From contig AP026127.1 of assembly GCA_030295235.1 (NCBI GenBank), positions 1,240,001 through 1,304,000 on the forward strand: DNA of 64,000 nucleotides, in the 5' to 3' direction. The translations under genes and the position numbers were made by a program. Origin of the DNA: Fistulifera solaris (Eukaryota). Each line of letters begins with the position of its first letter. Position 1 is the stretch's first letter. The notes below the pieces were generated by a model. The model worked only from the letters and a program-made list of their open reading frames with translations, did not search any database and was not told where the DNA came from. Below, in pieces: positions 1 through 64,000 of this stretch.

Positions 1-823
1 ATGTGTAACCTCCAGTGCCGCTTACCGCCAGTTATTAGTCATCTATTCTCATTCATCACACTTTCCAAATGAATGGCTGGACGAACTGAACGTTTGTATC
101 AAGACGTTGATTGCGAGTCAAAGAGCCCGCGATCTCCACAACGTAGATCATTCTACTTATAGAGCTTCAGTTGACGAAGAAGATTGAGCAATGAAAGCTA
201 GTACAACTCTCGGTGTTAATCTCGCACCGATGCATACCTGCATACTTCAATCGTTCGAGATCATCGATCTTCCTGTTGATACTTCAGCTTCATGACTTGC
301 TGAGGTGAATTAGAAGGTATTCCGAGTTCCAATTGCAAGCCTAGTTTCGAGTCGATAGTCAGTGTCGACAAACCCTGCTTGCTGGTATGCAATTTTGTGA
401 CGAGGATGTGTGCAGTTTTGCGTTTTCACTGGTTCACGTTTCCTTCGTCCACTCACGACCCACTCTGTAGAGTGAATACAGTGCCACTACGGCATACGGC
501 ATACGGCACTCAACTGTCCCTAAATCCTAACAGTTGCTACTTTGTAGGTCAGACTGCGTCACGCATGACCTAATTGCCTTCGGCTTTGACTACAAACATC
601 ACGTATTTCTGAGTTCAACCGTGACTAAGCTCTCGATATTTTTAGTACAAAACTGTACTGCGCACTGTTGCACTCCGCTTTTCTCGCTCGTTTTCTGGGT
701 GAAAACTCGCGGCTTGCGGTATTGGCATCTCTCTTTTTCCACCGATTCATTCCAGCGGCCAAAATGTTTCATTGAAAACAGTTGCGGCACGACTACCATT
801 GCAAGCTGCAATCAACCATTTCA

Positions 824-1345
824 ATGAATATGCACCGCATGAGATCCTTCTCTCCTTTTATTGCACCCAACACGGAGAATCCTCCTTGTCCGGTGGTGAC
901 CATTGAAGTGGCACCGTTGGAGGGAATTGATTTTCGACACGCGAGCGCGAACAAGCGAAACAAGGCGCATGGCGGTTTGTCAACAGCGAGTGCGACAGAA
1001 ATCAGCAGCATCAGTACAACGCCATCCTTTGAAAAGTCGGTCAAGGTGAGCTCCTCGCATACCAGAGCCTCGCAAGCTCCTTCTTGTCAATCTCCCGTCA
1101 GCCACAAGAGCCGATCGCGCACGAATCACACATCGGAGGATGGCACGACTGCTCCGGAAATGGAAACGTACAAAGCCATGTTGAAGAAAACGACACGACT
1201 GAGTAAGAAATCACCCATGCGTCAACAGCATCACCTCAGCAAAGAGTCTTTGGCCAATTACAAGGATTTGGTGGCCGTGCAACATCGCGATGCTCGTCGG
1301 AAACACAAGCTTCTGGGTTTGCCTCCGGCGTCTATACAATACTAG
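824..1345 (+). CDS. Hypothetical Ser/basic-rich protein
   Basis: ATG-initiated ORF of about 173 aa with AT-rich flanks; no recognisable domain. Confidence 0.45.
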   Translation: MNMHRMRSFSPFIAPNTENPPCPVVTIEVAPLEGIDFRHASANKRNKAHGGLSTASATEISSISTTPSFEKSVKVSSSHTRASQAPSCQSPVSHKSRSRTNHTSEDGTTAPEMETYKAMLKKTTRLSKKSPMRQQHHLSKESLANYKDLVAVQHRDARRKHKLLGLPPASIQY

Positions 1346-2753
1346 AATTCTTCCCCAAGCATCGCTATGAAGTGTTTTGAATAGAATGAGAATGAGACGA
1401 ACTGCAAAATTATATTACCATAATCTCTAAATCTCGCTTGCTTTTGACAATATCAGTTGAATTACAGGGTACCATGGCTACACTTGTTCTAGCGTTTATC
1501 TTCAATACCCAAATAAGTAATGATGAGTTTGAGACGCGACTATTCATCGTCAATAGCACAAATACTTTTCGAAGCACAAAAACAAAAACTACAATTTGTT
1601 CGATAAAATGGAGACCTTACGCCGCAAAACATTCGACGCCTCACGTACAACAACCCCACTACCTAAGCATAACGTTGAAAATCTATTAGTACCGCTCTCA
1701 GGAAAGCTTAGAGAGCGTTCGAAGGCAGTATACTAGGGTTCCTAATGGTTCGGGAACTTTGTCGAGCTAATTCGGACCCGCCCCCCAAACCGGAGGACCA
1801 ATGGCTGTCCTCCTCACGAATAACTGATGATCCTACATTTCTTTTCTCGGTATTTAGATAGAAGCGATCGAAGCATGTTAATATTTGCAAAGAAAGCCTC
1901 AAATTGGCTTCTTTCCATCGATTTGTGCCCGTTATCCTTTTCATTGAATAATTACTGTAGCCTTTAAGTGTAGATTACTTTTTTCGCGACTGGATTTTAG
2001 TCACGAAACAATTGTCAGTTTTCGAACGCGAATCCCCGTTGTGTTCGTCACAGACAATCATTGACCCAGCCTTTCTTTCCTTCATTCTAAGTAGCCATTG
2101 AAATAAGTTAGTGCTTGCAATACACAATTGTAATGGTTTGTTTTCATCGAATTTTGTTCGATTTTTGCGTCCGATGGAGCTCGTAGCTCGTACTGTACCA
2201 GGTCGGTAGACCTCAAGACCTGAAATTTTCCAAGACTGGATTAAGTCATGAAACATCGCGCGTCGTCGGCTCGCAAAAATAATGCTCGACCATGACAACA
2301 TACAACATATGATGCGAAACAGCAGTACCATAAAACTGCCAAACATTACTCGTGCTTCGTATGCTTGGGATACCTCCATTTGCATTGTAATTAGTGCTAC
2401 TGTCAAGAACTGCATGAATTACTAAACAAAACGGAAAGCGAAAGAAGCTGAAAACAAGAAACAGAAAGTTTCAGCAACGATCTTTCAAAGCGATCTTTTC
2501 TCTCTCGCCACTTTATTATCATCGCCTATTTGTCTTGTTCGATCTTTTTCCATCATGACAAATAGAAAAATCTATTATGGTCTGGAGGCACCCTATCTTG
2601 TGTCAAAAAGTACTACGGTAAAGAAACAAGGAGACAACGGGGAAGCTCCGCAGGAAAGCGGATGCCGCCGCTGGCGGAAATTCCGTCCGCGTTGCTAGCG
2701 TTCACCGACAGATTTCTGCGGCCGGCGAGTCCGCTTTAGGCCGTAGTCCTTCT

Positions 2754-5700
2754 ATGTTGTGGAGAAATCGATCCAGAAAGTCGCTGCAGGGTACGGAAAG
2801 CGAGTCGGACGACGCCAATGGATCTCATCCATCACCCGATCGCAAGGCCAGCGATTCGCAACAAGAAGACCAAGAACCATCTGCGCAAAGTATAACACCG
2901 GACTGGCGTCTGCGCGATCGTATGAAGACGGTCAGTGTAGGACTGGTCTTGTCATTAAATGTGGGCACGGATCCACCCGATATAGTCAAACCACACCCGT
3001 GTGCCGTCTTGCAGTGTTGGATGAACCCTCTTACTGTATCCCGTTCCAAGGCCAAAGAACTCATCGGGGAACGCCTGGAACAACAGTATGCGAAGTGGCA
3101 ATTTGCTAAAAGTACTGGAAATGCGGCAAATCGCCAATCGCGGCATCGTAGGACGATTGATCCGACGGTAGAAGAGGTTCGAAATCTGTGTCTTTCCATG
3201 CGGCGCCAAGCTCGAAACGAGAGAGTTCTGTTGCATTACAACGGGCATGGAGTACCACGTCCAACGGACCACGGAGAAATATGGGTGTTCGATAATATGC
3301 ACACAGAATACATACCGTTGCCCATCACAGATGTCCGTCTATGGATCGGAAAACCGGCTATTGTTGTTTTGGACTGCAGTGCGGCGGGGATTTTGCTACC
3401 TTATCTAACAAAGTCTTTGACGGAAGAGCTTCCGCCAGGTTCACGAGATTCCAATCCAGGTGGCGTTGCATCGGAAGATACCGCAAATCTCTGGGTGAAG
3501 GATACTATTGTCCTGGCGCCGTGTGACGCCAAAGAGATACTACCCATGGATCCGGCATACCCAGCGGACATTTTTACTTCCTGTCTCACGACACCCATCT
3601 ACATGGCGCTTCATTGGTTCTTGCGGCGAACTCCTATGACGGGATTGGATCCATCGATGGTGGAAAAGATTCCTGGCAAAGCAGGCGACCGGAAAACACC
3701 ACTTGGCGAATTGAATTGGATCTTCACAGCGGTAACGGATTCCATCGCTTGGAATGTTCTGCCCAAACATTTGTTTCAGAGGTTATTTCGACAAGACTTG
3801 CTGGTTGCAAGCCTCTTTCGAAACTTCTTACTGGCGGATCGTATTTTGAGACACCTTGGTTGCACTCCGGTGAGTTATCCTGCTCTACCACCGACTGCGG
3901 ATCATCCACTGTGGCAAGCTTGGGATCTTGCATGCGAGACATTACTGTTTCAGCTTGTCAGCGAAGGTTTCTTTGATAATGTTGCGACGGCGAGCGGTAC
4001 GGAGGAGTCCGAAAATGAACCCACGATAGGCCCGAAAGACCCGGTTGCTACGGAATCACCTCCTCAGCAAGAATGCTTGAGCGTAACATCTCCATTTTTC
4101 GCGGAACAACTTACTGCTTTTGAGATTTGGCTTGACTTTGCTGCCATCCACAAAGTCAATCTAGCGTCGGGAAAGCTTCAGCAGTCGCCGGAACAGCTTC
4201 CGGTAGTTCTACAGGTGCTGTTGAGTCAAATGCATCGAATACGTGCATTGACCTTATTGAAACGGTTTCTAGATTTGGGGCCGTGGGCTGTAAACCTGTC
4301 TTTGAGCCTGGGGATATTTCCGTACGTGATGAAACTGCTCCAATCTCCTGAATATAAGAGTCTTTTGGTGAGCATCTGGGCCTCGATCCTAGCATTCGAC
4401 CCTTCGTGTAGAGTGGATTTGTTGAAGGATGGGGCATTTCATCATTTCATTCAGCATCTTATGTGGGGCCTTAAGAGTGAAGGCGCTGTAAATGTCACTG
4501 AAGCCGCCAGAGAAAGGACACTCGCGGCATATATTCTTGCAGTGGCTTGTCACGAGTACCCAGCAGGTCAAGCGGAAAGTGCGAGGCTGAATTTGCATGG
4601 CACATGCTGTGCTTTGCTATCCTCTTACGAACAAGGAGAGCAGAACCAGACAGACGATACTGTCGAGAAGCACCTTCCCGCTCATTTTCGATTGTGGCTG
4701 GTACTAAGCTTGGCAAGCGCTTTAGTTGACAATAGTGGCGTACAAGCGGAAGCTTATGCTGCAGGCGCACACCAAAGACTTGCAGCGCGGATGTCAGACC
4801 AAAATACGCAAGTAAGAGCTGCTGTTTGCTATGCTCTGGGTTCTTTAATTGGAAGAACCTCCAAAGGTTCGCCAAGTCGTTCATCATCCATGCACGACAT
4901 AGCAGGCTTTGTTCGACAACAAATGGGTGGCCAGTCTTCCACACTCGTGCCAGCGCAGCATTTACCGAATGTGATGATGCAAAACCCCGCGACTGGTACT
5001 GGAGGGCTTCAATCTCCTTTCATGCAAGGCATACCGTCGAATTTGTCCTTGGCCCAATCGCAACGGCACCAGGGTCATCATTTAGTCCATCCCGGAAGTG
5101 CAGCTCGCCAACCTGCTCTTAATATTCCTTCAAGTCACATCACACCCCCTGTTCCTACTTTTTGGAATCCCGCGATGCCGACGATGCGAGCTGATGGACA
5201 GCAACAAGCTTTTATAATGCCAATAGGGACAACGCATTCCCAAGCACCCCATGCTAGCTTTCTGCCCTTAGACCCAATTCCTTTTCAGCCCTCTCCACTT
5301 TCAATGGACACGCCGCTCAGAAATAAGCCTTCTATGTATGAAGATACACAGCGGTTGGAGCTGGATCTTTTCGCCATGGACAAATTGATAGTTGGGACCC
5401 ACGATTCTTGCGTGCTGGTTAGATATGAAGCTGTTATCGGACTTTCCTCATGCGTCGCAAAGTATTTGGAATGTTTCATTGCAATAGCTGCTTCCTCAAT
5501 GCCTGATCAAGGAGCAAATACTGAGTATCTAGACACGGATACTGTTGATCGTTTCCGACCCGCTTGGACAAGGCTACGTGCAATTCAGAAGGACGAATTA
5601 CATCCTCGTGTTCTAAGAGCGGCTAAGAGTATTATCAGTGTTGTGCATGAAAACCTTCTTTATCCTGGTGATTATGAAGTGGACGGAAACCGAAAGGCAC

Positions 5701-7348
5701 GACGTAAATCAGATCTACAGACAAACCATACATTGGCAGACCAACTAGCAAGCGTTTTGGCAAACATAGACGAAGAAAACGAAGCAGACACACGCTTAGA
5801 CACTGGTGAAAGCAAATCGCGACCAATGCCAACTCGCCAAACTAGCGATCTGCGCCGGGTTAGTTCCGAGACAATGCATTCTGATGTAGGAATATCTTCT
5901 TTGCCATCAAATTTTGGATCCCAGCCTCAAAAGGTCGACAACGAGGGGGGAAAGATTAAGCTACTCACTACCCAGATCCAATTTCTTTCAGTGGCAAATA
6001 GCATCGTTTGACCACACTTTCTCGGGACAAGCAGAGAACAATGAAGATATAGATCCTCTCAGTCCCGAGGGCGCGACCCGACTTTACCACGAACGTCGAG
6101 TTTTGGCTATCACTGAGAACGCAAGAAGAATGGCTGACCACTACTCGGCACTGGCACCGAAACCACCGAAAGCCGAAAAGAGGGGGAATTGAGTTGATCC
6201 TTCAGGATGACGACGAGGATGCTGTTGGAGCCGTGGACGAAGAGGTCAACGTTAAAAAGCGTGAGCTTGCTTTCAAGGAAGTACACATGTTGCGCAACGA
6301 GGGAGTAAAAATGACATCGATGCTATCTTTCCATCCATTTGAAGATTTCCTCGTTTCTTGTGATTCGAGCGATCAGATTGCAACTTGGGACACTAATTCG
6401 GGAAGGCGCTCGTTAGCATTCAGCAATGAGAATCCTGATGGTACACGCATAACTTCATGCTGCTGGATCAATGAGAAGACTTCGAAAAGCATGGTTTTGG
6501 TGGGTACGGATGACGGAGCAGTTCGGTTGTGGGGCGGGATGATTGACGAAATTGGGATACCAACCGGCACTACATCGCTTGTTACAGCGTTTTCCGCGTT
6601 ACCAATGTCGCTTCCCGTAAGCAGTGGAAGTGGACTCGTCTGCGAATGGCAACCGGAAAAGGGTCGTTTGATTACAGCAGGAAGTAGCCAAATTCTGCGG
6701 AGCTGGGATGTCGAATCGGAACAGATCTCCGTTGAGCTCGAAACGCACACTACGTCTCACATTACTACATTGACGTCAGCGTATGACCCTTTCATGTCTT
6801 CCCCTTCCGGTCTCGGCCCCGATATTATTGTAGCTGGTCTCAGTGATGGCGCCCTTCGAATTTATGATATCCGTAGCCGCCGAACAGCACAAGAATTGCT
6901 CTCAGGACATGGAAGTCGTGGTTCAAAGCGTACCGGAGCGAGGGCAACGCTCTATTCGGAGCACAAGAGCTGGGTTGTCAGAACTGCGTTCACAAATTAT
7001 GCGAACAAAAGTGAGATAGTATCTGGAACGCTGGCAGGTGAGATTAAGTTTTGGGACTTGCGAATGTCATCAAGCATCCGAACCATTGAAGGGCAACGCT
7101 CCACCATGACGACCTTGGCCGTCCACCCTCACATACCAATGCTGGCAACTGGATCACATGCACAGTTCATTAAGATGCTGACTCCCGACGGAGATACGTT
7201 ACAAGTCCTACGATACCATGAAAAGATGGCGAATCATAGGATTGGTCCTGTTAGCTTCGTCGCCTTTCATCCGTTCAAACCTCTTCTGGCTGCCGGGGCA
7301 ACAGATTCAATGATCGGCTTGTATGCACCTATCAAGAAACTTTTCTAA
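2754..7348 (+). CDS. RPTOR: Regulatory-associated protein of TOR (RAPTOR/KOG1), split by two 1-nt insertions in G runs (~5945-5950, ~6182-6186)
   Basis: RNC domain (RDRMKTVSVGLVLSLNVGTDPPD, LLHYNGHGVPRPT, GELNWIFTAVTD), HEAT repeats (PEQLPVVLQVLLSQ), LPRSNFFQW segment in a second frame and WD40 repeats in a third. The N-terminus may extend upstream of 2754. Confidence 0.95.
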
Positions 7349-7399
7349 ATGCATCTTCAAAATTGTTTTTTTTTCTAAAAGAAGCCTTTAGACAGACTA

Positions 7400-8720
7400 T
7401 TACTCTTCCGACTGCATGCCATCCACACGTCGACGTCCTGAAAAACTAAACATATTCCAAAGCCGTTGCTCCCACCGCAGCCTCATGTTCTGACGTGCAA
7501 CAGAATAGTATTGCATTCTCAAGGTCTCCATTGACGCTGTCCAACTCCACGTCTCGGTGTCCAAGCGCGCACGCTGCGCCATTTTGTCTCGCAGACTCGC
7601 ATCTAATTGCAATTGACGAATTCTATTGGCATATTCGTCGGCATCATTCGGTGTGACTAAGAATCCCGTTTCACCATCGCGGATAAGATCTACAAGACCG
7701 CCCGCTCGAGCCGCCACGACGGGGACTCCGCTCGCCATACTTTCCAGTACAACAAATCCCAGCGTCTCCGAAGTACTCGGCATGACAAAGACATCGGCCG
7801 AAGCAAAAGCCTGCGACAATGCCCTACCTTGCAATGGTCCAGTAAAGACAACTCTATTCGTGGGAAGTAAAAGGGAACGCAATTCTTCTTCGTAAGGGCC
7901 AATTCCGATACAACACAAGCGTACATTGGGAGGCAGTCGTTTCATGATTTCAGGAAGCAGATGCAAGCCTTTCTCAGTCGCTATTCGACCGACGTATACT
8001 ACCAAGAAATCTTCTTTGTGACCATCCGTCATGATAGCACGCATCGCCTCATCCTTGTATCGCGGATGGAATGTATTTGTATCCACTCCTTTGGGCCACA
8101 CCATCACCTGATCGATTCCGTGTTGTTGAAATTCTTGTTGAATTTGTGGACTGGTAACAATCGTGAGATCCGCCAGCACGTGATGCACCCAGCGGATCCA
8201 CTGCCACACGATCCATTCGGGAAGTCCGAACAGTTTGGGTAGATACGTTCGCACATAGATGGGTAAATGTGTATGATAGCTCACCAAGAGAGGGATTGAG
8301 AACATACGAGAAATCAAAGCCGCCGAAAGCACCAAGAATCCCGGGGATGACGCGTGTATGATATGCGGTCGATGATGAATTACCGTCCGAAGCGATCGTA
8401 ATGTGTAATCACACGACAATGACATGAGCGGATAATGGGGCAAGCGAAAACCAGCCGTGTAATGAATCGGAAATCCCAGCCACGTTTGAGGCAAATTCAT
8501 TGTGTTGACAACTTCTGTTGTCACTATGTGCACATCATCCTCTAGGTGTTTATCTGCAAGATACTGTAAGAGAGCTTGAAATCGGTTGGCGTAACCCGAC
8601 ATATAGGTAAATGGGGACGGTTCTACGAACAAACACAGTCGGAGGGGGAGTTTTGTCATCTTTTGCGAAAATCATCGGAAATAGAGACAACAAAAGAATC
8701 AACAGAAACGCAGACTGCAT
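7400..8720 (-). CDS. SQD2: GT4 glycosyltransferase, sulfoquinovosyltransferase SQD2-like, with N-terminal signal peptide
   Basis: LFVEPSPFTYMSGYANRF, SYHTHLP, FASADVFVMPSTSETLGFVVLESMASGVPVV. The signal peptide MQSAFLLILLLSLFPMIFA joins in frame if one base of the run at ~8644-8648 is removed. Confidence 0.85.
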
Positions 8721-9255
8721 GGGCGTTTCCACTAACAATTCCCGGTGGAAGACTGTGTCTCATGGAGAACTGTATGGAGTATTAGCGACTAACATAAGCA
8801 GATTGCAACAGAATTAACCCATACGTAAGCTCAATTTATTTATTTTATAAGAAACAAAAAATGCAGACAGCGCAGCTTTTCATTCAGCGGAGACTGGAGA
8901 CTGGAGATTGGAGATGCAAAGTTTATCAAGGACAGGGGGAAATTTGTTTCCGTTGGTAATAATACCTAGGCAATACGGAGTATCACTTAGGGCCAAAATA
9001 CCTGTAAAACTAGATTCTGTTCACACTAAATAAATCTAGCATCAGTTGTCAAATCGTGATTTCAGTACCGGTCTAGTACTTTAGGTCTATAGTAAGGGAT
9101 CACGAATGTCACCCAGCCTTGCATCTCACTCGCTCCTTTCACACATTTTCGAAAATCAAAAACGCGGAGACCCGCTCTCACTTTCACAAAATTACTCACG
9201 ACTTCACAACTGTTTGCACATGAAAAAGTGAGCGACTCAACCGAAAACATTTTTC

Positions 9256-9639
9256 ATGGCCATAAAAACAACAACACACACCAATGCTGTCAACTTTCCT
9301 CCTTCTACCCAGCCACACCATTTAAGAGACGTTTTAATGTTTACTCATCCTCGCCTTCGCTCGTTCTGCTCTTCATCTCCATCCGAAACGCCCAGGAAAT
9401 TTGATCAGTGGAATCAATGGTATGAGAATGCACAAATATCGTCTGGGACACTGCTAGGCAACTCTCCCAAGGATCCGAAACTTCTCAAATTCATGCAACA
9501 GTCACAGCCATATCCATTACCTTATCAAGGTCACGGTTCGGCCACGAGAGATGTTACCGACAGCAACACGGGAAAAGGGGCTGCCGTTTCGGTGCGTGAA
9601 CAAGTTCAAAGGTTCCACAAAAGCCGAATATGTATATAA
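9256..9639 (+). CDS. Possible small hypothetical protein
   Basis: 127-aa ATG ORF only; no motif recognised. Confidence 0.3.
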   Translation: MAIKTTTHTNAVNFPPSTQPHHLRDVLMFTHPRLRSFCSSSPSETPRKFDQWNQWYENAQISSGTLLGNSPKDPKLLKFMQQSQPYPLPYQGHGSATRDVTDSNTGKGAAVSVREQVQRFHKSRICI

Positions 9640-10020
9640 AAGTCTCCTTGTGGTGATGCACGCTATAGGCAATCAGAGGTTTGCGCGTTGGAATAAAAAG
9701 CAAAATTTATACACAGTAGTCTTTGATTCAAGTTCTATTGTTACTCTATTCCCTAACAAAATCTCCGTAACAAATCTTTTGGTTTCCAACTTCAAATTAG
9801 CTCGTTCGTAGTCAGGAAAAAGCCGTTTAGCATTCCCAAAACACAAGCGGACAGAAACTTGTTTGTTTCGTTCTTGATGTCGTGTCAAAGGGATGAGACG
9901 GGCAGAACTTCTTTGTTCAAATTGAGCTCATTGGCATCCTTTAAAATGAAGTAAATTGAAAAACACTGATGGCCAACCGATCGAGCGTTTGATGGGACTC
10001 TGGATTTTAGACGGAGACAG

Positions 10021-10099
10021 GGAGACACGGGAACGCACCTCTGCTTGGTACATTTTTCTACGGGGGCCTACGTGAGTGTACACTTTTTCCCGAACCTTC
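10021..10099 (+). mobile_element. 79-bp non-autonomous element (MITE-like), copy 1, flanked by CAG direct repeats
   Basis: 78/79 identical to the reverse complement of 38387-38465; CAG at 10018-10020 and 10100-10102; imperfect terminal inverted repeats. Confidence 0.85.
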
Positions 10100-10164
10100 C
10101 AGGGGACTGCCCTTGACACGTCGGACCGTTAAGGTTAAAGATCTCCCCATCGCGACAGGCGACG

Positions 10165-11290
10165 ATGGCGATTCGTCCAGAAATTCTGGACCAGAGTATT
10201 TTAGATCCCACCGAAAGGCTGTGCACTATGCACGTTCCAAAACTTCTTGAGACGGTATTTCTGGTCATACAGAAATTCTATGGTAATCCAGAAATTCTGG
10301 ACCAGTTCTTTCGATCCTACCAAAACGCTGTGCACGTTCCAAATATTCTGAACACGTTGTTTGGGATTTGGGATCATAACGAACAAAAGTTGACTTTCCA
10401 GAAAGTCTGGAAAAAGGTATTTCTGGTCATACTGAAATTCTATGGTAATCCAGAAATTCTGGACCAGTTCTTTCGATCCTACCAAAACGCTGTGCACGTT
10501 CCAAATATTCTGAAAACGTTGTTTGGGATTTGGGATCATAACGAACAAAAGTTGACTTTCCTGAAATTCTGGAAAGTTATCTCTGGTCATAGAGAAATTC
10601 TGTGGTGGTCCAGAAATTCTGGAACAGTGTTTTTCGATCCCACCGAAACGCTGGGCACGTTCCAGGACTTCTTGAGACGGTGTTTAGGATCATAACGAAA
10701 GAAAGTGCACATTCCAGAAATTCTGGAAAATTGTGTTTCGGATCATAACTAACAAAAGTTGAATTTCCAGATATTCTGGAAAGTTATCTCTGGTCATAGA
10801 GAAATTCTGTGGTGGTCCAGAAATTCTGGACCCGTGTTTTTCGATCCCACCGAAACGCTGTGCACGTTCCAGGACTTCTTGAGACGGTGTTTAGGATCAT
10901 AACGAAAGAAAGTGCACATTCCAGAAATTCTGGAAAATTGTGTTTCGGATCATGACGAACAAAAGTTGACTTTCCAGAAAGTCTGGAAAAAGGTATTTCT
11001 GGTCATACTGAAATTCTGTGGTGGTCCAGAAATTCTGGACCAGTTCTTTCGATCCCACCGAAAGGCTGCGCACGTTCCAGGACTTCTTGAGACGGTGTTG
11101 AGGATCATAACGAAAGAAAGTGCACATTCCAGAAATTCTGGAAAATTGTGTTTCGGATCATAACGAACAAAAGTTGACTTTCCTGAAATTCTGGAAAGTT
11201 ATTGCTGGTCATACAGAAATTCTGTTGTGGTCCAGAAATTCTGGACCCGTGTTTTTCGATCCCACCGAAACGCTGTGCATGTTCCAGAAC
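10165..11290. repeat. Tandem satellite of ~52-bp monomers organised as ~162-bp and ~207-bp higher-order units, core CCAGAAATTCTGG
   Basis: Monomer starts GGTCA/GATCA at 10263, 10313, 10372, 10425 ... 10585, 10637, 10688, 10741, 10792; units nearly identical. Confidence 0.95.
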
Positions 11291-11539
11291 TTCTTGGGAC
11301 CCACGATTGTTGCGAGCTGGTTGGTTACGAAGCTGTTATCGGACTTTCTTCATGTGTCGCAAAGTATTTCAATTACCGAGTTTTTCGATAAAGCTACCGT
11401 TGTTCGTTTCTGGCCCGCGAGCGGTGGCGATAAAACTATTAATGAGTAAAATTTTTCTTGATACTTGTAATTAAAATGCTATCGACACGAAAAATCCATC
11501 ATCAAGTATCATGCGGCGGTGACTGTAGATGCGACTCTA

Positions 11540-11950
11540 TTAAGACGGTACATTAGAACGTCGTTGGATCGAGGAGGAAGCTGCATGCGCAAGACTCTCT
11601 AATTCTGCCCGCATGCGATCGCTGGCCTTGTCGACTTCCGTGATACGTTCTTTTTGAGCTCTGATGATTGCGTCTAACGCTTCGTTGGATTCCCTGAGGT
11701 TTGAACGTGCAGCTTTTATGCTAATCTCGAAACGAGCTTTGGCAGCTTCTTTGCGAGCAGCACCGTCAGCTTCGGTGTATTCCACGCGATATAAATTTAC
11801 AATATCATCGCAAAGCCTGGCGTAAGTCTCTGCAACCTCGAGCTTCTTCTCGCTAGCAGAGTTCATGACCTGGCATGCAACGCGTTTTTCTTCGAACGCA
11901 TTCACTTCCAGATTACCCAAGGCATTCATGCAAGCTCGATAGTTCTCCAT
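11540..11950 (-). CDS. Hypothetical coiled-coil protein
   Basis: 136-aa ATG ORF with helical Ala/Glu/Arg composition; TATA-like run upstream at ~12107. Confidence 0.55.
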   Translation of the reverse strand: MENYRACMNALGNLEVNAFEEKRVACQVMNSASEKKLEVAETYARLCDDIVNLYRVEYTEADGAARKEAAKARFEISIKAARSNLRESNEALDAIIRAQKERITEVDKASDRMRAELESLAHAASSSIQRRSNVPS

Positions 11951-12853
11951 ATTTACTTTTGTAACAGTGCTCTACTTTACAAGCTGTTTCTTTTGTGGGA
12001 ATGCGCTGCATTTGTGGGCGTGTTGTGTTGTTTTCCTTGGAAAAGAGGAGATCTTCAGAAGGTTTTGGCGATTTTCATTCGTCTCCGACACTGCTGGCGA
12101 CCATCCTATATATAAGGATATGTAGACAACATTGATAAAACCTTTCCTATGTATCTCACCTGATATTGCTTACTTACATGATGAATTACACGCGAAGCAA
12201 TTCCTTTGGAAACACAGGCTGCCGGATTTCCTAAGTGTTTCCGGTCGTGGGAGTCGATTTAGCCGCTGGGAAGCGAACATTTAGGACGGGCTCGCGCGTC
12301 GTCTGCTTCTCATGACGGCGGAGAGGAGGAGTTTTTGTGCGGTGATAAAGCCGTAGAGGCGGCCGACATGTGCTGGGAATGAGCTTAGAAGATATATATA
12401 TTTAATGGAACTCTTGTGTTTATGTTTCAATTGAGCCACATGCGACATCGTAGAGGCTCCGCGGAAGCGAGCCGCGAAGCTCGAAACGCAACTACTCATC
12501 ACGTAGCCGCTTCTGCAGCAATCCGGCCGAAAACGACACATCACACTGGGATGTGAGACTACTTTGGTTGACTGACGTTTCAAAATCAAGCAAGCAATGA
12601 TTATAGAGAATAGAAGGCGTTTCCCAGCAAAGAAATGTTGGGTCGACCCGAAAAAGGAGATGCGCAAAATGCCCATTACCGGTAGGATGTCCTCCGTATC
12701 GCAAACCGCAAACTGCATGCGGAGTAACTTTTTATTGATATTGAACGACAATATATAATTGTAGCTTAGCCAGTTCGCAGAAGGAACGGTGGTTGTATAA
12801 TCACTAGTTGTCTGGTAGCTTCATAACCAAAACAAGCGATATTCATTCCGGAA

Positions 12854-13975
12854 ATGCGAACGAACGCTCTCCCTGTTTTCTTGTCTGTGATCTCACTCAT
12901 CAGTACTCCTTGCGGGGCGTGGGTTCTACCAAGCAATCGAGCCTTGAGAAATCAATTGCGTCAAACTGTCTCTTCTACGGCGTCTGATATCAATACATTT
13001 GAGCGTTGGTGCCGCGACCAAGGATGTACATGGAACGGTGCCGTATCACATGCTTTCTTCGGACGCATTCGAGGGCTGCAATGGACGGGAAAAGCCCGAC
13101 CCACTCAACCGGAATGCGTTGTCAGTATACCCAACACTATCGTTCTTTCGGTCGAAGACAATGATACAATGTGGGATGCCAAATTAGCATGCAAACTGTG
13201 GGAGGAGATGCAAGTGGGTACTCGGAGTTCCTTGTCTGGATACTGCTCTTGGCTGGCGACTGCGAATGGAGAAAGTTACGTACCGAATACTGTTCCGTCA
13301 ACGACTGTCCCCGATGCGTTGAGACACTGGACCGAAGAAAAGAAGGCGATCCTATCCGCCAAGCCAGCGGGGAAGAAACTGGTGGAATTACAAAAGAAGC
13401 AAGAAGCCGCTTGGCGCGAAAAATATCAACCATATTCCGACGTTCTTTCTTGGGAAGCTTTCGAATGGTGCATGGAGGTTGTACACTCACGGGCATTCCG
13501 GGGAATCGGATCCTCCGTATCCGTCATCCCGGCGATTACTGCGCCTCTTCTGGCAGCATTTGCTGGCTGGTATTATGTTACAGTCGTCAATCCGCTCGCA
13601 ACAACCAGCAAAGGAGATGATACCACATTAGCATTGTTGGGAGTTGCGGGACTTCTCTTTGCGAGTTTCCCAACGGTACTGCAGTTGTTACAAAAACCAA
13701 TGGTCGCTTTACTGCCATTGATTGATTCCGCCAATCACTTGGAAACCGCCGACTCCCAGATAGAATACGTTCCTTCCAAGAAAACATTTGATCTTGTCAT
13801 CGGTCCTCAATGTATCGACAACGATACATCGCAACTTTACATTAGCTACGGCAAACAATCGGATGAAGCGCTTTTACTAAATCACGGGTTCTTGCCGAAT
13901 TTACAGAAGAGGCCCGGCGATACGGGCAGCATACGACAAAGTCTAATTGAAGCCTATCATGCTCGCAACTCCTAA
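12854..13975 (+). CDS. SET-domain protein lysine methyltransferase (Rubisco LSMT-like), predicted plastid-targeted
   Basis: GRIRGL, FEWCMEVVHSRAF, LLPLIDSANH, ISYGKQSDEALLLNHGF; signal peptide ending CGA-W. Confidence 0.85.
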   Translation: MRTNALPVFLSVISLISTPCGAWVLPSNRALRNQLRQTVSSTASDINTFERWCRDQGCTWNGAVSHAFFGRIRGLQWTGKARPTQPECVVSIPNTIVLSVEDNDTMWDAKLACKLWEEMQVGTRSSLSGYCSWLATANGESYVPNTVPSTTVPDALRHWTEEKKAILSAKPAGKKLVELQKKQEAAWREKYQPYSDVLSWEAFEWCMEVVHSRAFRGIGSSVSVIPAITAPLLAAFAGWYYVTVVNPLATTSKGDDTTLALLGVAGLLFASFPTVLQLLQKPMVALLPLIDSANHLETADSQIEYVPSKKTFDLVIGPQCIDNDTSQLYISYGKQSDEALLLNHGFLPNLQKRPGDTGSIRQSLIEAYHARNS

Positions 13976-14465
13976 ACATAAGCAAATAAACAAGCTAGCT
14001 ATTTAATGATTTTTCGACGTACACGATAGAAATTTATTACGGAGTATAAAGAAAGGTGAAAACGGAATGCGGTTCCTCTTGTCTCTGAAAAACTTCCATT
14101 CGTCTATCAATCAAGTACCTGCAATGTTTATTCTTTTATTGGGTGATCGATCAATGTTTATGCGTTGAGGGTGCTCGTCGACTAGACTAGGGTTCTTGCT
14201 TTCTGCTCGTCGAACACCTTAGCTTTCATGATATTCGACGTGCAGCCCCACAGACGGTCACGGTCATTGCGAGGACGAATTTTCTTCATCAAGACCGTTA
14301 CGTTTTTTTCCTTTCGTGGTTTCCATTACAACATCATGGAAACGAGCATTTCTTTCTTGACGTAAGAGCTTGAGACAGGAATCAAACCGCTCTAGAGTCT
14401 AATACCTGTGAAAGACGTGTATCTCTATCTTGAAAGTAAACGCATAATCAAAATAGACTTCGAAA

Positions 14466-15649
14466 ATGAGACGAACCAAACGAGACAGCGACGATGAAGG
14501 ACCGGATTACGAAAGTGACGAAAGTCAAAGCATTGAATCGGCTCGAGCGTTCCTGCCTTTAGAAACAGCAAATGGCGACCCGGAGGAGGAAACATCACCG
14601 ATCGTTGAGGCGGCAACACGGCTACAAAATTGTTTGCCGAATGTCAGCGCCAAAAAAGTAATTTCTACCGTTCTTACATCCTTATTCGTTATCATTCTAT
14701 GGGATGCTGTTATGAGAGACCCCGAAGACCGTTTTTTACAACCTGATTTTGCAGAACGATTTCTGCAATGGGTACAAGATCATCCTCTGAAAGGAATCGT
14801 CGCGTTCTTTGTGGTGATTGCTACTGCTGTCGTGTTGATGATACCGATCGGAACGCCCTTGACGGTCGGTTGTGGCTACATTTACAAAGGGGCCTACGGA
14901 TGGAAATTAGGCTTGACATTGGCTACCTTTGTCGCCTTGGGCGGCTCCGCACTCGGTGCCGTTATTTGTTTCTTGCTGGGACGATATTTGATGCGCGAGC
15001 AAGTCCGCAAATGGGTTCGAAAATATCCGTTATTTGATGCGATCGATATGGGTAAGTACAACTGGCGATTCAATTCGATCACGATATCAATTATCACTGA
15101 TTAAGCTTGTCTCTATCTCTTTTTTTTTGCAGCGGCCGCCGAACACGGCCTCCGCATCATGGCCATGCTCTATCTGACACCGATTTTACCGCTCGGCCCC
15201 GTAGCGTACATGTGCGGCACGACATCCATGGCGTTACATCATTTCGTGTTGGCCAAGGTAGCGTCGTTGCCGCTCATGCTGTTGTATGCCTTTATCGGTG
15301 CCAGCACGGGAGCACTGCTTTCCCACGGCAAATCGCAAGAAGAATTTCGAAAGATTGAGGAAAACCAAACGCTGATATTATCTGGTATCGGACTGAGCTT
15401 TGTCATGATTGCTGGGATTACTCGAAATATCAAGAAGGAATTGAACAAGGTGAGTCTGTGGAGCACGCTACCTGGAATTCTTTCGTTCGGATGTACATCT
15501 CACTTTAGAGGAAATGGTGACATTGATAGATTCTGGAACGACAAAAGAAGCACAAACCCGGTGAAATAGAACAACAAGACGAACCAAGGGATGAGGAAAC
15601 ACCCATAGAGACGGGAATGACGGCTCGGCGGCAACGGCGTAAAGCGTAA
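14466..15649 (+). CDS. SNARE-associated/VTT (TVP38/TMEM64/DedA-like) membrane protein; introns 15052-15132 and 15450-15529
   Basis: IPIGTPLTVGCGYIY, GSALGAVICFLLGRY, LYLTPILPLG; both GT-AG introns restore the frame. Confidence 0.85.
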
Positions 15650-16158
15650 CCCAACGAAATGCCACAATAGATCAAATTCTGCTCTCCAGAGTTGGCCCAT
15701 TCGACTTGATAACACCGAAGTAAAGTAATATACACGAACTGCTCGAAGTTTCGTGGCACTTTGTAATAACTAAAAACAAGTCACTAGCTAGCTAGATCCC
15801 ACGCTTCGTCTATTCCTAGTTGCCTCCTTGCATTACTCCACGTTAAGGTTAGAGGTTTCGCGTACACTTTACACGACCCATCCTGTATCCATTTTCATTG
15901 GACGCTTCCTCATAGTGCAAATACGAACGCGCGCCAGCCAGCCCTCCATCCCCTATGTAAAGGTACATGCTCCTTGTCCGAAACTCCCTCCACACGTCTC
16001 AACGGCTGTCATTGTACCTCCAAAAATTAGAGGTGCGCCGTTGTGTTTTGCACCTCGTTTGTTGCGGAGGCGACGCACCATTTTTCTATTCGCATCAGCA
16101 ACAGCGTCGTAGTCAAACAACAACAATTCACTATACAATACAAAATATAACTTTAACA

Positions 16159-17949
16159 ATGGAAGAACCTTGGGATGAATTGATGGGACCTTCTCCCGAT
16201 GATGTAAAGCGAATGCTCAATGACGAAACGAGATCACAAACCGTTGTGAGATCCGCTCCTTCTGGACCTCCTCCGGCCGGCATGTTTGCACCTCCTCCCG
16301 TGTCTTCGAGTAATTCGGTCGCTTCGTCTTCCAAACTCGCCTTTGAAGATGAAGAAGACGGAGATATCCGCATCTCTTCGAGCGCGAGTGTTTCGAGTAC
16401 CGATGCTAATGCGATCCGTCAGGAGGCACTCAATGTACTCAAAGTCGCCGACGATCGTTATCAAGCACAAAGCAGTTATTCTCTTACGAAAACAGAAGGC
16501 TTCAGTGAGTCCTATACGGACTCGAAAGGCAAGCGCGTTCCTGCGGCACTCCGGGGCATGGATTTCAGTAGCAGCACGACGACACGAACGAAACGATATC
16601 ACGATGTGCCTTCGGTCACCGCCGCGAGCAAATTCTCGGTCGAAGATTACGAGTACGCCGATCAAGATGTCGTAGATGTCGTCGGGATGGATCGACGCGG
16701 CATGGCGACTCGCAGTGACACGGAGTCAACCTCGAGCAAGAAATGGTCGTCTCGATACGATGTTGATAAGACATTGCTCTCCATCAGCATGTCGAAACAA
16801 AACAAACACGCCTTAGAGCAGATGGATCGAGATCACACTAGCATGAATCTGTTCAATAACAGTTCCGTTCGAGCACCCAAGGTATTCGGGAGCGGCTTTT
16901 CGTTTCGCAAGAACAACGTGTTTGGTAAACAAAATGTGACAATGAGGCCACCGGACGCCAACTTGCAAACGGTGTGGATGGATATGGACGGTTCTTCGTT
17001 ACCTGCGCCCAACACGCGCAACAAAAGCTGGCAGGAACAACTCGATCAAAAGCGACGTCAACGACGATGCTACATTGTCACAGCAGCGATCCTTTGTATC
17101 CTAGTAGTGGCGTTGGCTTCTATCTTTGGGGCCAAGTCGCAAGAGATCTTTGGTAAGGGGAATGAGGCCCAGATTGGCACGGGTCCGATTGCACCCGGCA
17201 GTGTTACGTTTTATGTGACGGCCGACGGTCCCTACAACCTCGAAGACGAAAAAGATTTGTTGAACGAAATGAAAACGCTGACACCCGAAGCGAGCTTCAT
17301 TGTTCACTTGGGAAACCTTCAGAAAGCAGAAGATACTCTTTGTGCTGATTCCGAATACTTTCAAACAGCGGCATTTATGAAGCACTTCCCAATCACGACG
17401 TTTGTGCTGCCGGGTGAAGAAGATACCGACAATTGTCCGTTCCCTGAACGAGCGTTTGCATCTTGGAAGGATCAATTCAAGTTCTTCCATCGACACTTCG
17501 ATCATTTGCAAAGTAAGAACTTTGAGGTCATGTCGGAAGTCGATCAGTATGAAAACTTTGCCATTCTGCATGGCGGAGTACTGTTCTTGGGAATGCACAT
17601 TACGGGAGGCCGAATTGCGGATCGCGCGCTTCACCAGAGTCGCAATGATTACAATTACAAGTGGATTGAAGGTATGATCAAGTCGAGAGGCAACGATGCT
17701 CGAGCGATTGTAATGCTCGGCAATGCCCGTCCTGGTGAGGCTCAAAATGATGAGTTCTTCTTGCAAGTAGCACAATTCTTGGCCACGAATACGGACAAGC
17801 CGATTGCCTACATTCATGCGGGGGGATCCACGAGCAAAGTCTACACACCTTTTAAAGACAACAAGCAGATTCTAGTCATCCAGGTAGGCGACAACCCCCT
17901 GATGAGAGTAAATGTTGGTTTCGGCGAGAGGCCCTTCATTTTGGCATAA
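16159..17949 (+). CDS. Type II membrane protein with disordered N-terminus and C-terminal calcineurin-like phosphoesterase-fold domain
   Basis: Basic cluster plus TM helix (RRRCYIVTAAILCILVVALASIFG), then FYVTADGPY, FIVHLGNL, FVLPGEED, AYIHAG. Confidence 0.7.
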   Translation: MEEPWDELMGPSPDDVKRMLNDETRSQTVVRSAPSGPPPAGMFAPPPVSSSNSVASSSKLAFEDEEDGDIRISSSASVSSTDANAIRQEALNVLKVADDRYQAQSSYSLTKTEGFSESYTDSKGKRVPAALRGMDFSSSTTTRTKRYHDVPSVTAASKFSVEDYEYADQDVVDVVGMDRRGMATRSDTESTSSKKWSSRYDVDKTLLSISMSKQNKHALEQMDRDHTSMNLFNNSSVRAPKVFGSGFSFRKNNVFGKQNVTMRPPDANLQTVWMDMDGSSLPAPNTRNKSWQEQLDQKRRQRRCYIVTAAILCILVVALASIFGAKSQEIFGKGNEAQIGTGPIAPGSVTFYVTADGPYNLEDEKDLLNEMKTLTPEASFIVHLGNLQKAEDTLCADSEYFQTAAFMKHFPITTFVLPGEEDTDNCPFPERAFASWKDQFKFFHRHFDHLQSKNFEVMSEVDQYENFAILHGGVLFLGMHITGGRIADRALHQSRNDYNYKWIEGMIKSRGNDARAIVMLGNARPGEAQNDEFFLQVAQFLATNTDKPIAYIHAGGSTSKVYTPFKDNKQILVIQVGDNPLMRVNVGFGERPFILA

Positions 17950-18537
17950 TAAAAGCAATGGGATGATGTTTGTGCTCTGCATAGTTTTACAAAGTTTGAT
18001 TTTTTCTAGTCAATCAAAATATCGATGTCATATTTTCTCGAATTCTAGACCACTTTGCAGTCCAACGATAATTTTTCACAGTCAATGAAAGAGGTAACAA
18101 TAACAGTGAGGTCTTAGTAGGTAGAGGAGTAGAGAGGCTACCATCAAGGAGAAAATAAAGTACCATTTTCTCCTTGGCTACCATAGTTTTTCATAGCCCA
18201 AAACGGCATTCAAAGTCTAACTATGCTGCCATAAAATGGCTGAACGGCACTTCTATTGTACTCTTTGGGGATGTGTTCTATTTTGCTGGTAATATTTCAC
18301 AGCAAAAACAACAACCAAACAGCGGCACCGTTGGTGCTGCTGTTGTTCTTTCACAATTACTCGAATTGAATTATCCATCAGCTCAACAACAGAATCCGTG
18401 TATTCTTTGCGTACATTTGACAATTCACGAACAGAAAGTGGTGCGCGCATTTGTTCCTTAATCTCGTTATATTTGAATTCAATAGTTTTTTCGGACGGAA
18501 ACTTTCGTCGTTACAATCAAACATACGAAAAACGACC

Positions 18538-20062
18538 ATGCCACCGGAACTTGAATCAAAGCCAAAACCCGGTCATCCACAAGCTCTCCTAAGCAAAGGA
18601 CAAATGGCGACTTCCCGTGATGGAGCGATCGAGCCGACAGCCTCAGACGAGGAGAGGGGGCGTAACAGTAAAGCAATGTCGTATTTGAATTCACCTATTC
18701 TACAATACGTAAAGAAGAAAGTTAGTTATCGGAAAACGCATGGCGTTCAGTTTCAGAAACAAGTGGAGAGCTTGAACATTTCGACCGGACCAATATTCTC
18801 GAAAGCAAGCTCTCCTCCGTCCACAAACAATTTACTATCTTCCGAACAGCGAAATGATGAAACACCTCATCCAGAGACGGAAGCTGTGGAGTTAAGTCAC
18901 TTGGAGAAATTCATCGATCGCTGGCAGTATTTCCGATATCGTTGCGGACTATTGATCAACGACTCGACTGTACAATTGTTTCTCGTGAGTTTGATTGCTG
19001 TCAACGCAATCATGATGGGCATTGCTACATTTGATTTTGTCAAAAGCGACGATAAAGTACTACACATATTTGAAGTGACAGATCTGATCTTCTTGATCCT
19101 TTTCACGGTGGAGCTGGGGATGCAGTTTATCTTTTATGGCTTCCGGCTTTTCACTGATGGATGGCTTGTCTTTGATTTCATTATCATCACCCTTAGTTGG
19201 GCATTTTCTCAGGTTCAGATTATTCGATCGTTTCGAATATTTCGAGCTTTTCGATTAGTCACGCGGATTAAAGTTTTGAAGAACCTTGTACTTGGTAAGA
19301 GAGATGTTGCATAGTATGAAAAGTTTGCGAAGCTATATCCAAACCATGCCCCTCATACTCTTCACAGCTCTCTTCAGCGTGGTACCTCGAATGTTTGCCA
19401 TTGGTATCCTGCTCTTGCTTGTATCCTACATCTTTGCCGTAATGTTCACCCAGCTGTTCAAAGATCTCTACGAAGATGGTTACACGGTAGAAGACTATTT
19501 CGGAAGGATGGACAAGACATTCTTTACTCTCTTTCAACTTATGACGTTGGACAATTGGGCAAATGTGGCTCGTGAGGTCATTGCGGTCTATTCATGGGCG
19601 TGGATACCATTCATTGTCTTTGTGATCGCCACCGGATTTGTTGTTGTGAATCTAATCATTGCTGTCATTTGCGATGCAATCTCAGCGTTGCGCGAAGACG
19701 AAAAGGCAAAGCTACACGGTACTTACGAAGAGAACAGTCAAGAAAGTTCTTCTAATAAACCAGAAGGCGATGAAGAGGACGATCAAAGCATCCAACTGGA
19801 GGAGGCCGCAGAAGAGGAAGACGAATATCAAGTGGAAATTGACGTGCGAGTACAGCTCGATTCTTTGGAGCAAAATGTCTTAGAGCTTTCACAAATGCAA
19901 GAAGACGCTTTGCGTGCTTTGGAAATACTGACGCAGAACTTGCAAGCACGTGGCTTGCAAAACCATTCTCACTCATCAAGTAGTAGTGCTTTTCCCGGGG
20001 ACAATGGAACAGCGGTAATAAGGATATCGAAGGACGACGATGTAGATAACACTAGTCCCTAG
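18538..20062 (+). CDS. Single-domain voltage-gated cation channel (EukCatA/BacNav-like); intron 19295-19367
   Basis: Six TM segments, S4 RSFRIFRAFRLVTR, pore FFTLFQLMTLDNW, S6 VVNLIIAVICD, C-terminal coiled coil. Confidence 0.9.
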
Positions 20063-20824
20063 GAGAACGACAAAAAGTATTGAATTGACTGCCTTCTTTC
20101 GGTTTTTTTTTCTCATGGGAGTAGAAGAATCGTATCGAGAAAGAAACACAATCTTAATCTTCGAGCATCCCATGCTACAATTTTTGACGGTGAGAACTTT
20201 GGCGAACTGTGCTTTCAATCAGCACAACTTTGACGTATGTCCAACTACGACTGCATTACAAAATTGAATATGACTCCATTTTCACTACCTTCCATCCGTT
20301 TCAAATACTTTAATCGCATGTTTGAAACTACAATCATCTTTAGCAGCGTGCTCAATGCATGTCTTGGTTTTTCACGTCGAAAAGCCTTTCGAACGTTTGC
20401 CATTAGTTTTTACTATAGACCAAAGTGTTGTTCGTTTTCGACGCGACTGCATCTGAGTCATGAATCAATATTCTCGAGCCGCATTATAATTGCTACCAAG
20501 CCTTCATTCAGCAATCTTGTTGTGTTATATTTGGTTTGAATATACAATGCAATTTCTTTGAACAACATTCGCAATGCTCAAAACTATTCTTGCGTCGAAA
20601 AACTTTGTGAAAGGTTTCGTGCCGTATTTACTATAGATCCAAAGTGAAGACGACCTTTCTCCACGACTGCATTTTAGTCATGAATCAGTATTGCGTGATT
20701 GCATTGCAATTGAAATTCGATCAATGCCTATTGCAACCTATAAACCGCAGATAAATATTGTATTACGAAGTCAGCCCATCCGCACAACTCGTCCGGTGAA
20801 TAGTTTTGACCCTTTACAACAGCA

Positions 20825-21749
20825 ATGGGCAATTCGCAGCCAACGAATCGTACGGGACGTCAAGCGACCGCGCAGGTAAGTTCATTATCGCTGTCATACT
20901 TTGTTTTCGTTCTTCCGTTCCTTATCACTGCCTATTTCAATCTCTCATGCTCTAAAACAGAAACTAGAAAATGCAAAAAAGTTGGGAATTCTTTCCTTGA
21001 CCGAGCACAAACTAAACGACATTCCACCGGCTGTGTTCGACTTGGCAGCACATCTCAAGACACTCGATGTATCGAACAATTCACTGACCCGTTTAGATCC
21101 GAAAGTGGCACAACTGACCAAGCTCAAAACTCTCATTTTGGACGGAAATCAATTGTGTGCAACGACCTTGCAACCGATCAGCGAGCTATCTCAACTGCAA
21201 AAACTGAATGTATCGCGAAACGATCTTGGACATCTACCTCGATTAAATAAAACGCAGCCACCCAAACTGGCAGAACCTGCCTCTGCTTTACCTCGTGATC
21301 TCCCAACGACGCTACGGGAACTATCGATAGCTCAAAACAGAATATTCGACATTCCACCATCCGTGTTTGCACTCGAAAGACTTGAAAAGATGGATTTATC
21401 CAACAATCAATTGAAGGGATGTCTGAACGCCTCCATTGGATCCTTGAAGAATTTGACCGAGTTGATATTAGATGGAAACGCTTTGACATCGCTACCCGAG
21501 TCGATTGGTTCTCTCAGTAAACTGAAAGTCCTTTCTCTCAAAGACAACGCTCTGCGGGGCAAAGGCAATCCACAAGCTTTACCGGCCGTGTTGTTCACCC
21601 AAACGCCCGTCATTGATTTGAATCTCCACGGCAATCCCATGACCAATACGGAACTCAACGAATTTGAGGGATTCGATCAGTTTTTAGAAAGACGACAAAA
21701 AGTGAAATCGAAAACGATGGTCAATTTGTCCGTTTGTGGCCTTAGTTGA
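20825..21749 (+). CDS. Leucine-rich repeat protein (LRRC57-like), N-terminal MGN myristoylation-type start; one intron from 20876
   Basis: LxxLxLxxNxL repeats; donor CAG/GTAAG at 20876; acceptor position uncertain (20960 is in frame). Confidence 0.85.
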
Positions 21750-21987
21750 TGAGACAGTTGTGGTTTGCGTCCCAAATTTCATTTTATAAGTTTGTTTACA
21801 ATTTTTGAAGTTCGTTATTTTATTTTCATTACAATTTTATCAATCACTGAGTAGCACTATAGCCAAAAGCGACCTCTTGGCGGATTCAGTGACGAGAAGG
21901 TCTCGTCGAAAAGATGAGTTGCCTTGTCTACAATATTCCTTGGTTCAATCAAGGTCTGTTACAACTTATTTCTGCTCCAGTAGCTAG

Positions 21988-22347
21988 CTAACAACGACCT
22001 TGCGTGAGCAAGGCATTGCAAACTCCTTCACCATAATCGGTAGTATAAGGAATAATGACACCGACAACGAGAAGGGCGATCAAAGTCACAATGAGCGATC
22101 CCGCAATAATTTTGCTAATGAGCGGATCGGTGTTATTGTTGAGTGCGACGTCCAAATCGTATTCATCGTCGTCTTCGTTGATGCCCAGTTTCTTGCGACG
22201 TTCATTGGTGAATTTGTTGCCTTTCGCCGACAGCGGAGAATGTCGTTCTTTCGATGCCGCGTGGCAGCTCGCTCGGACGACAAAACCTTCCACTAATGTC
22301 AGCAGAAAAGCGAGCCAAAATATAACGAATGCAACAATTGATTTCAT
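21988..22347 (-). CDS. Small predicted plastid membrane protein
   Basis: Signal peptide ending VEG-F, transit-like segment, C-terminal TM helix. Confidence 0.7.
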   Translation of the reverse strand: MKSIVAFVIFWLAFLLTLVEGFVVRASCHAASKERHSPLSAKGNKFTNERRKKLGINEDDDEYDLDVALNNNTDPLISKIIAGSLIVTLIALLVVGVIIPYTTDYGEGVCNALLTQGRC

Positions 22348-22663
22348 GATCTAGTCTACTGTATCTCCTCAAGTTATTATCAAGTGAATAAATAATGTGC
22401 ACCACGCACTCCCTGAAGAATCATCTCTCGTCAATAAGGTCCCACATTTTCTGGGCACGTGAAACACCACACCCCCAGATTTTCGGGACACGTGCAAACG
22501 CCTCACGCACCGAGCGATCGATCACAAGACAAAAAACGAAAACACGGAAAGGCAATTCATCCGTCTATATTCCTGTCCTATACAGTAACGCACGTCGTTC
22601 TATTCAAACTTAGTCAAGGAGAGAAAGAAGAGAAGGAAATTACCAGCAGACCACGTGAAGGAG

Positions 22664-24215
22664 ATGAGCGAAGACAAGCCGAATCGAATGAGAGATGCTC
22701 CGCCCCAACTTACCTTTGATGATGGCTCTCGTGCAGTCCTCGCCAATGGAGAACAAGACGAAATTACCCCGCCGCGACACTCCAATTTACGTCAAAATAG
22801 CACCCAGATCAAGTCAATTCAAGAATATTATGAAATCGATCGTATTGTCTCTCAAATTCAACACTACCAACGAATTGCTCTCCAATTTCCCGATGAATTA
22901 CTCGGTGATGCACCGGAAGTGTGTTGGGCACTCGAAGAACGTCTACCGAAGGCACTGATCTTCTGTTTGGGGGATACAACATACGCGTCGTGTTGTCCCG
23001 ATGTGGTAGCGGCCGCGCATTTACAAGCCGATTGTTTGGTACATTACGGTCATGCCTGTCTTTCGGCGACCACCAGTCAGATTCCTGTCATACACAGCTT
23101 TGGGCAATTAGAGATGGATGTAGAGACGTGTGCTGCACAAATTGTGAATCAAGTAAAAGACGAAGTCGAATCATCAAACATTTCCCTGTTGCTCTTCTAT
23201 GAACTCCATTATGCGCATGCAATGATTGACCTCGCTCACCGACTATCGGACACAATACATGTTACTCTGGCCCAAGTCCCGGAAACTACAGCCAGCGTTC
23301 CACAAACCGAATCCGATCCGAACGCCATCCGTGACGACAACGAGGAACAGCTTCATTTGGGTGGATTGAAGATTCCCGCCTTGTCAGATATATCCTACCA
23401 TGTTTTACTTTATGTTGGATCAGAGAGCAGTCGACAATATCTGAATATCATTCTTTGCTTTCTTTCCACTACTGAACGTCCACGGGCTTTTTTGGACGTA
23501 TGATCCGTCACAACAAGTCCTTTCCACTTCCTTGTCGTCGTCGTTTCAGCGACAACTGAATCGGCGCTTTTATTTGTTGCAAAAGGCGAAATTGTGTTCA
23601 GTTTTTGGAATTTTGGTAGCACAACTCTCCAATCCGACGTTACGAACCATTGTAAACAAATTACGAAACATCATTACCGATCACGGTCGATCGTCGTATA
23701 CATTTGCCGTCGGAAAGGTGAATCCGGCCAAGCTCGCCAACTTCGCGGAAGTCGAGTGTTTTGTTTTGGTAGCGTGTCCCGAACATTCTTTGTTGGACGA
23801 AGAACGCGAATACCCCACGAGTGTTATAACACCAATGGAGTTGTGCATGGCGTTGGGTGTGAGTGATTGGGGATCGACACCGTATTCACTGGATGCAAAA
23901 GATTTCTTGTGTTTGGAATGCACGACTACTGCTGAAAAGAACAAGGAAGATGACAGCAACTCCGAAACTAGCGACGATGCACCCCACTACAATCTGACGA
24001 CTGGACAATACGAATCGGTTCCGCAACGAGCGAGTGCCGAGATTGATTTGTCACTGTTGCCGGGACAAGGTAAACTCACGGAATATCAGAGCGCGGCTGC
24101 CGATTTTTTGCAGACTCGTGAATATCAAGGATTGCAAGTCAAGGCGGGAGAAACCGCAGTACAACGGGCACAGAAAGGTCAGCAAGGGATCGCTTCAAAC
24201 TACGGCAATCGATAA
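22664..24215 (+). CDS. DPH2: Diphthamide biosynthesis protein 2, split by an extra T in the run at ~23488-23493
   Basis: IALQFPDELL, LGDTTYASCCPD, HYGHACLS, GKVNPAKLANFAE, C-terminal REYQGL...GIASNY. Confidence 0.92.
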
Positions 24216-25040
24216 TGCAAGAACAAACTAACAGAGAGTATAATTCCGCTCATTTTCTCTAATAGTATATCTATGACAACAGAACATTTTGTCCAGGCAT
24301 TCATCATTTCGTTCCTGGAAATGGCCATGTAATTCCAGCCTCGACTACTCAGCTTGTAAACACGCGCCAGTCGATGGAAATCATCTGAGACGGTGGCCTT
24401 GACTAAAGAATCCTTCACGACACACCGTTTAACAGCACGCAAGGTCGCTTCTGCATCGAAAACACTCTCGTGATAGATCATATACATCCTTCTCTTTGCA
24501 TTTCAGACGCACTGAAATGGTTGACTGGCTGTATGTTTATCCTTTTGATGCCGTCTGATAAAGTGCCTCCATGCTGGAGTAGTTCGCCTTTGCGCGGCAC
24601 GGGGCTTTGCATTTTCATCGAAGGATTGACTGTTGTACAGTTTGAACGCTTCTCTGCCGTGCAAAAATCTTTCTTGTTCGCCTTTACACTGATCACGGTG
24701 GGAACTGACTTTGCGGCAGCCCTCTCCGCTTCTTTTGCGATTCTAAAATGGCCAGAAGCGTGAACGTATCGACAATGTCATCCTCCTCCTCGCCGTCACT
24801 ATCGCCATCGAAGAGACTGCCCCGCGCCGGTTTCTCATTTCTCGGAAGCGGATATTGTTGCAATACCGGAGGAAGCGGATCCGGTAACATTTCTACGGTC
24901 ATGTGTTGCGCTGTACGCACATCAATCGGAATCGCATGCATCAAATTACCAGTCGATCGAAATTTTGGGGCATCCAGGGCCCATAATTGCCACTGCTCAC
25001 ACGGCGGAGCCACCGGCTGTGCAAATCTATTTCTTTTCAT
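24200..25040 (-). CDS. Hypothetical protein, apparently frameshifted twice
   Basis: Three consecutive overlapping minus-strand ORFs with an acidic patch; no confident domain. Confidence 0.45.
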
Positions 25041-25801
25041 ATTGAATAAGGTCGGTTGAGAAACTCTTAAAATTATAACAATTGTTGTTTCTTTTCCAAT
25101 TCAAGGTTGCAAAGGTTGGCCTTCGGCAAGGTTCTACAAGTGCATGCAATGAAAACGTTCAACGGTGGCTTTTTCGGCGGACCTTTTGGCTCTGGCAGCT
25201 TTTGCCTTGGCTTTGGCAACTGGCAACTGGCAACACCGCAGCAGCAACCACGAGTCGTTCTCTGACAATAAGCCGAACTGTAAGTGGCTCAGAGTTCTGT
25301 TGTACTTTTTTACATATATGTGATATATGTAAATTTATTTATCTACTTCAATTGGTTGGAGGCAATTATCCAGCGTAAGATAGTTTCGATTAAATTTTGA
25401 TAGAGTCACCATAGTAGAGAGTGGAAAAGTTGAAAAATAGCAGAAATTGGGCAGTACGAACTTCAGTATCGCTTTGCTAATTGAACGTCTCAAGAATGTT
25501 CTGCTGAAAAATTTAGCTCCGTTCGACAAGAGAATTAAGCAAATACTGAACCCTAAGCTAGATACGGATCTCGCGTGAAGAACACCACAGACACACAGAC
25601 CACAGACGGCAATTGAGTCAGTCGCGTCGTCAACTTGACGTCAGCAACGCGAATCTCTTGTTTTTTTGCAGCCAAGGAAAGCGAAAAACCGACGGCACGA
25701 CAAAAAGGTCAAACACAAAGCAGTCGACATGCAATCATTCCAACATTCGTTGCTTTTATTCACCAACAGTTATTATCGACAGAACATTCCATTGCAACAC
25801 A

Positions 25802-26590
25802 ATGACTACCGCCGCATTAACTCGGTCAACACAGATGAAATGGGCCGTTTCGGGTTGGGCTTTCTTTATTGCCGAAAACGCCATCTTATCGGAAAATCGA
25901 ACATGGATCATTGATCAGCTCGGCGACGATGGTTATCATACTTTATACGGTACATTTTCGACTGCTGCCATGGTTTCAGTGGGATTCGCCTATTTTAAAC
26001 GAATAACTCGTCCCTCACCGTCACCGGCACGTCTATCTGCACTGGCATTGTCATGGGGATGCCTTTCGTCGGGATTGTTTCTAGCCTTTCAAACGGCTCC
26101 TTCCATGCAAATTCCCGTTTCACTTCAACAAAAGGAGGATCCAACATCCAATACACCCTCATGGAAACTGCAAGTGCGGTGTCCTTTCGATTTCACACAC
26201 GATCGAGACAACAATGAAACTGTGAAAGGAATTGAACGCATTAGTCGACACCCGGGTCTGTGGAGTCTGGCGTTGGTAGCTCTTAGTAATGCAGCTCTAC
26301 TGCCGCTGTTTCATCCTTTGCAGCTGTGGTGGATGGGGCCTACGGCAATCGCTTGGGTGGGTGGAAATCATACAGACGCACGATATCGACGAGGAATGGG
26401 CGGAACTTTGGACCCAGTCTACGAAAGTCAAACGAGTAATATACCATTGGGCGCTATCGTAACCGGACGACAGGGGAATCCTTCAGATGCATTGAAAAAG
26501 ATGCTGCAGGAAATCAAACCGCTGAATGCTCTCATTTCATTAGGCGTCGCTACGATATTCGTTTTAAGCCGAGGCCGAATTAAAGCTTGA
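25802..26590 (+). CDS. NnrU-like membrane protein
   Basis: Multiple TM segments, GIERISRHPGLWSLAL, GGNHTDAR, SQTSNIP. Confidence 0.7.
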   Translation: MTTAALTRSTQMKWAVSGWAFFIAENAILSENRTWIIDQLGDDGYHTLYGTFSTAAMVSVGFAYFKRITRPSPSPARLSALALSWGCLSSGLFLAFQTAPSMQIPVSLQQKEDPTSNTPSWKLQVRCPFDFTHDRDNNETVKGIERISRHPGLWSLALVALSNAALLPLFHPLQLWWMGPTAIAWVGGNHTDARYRRGMGGTLDPVYESQTSNIPLGAIVTGRQGNPSDALKKMLQEIKPLNALISLGVATIFVLSRGRIKA

Positions 26591-26692
26591 GAGAACATAC
26601 AACATTAATAACAACTGGTTTTTTGTTGAGAGCATACTTTTACATTTCAGACGGATAATGGGGGAAAACAACAGATAAAGAGTGATTACTCC

Positions 26693-28043
26693 TTAGAAAC
26701 CCCTGTGCAACGACATTTCACTTTTACGACTGGCATCGAGAATCTCATTGATTTCCTCGTCCGAGTTTTGACTGATTTCATTTCGTAACACTTCACAAAC
26801 ACCTTCCATACTCGGTCGCTGCTTTGCATCGCCCCATCCTCTGCGCAGCATATTGTTGATTTCCGGAGGCCATTTGGAGTCGGGGGCAGGGCGAGCGCCT
26901 CCAGCTACCACCTTTTTCTGAAACATACCCATATTGTATCCTTCAAAGGGCGTTTCCATCTTAAACATTTGCCACATAAGGATGCAGAATGAGTAGACAT
27001 CAACGTTTTCATTGTATGGTTTGTGCAACGCAATCTCCGGAGCCATGTATCGTGGACTGCCCGTGTCACCCGTGAGCTTAAAGTTCCCGTCTATGTCTCT
27101 TGCGTTGGGGTCGATCTCTTTACAAGGCCTAAATCGAACAATTTCACGTCATCGCGAACGTCAAAGCCAATGTTGTCCGCTAAATTCCGCATCAGTTTTC
27201 TGCGTGTTAGATGCGATGTGATATCATAAGAAGTGAGTGAGAAACCGCTATTGTCAAGTACTTACGTTTTATATCACGGTAAATGATGTTGCTATCATGC
27301 AAATACTTGATAGCACATCCGAGATCGTAAGCCACGGTGACTCTTTCCAACCAAAACGCCAATTCCTTTTTGCCCTTTCGGTCCATCATCCTTCCCAATC
27401 CCTTTGGCTGCTTCTTCTTCCACTTGGTTATCCGCTGCCCCATGATATCATACAAACGATCCAAGACGACAAAGTACTCGGGAGAAAAAGGTTTCCCCAA
27501 GCAAGTAGCTCGCATTTTGATAATATTGGGATGTCGAATAACTGCCAAGAATCGAGCTTCAACAGCTAGATCGACTACTCCGTTAATAAAGGTCGATGCA
27601 TCATTGAACGATGTGTCTTGTAACTTTTTGATGGCATATCGACAATCCTTTCCCTTTCCTCTAAGGCAATTCGCCTGCATAAAGCTTCTATCCTGTACAA
27701 TGTGATTGATATCGTCGTCGGCTACCTTTTCGGCGTTCGAGGCGCTTTGTGACACGTCTTTCAATTTGATGGCAACGATTTCGTTGACAACGCAGAATCC
27801 TCCCCGACCTAGCACCGTTCCCAACGTTAACTCTGGAAACTTAAGAGAGTGAGAAATATTGTGATTTGATACTTTTGTGGAATACACTTGCTACTTACCG
27901 CTGCTTTCGAACTTCGGAATACGCTCTTCGAGAGAAAGATCCAAGATCTGCGAGTTGTCCGTCTTGGCTTTCACCGTTTTCTCCGCTATCTTCAACAATT
28001 TTGACAGATCATGACCCTCAACGCTGGTAGGAATAGCAGGCAT
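26693..28043 (-). CDS. Protein kinase (TKL-like), two introns and one apparent 1-nt deletion near 27123
   Basis: LGRGGFCVV, YAIKKL, YRDIKPDN across an intron, VKLFDLG, TGSPRYMAPE, DVYSF. Confidence 0.92.
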
Positions 28044-28413
28044 TCTCTAGAAGATCTATGATGTTTGAGTATTCAATGGATATACGGAGTTACAATATCA
28101 ACAACACAATCAACGACACAATGTCGCCGAAGATCACGAAAGTGCATGGAGTGAACAGTGAACGAAAAGAGTGGCTAATGGCATCCGGTATTTAAAAGTA
28201 CCGAACCCAGTGCCGATACGATTTCTAAGTGTCTGATCACGATGAATCTTTCCGTCCGTCGACCGTCGCGACGCTCTGTGATGGATTATAAGTTATAAGG
28301 ACTCTGAAGCATAGATTATAACACCAAATTGCGACTAAACTTGCTTGTTAATCCTAATTTACCATGATAGAACGTCTAATTGCGCTACAAACATAAAAAA
28401 GGTAAGATAACAT

Positions 28414-28700
28414 GGTTCGAAAGTCTACAAGGTTTCCACGTAGACTCCGTAGGAAATTTATCTCTGTAGGGGTACCCGGATATTGCGCTTCTTTACAACG
28501 CCACTTTTCGGGTCGCCTTTGCACCAATTGCACAGGAACCCCAGTCACCCACATAAGTAAAACAAGCAGCAAGCAATATTAATGTTGAATAAGCGCTTTG
28601 GATACAGAAAAGAATGAAGGTGCAACGCGTCGAAAGTCTACGTAGTTTTCACGTAGCCGCCGTACTGGTAGGGAAATTTAGCGACAGAGGGGAACCCGGA
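28414..28700 (+). repeat. Pair of ~70-bp elements (28414-28480, 28630-28700) related to the 79-bp MITE
   Basis: Shared TCGAAAGTCTAC...CACGTAG...GTAG(G)GAAATTTA...AGGGG.ACCCGGA. Confidence 0.8.
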
Positions 28701-28880
28701 AATGGATTTTTTCGATATTTTCGCGGCGCAAGATTTTATTGCGCGTGCGAGATGATGCGGCATCGTTGCGTTTCGAGTCACTTCGAGACTTTTGCTTCGC
28801 AAAGCAACTGATGGATCTTTTTCATCAATAATTACCGACCAACCTATCGTCTTTGAAAATCGAAGCTTGATTTCTGCCCA

Positions 28881-29935
28881 ATGAAGGTCATCACTGCCAG
28901 TCTTACTCTTCTCTTCTCCTTTTTCGCTATAGTGACAGCCAACAGGTGAGTCTCTTTTTGTTTCGATGACAGAGACCGACCTACGAGAAAGCATTAATCA
29001 CAAACTTCGTTCTCTCTTTTCAGCGAATTGGAGAAGGTCACGCACAAAGTATACTTTGACGTAGAAATCGAAGGATCATCCGATGGCGGTCGTATTGTGA
29101 TGGGATTGTTTGGCGATACCGTACCCAAGACCGTTGAAAACTTTCGAGCCTTGTGCACGGGTGAAAAAGGAACTGGAAAGTCTGGAAAGCCTTTGCACTA
29201 CAAGAACTCTATCTTTCACAGAATCATTCCGAACTTTATGATTCAGTAAGTGCTGTTGCGTGCTTGCCTTCAAATGGGCTCATGTTGCTCCGCGACGAAC
29301 TCACAAGATTCGTTTTTTTGCGCGATTATTATAGAGGTGGTGATTTCACTATGGTACGTTCCTTTTGCACCGAGTGTGTGACAATCTTTTAATCAATCAA
29401 GGCTAAGCAGCGCTATGCAGTTTAATGGACGTGGAGGAGAATCAATCTACGGTGAGAAGTTTGCCGATGAAAACTTCAAAATCAAGCATACCGGGCCCTT
29501 CTACTTGAGTATGGCAAATGGTAAGTTTGATGCATTAAACAGGAAGATAAGATATTGTGTTGGTGTCAATACCTAACTCGGTGATTGCAGCTGGACCTGG
29601 TACCAATGGAAGTCAGTTCTTGTAAGTCATTCTTGACTCGGTTGCTACCAGTAATCTCATCTTCTGCGGAAGTGCCTCACACTCGATTTCTTCATCTTCG
29701 TTTAACTCAGTATCACGACAGTCGCAACGCCCTGGTTGGATGGCCGCCACGTTGTGTTTGGCAAGGTATTGGAGGTAAGCAGACGCCTGCGAGAACTGTA
29801 GGTTCTTGTCAGGGATACGGATCTCATCTTTCATAAATACAGGGAGACGCTATTGTAAAGAACATTGAATCTCAAGGCTCCAACTCGGGCCAGCCCAAGG
29901 CAAAGGTTACCATTGTAGACTCGGGTGAGCTTTAA
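28881..29935 (+). CDS. Secretory cyclophilin-type peptidyl-prolyl isomerase (cyclophilin B-like), six introns
   Basis: Signal peptide, [59 protein letters not shown]-terminal SGEL. Introns 28946-29023, 29246-29334, 29354-29420, 29521-29590, 29622-29710, 29775-29842. Confidence 0.95.
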
Positions 29936-30653
29936 ATTGTAGATGGGAGCTTACAGATATTGATAGTCATTCATTGCAGCCTTCCTAAAGAACATTAGCA
30001 CAACTAGATGCATGCTAATTCAAATGTTTTGATTGTATATTATCACTTATAAAACTTACTTGCATACGGATAAGAAAGGTGACGACTCGGCTATTCTTCA
30101 CCAATCACTGCACCCAATACCTAGTACCTCCATCGCTAACGGACTGTGAGATTATCGTCAATCCGTTTATGCCGCGTTGCTAAAATATTCTGATCCGGGT
30201 TTCACCATCACAGCACAAGAACTAGAGCGAGGTGAGTGACCTTTTGTCCTGCATTTGTTCTATTTTTGTGTTTGTTATGAAGCATTTGTTTGGGGCTATA
30301 TTTGTGTCAAATACATGATCCTTTGTTACGAAGAGAAAAAGAACCAGAACTTGAGCTTCATGCAAGGTGCCAAGAAGTCGAAAACGGCGGAGAAAAGAAA
30401 AAAGATCGTAAAGAAAGTGTCGTAGGAGTACCGGATGAGGCTAGATTCCATTTCGTTTTAATCTCACGTAGAGTTGTAGTAGTGTTGCTTTGTCGCAATG
30501 GAATTTACTATTTAGCACAATCTGAGGTTCTCGCGATAGATCGTCTCGGTTGCCTATCACTCACTTGCGTCGTCTTGCATTTGTAGCTTTGCTTTTGTTG
30601 TTACACAACTGAAAGCAAAGACCTTTTCTGTAATAATATCAATAGCTACATCA

Positions 30654-33638
30654 ATGAGTTCTCCTTCATCCTTACGGCCCGCATGGCACCGTGGGGCTTC
30701 CGGAGGCGGACGAGGATTTCAACCTCCTCCGCAGGTGTCGAATGAACGCCGCACCTCCGGCGGTAATCCTCCCGAAGCGAAACAATCCAATTTCAATAAG
30801 TTTTCCGCGTTAGATGACGATGATGATCCGTCTCTCTTGGAAAAGAAGACTGAAGAACGCACGGCAAACTCGCGCAGTGAAGCATTGCGCAGCACGAATA
30901 ATAATCGCTCGGCCGCCACGAACGCGAAAGGACGCTCTCTGGCGGATCTCGCGCGGACTTCGGAACGGGAGAGAAGCGCCAGTTACGGAAGTGCAGGTGA
31001 TCGAAGTATCAGCGGAACGGCGGGAGTCAAGCCGGTGAGTGTGACTGCGCCGAATACGGAGGCACATGTTATTCGTTTCACGCGGGAAAAGCTCTTATCG
31101 ATGAGACCTGCACCGAGGGCGTCGCCACCGGACGCACTGAGAGAAGTGCTGGAAGGAACCGTCATTCTTTCGGAAGCAGCACAAGACCCCGTGTGCTGGG
31201 ATGTCTTTGATCCGGATACGATTTGGGCCTCTGTTGCTCGTGAACGCAAAGCCGCTCGAGCGGAACCGGATGCCGCGGGAAGGCGAACCAACAACCGGAA
31301 AGACAATAGTCGCTGGCAACGCGGTGTAGCTCTTCCCTCCGAGGAAGCCAAGAACCGTGAGAAAGACGCGGAAAATCCATCCGACTTATGGGACGATCCT
31401 GTTGGGGCAGGAGCGGCGGCGGACTTTAGTGCTTTCGGTGCAATGCCAGAAGATGATCTGTTTGACTTTGAGAAAATGGCGGAAGCCACGAGAAAGTTTG
31501 AAGAAGAAATACACGGAGATAGATCTCGAGCTATGTCAGAGGTGGATGATCAGGGCCCTCCATCGGCTGTCAAAGTGGACCCCAAGCGACCGCTGGCAAG
31601 TGTAGGAACCACGATGCAAACTGGTACGGCAGATGAAGTCAACGTTTTTGATGATTTCGACGATCCCGTCGCAGAAAGTGCGATTCTTCAAACGGATGCG
31701 ATCAAACCAGGTACTGAGGATAAAAGTGCAACATCTAAACTGATGGAGCTGATTGGTGTCACGAGGGAAGACAACACAGCCGCTAACGTTGCTGCTGTGC
31801 CACTCGTAGTCCCACCGACTGTCAATGCATGGAACAAGCCGAAAGAGGATGCTGCGGCACTTTCCCTCAATCCATGGGGCACATTACTTCCGGGGCAATC
31901 GGATAATAAGTCTTCTGGTTTTGATCTACAGGCGAGGCTTCGAGAAGCGGAGATGGAACGACAAAAGGCCACTGAAATGGAGAGATTCCGCCAGGAGCAG
32001 GAGCACCAACGATTACTTGAGCAACGACAAGCGGAAGAACGAGCACGAGAGCAGGCTCTACGACAGCAGCAAGATAGCGTTCAGTCGCAAGTCGAGCTTG
32101 TTTTGTTGGAGCGCATTTCAACTATCTTAGAAAATTCGTGGGGTCAATCGGATCTTGTGACGGTTCTAAGCGCTCTGCATGCGGAAGACAGTCGGGTCAT
32201 TCCACTACTCAATACGACAGACGCGCTTCGTGCATTGATTATCCGGAATCCGAGGCGCGTGGCTCTTCGTCCGAACCCTGTTTTTGGAACTGAAACACTC
32301 GTACTTTTGATGACGAATGCACAATGGCAACAAGACCAGCTTGCGAAACAGCAGCACTCTGAAGCTATCTCCCGTTCCCAACAAGAAGAGCTAAAACGCC
32401 GAGAAGAGCTATTGCAAAGGCAAAGAGCTGGCTCGACGAGTGTTCCGGCTATCATTCCCGGTGCTCCTTGGTACTATTCCGACCCACAGAACAACATCCA
32501 GGGTCCATTTCGTGGAGAAGAAATGCGCCAGTGGCTCGAAGCTGGTTACTTCAAGAGCGATTTGCCCATTAGTCAAAATCAGACAGGCCCATTCAAAGCG
32601 CTTTCGATATGGTTTCCTGATATTTCCGTAGCATTTGTGTACGAGACCGACGGTGGGCGTGAAGACGAAAAGAAGAAAGCCATGGAGGCTGAGAAGGCTG
32701 CTGCTGCTGCCGCCTCCGCAGCAGCGGCAGCAGCTGCTGCTGCTCAGGAAGAAAAGGAGCGCCGGGAAAGAGAAGCCGCAGAACGCGAACGACTGGCTCA
32801 AGAAGCTGCTGAACGTAAGAAGCGAGAGGAAATGGAACGTCAGGCAACAGAAGCTAGCCCTAATGAGTCTTCAAACCAGCTAAAGATGATGCTCGGGTTG
32901 GGTGGTAATGCGAATGTAGGTGTTTCTTCTGCTCCACCGAAGAACGACATTAAACCAAGTAAGGAGGAACCGAAAGCAAGAAATCCTGCAGTAGCTGAGA
33001 CACCAGTTAGCTCTCCAACGAAGAGCGCTGCTCCAGCCTGGGGACAGGCGGCAAAACCAATCGCAAAGAAGTCAATGTCAGAGATTCAAGAGGAAGAAGC
33101 AAGGGCAGCTGCTGCCGCTGCTTCAAGACGCGAGAACGGTCGGCCATCTGGAAGTGGTTGGGCGAACGTAGCCGCCTCGCGCGGTGGTAGTTCGGCATGG
33201 GCTGGAGGAGCAGCCAGTCAACGTCCTGCGGCTGTAATCCAGAGAAGCGCCCCAGCACCGACAGTGACAAGCCAGCCTTACGCTACAAAGTCCCAAGCCG
33301 CCGTTGCTCTCGCAAATGCACAGATGGCCGCGGCGAAGCCACAGACTAACACGACTCCCGTAGAAGACTTTGGTGCACAAATGTCTCCAGCACTTGAAAA
33401 GTGGTGCAAGGAGCAGATGCAGAAGCTAAATGGAACTGATGATCTTACTCTTGTAGCGTTTTGCATGACCCTGCAAGATCCAGTCGAAATTCGTCAGTAC
33501 CTGACGACGTATCTTGGCTCGACTCCGCAAGTCAACAACTTCGCGACTGATTTCATTAATCGTAAGAGCGGGAAAATGACGCAAGAGGAATGGGAAACTA
33601 CTGGAGCCAAGTCAAAAGCCCGCAAGAAGAAGCGCTAA
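30654..33638 (+). CDS. GYF-domain protein (GIGYF/Smy2-like)
   Basis: WYYSDPQNNIQGPFRGEEMRQWLEAGYF; N-terminal RFTREKLL motif; conserved C-terminal helical domain. Confidence 0.88.
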   Translation: MSSPSSLRPAWHRGASGGGRGFQPPPQVSNERRTSGGNPPEAKQSNFNKFSALDDDDDPSLLEKKTEERTANSRSEALRSTNNNRSAATNAKGRSLADLARTSERERSASYGSAGDRSISGTAGVKPVSVTAPNTEAHVIRFTREKLLSMRPAPRASPPDALREVLEGTVILSEAAQDPVCWDVFDPDTIWASVARERKAARAEPDAAGRRTNNRKDNSRWQRGVALPSEEAKNREKDAENPSDLWDDPVGAGAAADFSAFGAMPEDDLFDFEKMAEATRKFEEEIHGDRSRAMSEVDDQGPPSAVKVDPKRPLASVGTTMQTGTADEVNVFDDFDDPVAESAILQTDAIKPGTEDKSATSKLMELIGVTREDNTAANVAAVPLVVPPTVNAWNKPKEDAAALSLNPWGTLLPGQSDNKSSGFDLQARLREAEMERQKATEMERFRQEQEHQRLLEQRQAEERAREQALRQQQDSVQSQVELVLLERISTILENSWGQSDLVTVLSALHAEDSRVIPLLNTTDALRALIIRNPRRVALRPNPVFGTETLVLLMTNAQWQQDQLAKQQHSEAISRSQQEELKRREELLQRQRAGSTSVPAIIPGAPWYYSDPQNNIQGPFRGEEMRQWLEAGYFKSDLPISQNQTGPFKALSIWFPDISVAFVYETDGGREDEKKKAMEAEKAAAAAASAAAAAAAAAQEEKERREREAAERERLAQEAAERKKREEMERQATEASPNESSNQLKMMLGLGGNANVGVSSAPPKNDIKPSKEEPKARNPAVAETPVSSPTKSAAPAWGQAAKPIAKKSMSEIQEEEARAAAAAASRRENGRPSGSGWANVAASRGGSSAWAGGAASQRPAAVIQRSAPAPTVTSQPYATKSQAAVALANAQMAAAKPQTNTTPVEDFGAQMSPALEKWCKEQMQKLNGTDDLTLVAFCMTLQDPVEIRQYLTTYLGSTPQVNNFATDFINRKSGKMTQEEWETTGAKSKARKKKR

Positions 33639-33728
33639 GTCGATCGTAACCTCTGTAAGCCCTAAGTTCCATTACGTTGGTTCAATAAATTCACTCAATT
33701 ATGATATAGAGCAGCCGGCAAAGGTCAA

Positions 33729-35545
33729 TTAATAGAAGTTATCGGGGTTCAGACCCTCGGGAAACAATCCGTCTTCAATTGTTTCTGGTATTCCTGTTCC
33801 GTCGAAAATTCGAGCATTCATCTGATCGCCACGCTTTGATGTACGCGTAGCTTGGTCTTCTGCTTCTCTTAATTCATCGAAAATAGCTTTTCGAGCCTCT
33901 TCGAAGCGTGCTGCTTTCAATCGTTTCAGCTCGTCTGTTTCACCGTCAGAGGACGTTATCACAGAAGAGCTGGCGCCCTCTATTTTTGAAGCCAATGAAT
34001 CTGCAGTAGATGAGGCTTCTATTGGCACTGAATTGGCGATTCGGTCAAGTTCTTGCAGCAAAAAGTCTGCTGCCAGAGCGGTCGCACTCGTTTCGGGACC
34101 CGATAATTTTGTTGCTTCTTGTCCGTTCATGCCTAAGCGCTTTTCGAGGGCTTGCATCATGACATTCACTAAATTTCCCTGTTCTACTTGATTCCGATCC
34201 ACTTTACTCGCAGCTGGTGTAGAGTCATGCACAAGTGAAATGTCGGAATCGCGGACCTTTCCCGTTTCCTGAAAATCCTGAGCAATTTTCAAGGCGTCGT
34301 ATTCTCGTCGATTGACTTTCAAATCGGCGATCTCGCTCCAATCTCGTAAGCGAAGCATTGTCTCAAGCTTGTCTACACCCACCGATTGCATCGTTTTCTC
34401 ATTTTGCTTGTAAACTAAACCTGTCGGAATGCCTTTTTGGGCCGCGCGGACTTGATTGGTGCGCAAAATGTTGAACATGGGCCAGGGAGATCGTCGCGCA
34501 TAATTCGCCGCTCCGGCTTGTTTTCCACTGCGTGCACTACCGTCACGAAAACTCCATTGAGGATGAAAGAAGACAAGCTGAATCAAATTCTCAATTTCCA
34601 GAGGCGCCAGTGGCTGGGTCAATGTTGTCGTAAACGTATCAAAGACTTCAATTTGATCAAGGCAGAATTCGGGCGCAATCAGCAGAATAGTACTCATTTC
34701 TCTTTCGTCGCTATTTTCCAGTCGCACAACTTCTTTCCAGTATCTCGCATACATGTCTTCCATAGTAGTGCTTCGATCCACGTCATAATAAACATTCCCC
34801 AACGGCAATCCAGCCTTATCCGGTCCATTTGTGAAAGGACAAATTCCCATTTCCGAGCATATTTTGTTGACCCACTTTTTGGATATATCAATGATGAGGT
34901 CGTCATCATCGGGCACTTTGTTAACAATGGGAGGATAGGGATCTTTTGGGGCCCGTCTTCGTATTCGTCGTCAATACCTTCGTACAATTTGTCAAAATCG
35001 GTTCCATCGTCCCAGAATGGATCATAATTGAAATCGTAATCGTCTTGTTCCGACTTTGGGTCCGCATGCGATCGTACGGTAAAACCAACGACTTGTCCCT
35101 TTTTGTCCATGTAAGGCACTAGCGATGTCGTGATTCCAAAATAATCACAAACATCTTTGCAATTGTCTAAATGAGCCATGAGTAGATTCAAGAAGCGGGC
35201 AGTGAATTTTTCCTGCATTTGTGGATAAACTACCGTCATACTTTCCTGAACAAACGTGGATGCCATGTGTGAGTTAATCGCATTCAAATCCTTGCTTTCG
35301 TATCGATATTGATGACTTACCCCTTTGGCCATGGAAGTCGCTTGAGCAATTTGTTGCCAAATCCCCACCAATAATTGCGGTGTAGTGAAAGCCGGATCAC
35401 GCGGATGCCATTCATCGTCCGAGTGTACATCCATTTGTTCCGACGATAGAAGCCGGAATGTGGGAAATGGAACAGGTTGTCTCGTCACAAACGCCAATGT
35501 CAAAGGCAGCTGAGCAACGAAAACGAGGAGTGATAAAACAATCAT
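33729..35545 (-). CDS. Predicted plastid protein with DUF1415-like domain; one intron (~35246-35320) and a frameshift near 34945-34953
   Basis: Signal peptide ending TLA-F; MGICPF, IQLVFFHP, ANYARRSPWPMFNILR. Confidence 0.75.
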
Positions 35546-35975
35546 GTTCCGATAAATCCGTCTACTGAAGCAAAGCGGTCAATCAATAAGATGATGTCGA
35601 AAGGAGGCGAGGAAGAGGAAACGAGTAATTCTTTGTGTGGTTACAACTGGATCCACTTTGCTTTGTGAATTTGTGTTGATGGTTCTGTCGATTATCAATC
35701 ATCATCGCATCCTGATGCGACTTCTGCCTTTTTTGCGGAGATGGAAAAGGATCGGGTTGCGGGACGCGGTTTAACGACGGACGACGAACGGGAGCGGGAG
35801 GCAGGCAGGCAGACAGGCGTCAGTGACAGAAAATCCATGTATCGCATATCGCATCTATGACCAATGGCCATCATCTATCATCGCTTTCTCCAACATGATG
35901 ATTCTTTCGTGACAATGAACGATAATCGACATTGAATTGACATCAATACGTAAAAATTTCAAAAGGTCGAGCGCA

Positions 35976-36290
35976 TCGATTGTCTACGCAGTTTTCACGT
36001 TGGCCTCGTAGGGAAATTTATCGACAGAGGGGATACCCGGATGTGCCATCTGACGTACCTGGTATAGACGGAAGCTACGCTAACGCTAGAGATGCCAGCT
36101 AACCTTACCTTGGAAAACGTTCGCTTAAGCTCGAAAATTCATCATCATACAATGATATAGATGCCCTTAAAAGAATTGACATTACTAGGAACATCAAACA
36201 CACAGAAGAGCAAGCATACATCGCTTCGAATGTCTACGTCTATATCACGTAGGCCTCGTAGGGAAATTTATCGACAGAGGGGGTACCCGG
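35976..36290 (+). repeat. Pair of ~65-bp elements (35976-36040, 36226-36290) related to the 79-bp MITE, 250 bp apart
   Basis: TGTCTACG...TCACGT(A/T)GGCCTCGTAGGGAAATTTATCGACAGAGGGG.TACCCGG in both copies. Confidence 0.85.
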
Positions 36291-36449
36291 ATATGTTGCC
36301 TTTTGGTCAACAGGCACGAACGCAACGCGCTTCATCGAAAATATTTTCGTTGGCCAAGCTCATGAGGTCATTCGAATCAAAATGAACTGCTTCGCTATCT
36401 GTATCGAACTGCTTTACGAAAAACTACAGCAGTATCGCGTCTTCGTTCC

Positions 36450-37430
36450 GCGAGGCATGGCTATTTGTTCATAGAAGGCCAATGAAGCAGCGTTGCCGTC
36501 GCCATCGTCGCGCTTCTCTGTTATGTATTTTTGCGAGCAAATGGCACGTTCACATGATGTGTTGTACCACCTACCTATGATTGCTTGCGCACAAATGGAC
36601 TGCAGTTGTATGTCGGTCCCTTTGTCACCATTTTTGGGTCTCTGGCAATACAAAAGAGGCAATCGGAGAAACGGTGGTATTTTTTTATAAATGTGTTGAG
36701 AGTTGAGACAGGAAGATTGCTGCGATCGTCTTGCTCTGAAGATTCTTAATCCGATCGATTTTTCATCGATTGTATCTCAGGGTTTCGTCCTTTTCATCAA
36801 ATGGATGTCATTCGGTTGGCTTTATTGAATGCTGCTGTGGACCGGAATTTATTAATTTGTCCATTTAATTTTGCACCATCATTCCGACGTGATTGAATCC
36901 AATCTGCATGGATGTACGCCGCTGTTTGAAGATTATTATGAGAGCGGCCCGTAATTGGTTAAGCATGGCGCCGATAAGAATCACCACGATCAATTACTCT
37001 AATATTGACGCCGCTGTTCTTTGTGGTTGTTCCCAAACGTGTTGCGGCCGTCGAGACACTGCTGCTGTATGCCGAAATTGATGAGAACAAATGCAGTAGG
37101 CCACACTGCTTGGCATTTGAGTTGTCAAGAAATCCCAATGGGTGGCGACCCGAAGCACCTTTGCAAATTTTGCAACTGTTGTCGCAGCATCCGTATCTTC
37201 CATTGATTCTATCCAAAAGGATGTGACAGCCCTCGAATCGGGTGTCCGGAATGGTTGCATGGAGTATATAATTTGTACTTCTCTTGTCGCAACATGATGC
37301 GAATCCCCCTGGATGCAGTGTCCATTTCGTGTTGCAAATGGCGCGTGAAGAGCATTCGACTGATATGATTTACTAAATTGTACGGTGTTTCCCTCGAATT
37401 TGCATTCTACCGAAAATTGTGAGGAGATAA
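36450..37430 (+). pseudogene. Possible degraded gene remnant (helical/ankyrin-like fragments)
   Basis: Short protein-like fragments (APLQILQLLSQHP; LQMAREEHSTDMIY*IVRCFP) interrupted by stops and frameshifts. Confidence 0.3.
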
Positions 37431-37729
37431 GGCTGACGGCGTGCTAAGAGTCAATGGCATAAGGTATTCCAGAAGAAGTTGCTACACACTCGTTTGGGAG
37501 GAGCATTCTTGAGCGCAGGGCCTCTACGATAACAGATTCTTCATCACGATGAGTTCTGACGTCTTAAGCTTGCGCTTTAGTCTATCACACCAGTTCTGGC
37601 TAATGTCTACCAATGTACGTGCGCTCTACCACTAAAAAGAAAATTCATCATGCACACTAAATAAATGATTTAATTTTCGAAAAGAACGTCGAATGTAAAT
37701 CACCGGTTCGAGCTACGAGAGCTTCGTCG

Positions 37730-39304
37730 TCATTTCGGAGCTTCGGCCTTCCAAATCGTTTTCCTTCGGAGATGGATGCGCTGGAGGCGCATTAGAAGGA
37801 AAAAGTCAGGGCTATCAACCAAGGAGCAGAGGACATCCACATTTTCCTTCAACAGAATACCAGTTTTGGTGACGCTGCCGTTCGCCCACTTCGTGAAAGC
37901 TGTTCCAAGAACGGCAGGGCGGTCATGGTCGGGCGCGTGAGTCAAGGCTCGGGCACGATTTTGGAGACGTACTGGCTCGACGATGGCCTTCGCTTTGCGA
38001 TAAAGCCCTTTCTTCCCACCGACAAACTTGAGAACAACATCCACGTGAATGTGCTCGCGCATGAACGAAGCTAAAGTAGCCAAATGATCCAGATCCGATT
38101 GGCTTGGGACCTTTTGACCATGAACCCGGAAAATCACAGTACGGAGACTGCTCTGAGATCCAATTACCGTCAGCAGTTTTTCCCAGAATGCAAAGAGAAC
38201 ATCCAAGCACCCAAGTTCTAGCTGATACAGGTTTTGATTCGCCTCGATTGCTTTAAGCAGTTCCTGTTGTTGTGGCGCTGAGGGCGGATCATCGCTGCTA
38301 TAGAGCATTCCCAGTTCTCGCACGTTTCCGCTGCCCTGCAAAAAGTGGGTATGAAATCGGACTGGCAATTGGCGATGAAACGTCAGGAAGGTTCGGGAAA
38401 AAGTGTACACTCACGTAGGCCCCCGTAGAAAAATGTACCAAGCAGAGGTGCGTTCCCGCGTCTCCCAGCATCACTGCTTGGGGAACAACAGTAAAGGGTT
38501 TAATCTGATTCGACAAGTAGCCACAGCCGAAAATGTCGTACTGGACCCGCCGTGCCGGTGAAGTTAGCGGAAGAACCAAATGTGGGTTTTTCAAAGTAAT
38601 GCTTTTCATGACCAGTTCAATCTGGGAAACTGTACTCATTAGCTCAGAAATCATTGGAAAAGAGGAACTAACACGAAGTGTACCGAAGTGGGTCGTTCGC
38701 TCTGAAAGGGCTTTCACAAACGCTTTTCCTTTATCTTCAAATTGGCATGATATATTCAGATCCATGGGGCGATGGTGCGACACCAAGGCAATCGATTCTT
38801 TTGGGGAAAGAGAACAAGATTCGTTCAGCTTGAGTTGTCGATGTCGATTCATCTCGGTGAACGTTTCCATGAATTCGGGCGTAAGGAAACTTGTCGGGAC
38901 GAAAGGATCATTCGAACTTTTACGATCAGTCCCAAGTTGAACCACTTTACCACCTCGGTCCTGCAAGCACAAAATTGTGCAATACAATCCGCGACGACGC
39001 TGTCTGATTTCCCATAAACGAACAAAACCTTGATACCTCCAAAGGAGACTCTAACGGTTGCCGTTTGAAACGTTGCATTGCTAGGAACGGACTCGGGTAG
39101 CTTGTTGAGCAGAATGAAGCTCTCCTCGTTCATCCAAATGAGAGTACTGTTTTTCATATCCTTAAAAAGACCTTCAGCACTTCTTGGAAGGCAGCGTTTG
39201 CGATAAAACTGTATCGTGCTCCATTTAGTCGCGCGAATGTGCGACATGAGCAACGTCTTCTCGTCATCGAAATCCTTGAGAGGAATCTTTTCAAACCAAA
39301 CCAT
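37730..39304 (-). CDS. RNI-like/LRR-like hypothetical protein interrupted by a 79-bp element; additional 1-nt indel near 38972
   Basis: Similar to 50995-52706 (FEDKGKAFVKALSERTTHFGTL vs FTDEGTAFINALANRKSSFGSL). The frame is continuous (VML-TFHRQ) when the insertion is removed. Confidence 0.7.
38387..38465 (-). mobile_element. 79-bp non-autonomous element, copy 2, inserted in a coding exon
   Basis: CAG direct repeats at 38384-38386 and 38466-38468; removing the element plus one repeat rejoins two ORFs in frame. Confidence 0.9.
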
Positions 39305-39791
39305 TGTGTCTTTAGTTTAGTAGAAGTTTGTTCGTTGATTTGTAAGGAGCAGCAACTGCACCGAATGGTTATATCGTCCACGGTTTGGTGAATAATAAGG
39401 AGCGTTGATCAATGACGAATTCCTTCAAGTGTGATCATTTTTTCGTTTTCTTCTCGAGAGCGCGAAAGAAAGTAGAGTGTGCTCTGTGCTCGTGAAGTTG
39501 GTACCGGTGTGAGTTTTCCTTGAAACGTAAACGTATAAACGTAAAACACCCGAACCACCTTTGCTAAATAAATAAAAATAAAAATTGAGAGTTAAGCGTG
39601 CTTATTTCCTATCCCTATGACCTATGACAGAACCGTGACACAATCCGTCCCTAGACTATGTCTAGAACGCAGATTGCCAAGACATCGCCGAGGCAATGAA
39701 CAGGGGGGCTGCCATCTGATTCAGAATAAAAGTTGTGGCCAGTATCGATGAAAGATACAAGCAACTGGTACCTTGCTAATCCTTGGCAACC

Positions 39792-40215
39792 GTGAGAACA
39801 TAATAAGCTTTAGATCTATAATTGTAATGAGACTATAATCAGATGCGAAAAAGACAAAAAATTCGCGCTGCAGGCTGCATGTCCAAAGGATTGATTCAGT
39901 CTCATGACTGAAATCCAGTCGTGGACTGGTAGAACCAACTGTTTGTATCATAGTAAAAACATAAAGGTCTGGGCTCGAAGACATTGCCGGCTGAAATCGC
40001 AATTGCGCGAAATTCCAAGGTGAGAGCATAATTACCTTTAGATCTGTCATTGTAATGAGACTATAATCAAATGCGAAAAAGACAAAAAAATTCGCGCTGC
40101 AGGCTGCATGTACAAAAGGATTGATTCAGTCTCATGACTGAAATCCAGTCGTGGATTGGTAGAACTAACTTTTTGTATGATAGTAGAAACATGAATAAAG
40201 GTCGCAGGGCTCGAA
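39792..40215. repeat. Tandem dimer of a ~229-bp unit carrying the CATGACT-N7-AGTCGTG dyad
   Basis: Units start at ~39792 and ~40020 and are highly similar. Confidence 0.9.
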
Positions 40216-40736
40216 GTGTAAATGTAGTATACAGTCATACAGTACTCGATCCAAATAATATTACGACTTCGCATTTAACCGTCTCGTGCTGCGAGAAGAT
40301 GCTTTGACATGAGATTTTTGCTTTCTACGTTCAACCCAGTTTACGAAACTATATCATTATAATACCCAGTTGTCTACGATTTGTGAAGATCGCAGTTTCA
40401 AATGTACGCACTACTGTTCATGGAAGAGCAATAAAATTACATCCTCATTGCGCTCTAGGACTCGTGACTAACTATCCATAGTTGGCCTCCGACTTCAGAT
40501 ACGGAAAGGGCTTTTAATCTGTTCCTTTGCGATTGTGATTCTTTTCCCTAAACCAGACAGATGTTGATTTGTCAACACTAACAGGTACGCAGTAACTCGG
40601 TAGCGGGGAAGAAGGACCGTTGTAACTTGTGACAAACATCTCTAGCTGTTTATCACGGACTACAACAAGAACTAAGTCGGGTCAAAGGATTACAACTTCG
40701 TGTTCGAATGACGTATCTTTTCGTTTATTCATTAAT

Positions 40737-41252
40737 TTACTCCGTAGCGGTCAGAATATCCGAGTCACCACCATCCATAATGGCCAATACAGAGCAGTTG
40801 AAGAATTTACCGCAGGCAGTTCCCAACGCTGTATTGTCTCCCGCATAATGATGCACTTGTGTCTTGGCCAACATGGCCAAATATTCAACTTCAGATTTTC
40901 GCAAATGTGGGCAGTTGGAGGCGATCAAGATCATTTTCGCCTTTTGCTTTCGTAGCGCCTTGACGGCTTCCTTGTATCCGAGGATGGCCTTTCCGGACTT
41001 CATAACCAGCTTCAGACGACTGTTCATGGAGTCGGCTGACTTTTTCTATTGTTACAAGAGACAAGAATGTTAATAGATGAGTATGATTCCGTTACAGAAA
41101 AAAACGATATCGTTTCGATCCGCCTCGGGGTGGTTGTTTGTAGAATGGCGTTCGAAAGAAGTACCAAAACATGACAACCATCTCGGGCGGGCGAATGCAA
41201 AAAGAAACAGCCCCCTCCGATGTCATGTACCTACCGCTTTCTTAGAAACCAT
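40737..41252 (-). CDS. RPL30: 60S ribosomal protein L30 (eL30); intron 41046-41234
   Basis: [25 protein letters not shown]...[15 protein letters not shown]...LGTACGK...DGGDSDI. Confidence 0.97.
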
Positions 41253-41686
41253 TGTGAAAATAGTGTGTATGTGAGTGGTATTAATAGAAGTAGTTGATGT
41301 AAGCTGAAGAGCAGGATGCAATTGAGGCAAACTTCGTCGTTTCCTCCGCGGACGCGGTCGGTTGGCCGCTTTCGATTTTAGTAGCAAGGTAAGGAGTAAG
41401 GATGCTTCGCGACTAAGTAAGTCCCTCAGTACACAATAAGTCCTAGTCGCATCATGCCTACACAAAAGTACTGTACCATGTACCTGTCGGACATTGAACT
41501 GTCTAATGTTCAGTGTGGACCATACGTGACAGTGACAGGCGTCACTTGCTACGGTAAGAATTCGATCACGAGACGCAACGCAGCGCGCTTTGTTGCATTG
41601 CAAGATTCCTTAGGGTCTAGAAAAGAAACATTTCATTTCTCTCTCTTCATACGTTCTTTGTGTTGAGACGATCAGTAGAATCAAAA

Positions 41687-44407
41687 ATGGCGAACAATAT
41701 GGAATCCCTTCTTATGGGAGGAAGTGACGACGATTCGGATTCCGACGTCGATGTTAAAGAAGGATCGACCGTCGCTGATGCTGTTCGTGTGCAAGCGGCT
41801 CCTCCGCCCGTTGCTGTCCCTCCTCCGGTTCCTGCTCCTGTGAATCTTGCAAATAGACCGAAAACTGCATCTGGAGGGTCGCAGAGTGGGGTTCCGAATC
41901 CTAATAGTAATTACGGAAGCGGACAGCCACCGAGTGGCGGCCCTTCGTCTGATTTGTCAATGCGATTAAAGAGTTTGTATAGCCCTGCCGCTAAACCGGT
42001 GCAAGCGGCACGACCAGGGCAACCTCTCGGTCAACAAATGCCTCCTGCTTCGGTTCCGCAGCCACCGCAGCTACAACAACAGCAGCGAATGCCTGCCGCT
42101 GTCCCCATGCAGCCGAAGCCTATGCAGCCTATGCAACATCAAGTTATCCCTCTTCCTATGCAACAACAGCATCAGCAACAATCTGCTCCAAGGGTACCGA
42201 ATCAGATGCATACATCTCGACCACAAAATGATCCTTTTGCGCCTACACCAGTTGCCGAAATCATGCAGAAAGCACAGAACTACAATACACAGCATCACTT
42301 GGGGCCCGTGCCCAGTCCGCACTCGACGGCCACGTCTCGATCGCTCTCGTCCGTTCCTCCGCAACAACAGCCACAACAACGACAACAGCAACCTTCCGTG
42401 TCATCGGTTGCAGGAGGCACCGCCAGCTCATACAATGCTCAAAAGGAAATGGAATTGAAAAAGCAAAAGCAGCGATTCGTCCTTTTCACGCAGAATCTAA
42501 TCAAGATTCTGAAAGTACAAGACCCTGGTCTTCATGAACGTGTCGGGGCCGTCATTAAGGACTGTACTGCTCGTAATAAGAGGCAAGAACCTGGCTACGA
42601 AAGTGTCACCGTTAGTATGCAACGACGACTTCGGGAAATTGTAAACGACAACTATTGGAAGCAAGCGCAGAATGCGACTATTGCTAGCTTTGCTAAGGCG
42701 AAGGAGAAACAACAGCAGCAGCAACAACAACAACAACAACAGCAAACGCAGCAACAACCACAACAGATACCCCCGCCAGCTCGAACTGCAGTAGCTGGCT
42801 CTGTAGCCCCGACTGGTGCAAATCAACAAATGAACGCGGGGGTTCCTCAGCAGGGTGCAAGAAGTATCGCCCAAATGACTCCGGAGGAGCAAGCGGCCCA
42901 TGAAAGGCGCCAGAAAGAGACATTCCAGATTTTCTTGAAAATCCTTGTTAAAGTTCTGAAAGATAAGGATCCGCCGATGTTCAATCGCGTCAACACCATT
43001 ATGAGAGAGTGTGCAGAGCGCAACAAGCGCCACGAACCGGGATACGAGAGTGTGACGGCCAGTGTCAAGGCGCGACTGAAGGCAGTTGTGAGTAACGCCT
43101 ACATTGAAGAAGCCAAACGACTTACTGCAAAGTATCAGGCACAGCAGCGAAACCAGCAACAACAAGCACAAGCAGTTTCGACACAAGTGGCACAAGCGCA
43201 GCCGCCACAACGGCCCGGCGTGGCTCCAGCGACAAAGGCCCAGCCAACGTCTCAGCAACCGGCAGCGAACCAGACTGCAAAAGCCAAACGCCCTAGTTTA
43301 TCCGCGGCTGGTACTTCAACGAAAGCGACAGCTGCTGCGGCCAAGGCAGCGGCGGGCTCGGTGGGAAAGGCCGCCGGTAAGGCGGCAACCAAACGTCCAA
43401 AGTCGACAACCCCAGCTCGGAAACCTAGTATCACCGGCGCTTCATCCGATAAAGCGAAAGTTACGGGCGCCAGTCCTACGAATGCCAGTCTTGTTGAGCA
43501 ACAAGCCGCTACTGTCGTTCGTGAATATAGCGAATTCATGGAAATGATCCATCACGCAGTCAATTTTGATTGGACGACAGCAGGTCTGGCACTAGGGACG
43601 GACTCTTTGGCAGAATTGCCGCAAGAGCAGCAAAGTTTGTTGATTGATGCAAAACCGATCCAGCCTCCTTTAGCGTCCGTCTTTCCGTGTCCGGGGTGGG
43701 GGGACCGCAATATTGTATCCGTGAGAAATGCATGGGCACGAGTTCACTATTACGAAGATACGAAGTTGAGAAGCTTTGATCGTTTGGCTACCACTCGAAC
43801 CGAGGTAGCTCCTTCTACTGAATGGAAGAGCGAGGAGCATGCTGAACTAAATGAACCTGTTTTGGCTGCTTTATCAGAAGGAGTGCAACAGTACTTGACG
43901 ACTGTGCTGGAAAAGGCGGTTTTATGTGCTCGTCAACGTCACAATGTTGACGGTATAAGGTTATGGCATCAGCAAGTGACTGCAGCAGATGAAAAGGAAG
44001 CCAATCCGTTGTCGCTACGACTAGGATGCGATGTCTCTCGTCAATGGGCTCAGGAGCAGGGAAATGCAGCCATGACAGTGAAGCGCATGGAAGAGGCGCT
44101 TGAAAGGCAAAGCGGCATTCCTGGCTATGAACGTGAGCTGACAACCGAGACTATGTTACACAGCACCAGCATGACAGAGTTGAGTTTGAGACCAGCTCTT
44201 TCGTCCAAGGCAATCGATATGGCAGATTATCACGCCAAACGAAGCTTTGAGATTTATGGTGGAAAGGACGCTGGCGAGCCCCCCTTGGGCCGTGTTCCTA
44301 AGCGAGCGAAGATCGAAGTCAATGATTTTCTTGTCGCCCAACATTTGGGGACACCGCGTCGCTGTCACCGGGCCGCAATGGTTTCTTTTGCTACAGCATT
44401 TTTCTAG
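41687..44407 (+). CDS. Q/P-rich nuclear protein with a duplicated helical domain and a C-terminal TAF4-like histone-fold segment
   Basis: Two copies of F..L.K.L...DP....RV......C..RNKR.EPGYESVT; LAALSEGVQQYLTTVLEKAVLCARQR. Confidence 0.65.
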   Translation: MANNMESLLMGGSDDDSDSDVDVKEGSTVADAVRVQAAPPPVAVPPPVPAPVNLANRPKTASGGSQSGVPNPNSNYGSGQPPSGGPSSDLSMRLKSLYSPAAKPVQAARPGQPLGQQMPPASVPQPPQLQQQQRMPAAVPMQPKPMQPMQHQVIPLPMQQQHQQQSAPRVPNQMHTSRPQNDPFAPTPVAEIMQKAQNYNTQHHLGPVPSPHSTATSRSLSSVPPQQQPQQRQQQPSVSSVAGGTASSYNAQKEMELKKQKQRFVLFTQNLIKILKVQDPGLHERVGAVIKDCTARNKRQEPGYESVTVSMQRRLREIVNDNYWKQAQNATIASFAKAKEKQQQQQQQQQQQQTQQQPQQIPPPARTAVAGSVAPTGANQQMNAGVPQQGARSIAQMTPEEQAAHERRQKETFQIFLKILVKVLKDKDPPMFNRVNTIMRECAERNKRHEPGYESVTASVKARLKAVVSNAYIEEAKRLTAKYQAQQRNQQQQAQAVSTQVAQAQPPQRPGVAPATKAQPTSQQPAANQTAKAKRPSLSAAGTSTKATAAAAKAAAGSVGKAAGKAATKRPKSTTPARKPSITGASSDKAKVTGASPTNASLVEQQAATVVREYSEFMEMIHHAVNFDWTTAGLALGTDSLAELPQEQQSLLIDAKPIQPPLASVFPCPGWGDRNIVSVRNAWARVHYYEDTKLRSFDRLATTRTEVAPSTEWKSEEHAELNEPVLAALSEGVQQYLTTVLEKAVLCARQRHNVDGIRLWHQQVTAADEKEANPLSLRLGCDVSRQWAQEQGNAAMTVKRMEEALERQSGIPGYERELTTETMLHSTSMTELSLRPALSSKAIDMADYHAKRSFEIYGGKDAGEPPLGRVPKRAKIEVNDFLVAQHLGTPRRCHRAAMVSFATAFF

Positions 44408-45110
44408 GCCACACGTCGCCACCCTAGCAGGAACACCCATTAGTCTGTAATGTACTTTGACGAAGAAGTTACATTGGTAATTCACGTCAGCTATGGTATG
44501 ATACATATTTTTAACAGCCTAGTCAAAAGATATTCTTTTGTTATCTTCGGTCTTAACATACTACGTAGTGTGAAGTACGAGCTTGCTAGCGAAAACTTGT
44601 TTGCCGGACACCCTAAAGACTATGCAAATGACGTCGATACTTTTGATGTATGACAGAGACTTGTTCCAGCGTGTTACTCTTGATTGTTCTTCTTTTTCTT
44701 ACCAGTATTGAAGAAAGTTTGCTTTGTTAAGAGCCCGCGAACCATGAAGCCACTCCAAAGATCCTTATTTAGTCGCACGATCCGCTTGCATCCTCCTCGA
44801 AGTTTTCGAAAGGACGCAAGGCTACTTATCTTGCTATACATCTTTGTCCCGCCACTGCAATCACCTAAGCATAATACGTGATATATTGTCTACTATGGTA
44901 TATTATGTGACCCACGACACTCGTTAATTACGTCACAAGTCGCATCGTTTCAGCTTTCACCTTTTTTTTTCAAAGCGTTTGGAAGAACAAAAAGCGATGT
45001 TGGCTCTCGTTTCCATTTTTGACCTTGTCTGATGTTGTTTATTCTAATCGCTTTCTTTGTAATATACTCCGTGTTACCTACTCAAGTGAGATTAAGAAGC
45101 ATTGAACGTG

Positions 45111-46538
45111 ATGGATTCCCGTCTCTCGTCGATTGTGAAGACGATCTTAAAGCGTCAGGATGCTGGCGAAGAATCCCCGATGCAAGAGGAGTCGATCTTT
45201 GAGACTCCACCACCTGTTCCTCCGTCGTACTATCCACCACCTCCTGATCGATACATGGGAGGCATGAGTGGAAAGCCTTTTGATCCGCGACGCCATACTC
45301 CGGTTGCTCGTTCTCCTTCAGAGGGTACTCCAGACGGTGAGAAGCTCGCAGGCGACATCAAGCAACAAGAACAGCGAGAGCTGGATTCTTCTCTTTGGGG
45401 CACCTTGATGAAGAAAATGGTATGGTGGAGCCTTCAGGCGATGTTCACTCTAAAAACAATTTGACATTGCCGTTCGGATATTCGCCTGGATTCTCCCCGG
45501 GAAGCAAACCACCAGCGGCAGACACTTCTCCTCAATCTTCGTTGGATACGCAACCTTTTGAAAGAAGCAAGTTTCACACGAGTCCTGCTACCATGGAAAT
45601 CGAATTTGTTGCTTGTACTCAGTCTCATGCGGAGATCGTCGGTCTTTTTCCAGACAACGCGTCATCCGTTGCTTCTGCTGGAAGTGGTGGCGGTATTGCT
45701 ACGACTGCCACCACTCACGAGGAGACTGGGACGACAGTGAAAGACGGTTTGACATTAGCCGCGAATCAAAGTGAATCCGAGAATCGCGTTCGTCGCCCTG
45801 ATCCTCCAGGTCTTTTAGCTAGGGATGCTGCCATCAGTTGGATCCGTGGAAAACGATATGTGGCAGGAGAACTCGATCAATCTTCGATTCGAGTCAGTTG
45901 TGGTAAGTGCGGTGCGTCAGAGAGTGTAGTTTTGCAAAGACTCTCAGTGTCACTTCCACGTTACAGCAGGGGCGGCGCCAAGTGCGGACAATCAAAGCGT
46001 GTCAGTTGCAGATGATTCCTCGGTCACTGATAATGGCTCTGATGACAAAGAGAATATGCCCCCAAGTGATTCCGACAAGAACGTTTCGACTGTTGACAAT
46101 CACAGTAATGCCGATGATGATTGCCGTGCTCCCATTCCTTTAGATAGCCCCTTGGTAGAGGGTAATTCGGGCTCTATGGAAGAAGTGGAACGATTTCCCA
46201 AGGTCCAACCGTGGATTAATGAACTATTCAGTCCCTTGGATGAAGGAACTACGGAAAATAAATTTGTGGGAAAGCGTGTCATTCTCTCTGAGTACGACAA
46301 CAAATTTTACTTTGGTACAGTTGTGCGCTTCTTTCGCGATTACGAGGTGGACGAAGAGAATTCTCTCTGGCATGTCCTTCATGATGACGGAGATTCAGAA
46401 GACATGGAAGAGCCAGAAATCGAAAAAGCTTTACGTATTTACGAGGAAGGGGGATGGGACAAAAGGATCCTTCAAGTTCTCGCTATGATCCTGTGTTTGA
46501 GTAACGTTCATCTTGTGTGGTTATTGCTACAAAGTTGA
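45111..46538 (+). CDS. Hypothetical protein with C-terminal Tudor-like domain, two apparent 1-nt indels (~45395, ~45931)
   Basis: VGKRV...FYFGTVV...LWHVLHDDGDSEDME; a CxxC...C...CxxH cluster appears after frame correction. Confidence 0.6.
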
Positions 46539-47854
46539 CCTCAAAGCGTTGCTGGCGGAAGTCTTGCTTGATGGCAAAGATACATATGTGAGATGGATTG
46601 TGCTAGAATCTTGCTTTAATGATCCAATCAAAGTTTGTTTGAACCTTTGACCTAAAAGCTCTACTTATTGCATCGAATTAGAGACAACTAATTATAGTAA
46701 TTATACTACAGATGTTTTACGAATGTTTCCGTCGCACAAGCAGTCTACGGGATGCAGGCCCGTTAAGTCAGAATGCAGAAACGTACCAACAACGCCATCA
46801 AAGAGCATTGTCACTCCTCTAAGCTAGTTCAACATCTTTAGTCTCATCAAAATGGTACGAGATCAATATCATTGGTATTCAAAGCGATCTTAACAATGTC
46901 GGGGTCATCCATGAACGATAAGTAGCTCCCCTATGATGGGCCATATCCTGGATCGCCCATTCGGCAAACGCCGCAAGCCGAAACCTTCGCGGCGGTTGCA
47001 AAAGGCGGATCCATCCGAGAACGTTGTGCAGAAAGCTGATGGTGGAGGATCGATTCGAATCTACCATTACGGTACCAGTCATATCGTTTTTGACCCTTCC
47101 CGATTTCGCGACGTAAAAATTGGACTCGATCTACGAGTCAGATTTATTGCCGAGGATTCAGCGCGGAAACTCCTTTGCTTGCAGAAACAGGTTCTGCGCT
47201 TAAGTTGTCACAGAAAGCAACCCAGGCATCGCTCGAGAAGGCGAACGTATGGGTCGATCGAATGCGCAAGCCACACCCAATCTTATTGTCACTCGACACT
47301 AGCACCTTGCGAAAGAAGCCACTGTAGAATAAATTGTTATCATGCCAGTGCATCCAATAGCTCACCGACCGAGCAACACACAAGAAGGCTTTAAGGGCTG
47401 AGTGACACGGAGCAAGAAAAAAGTCTTTCTGGGCACCGACAGAAAAAGAAGTTGCTTGATGAATCCAATGAAATGATTTTTTTCTTCCTTTCTTACGATC
47501 GATCGAACCTGCTGGAACACACGATGCCAAATGAAGAAAGAAGTCGATGTATTAAAACCGAAAATGGAATGAACTAGAGAGGAGATATACACGGTAGGAA
47601 TGTTGTACTGCCCAATTATTTTGTGTGGAGGGTGGAGGATGAATTGTAGCCGATCGAGAACATTCAAGTCGATCACTTGTCGTCGTAAAATATCCGCCCT
47701 CAATTATTACATTGCGTAGTGAGATAGCAATGGTACTGCATTTGAAACTTGAAACAAATAGACCCACGCAAAACAATGTTGTGTTGACGATCGATGTTTT
47801 CAATAATGGTTTCAATGCGTCGAGAAAATGGCAGAAGCAGACAGAAAAACTGTG

Positions 47855-48545
47855 ACAGATCCTGAAAAACTGAAATAGGTGGTGTATGGATCAGACAAAG
47901 ATTCTGTTCTTCCAGAAATAATAAAAAAAAGATTTAATTCGTACAAGTAGTTGGTGCGTCGAACAGAAAATCTGTGACGGATTCTAGAAATCCTGGAATT
48001 GTCACAAGGCATTTTAAATCAGACAGAGATTCTGATGAATTTCCAGAAATTCTGAATTAGGTGTTCATCTTCATACGGAAATTCTGTCTGAATTCCAGAA
48101 AGTCTGAAATAGACGGCTTGGGTCAGACAGAGACTCTGAGGTTGTTGCAGATTTCTGGACTAGGTGCTTTGCGTCGAACTGTTACGATTCCGGAAAATCC
48201 GAAATTGTCACAAGGCAGTTTGGATCAGACAGAAATTCAGATGTAGTTCCAGAAATTCTGGATTGCTTTTCCATGTTCATACGGAAATTCTGTCTAAATT
48301 CCAAAAAAATCTGGAATAGGCGGTAAGGGGTCAGACAGAGATTCTGAGATTGTTCCAGATACTTTGGAAATTGCAGTCTAATCTAGTTGGTGCGTCCAAC
48401 AAAAGTTTGGGACGATTCCAGAAAATCTGGAATTGTCACAAGACAGTTTGAATCAAACAGAAATTCTGATTCAGTTCCGGAAATTATGGATTCGTGTTCA
48501 TGTTCATTTAAGCTTACGGGAATTCTGTCTTCATTCCAGAAAAGT
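47855..48545. repeat. Diverged satellite array of the same ~52-bp monomer family as 10165-11290
   Basis: Recurrent TCAGACAGARATTCTG and TTCCAGAAATTCTG(G); higher-order period ~206-225 bp. Confidence 0.85.
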
Positions 48546-49200
48546 AGTTCAGAATCATCATTGTTGCAACTTTATTTACCCGTAATTACAATCAATACTC
48601 GCAGTTGAATGACAATGGACGGACGCGAGAGACGCAAAACAAAACCCTTTGTTTTTTCGGTTCATGACTACTGTACAATCCAGTCTTGGCTGGCGTAATC
48701 CAACACTCCGTTTCATAGTAAAAACTCAAGCTGTCGGTCCTCGGATTTTTTCGATGTGAAAATAGAAGAAACTCTTAACAAATAGTTCAGAATCATCATT
48801 GTTGCAGCTTTATTTACCGGTAATTATAATTATATTTGCAGTTGAATGACAATGGACGGATGCGAGAGACGCAAAACGGAACCCTTTGTTGTTCGGTTCA
48901 TGACTACTGTACAATCCAGTCTTGGCTGGCGTAAACCAACACTCTGTTTCATAGTGGAAAATCATGGTGTCGATCCTCTGCTTTTCGACGTGAATAGAAG
49001 AAACTCTTAACAAATAGTTCAGAATCATCATTGTTGCAACTTTATTTACCGGTAATTATAATTATATTCGCAGTTGAATGACAATGGACGGATGCGAGAG
49101 ACGCAAAACGGAACCCTTGGTTGTTCGGTTCATGACTCATGACTACTGTACAATCCAGTCTTGGCTGGCGTAAACCGACACTCTGTTTCATAGTGGAAAT
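48545..49200. repeat. Tandem ~235-bp repeat, about 2.8 copies, related to the 39.8-kb dimer
   Basis: Units start TAGTTCAGAATCATC at 48545, 48783 and 49014; contain CATGACT...AATCCAGTCTTGG and CATAGT(A/G)(A/G)AAA. Confidence 0.92.
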
Positions 49201-49362
49201 TCAAGGATTGATTCATGAAAAAGGCGCCAGCTACAATAAGTACCAGTAAAATCTTTTGCGTTGTTGCATCGCAGTCAATAATTATTATTCAACACTCAAC
49301 ACCACAAAAATAGGGGCCCAATTTTTTTTTAAAACAATGTTCGTTTGACCTTGCTTCGAACC

Positions 49363-50624
49363 ATGTTTCGCATGAAGCATTTGGTGGTGATTGCGTCCGT
49401 CGCTTTTGTCAATGGCCTTGCGTTCGGATTCTGGACGACGTCACAAGGCAGATGCATTTTACTCATTATTATCATGGGAAGTTAACATTACAAAGCAATT
49501 TGAACGTCGCAATCCGCAGACAGAGTACTCTTAGAGCAGGTAAAGATAGAACAGAAGACGAAGATGGAGATTTTACCGCATATATGCCTATGATAAGTCG
49601 TGAAGAAATGGTGATGCAATTTCTTTCTGGTTCTTCATGGATACTTCCCAACACATTCGAGATGTTCCTCAACCAGTGCACCATACAGTCGTTTCTGTTC
49701 CTTCTCAAATCCTTAAGAGACCCACAGACCGTCATGTGGCTGGAAGAATTCACCCAGCCTGATACGCGAGTGACAGTGACACCAGAACCTTCCTTTTCGC
49801 AAGACAATAAACTTGGCTCCTTTAGCAGCAAGCTGCTGGTGTATCATGGTCTGGCTGCACTCAATACCACGCGTTTCCCGACGTGGGATTCTTATTTTGT
49901 TCGGTTGCTAGAGCAGCCCGTTCAGTCTTATTTGGTGGAATCGGACTTACCGCACGCCCCCGATTATCACCTGGACATTGAACCTGCTCGCTTGTGTTCG
50001 CGCATCATCAGTGTCCGAGAACAGATTGCACGAGAATTTGTCAAAGATCTCGACGCAATCAGTAGCATGGGTTGGCGTACGCTGGACTCGTACTGGGAAG
50101 AGGCTCGATCACCTGCTGCGATAGACAGTCGCGCGGCCAAAGTGGCGCGAGAAAGACGACAACAAAACTTTCTTTTCCTTGAACTCAATTCCGACGAAGA
50201 GAGTGACTACCAGCCGTCACCTTTACGAAAGGGTAACTTTGATCTTTTGTGCAACTTAGTTACGCAAGAGAGCATTCATCGAATTCTCAACGAACAACCG
50301 GGCCATCACTATCTTCGTCGTTTTTATGTCGACCGGATCCACTATTTCGTAGGCAATCAACAGTACGGACGGGCCGACTCGTTTTTAAAAGAGCTTTTAC
50401 AAGATGTACCTACGTTTGAAGGCGCCTCTGAAGGGACTGTCTTACTCACAGACCCAACTAGTTTGGCTGAAACGATTCTAAACATGCGAGACGATGTTAT
50501 CAGAGAATGGAAGTCACTGGCGGCAGCCGGGCCTGACAAGCACATGACGATTAGAAGGCTGCAACTGGATCTGATGTTCGGTCGTGCAGCGAGTGAAGTG
50601 GACGACACGCAAAGTATGCAGTAA
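49363..50624 (+). CDS. Hypothetical predicted plastid protein; indel near 49455
   Basis: 390-aa ORF, with an upstream signal peptide ending AFG-F in an adjacent frame. Confidence 0.7.
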
Positions 50625-50994
50625 TTCGAAAAAATGAGAATCCGAAAGCACAATGATTAACGATATTCCGTCGGCGATTGACTGAAGTCACTTCGTACGG
50701 CTAGAGCCGATAATGGAAGAGACTCATGGTTTGGCGTTTGAGTATTTCAACTTTGTGTCTTGCTGAAGTCGAGATTTACAGGATCATCCTAAGCGTGTCG
50801 ATGATCAAAAATGAAAACTGTGCTCGATACGTTGGTGGAGATGTTCGACAAGGCGGAACGAAAATGTACCTTCAACACACGGGGCTCTCTTCGACCTTTG
50901 TTTATCTAACGATCTACAAAGCTTTCGGGTATTTTGAGGCATCCGACGTGCAAGAAAAGTCTGAGGCAATTGAGTGAGTTATTTCGTATCATTT

Positions 50995-52706
50995 CTATTT
51001 CGATTCACGCATTTTCTTCGCCTTGCGAGATACGGGGACGTGTGTAGCCGTCTGCTCCTGCTCCTCATCTACCTCCATGGGTTGCGCGACTCCATCTTCC
51101 TCGGTGTCGGCGTGCAAGAAATCGCAGAGGACGTCAGCATGGACGGAGAGCAACAATGCACCATACTGAAAGTTGCTTGTGGCGCGTTCGACCAATGTCA
51201 CCCCCACCAAGGAGGATCGCACTGACGGAGACGCTTTGATAATCTCAGCCGACCCATTATAAAACGCATTCAACGAGTAAAGTTGTTCAGTACTGGGTCC
51301 GTTCGAGCATCGGTTATCTTCCTGATCCAAGACAGTGATCTTTCGGTTGTGGTGTAATAGCTTGTCGAGCCAAGCTGGTGCGCGCCTCAACCGTTCAAAG
51401 CCGTCCTCGTCGTCGCTGTCATCGTCATCGAAATCCGAGGATTCTCCAAACACTGAATCATCCATCGGTGGGTATGCACCGACTTTTAGCGTACGCAGTC
51501 CCTTGTGCGACTCCATACACGGGGTCATAATCTTGATGATCGAGCTCGTATCAACGAGGAAATCAGTACCGCTCAAGTCTAAGTGATTCAACTTTGCGTT
51601 GGCCGCGATCACGCGGTTCACAGCTTCTGCCACTTGCGCTATCTTGTGGCCTTCAAACAGCACACCGTTTCCGAGGTCTCGGTGATAAAAGTTGAAGTAC
51701 AAGCGTTCAAAGTGTCCGATCTTTGCCAAACGATGCAAGAACTTGACGAGAAATTTACAAAAGTCTTTTACCTCGTCCAGGTAGATAGTCATGCGAAGGT
51801 CTTTGGCATGAATCTTGAGGAAACGAAAATTCATTGACAGCATGTGCTTCGCATAGACTTTGTAAGCGAGAGCCTTGGTGTTCGCCGAGAACGGAAGAAG
51901 AGCACATTCTTCACCAACTCTGCCAATCTGGAGTGTTTCCACTACTTTTCCCATTTGCAAGAGCCTTTCAAAATTGTTGCGGCTGAAGGGCGTAGTGTCG
52001 TTGTCATAGCTGATTGAAAGCGAGCCAAACGAAGACTTTCGATTCGCAAGAGCGTTGATAAAGGCCGTTCCTTCGTCTGTAAATCGAAACCCCTCCTTAC
52101 ACTTATGATTTTTGACCAACTGCAAGTTGATAGGCTGAGGCCGGGTCGCCAGAATAACGGACAGTTCGGGGCTCCAGGTTCCTGTGTACAACTCGAATTC
52201 GCGTTGCGGATTCGCATCCAATATTTGAGCCAGTTGATTTGGCTGCAGAGCGGCAAAATCAAAGCCGTGCTTCTTGCATTTGTCATCCTCAAACGTCCAA
52301 GCTTCCAGATAGACTTTCGTTTCCTTCAACTCCTTGAGCGACCAAAGAAAGACGGCGGTTTCCAGAGCACTCTCTTTCGTTTTTCCGTAGATCGCACATA
52401 GAAGTCGAGTGCGGCCGACCCAAAGCACAAAGCAAACATTCGGCTCTTCAAACTGTACACGCATAGGCTCATGGTAATCGTTCTCGCAAACACAAATGAA
52501 GGTGTTATTATCACGCCAGGTAGCTGCCTTGCTGTACGACTTCCAATCCAAATCGTTCAAATGCGTTGGTTCCCGTATCATTTTATACATCTGTAAATCA
52601 TTTCCGTCTTTGTTTTCGGTCGGGCGAAACGACTTTTGCTCCGACGATAAATGCTCTTTCGGAATGAGTTGTAAAGAGGATCTTCCTGCATCATTTGTTC
52701 GTTCAT
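50995..52706 (-). CDS. RNI-like/LRR-like hypothetical protein
   Basis: About 570 aa with LNHLDLS and LRTLKV leucine-rich units; probable ATG at 52706 requires one missing T near 52673; paralog of 37730-39304. Confidence 0.75.
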
Positions 52707-52817
52707 TTTGATCTTTGCAGCGGCTGTAACGAAAGTGTTGATTGATGGCAATTGTGAGACGATGCAAAGCTCGCAGTCTCGCAAACTTCCGTTATGACCG
52801 CACGCAATGAAGGGACA

Positions 52818-53236
52818 AGTCAAGGTAGAATGAATAACAGCAATAGCAATGTAGCTTAGTTCTCTACCTTGTGTGCCGTTTGATGCGCTGTAGAGTTGTC
52901 CAATCTCTGCAACACGAACGGCCAACGAGGTCGAAACTATCGATGGTCAAAAAGGGGATAGAGTGCAGCTTTTCAGCAATTTGCAAACTATAAAGGGCTT
53001 GGGAGCGAGAGCATCGACAATGCACGACCAGTGTCAAGGAACTCGACACCAGCTGACATGACACGATGCTTCCTCCCGTTAAAGTCTACTTATTACTCCA
53101 GTGTTAGGTGCGCGGATGCTTGTTCTCTCGTGATCACCTTAGTTTTCCTTACACTGGGATTTCACATAGATACTCCATGTCGCAGCGCTCGTCTCGAGGT
53201 AGTTTTTCACTATGGATTGGACAGTCCACTTTGACT
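52818..53236 (-). repeat. 3' LTR (419 bp)
   Basis: Matches 60166-60585 except for the length of one A run; termini AGTCAA...TTGACT. Confidence 0.97.
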
Positions 53237-53245
53237 CTCCCTCTC
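53237..53245 (-). other. Polypurine tract GAGAGGGAG
   Basis: Directly abuts the 3' LTR. Confidence 0.9.
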
Positions 53246-53521
53246 ATCCAAGCACGTGACAGTGAAGTAATTCCGGTACGTCATCTTGTTTCTCACTTAA
53301 ACAATCTTGGAGATTCGATACCGGTTGCCCTCTTATACAGATATTCATTCAAACGTTTTCTTTTCGATCTTCGGACAACAAAAAAAAACATCGAAATGAA
53401 TGAGACCGCACGATGGTCAAGTTCAAACAACAAACGGGCTCTTGTTGCTCTACGTCTTGCCAGGTCTCCACAAATATGTAAGTAACGGTCAGGAACAAGT
53501 AAAGTGACGCTTTGTGCGCAA

Positions 53522-56500
53522 CTACCAGCCTTGGACAAGGCGGCGGTTGTTCACGAAAGCATCTCTTGGCAAAGGCTTCGTCAGGTAGTCGGCACGCTGC
53601 TTTATCGATTCGACTTTGAGCAGCGTAAACTCCTTTGCATGTTGCCAAAACCAGTGCCACTTGGTGAGGAAGTACTTGGTCCGATTGGTGATGCGTTGGT
53701 CGCGAGCGAGGATCAGGGCACCTTGATTGTCTTCGAAGGCCCTCGCCTGAATCGTCGTGTCGACTTCCATTGGGAGGTCGAGACCGTCAACAATCTCCTC
53801 CAGAAGCCATTTGACCGGAAGGAACGCTTTCAGCGCGAATGAAAGGGCGGAGTACTCGGCTTCCAATGTGCTGAGGGAGATGTGCGTCTGCAGAGTCGAC
53901 TTCCAGATTGTGGGACAATTGCAGATGGTGACGATGTATCCAGTTCGCGACTTTGCTGCATCGAGCGCTTCGCGAGTCTTCCGAACCATGGAGCGAACAG
54001 TAATCTGCATCGACAAACAGATCAACAATCAACCGTTTCGACGGGCGGATGATGGTACCTTCGTTGCGTGTCCCTTTCAAATATCGAATGATGGTTTTGA
54101 CTGCTGTTGCATGAGACTGTTTCGGGTTCGAGCTGAATCGGCAGACCTGGCTAACTGCAAAGGCGATATCCGGGCGACTATTGGTTGAAAGATACAACAG
54201 CATGCCGACAACTGAGGGGTAGCTCCAGTCTTCTTGCATCGGAAGGCCTTCAGAGTCGGCTCCAAGAGCTTGTTGGGACGTCGGAAGATTATTCGGCTTG
54301 CAGTCTTCCATCTTTGTTGTTTTGAGAATCTTGTCAATGAGACCGGTCTGGGTAAGTTTGAATTCGTTGTTGTCTCGTTGCTCAAACTTAATACCGAGAA
54401 ACTCAGCGAATGTCCCTTCTTTTGTCAGGCTAAATCCGAGTCCTTGCAACTGCTCAATCAACTCATCAATCAACTTGGGGTCCTTTGCGGCAATTCCGGC
54501 GTCGTCGACATACAAAACAATCATCATGTTGCCCTTGTAGAAGAAGCACGGGTCGTATTTCGTTTGTTTGAAGCCGAGTTTGATCAAGGCTTCGGAGATA
54601 CAGTCGTACCAGAGCTTGGGACTTGTGGAGCTTCCATAGAGCGACTTCTTCAGTCGAAGACAAGTTCCAGGACCTTTAGTAGACACAAATCCGCGCGGCA
54701 AATGAATCCAAATCGGGTCCTTTAACACAGCATGAAGGAAGGCGTTGTTGAAGTCGATGGAGAGCGTCGTCCATTGCAGAATCAATGACAGGATCAAGAA
54801 GATTCGAACGGAGCTCCAGGCTACAACAGGTGCGTAGGTCTCGGTGGATGGCTTTTCTTCTTCCAAATCTCCTCTAACACAGATTCTTCCTTTGTATTTC
54901 TTAAAGCTTCCATCGGGTGCGCGCTTGCGGCGGAAGTTCCATGTGCAGGGAATGATCTTGCCTTTAGCATCCGACATCGGAACTTCGTCCCAAGTCTCGT
55001 GTTCGATCAGCGCGTCGATTTCCTGTTGTGCAGCGCGCTTCCAGTGTTCTCTTTCCGTCGGATTCTTCATTGCTTGATCGTATGTCAATATATCTGGGTT
55101 TGTGTTGATCTTGTTGGCTTTGAATGCGTTTAAATCCGTCGGAGTGTTGTTCAGGTGAGTTTCCAGTGCACCCACAAACATCTCATGGAAGTGTTCCGGT
55201 GCATCGCCGATCCCATAACTCTGAAACGATTCTTCTGACTCAGCAACGTTTATTTCATTGATCAGGCGGTTGGGAGGACGGCGATTGCGTGTGCTTGCTC
55301 GTGTTGGAACGGGAACAGGCGGAGGTTTGCGTTTAGGGGTCGAACTGGCGGGAGCTGGGATTTTTGTAACGGAATTTTCAGCCTCTTTCTCCCTCTGGAT
55401 CGTGGGCCGATAGTCCGGAGATACACTTGGCTCCCCTCTGTTGCATGGAACTTGGCGAAGGCGAAAGCTCCCTCTCTTGAAACGGTGCAGGAATCGGCGC
55501 CGGAAGCGGTGCTAGCTCCCTCTGTTCGAATACGGGGTCCATTGGTGGAGCCGAAGGCATGTTAAAGGGATTTTTGTAGGCGGTAACCGGAGGTCCCTGA
55601 GGCTTTGCTGAGAAGGGAGCTTCGACAGGCGCGGTAGGAGCGGGCAATTGCGTCGTTTTTGGGAGAAAAGATGTTGCTGGTGGGGAGATTTCGAGTGGCC
55701 GAAGCGGTAGTTGATCGAAGGCGGCTTCCACTCTTTCTCTGTGCTCTGCCGCTTTATCTTGCGCCGAATCGGGATATATTGTGTCGTCTGCGGCGTCTTC
55801 ATCGTCATCTACGACGTAGTGATGAGTTGATTCGCCGAACAGCTCGTTCCATTCTCGAGATTGAAAGTCTGGAAGTTGAGAGGGATCCGAGGTGACTGTG
55901 GTGAACAAGTCGTCGAATACGACGTGGAATTGCGCCGTGATGGCTCCTGTTTCCAAGTTTAGGCACAGGGGAACCGAAGTAGCATGGTTGGCACTCACTC
56001 CCATGTACATCTGGCGAGTAGATCGAACGCTCCAACGTGGTAACTTCTTTCCATCGGCGATTTTCTTGTCCAGAACATAAACCGGGCATCCCCAAACATG
56101 TAAGTCATGAAATCGAGCGTGTGGCCACCGCGACTTTGTGAAGAGATCAGACGGACTCACACCGCTATTTCCTTCGGTTGGGACATGGTTGTAAAGGAAG
56201 ACAGCGTGTTGGACCGCCAGTGGCCAGAGTTTGGTGTCTGTGACTTCGGGCCAGTGGATGCTTGCATGAAGCATCATTGCTCTTGCAAGCGACATCACAG
56301 TTTGAATGCTTCTCTCGGCGATTCCGTTGTGGTGATGCGCTCCAACACCAGCAAAGCTTGAAATCTGTCCAAAGTTCTGGAGATGAGCGGTGTATTCCGT
56401 GGAGGTGAATGCGGAGCCATTGTCAGTCAGGTAAGTTTGCGGGATCACTCCAAAATCTCTCCAGTGGTCTTCAAAGTTCTGTTTCGCATCGATGGTCTCA

Positions 56501-59500
56501 TGAGTGTTTAAATGTACTTGTTCTTTGATAAACACATATCCAGATGCATGATCCACAAAGATTGCGCCGCCAGAGTACTGAGTCTTCGGGTCTTCTTTGC
56601 CTTGAGTGTGGGTAAGTCTCCCTTTCGTTGAACAGACAAAGTGATCGACACTGACTCGTTGTCCTGGCAGCAAATGGTCCGCTTTCATTACTCCCTGGCG
56701 ATCTTTTACGACTTTCTTTGTTGTTCCTGGGGCCGATCTTTGCCGCTGCTTTGCGAACTGGCACGCGGCACACATAGGGAGGTGAGTGCTCGACTTCGAT
56801 GCTTGAATCTGTAGCTGTCTTGTCTTCTCACTGTGCGCTAGAACACCTGTGCGCAAAAGGAACTGCGTTTGTTTCATTGAAAGGTGCCCAAGTCGGCAGT
56901 GCCACTTCAACAATTCACGCTGTGCTGGAGAAAGGTTCATGTTGCTGTTGCTTGCACATGAAATCGAAGCGTTGAGCGCCTGGTGGATCTTGGAGTCTGT
57001 GTCGCGGGAATACGCCGTCGTCGAAGGAAGATTTGATTCTGAGCAGATGTAGACCGTGATTCCGCGTCGAGTTGGTTCATCTTCGCTTGTATTGGCGCCG
57101 CTGAGCGTCATTTTCAGCTTATCATGATGAATGGTCTCGTCTGGGTAGGTGTTGAGCAGACTGTTAATGCTCAGCAGTCGAACTTTTGACGATGGAACCA
57201 GAAGAGCCGGTACTTTCAAGGTGCGTAGCATGCCGTCATGATCCGTGAAACTCCATGCGACTGTTCCAACTCCAGCAACTGCTGTCTGACCATGAATACC
57301 CGCGATCTTCATCTCTTTTGCAGGTCTTTCGATTGGTCCAACAAAGTCTGCGCGCGAAGGTGAGATTGAGATGCTCGCTCCTGTGTCCCAAATGACTTTG
57401 AACTGACTCTCTTTGTCAAGGTTCTCTCGAACTGCAGCAGGAGAGGTGAAAGCGGCCTTGAGTGCGGCCGGGATACTCAAGAAAGGTGCACTCAGAGCTG
57501 CCACATACGCGTGAGCAGTTCCAGTAAAGGGTTCATCTTCTTTGGCTCCGCGAAGTGGGCTGTAAAGGTAAGCGCTTTGAATATCAACTTCTGCGCGTGG
57601 AATCCTTGACATGACGTTTCCTAACTCTCTCAGTTCCTCCAAAGACATAGCTGGTGCCAATGGCTTTGGGATTTTTCGGCTTGGTCTTGTTGTGATAAGA
57701 CCAGAAGCGTTTCTTGGGAGGCGGTGGAGCCGGCGGAGCGGAGGGACGCAATGAAAGTGGTTTGGGCGACAGGCATCGCATGAAGAACAATTCGCTCGAT
57801 AAAGAGAGGTGTTTGGTGTGTGTTGAGGTGCCTGCTTCTCCCTCTCTTCATGGGATGACTGAAGCTTGGCAGGACGGAAGCGGATGGCGTCATCGAAGTC
57901 ACGAAGGCGTGCTTGGAGCGTTTCCTCGGCTTCCCTGTCCCGTGCCGCCTTATCCTCGGCCACCGTAGCTCGAGCGGCCTTCAATTCACTTTCCTTGGCG
58001 CGTTTCATCATGAAATCGTCACGGGACGCGTGTCGTCGTCGATTTGGCGCAGGAGGATGGCGTTTGAACCACGGTCGCATCTGGGAGACAACTCGGTCGC
58101 TTGCAACGGTATTGAGATGGCGCTTGCGACGTTTGGCAAAGGCTGGTCCCTTGCGGCGAGCCCAACGCGGAAGAGGCTCTGGAATTCGATGCAGATGAGC
58201 GTTGGTGCGGCGAACATGTTGACGGTGCGCCACCAACAACAGAAGAACAACAATCAACCAGGCAATCGGTGCCAGGAGCCAGGGAAGCGGGATCTTGTCG
58301 AGACCGAGACCAAAGCCAACAAGAGAAGGCGGAAGAGCGAACATTGGGCGGAAGGCCAGTAGTGCTTGAAAGGGATTTTCCTCTGGAGCGGGCACAAGTC
58401 CAGCATGCCAGGCGGAGTGATTCATGACAATATTCGCCTGGTGTTTTGCATCGCCGTTTGTGGGACTTTTGTGTTCGCTTGTACCGTGTGTGGTCGACCA
58501 ACGGCCGCACTTTTCGCACCAGTACCATGTTCTGTCTTTCACTTTCTTGGTGGGACTGTCATTCGGGCCAGGAGGCGTGCGTTTCCACGGATTGCGATTC
58601 TCGTGGCGCTTTGGATTCGTGTTGGATCGCCGCTGCTTGTCTTGAGACCGTTTCTTCGTCGTTTGAGTCTCCTTCTTTGGTTCCGGACAATCGCGAGCCA
58701 TGTGCTCAAGCGACCCGCAATTGAAGCATCCATCCTTCTTCGTCTTCGCGTTCTGATGCTGTGGAACCAGAGCAAAGGCTCCAAACTTTGCCGGGGCGGC
58801 TTTTGAATCCGGATTGTGCCGTGCCGGTGGCCAACGCCCGCGAGATGCAAGAGTGCGGTACTTGTCGGTTGCAATTCGACAAATATCGCGAACTGTCAGC
58901 TCTTCTTTGATGATTCGAGCTGTTACATCGTCCTGGGTCAGAAAACCGATGTCCAAAAGCGTTTCTTCGAGCTTGTCGTGCAGGATACGAAGTGAATGCT
59001 TGTATTCTTCCAAAGGCTGACTCCCACCTGCGGAAAGAAAGGCTTCCAGGATGATCAGGCTCAAGTTGTGCTCATACTGGCCAGCTATCTCCAATTCACG
59101 GACATCTGCGCGGAAATCGATTGCCATTTGGGCTAAGTCTTGCCCAGGATACTGCGAAGGATGGCGATTGCGGATCTTGTGCTTTATGGTGTTGCAGTAG
59201 TCAATAGACACGTTTCTCACAATTTTCATCAGGTGTAACCAATATAGCGGAAATGGGTCTTCTTTCATCGTCACGCCCGTAGTTCCGTAGCTAGACTGTC
59301 ATCAACGCTGTTTAAGAGAAATAGTTTTGCCTCTGTATCGTTGTTGACGTCGTAGGTGTCGTACTTAGTGAGCTGAGGTGCCATTAGCGTCGGCAGCATC
59401 TTTACTTGCAGTCTTGGATGGTTCGTGACACAAGTTATCATCGTTTTCGTGTCAGCAGGGTTGGGGACGCACGATATCGAAAACAGACCGTGGAGTTCCA

Positions 59501-59915
59501 GATGTTCCAAAATCTTGTGTTCGAAGGTTAGACGGTTGTCGCTTGCTTTGAACTTGGGCACTAGTCCTTCAATTCGCTTCGAGTGGGACTTCTGTGCCGC
59601 TGTGATACTCGTACCCCTAAACTGTCCGGGATGATTCGGAGGTGCGGAGTCGTGGGGACCAGTCCATTCGGAGTTTGGATGTGTTCCACACCATGCGACG
59701 GTCAGGCCATTGGGCATTTCGACTAAGCCACCCATGATAGGCTTGTCGACTTCGACCGTTTTCTTCGCCACTTCAACCGGAGGTTGCCCTAGCATCTGTC
59801 TGAGAGCAGCTGTCAGGGAGGCAATCGCCGCGTCCGTAGTCTCGGATTCGACGGGATTCGGAGCGTCCGGATCACGCTGTACGTTGCCGGTGTCGTCCTG
59901 GTTCTCTTCCTGCAT
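53522..59915 (-). CDS. Copia Gag-Pol polyprotein with three frame breaks (~59275, ~55434, ~53965)
   Basis: CCHC knuckle CFNCGSLEHMARDC, protease WDTGAS, WHCRLGH/CAAC, integrase VSVDH/TDNG/NGIAER, RT LYVDD, RNase H VDAD/EAEY/EDN/QRADYLTK. Confidence 0.95.
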
Positions 59916-60149
59916 CGTTGGATCGTCTTCTGAAGAGATATCAATTTCGTCGGCCGAACCACTCGTCGGAGATCGGTGAGTCGCTTTCACTCGAAGTCGC
60001 TGTGCCTGGGCCCGGAGGAGTCCCTTGGCGAGGTACCTGTATCACTGTGTGAGACTGGGAAGGGTTGACTTGGCTTCAGGGCGTCCCCTGAAGGTAGCGT
60101 CAGAAAGTCGGTGACTTTCGGGTGGTTTCTCTAAAACACCGGAGAGGAG

Positions 60150-60165
60150 GCTGGGCTCACTAACC
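60150..60165 (-). other. Primer-binding site complementary to the anticodon arm of initiator tRNA-Met
   Basis: GGTTAGTGAGCCCAGC immediately after the 5' LTR; equals GGTTATGAGCCCAGC plus one extra G. Confidence 0.75.
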
Positions 60166-60585
60166 AGTCAAGGTAGAATGAATAACAGCAATAGCAATGT
60201 AGCTTAGTTCTCTACCTTGTGTGCCGTTTGATGCGCTGTAGAGTTGTCCAATCTCTGCAACACGAACGGCCAACGAGGTCGAAACTATCGATGGTCAAAA
60301 AAGGGGATAGAGTGCAGCTTTTCAGCAATTTGCAAACTATAAAGGGCTTGGGAGCGAGAGCATCGACAATGCACGACCAGTGTCAAGGAACTCGACACCA
60401 GCTGACATGACACGATGCTTCCTCCCGTTAAAGTCTACTTATTACTCCAGTGTTAGGTGCGCGGATGCTTGTTCTCTCGTGATCACCTTAGTTTTCCTTA
60501 CACTGGGATTTCACATAGATACTCCATGTCGCAGCGCTCGTCTCGAGGTAGTTTTTCACTATGGATTGGACAGTCCACTTTGACT
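60166..60585 (-). repeat. 5' LTR (420 bp)
   Basis: Direct repeat of 52818-53236. Confidence 0.97.
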
Positions 60586-61052
60586 GGACATAAATAATGA
60601 GAAAGATACGCTTTTTGATTATGTACGACATTGTACGGGGTCTACGTGAGTCCCGGTTTCGTAGTATCGACTGTAATCGAAAGTGTATCACACATCTTCC
60701 AAGACTGCATTTTAGTCATGAATTAATATTCATGCGAGCGACAAACGCTTGCCTACAATTTGTTCGTTCAGGTCCATTTGTCGTTGGTTGAAAATATATA
60801 GTTTTTGGAAGCGTTTGCATTACACATCTTTCTATTTTACATCGAGAGTCGTGCGAAACGTTGTTCTTTCGTGTTTACTATTGACTAAATTGTTGTCACT
60901 TGTCGCCACGACTGCATGTCAGTCATGAGTCGTCGTCATGATCGTCGGCGCATTTTTCCTCTTGGTCGGCGCATCAATGGCAATGACAATGATGCAATAT
61001 TTTCACGTTCTTATTATCTTCGACAACACTGCCGAAGGAAAGAGCCTCCGCT

Positions 61053-61886
61053 ATGCGACTGTTGCCTTTTCTATCTCGTACAGCAATCACCTTCCTGCGA
61101 GGAGGCGCCAACAATAGTACAATGAGCACACACGAAGGATCCTCGTTGTCCATCGCCCCGGCATCATCTCTACTCGACCGTCTGCCTCCGCTCGACCCGA
61201 CAATACATCAACGGCGTATCATACTTGTTCGTCACGGAGAAACAGACTGGAACAGACGAGGTCTTATGCAGGGAGGAGGATTCGATATTGAATTGAATGA
61301 ACACGGCAAACGACAAGCGCGTCAGGTAGCACACGAGTTGGTGACTCTCATGGCGAACCGAGAAACGGTAGTATTGGCGTCGTCGCACCTGCAACGCGCT
61401 GCACAGACCGCGGATGTCTTGCACGAGATCTGGAAAACACAACATGCGCACTTGGAGGTTGCACGAGTCACCTTAAAAGAATTCGGTGAAATGCGATTTG
61501 GTAATCTGGAAGGAAATGCACTGCGAGGACCCGAGGCCACAGACGAAAGTAAGGCGTTATTTCGTGACAACAATTACAAAATGACACAAGACAAACACGT
61601 GTGTTGGCCGGGAGGTGGAGAGTCAACGGCAGATGTGGAAACGAGAGGTTTGCAAGGACTCGACGCGCTGACGAAGCAGTATCCCGACGCGGATTTGCTC
61701 GTCATTGTCGCCCACGGACGGTTCAATAAAATACTCCTGGCGTCGCTCCTTTACAAAAATGTGCTACAACATTCAGAAATCGAACAAGGAAACACGTGTA
61801 TCAATGTAATTGATCAGCGAAAGGATGGGAAGTACGAACAAGTTGTTCTAAACTACTTGGGACACCTTCGTAATGAGTGTGATTGA
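61053..61886 (+). CDS. Histidine phosphatase / phosphoglycerate mutase family protein
   Basis: LVRHGETDWN, SSHLQRAAQTA, EMRFGNLEG, GGGES, VAHG; N-terminus resembles a mitochondrial presequence. Confidence 0.92.
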   Translation: MRLLPFLSRTAITFLRGGANNSTMSTHEGSSLSIAPASSLLDRLPPLDPTIHQRRIILVRHGETDWNRRGLMQGGGFDIELNEHGKRQARQVAHELVTLMANRETVVLASSHLQRAAQTADVLHEIWKTQHAHLEVARVTLKEFGEMRFGNLEGNALRGPEATDESKALFRDNNYKMTQDKHVCWPGGGESTADVETRGLQGLDALTKQYPDADLLVIVAHGRFNKILLASLLYKNVLQHSEIEQGNTCINVIDQRKDGKYEQVVLNYLGHLRNECD

Positions 61887-62163
61887 TTGTCGAGGGGTTG
61901 AATCTTTGATAGTGGAGAAAGTTTGCCGATCTAGACGACGTGTTTATGACAGAACGACACTAATACATGGAAACAAGGAGGTCGCTGATGCACCAGTGCC
62001 CAAGTATTGTCGCGATTCTGATGAAAAAGACATCAATTTGGAGGCAGCAAAATTTACTCTTGGACGCTGATTGGGTCTATCTCGCGCAACCTCTGCTAGT
62101 ACATGCAACATGTTTAACCCTATAGATTACATTAACACTAACACACTTCCGATACCATATAAA

Positions 62164-64000
62164 TTACCAAGTGCTGCTTCCAGCAGAAGATTGCTGACAA
62201 AACTCTGTGAAAGTCATGTTGTTTTCCGTGGAGATTGCGATAGGTTCAGGATAATTGAAGAGAGTGACGCACTCGCACAGCACTGGACGTCGGCTGGTTC
62301 CGTAACCGCTTCCACAGCTGTAAATAATCTCGCACAGGGAGCGCGTCGAATCATGGCAGCCAATTACGTCCTCTAAACTTGTTTCGCAGCGAATATATTG
62401 AACGTTTTGAGCTTTGTCGTCAATCATCGGAACTACATCGCGCTCCGGAATGATGTTGAAGGTCTTACTGTCAAGAGCTTCTGCCGAAAGCGGAGGATCG
62501 AAGGAACTGCGAGACAACATTGCGTTGGGGGCTGAAAGACCAACCCCGAGAGCCCCTGTTTGTGCAGCAGATCTTAATAATAAGTTGAAAGGCCAGTTTA
62601 GTAGAAGCGATCATCATAGTCGGTCACATCGAAGTAGACACTCACATCAAAGTCAAGCCACCCCCTAAGCTGTGTCCTGTGATACCGACTCCACCGTAGA
62701 TACCGGCTCGCACGCCTTCCTGAATGTACTTGACAAAGGCCGTTGTATCCCGGTAGAAAGATACGCGGTCGATACTCTCACTCTCAACCTGTGACATCAA
62801 CTTAATAAGTCTTCTCATCACCGGCGTGAAAACGATTCCAACCGGTAACAGTTCTCTCAAACCCTGCATCAAAAGGCAGCGCTCCATAATTGAGCATCAG
62901 TCAACATGTCCCAATTATTTGTTGTTCCGCGAATGAGCACGTAAGAAAAGTTATTGTTTTGAGGAAATGTGACAAGCTTGAATGAAACTGCTGAAGATTC
63001 GTCCTCAGCCCGAGAACGCCACTCCTCAACCACATCATCCCTATCAACCGCCCCACCATCAAACCATCCATCAAGTTCCCTTTGAGTAACATTTCCTCTT
63101 CCACGGTAAGCAAGGCCAGCCAAGAACGCAAAATCTGTTGTCAAGGTAAGAAATCAGCAGTCGCAGCATTACATAATCAAATCCAATGACGTACCGGCCA
63201 TAGATTGCAAGGGACTGTTGCCTAGATCAGCACTGATTCTGCAGGAAGGATATCTCGTAGAGTCTTGCTGGTCATATCTGTAATCAAATGAATAAGTATA
63301 TGGGGTATCGAACGTAGCCAACGAGTCCACGTCGTTTGACACCGCGCCAAGAAAGAGAGCAAGGAACACAAATCCAATAGTTCCGAGAACAGTTACCCAA
63401 GCGCCCCGACTACGACCCCTTGTAATGTTGCCAATAATCTCACTCATGCGCGATTGATTTTTCCAAACTTCTTCTTCGTTGGCACCGTCGACGATATCCA
63501 TGTGACCAGTTTCCTCTAGTACAAGGACTGCGTTCACATAGTATCGACAGAAACTGATTCCAGCAACGACGAAGAAAATCAAAGCGAGTGGATAGTTTGC
63601 GATGGACATCAAGCTGATCAACGGATAACTGAAGAAGAGACCGACTTCGACAACGAACATGATCCAACAGAAAAATTCCGTCGGTTTGGATATTCGAAAC
63701 ACTTCATCGACCGCGTAGACGGCCTGACTGACCTCAACCTCTTCACTTTTCTGCTGGAACTGATCGCGGGCAAAGTTAATATCCGAACCGAACTTATAAA
63801 GCCGGTAGGACGATTTAAATGTCGGGTAGAAAAAACAGAGCCCAGCAGCAATGATGAACATCGTAAATGGTACTCCCATACCGAGATAAATGAGCAGAGA
63901 AAAGAAGAAGAACACGAGCAAGAAAGAGCCGATACCCGAGCACAAAATCGAGCTTTTGATCTCCGCCTCAGTCAATGCGCCAGGGCCTTTGACAATTGCA
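62164..64000 (-). CDS. Multi-TM protein with C-terminal class 3 lipase domain (5' end outside window; spliced, with an indel near 62872)
   Basis: LIRGT, ITGHSLGGG, NIIPERDVVPMID, GCH; several N-terminal TM helices. Confidence 0.88.

Follow-up and report, generated by a model that had tools for sequence, protein, structure and literature searches.

A minus-strand LTR retrotransposon of 7,768 bp, located at 52818-60585 of the window (the whole 64-kb stretch of DNA analysed, to which all coordinates refer), carries AGTCAA...TTGACT at all four LTR ends, read on the plus strand. TG...CA terminal dinucleotides are usual for Ty1/copia elements, though not strictly defining, and here they are replaced by AG...CT at the four ends. 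We consider it probable that the element belongs to a diatom-associated Ty1/copia lineage whose integration ends are of the AGT...ACT type (here AGTCAA...TTGACT) and not TG...CA. The anatomy of the element, its exact boundaries and a 5-bp duplication were read directly in the window, and its junction of polypurine tract (PPT) plus AGT recurs in relatives, for which we used seven fetched loci (L001-L007) and one protein (P0124).

Anatomy and boundaries of the element

The structural set is complete, with two LTRs, a short target-site duplication (TSD), a primer-binding site (PBS) after the 5' LTR and a PPT before the 3' LTR [Table 1]. Direct repeats were found at 52815-52957/60163-60305 (99%) and 52949-53236/60298-60585 (100%), and in a global alignment of the two LTRs (419 nt vs 420 nt) there were 0 substitutions, the sole difference being a 1-nt gap at offset 131 in a homopolymer (A5 vs A6). 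The LTR-LTR identity breaks off exactly at AGTCAA/TTGACT, the next positions being mismatched (a/c at -1 beyond the left edge, c/g at +1 beyond the right edge), and the 5-bp duplication GGACA adjoins both edges. When all boundary combinations within ~12 nt were enumerated, GGACA was the sole 5-bp duplication meeting the identity edges. Being palindromic, the AGTCAA/TTGACT motif is unchanged when the element is read in its own minus orientation; its terminal inverted repeat matches perfectly over 6/6 positions, and at 9/11 when extended. The first 24 nt and the last 23 nt of the LTR are each present exactly twice in the window, where 0 occurrences are expected (100 shuffles). No further copies or solo LTRs of the element's family were found in the window by LTR-end searches, and tblastn with P0124 gave a single locus. 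The original prediction of a perfect 6-bp inverted repeat on both LTRs is thus borne out by alignment and edge inspection, and so is its claim of independently set boundaries, since the LTR identity edges, GGACA and the adjoining PPT and PBS all coincide. Its span of 52813..60590, however, includes both duplications and is wider than the element proper.

Table 1. Features of the element in window coordinates
Feature	Position	Strand	Remarks
Target-site duplication GGACA, left	52813..52817	.	Identical to 60586-60590, adjoins LTR edge
3' LTR, 419 bp	52818..53236	-	AGTCAA...TTGACT on + strand
12-mer GAGAGGGAGAGT	53234-53245	-	Bridges PPT/LTR junction
Polypurine tract GGATGAGAGGGAG	53237..53249	-	Directly upstream (sense) of 3' LTR
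RNase H / pol C-terminal part, frame piece 4	53525..53968	-	P0124 aa 1985-2132, 98.6% identity
Reverse transcriptase (RVT_2), frame piece 3	53952..55433	-	P0124 aa 1497-1990, 99% identity
Gag C-terminal part, CCHC knuckle, hydrophobic segment, protease (DTGAS), DD35E integrase, frame piece 2	55435..59277	-	P0124 aa 216-1496, 93.5% identity
Gag N-terminal part, frame piece 1	59274..59915	-	P0124 aa 1-216, 97.7% identity
Primer-binding site GGTTAGTGAGCCCAGCC	60149..60165	-	Directly after 5' LTR
5' LTR, 420 bp	60166..60585	-	AGTCAA...TTGACT on + strand
Target-site duplication GGACA, right	60586..60590	.	Adjoins LTR edge

The element is a member of Ty1/copia (Pseudoviridae) by its domain order and its RVT_2 reverse transcriptase, in agreement with the earlier assignment to Copia. 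Pfam domains zf-CCHC, gag_pre-integrs, rve, SH3_retrovirus and RVT_2 follow the order PR-IN-RT-RH: RVT_2 (PF07727; E=3.2e-41, 142 bits vs a cut-off of 31.6) is preceded by gag_pre-integrs, rve and SH3_retrovirus and followed by the RNase H frame. The D..D-35-E residues are readable in the integrase translation. Between pol and the 3' LTR there is no extra ORF and no env, and no Pfam match at E<=0.01 was obtained for a chromodomain at the integrase C-terminus, which is described for CoDi-A in the consulted part of PMC2774666. The PR-IN region was matched at E<=0.001 by 1,363 proteins among 6,882 candidates; among the matches listed, many are of ~2,000-2,150 aa and lie on ~7-kb contigs, and the named polyproteins are from Fragilaria crotonensis and Mayamaea pseudoterrestris. 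Together with a flanking histidine-phosphatase gene (His_Phos_1), the closest named homologue of which is a Fistulifera solaris protein (87% identity), these homologies indicate a diatom host.

The element is colinear with P0124, an intact relative of 2,132 aa which is 100% identical across the queried PR-IN region. Compared with it, the gag-pol of the element carries three frameshifts of 1 nt each, namely one base missing at ~59274-59277, one extra G within a G-run at ~55434 and one extra base at ~53952-53968, so this copy is non-autonomous as assembled. The description of the element as young therefore suits its near-identical LTRs but not its gag-pol. The LTRs (419/419 identical plus one indel) indicate a very recent insertion; as this is combined with a broken gag-pol, the copy was most likely made from an already defective transcript, with the proteins supplied by an intact sister such as P0124. 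Alternatively, the three indels may be assembly errors.

Ends of the relatives and rival explanations

Four of the seven fetched loci (L001, L002, L003 and L006) have a readable PPT/LTR junction, whereas L004 and L005 stop short. These four come from unrelated contigs, all filed under bacterial or archaeal MAGs, and share 54-56% RT identity with the element. In 4/4 of them, a purine tract ending in GGAG is followed by AGT: AGTCAAG in L001 and L006, AGTTGG in L003, and AGTTAT after GGAGGAG in L002. The 12-mer bridging the junction has one occurrence in the window and one in each of L001, L003 and L006, every time at the junction of pol end and LTR; the LTR start in these three loci is assigned by homology with the element's junction, from a single junction and not from an LTR pair with TSD. 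In the control L007, a distant ordinary Copia (30% RT identity), CAAGGGGGAG is followed by TGTTAC. An RT tree of 24 rows placed the element, L001, L003 and L006 on separate ingroup branches and L007 far outside.

As regards the U5 ends of the relatives, L006 has CTTGACT ~480 nt downstream, a perfect inverted copy of its own AGTCAAG start, along with a second candidate, CTTTACT, and the L001 contig terminates on ...CAGACT. In L002 (56% RT identity), the PBS is immediately preceded by ...CCACAGCA, with the canonical CA at its end, and TGTTGC lies 13 nt upstream of the purine tract, so the ends of L002 may be TG...CA or mixed; with only one collapsed LTR, its boundaries cannot be fixed. The proposed check of the ends of other family members hence turned out favourably for AGT after the purine tract, but L002 appears to end in CA.

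Conceivably, the trait of the lineage is AGT at the U3 (5') end only, combined with a variable 3' end (ACT in the element, CA in some relatives), giving asymmetric or mixed ends. L002, with CAGCA directly before a clear PBS yet AGTTAT after its purine tract, speaks for this, and asymmetry is documented elsewhere (Tos17 with TG..GA, bioRxiv 10.1101/137141; TGAG and TTCG in the diatom tables of PMC8147415, both sources as far as consulted). We nevertheless regard it as unlikely in view of the element's perfect 6-bp inverted repeat at both ends, the perfect 7-bp inverted copy in L006 and the GACT end of the L001 contig, and the boundaries of L002 are themselves uncertain. Very unlikely, in our estimate, is that AG/CT is a private accident of one insertion (unprocessed or extra bases, aberrant priming or integration) in a family that ends otherwise. 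The copy is otherwise defective, with its frameshifts and an extra PBS base, as such an accident might suggest; but trimming 1-3 bases per end never gives TG...CA (GTCAA..TTGAC, TCAA..TTGA, CAA..TTG), L001 and L006, on unrelated contigs, have AGTCAAG after the same purine tract, and AG/CT is found at the internal as well as the external edges of both LTRs, which means that these bases were replicated.

It is highly improbable that the boundaries have been placed wrongly and that the true LTRs have TG...CA ends and a different duplication. Chance short matches do lie near the ends, e.g., AATGA at 52806-52810 and 60596-60600, but they require boundaries outside the repeats, and alternatives of this kind need LTR bases that are missing at the internal LTR edges; the identity stops at AGTCAA/TTGACT with GGACA adjoining both sides, and PPT and PBS adjoin the internal edges. 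We consider the chance of an assembly or sequencing error behind the unusual ends to be negligible, as had been argued from their presence at four out of four ends. The sole LTR difference is in homopolymer length and one frameshift comes from a surplus G in a G-run, as is typical of errors in long-read consensus sequences; such errors, however, are indels, whereas a change from TG/CA to AG/CT needs substitutions. Moreover, the four ends are concordant, relatives from other data sets agree, and the long host ORFs in the window are intact (e.g., 1,085, 994 and 915 aa). Ends of the AGT...ACT type, characteristic of the lineage, thus remain our preferred reading.

Priming and integration

The PBS of the element resembles that of L002, GGTTATGAGCCC, with one extra base. 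The complement of the L002 PBS is a GGG-CTCATAA-CC stem-loop with a CAT anticodon, and three G:C pairs are a mark of initiator tRNAs. A site for a tRNA 3' end was considered and set aside in favour of an anticodon-stem-loop site like that of copia and Ty5, with one extra base. The element may use a half initiator-tRNA, a type of priming known for copia and Ty5 (PMC5371799, as far as consulted), in both of which the PBS also adjoins the LTR; the L002 PBS is an exact complement of the stem-loop. In view of the extra base relative to L002, the initiator tRNA is a putative primer of the element. The window contains no tRNA genes with which to compare the PBS, and the 14-mer of the element PBS is absent from 7/7 fetched loci. 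The LTR tips of the yeast Ty5 family are TGTTG...CAACA, as against AGTCAA...TTGACT here.

In the proposed replication scheme, a piece of initiator tRNA-Met, paired through its anticodon stem-loop in the manner of copia and Ty5, would prime minus-strand synthesis beside U5, and plus-strand synthesis would start at the tract ...GAGAGGGAG. A cut that leaves the last two purines of the run outside the plus-strand primer would give a U3 beginning with AG. The linear DNA would then be bounded by an inverted repeat of 6-11 bp (AGTCAARGTRG), which the DD35E integrase would bind, joining the ...ACT-3'OH ends to the target with a 5-bp stagger and so generating GGACA. The integrase would accordingly be one that accepts CT-3' ends, as the original prediction had also inferred. 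The suggested comparison of integrase residues near the catalytic Glu, on the other hand, yielded none whose identity goes with the altered ends. After this Glu, the element has AERSIQT, canonical Ty3 SERTIQT and L007 AESLIKR; these residues were rejected as a marker of end specificity, as canonical Ty3 shares ER(S/T)IQT and L007 differs otherwise. A comparison of the integrase with the PDB matched one chain, weakly (E=0.26).

Comparison with known elements

With the CoDi elements, especially the long CoDiI type (PMC2806351), the element shares a diatom host, a Copia-like pol order, a length of 6.5-8 kb and near-identical LTRs, and some CoDi families likewise lack TG/CA. Such families number 3/26 in the consulted part of Maumus et al. 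2009 (PMC2806351) and bear TATA, TACA or TGTA in later tables (PMC8147415 Suppl. Tables 10, 11), which tempers the novelty that had been claimed. AG...CT itself is not among the tabulated CoDi motifs: it is found in 0/144 full-length loci (0/84 in P. tricornutum, 0/60 in T. pseudonana), 144/144 of which start with T, and the non-TG/CA loci of the two species have TATA, TACA, TGTA, TTCG, TGAG, TGGA or TGAT (PMC8147415). Named CoDi sequences were absent among the 120 matches listed for each of two homology searches. A literature search for AG...CT or AGT...ACT LTR ends gave nothing relevant; among the matches listed, the wording found was 'AGCT motif' and the subject antibody hypermutation or DNA methylation (Repbase and Dfam were outside this search). 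Searches on CoDi3.2/4.2/4.3 retrieved the 2009 paper only, a search on Fistulifera gave nothing specific, and the portions consulted of an Ectocarpus TE paper and a 2025 diatom TE preprint contain nothing on LTR ends.

LTRs starting with AGT are documented for the insect gypsy group, as the original prediction had stated: Table 3 of PMC3601003, as far as consulted, gives AGTTAYRK...TAAYT for the Zam/errantivirus group, without TG..CA, and TGTT for Copia groups. This 5' motif is resembled by L002 (AGTTATAA) and L003 (AGTTGG), and the element has AGT...ACT. Errantiviruses, however, are Ty3/gypsy elements with PR-RT-RH-IN order plus env, while the element has its integrase before an RVT_2 reverse transcriptase and lacks env, so the ends would have come to resemble each other by convergence. 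Among plant Copia elements, Tos17 (TG..GA), AtRE1 (TA..TA) and TARE1 (TA..CA) share non-canonical terminal dinucleotides and 5-bp TSDs with our element, and 89% of the classified non-TGCA elements are Copia; but the first base T is reported to be invariable in plants, whereas both outer bases are changed here (A...T), and the element, like its LTRs, is long rather than short (bioRxiv 10.1101/137141, sections consulted). A Copia lineage with both outer bases changed thus falls outside the range reported there for plants.

It is by its terminal bases that an LTR element has to be recognised by its integrase, and a change of both outer bases that is conserved across relatives of ~55% RT identity offers a natural experiment in how specific integrases are for their ends. 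Its importance is moderate, since earlier examples of non-canonical ends exist in Copia, CoDi families and errantiviruses and the mechanism is inferred. The motifs of LTR_retriever (TGCA and seven others, in the part of bioRxiv 10.1101/137141 consulted) all begin with T, and finders based on TGCA would, as foreseen, miss the element. Diatom LTR surveys filtering on TGCA or the seven variants would drop such elements and so distort the estimated load and recent activity of diatom retrotransposons. More tentatively, a large and old diatom Copia lineage that uses half-initiator-tRNA priming and encodes polyproteins of ~2,000-2,150 aa, in which a membrane-like segment separates nucleocapsid from protease, may have switched its integrase ends from TG...CA to AGT...ACT, converging on insect errantiviruses; if so, it would be systematically under-counted in diatom annotations, as the pipelines in common use require TGCA or a variant that begins with T.

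The insertion lies in a ~0.5-kb gap between a 590-aa ORF and the His_Phos_1 gene, which are in diverging orientation. The empty site before insertion would have had the junction ...GAAGGGACATAAAT... with one GGACA only.

Boundaries and insertion site of the Copia element

From a repeat search of the region 51500-62000, we found two direct-repeat blocks with spacings of 7,348 and 7,349 nt, and the edges of the long terminal repeats (LTRs) were set by reading the sequence and aligning the two copies. Both copies start with AGTCAA and end with TTGACT, and they differ by 0 substitutions and a single 1-nt gap (A5 in one copy, A6 in the other), with LTR-LTR identity breaking off precisely there at either edge. 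An enumeration of every outer boundary up to about 12 nt away, with duplications of 3-7 nt, gave GGACA as the sole 5-bp duplication abutting the edges of LTR identity; AATGA and other short matches would need LTR bases that are absent from the internal LTR edges. Searching the window for the first 24 nt of the LTR and for its last 23 nt gave exactly two hits for each, as compared to an expected 0 in 100 shuffles. The AG...CT ends and the GGACA target-site duplication of the original prediction were confirmed by the LTR alignment edges, the boundary enumeration, and the exact-match counts in the window, and this is a real, correctly delimited Copia element. The minus strand carries all of its long frames: a 1,298-aa frame carries zf-CCHC, gag_pre-integrs, rve, and SH3_retrovirus and the next frame RVT_2 (E=3.2e-41) by Pfam, while a third holds the RNase H-type C-terminus. 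This PR-IN-RT-RH arrangement is the Copia order.

Eukaryotic genes flank the element (Raptor_N, GYF, and His_Phos_1 domains by Pfam), and the His_Phos_1 gene product shares 87% identity with a protein of Fistulifera solaris and 88-94% with JGI entries. Among the polyprotein matches listed, those named belong to Fragilaria crotonensis and Mayamaea pseudoterrestris, both diatoms. Judged from sequence, the host is a raphid pennate diatom close to Fistulifera, different from the two species in which the Copia-like elements of diatoms (CoDi) were defined. The element occupies a gap of roughly 0.5 kb between a minus-strand 590-aa ORF, for which no Pfam match was found, and the plus-strand phosphatase gene. 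Upstream distances are about 46 bp to the former's farthest possible start (52767-52813) and about 460 bp to the latter (60590-61053), and the insertion is therefore between genes pointing apart.

Coordinates of the element, its parts, and other features in the window
Feature	Position	Strand	Detail
Element	52818-60585	minus	7,768 bp
LTR	52818-53236		419 nt
LTR	60166-60585		420 nt
Duplication GGACA	52813-52817 and 60586-60590		immediately outside LTRs
Primer-binding site	60149-60165	minus	directly after 5' LTR
Frameshift	near 59275		one base missing
Frameshift	near 55434		one extra G in G-run
Frameshift	near 53960		one extra C
Transmembrane-like segment	58213-58302 (about)	minus	aa 325-354 of frame product P0001
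590-aa ORF	ending 52767	minus	
His_Phos_1 gene	61053-61886	plus	
Tandem-repeat array	10254-11300		outside element; period about 207 nt
Tandem-repeat array	39885-40195		outside element; period about 230 nt
Tandem-repeat array	47980-49224		outside element; period about 230 nt

LTR termini in relatives and in published elements

Seven loci were recovered by using an RT alignment (A1) to scan a collection of bacterial and archaeal genomes; they are on contigs filed under metagenome-assembled genomes (MAGs), presumably as eukaryotic contamination. Five loci share 43-56% RT identity with the window and the distant ordinary Copia control, L007, shares 30%. Four of the seven are ingroup loci that reach the pol end (L004 and L005 end short of the pol-end/LTR junction and are outside the count), and in 4/4 AGT follows a purine tract that ends in GGAG: GAACGAGAGGGAG then AGTCAAGAGAC in L001, GGACGAGAGGGAG then AGTCAAGATAC in L006, GTGTGAGAGGGAG then AGTTGGAAG in L003, and TTAGGAGGAG then AGTTATAAT in L002. 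In the control, CAAGGGGGAG is followed by TGTTAC. L001, L003, L006, and the window each contain a single exact copy of the 12-mer GAGAGGGAGAGT, in every case where the polypurine tract meets AGT; the remaining LTR sequence is unalignable by eye. A maximum-likelihood tree built from 24 RT/RNase H rows places the window (together with P0124, an intact relative), L006, L001, and L003 on separate ingroup branches, and L007 on a very long branch well outside them. Of its 21 inner branches, 10 are unresolved, and what the tree establishes therefore goes no further than AGT starts occurring outside the window's own family as well. The unusual-end trait, at least at the U3 end, appears to extend to relatives of about 55% RT identity.

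Support at the U5 end is thinner than at the U3 end. L006 has CTTGACT, a perfect 7-bp inverted copy, about 480 nt after AGTCAAG, and a second candidate, CTTTACT, 13 nt beyond it and just ahead of GGTAGC; with either, its U5 end would be ACT. The L001 contig's last bases are ...CAGACT, which is only suggestive of an assembly break at the LTR edge. L002 has ...CCACAGCA, a canonical CA, ahead of its primer-binding site and TGTTGC 13 nt upstream of its purine tract, and its ends, which may be TG...CA or mixed, speak against a simple AG...CT rule. The L002 contig is circularly permuted with one collapsed LTR only, from which LTR boundaries are not fixable. Both L002 (1-7036) and L006 (1-4677), on contigs filed under bacterial MAGs, run RNase H - one LTR - gag-pol, and are therefore circularly permuted or collapsed whole-element assemblies, alternatively originating from tandem elements, LTR collapse, or circles; the same RT sequence is at the start and end of L002.

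Maumus et al. (2009; PMC2806351) give a TG/CA terminal repeat for 23 of their 26 CoDi families, the exceptions without it being CoDi3.2, CoDi4.2, and CoDi4.3. Filloramo et al. (2021) tabulated the 'terminal inverted repeat motif' per full-length locus (PMC8147415 Supplementary Tables 10, 11): TGCA in 66/84 loci of P. tricornutum (the other 18 being TATA, TACA, TGTA, TTCG, or TGAG) and in 56/60 rows of T. pseudonana (the other 4 being TGTA, TGGA, TGAT, or TGAG). AG...CT is the motif of 0/144 loci, all 144 being T-initial. Candidates in that study were filtered with LTR_retriever, and therefore an AG...CT family could have been dropped from these tables. AGT-type ends are listed for the insect Zam group (AGTTAYRK...TAAYT), whereas Sire, Retrofit, and Ty1 have TGTT starts (PMC3601003, within Table 3). 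Nothing relevant to AG...CT or AGT...ACT end wording was found in the literature searched. The practical interest of such ends is in diatom repeat annotation.

Integrase and priming sites

Directly seen were the AG...CT ends, the GGACA duplication, the priming sites, the conserved junction of polypurine tract and AGT, and the DD35E integrase motif, which is readable in the element's translation. The integrase would bind the 6-11 bp terminal inverted repeat, and ...ACT-3'OH ends would be joined to the target with a 5-bp stagger. Ty3 has canonical TG...CA ends, and the residues beside the catalytic Glu (AERSIQT in the window, SERTIQT in Ty3, AESLIKR in L007) gave no signal of altered end specificity in this comparison. 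The element is of moderate interest for integrase end recognition.

In element orientation, the polypurine tract GGATGAGAGGGAG precedes the 3' LTR, its purine run carrying on into AG, the first two LTR bases, and the primer-binding site GGTTAGTGAGCCCAGCC supports the U5 boundary because it begins right after the final T. L002 has GGTTATGAGCCC at this position, of which the complement, GGG-CTCATAA-CC, is a seven-base loop with anticodon CAT beside G/C stem bases; three G:C pairs are a hallmark of initiator tRNAs. The window has this L002 motif with one base added, through either a defect in this copy or an error of assembly, and the added base would form a bulge five base pairs away from the 3' end of the primer. 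No tRNA genes were found in the window. 'Half-tRNA' priming is documented for copia, and the anticodon stem-loop of initiator tRNA-Met for Ty5 (PMC5371799; bioRxiv 10.1101/2025.04.25.647736); the window's primer is probably of a half-initiator-tRNA type.

Frameshifts, age, and the polyprotein

Over the 511 residues of the PR-IN region used as a protein query, P0124, an intact gag-pol of 2,132 aa, shows 100% identity. By tblastn, it matches only the element locus in the window, split into four frame pieces: aa 1-216 (97.7% identity), 216-1496 (93.5%), 1497-1990 (99.0%), and 1985-2132 (98.6%). The three frame changes are each single-base. The prediction that the element is young is borne out by its near-identical LTRs, but as assembled it is not an intact autonomous element. 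Four indels along with 0 LTR substitutions are an odd mix for decay after insertion, and two other readings fit better. One is that an intact sister acted in trans to mobilise a defective template; the other is that the indels are consensus errors in a repeat, although the long host ORFs in the window are intact, which is against a generally error-ridden assembly. Identity to P0124 varies along the element, being 93.5% in the gag-PR-IN piece (55435-59277) but 99-100% in RT (53952-55433), with the gag-PR-IN differences concentrated between knuckle and protease; subfamilies may have recombined.

A strongly hydrophobic, transmembrane-like segment, with a basic stretch after it, is located between the CCHC knuckle and the protease. 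In a Kyte-Doolittle scan (19-aa window, threshold 1.6), it was present in 12 of the 13 polyproteins of this lineage scanned (besides the window, P0124, P0125, P0127, P0130, P0133, P0139, P0160, P0191, P0227, L002 1389-7034, and L006 1524-4676) and was not found in L007. The lineage's polyproteins, of about 2,000-2,150 aa, are long for Copia.
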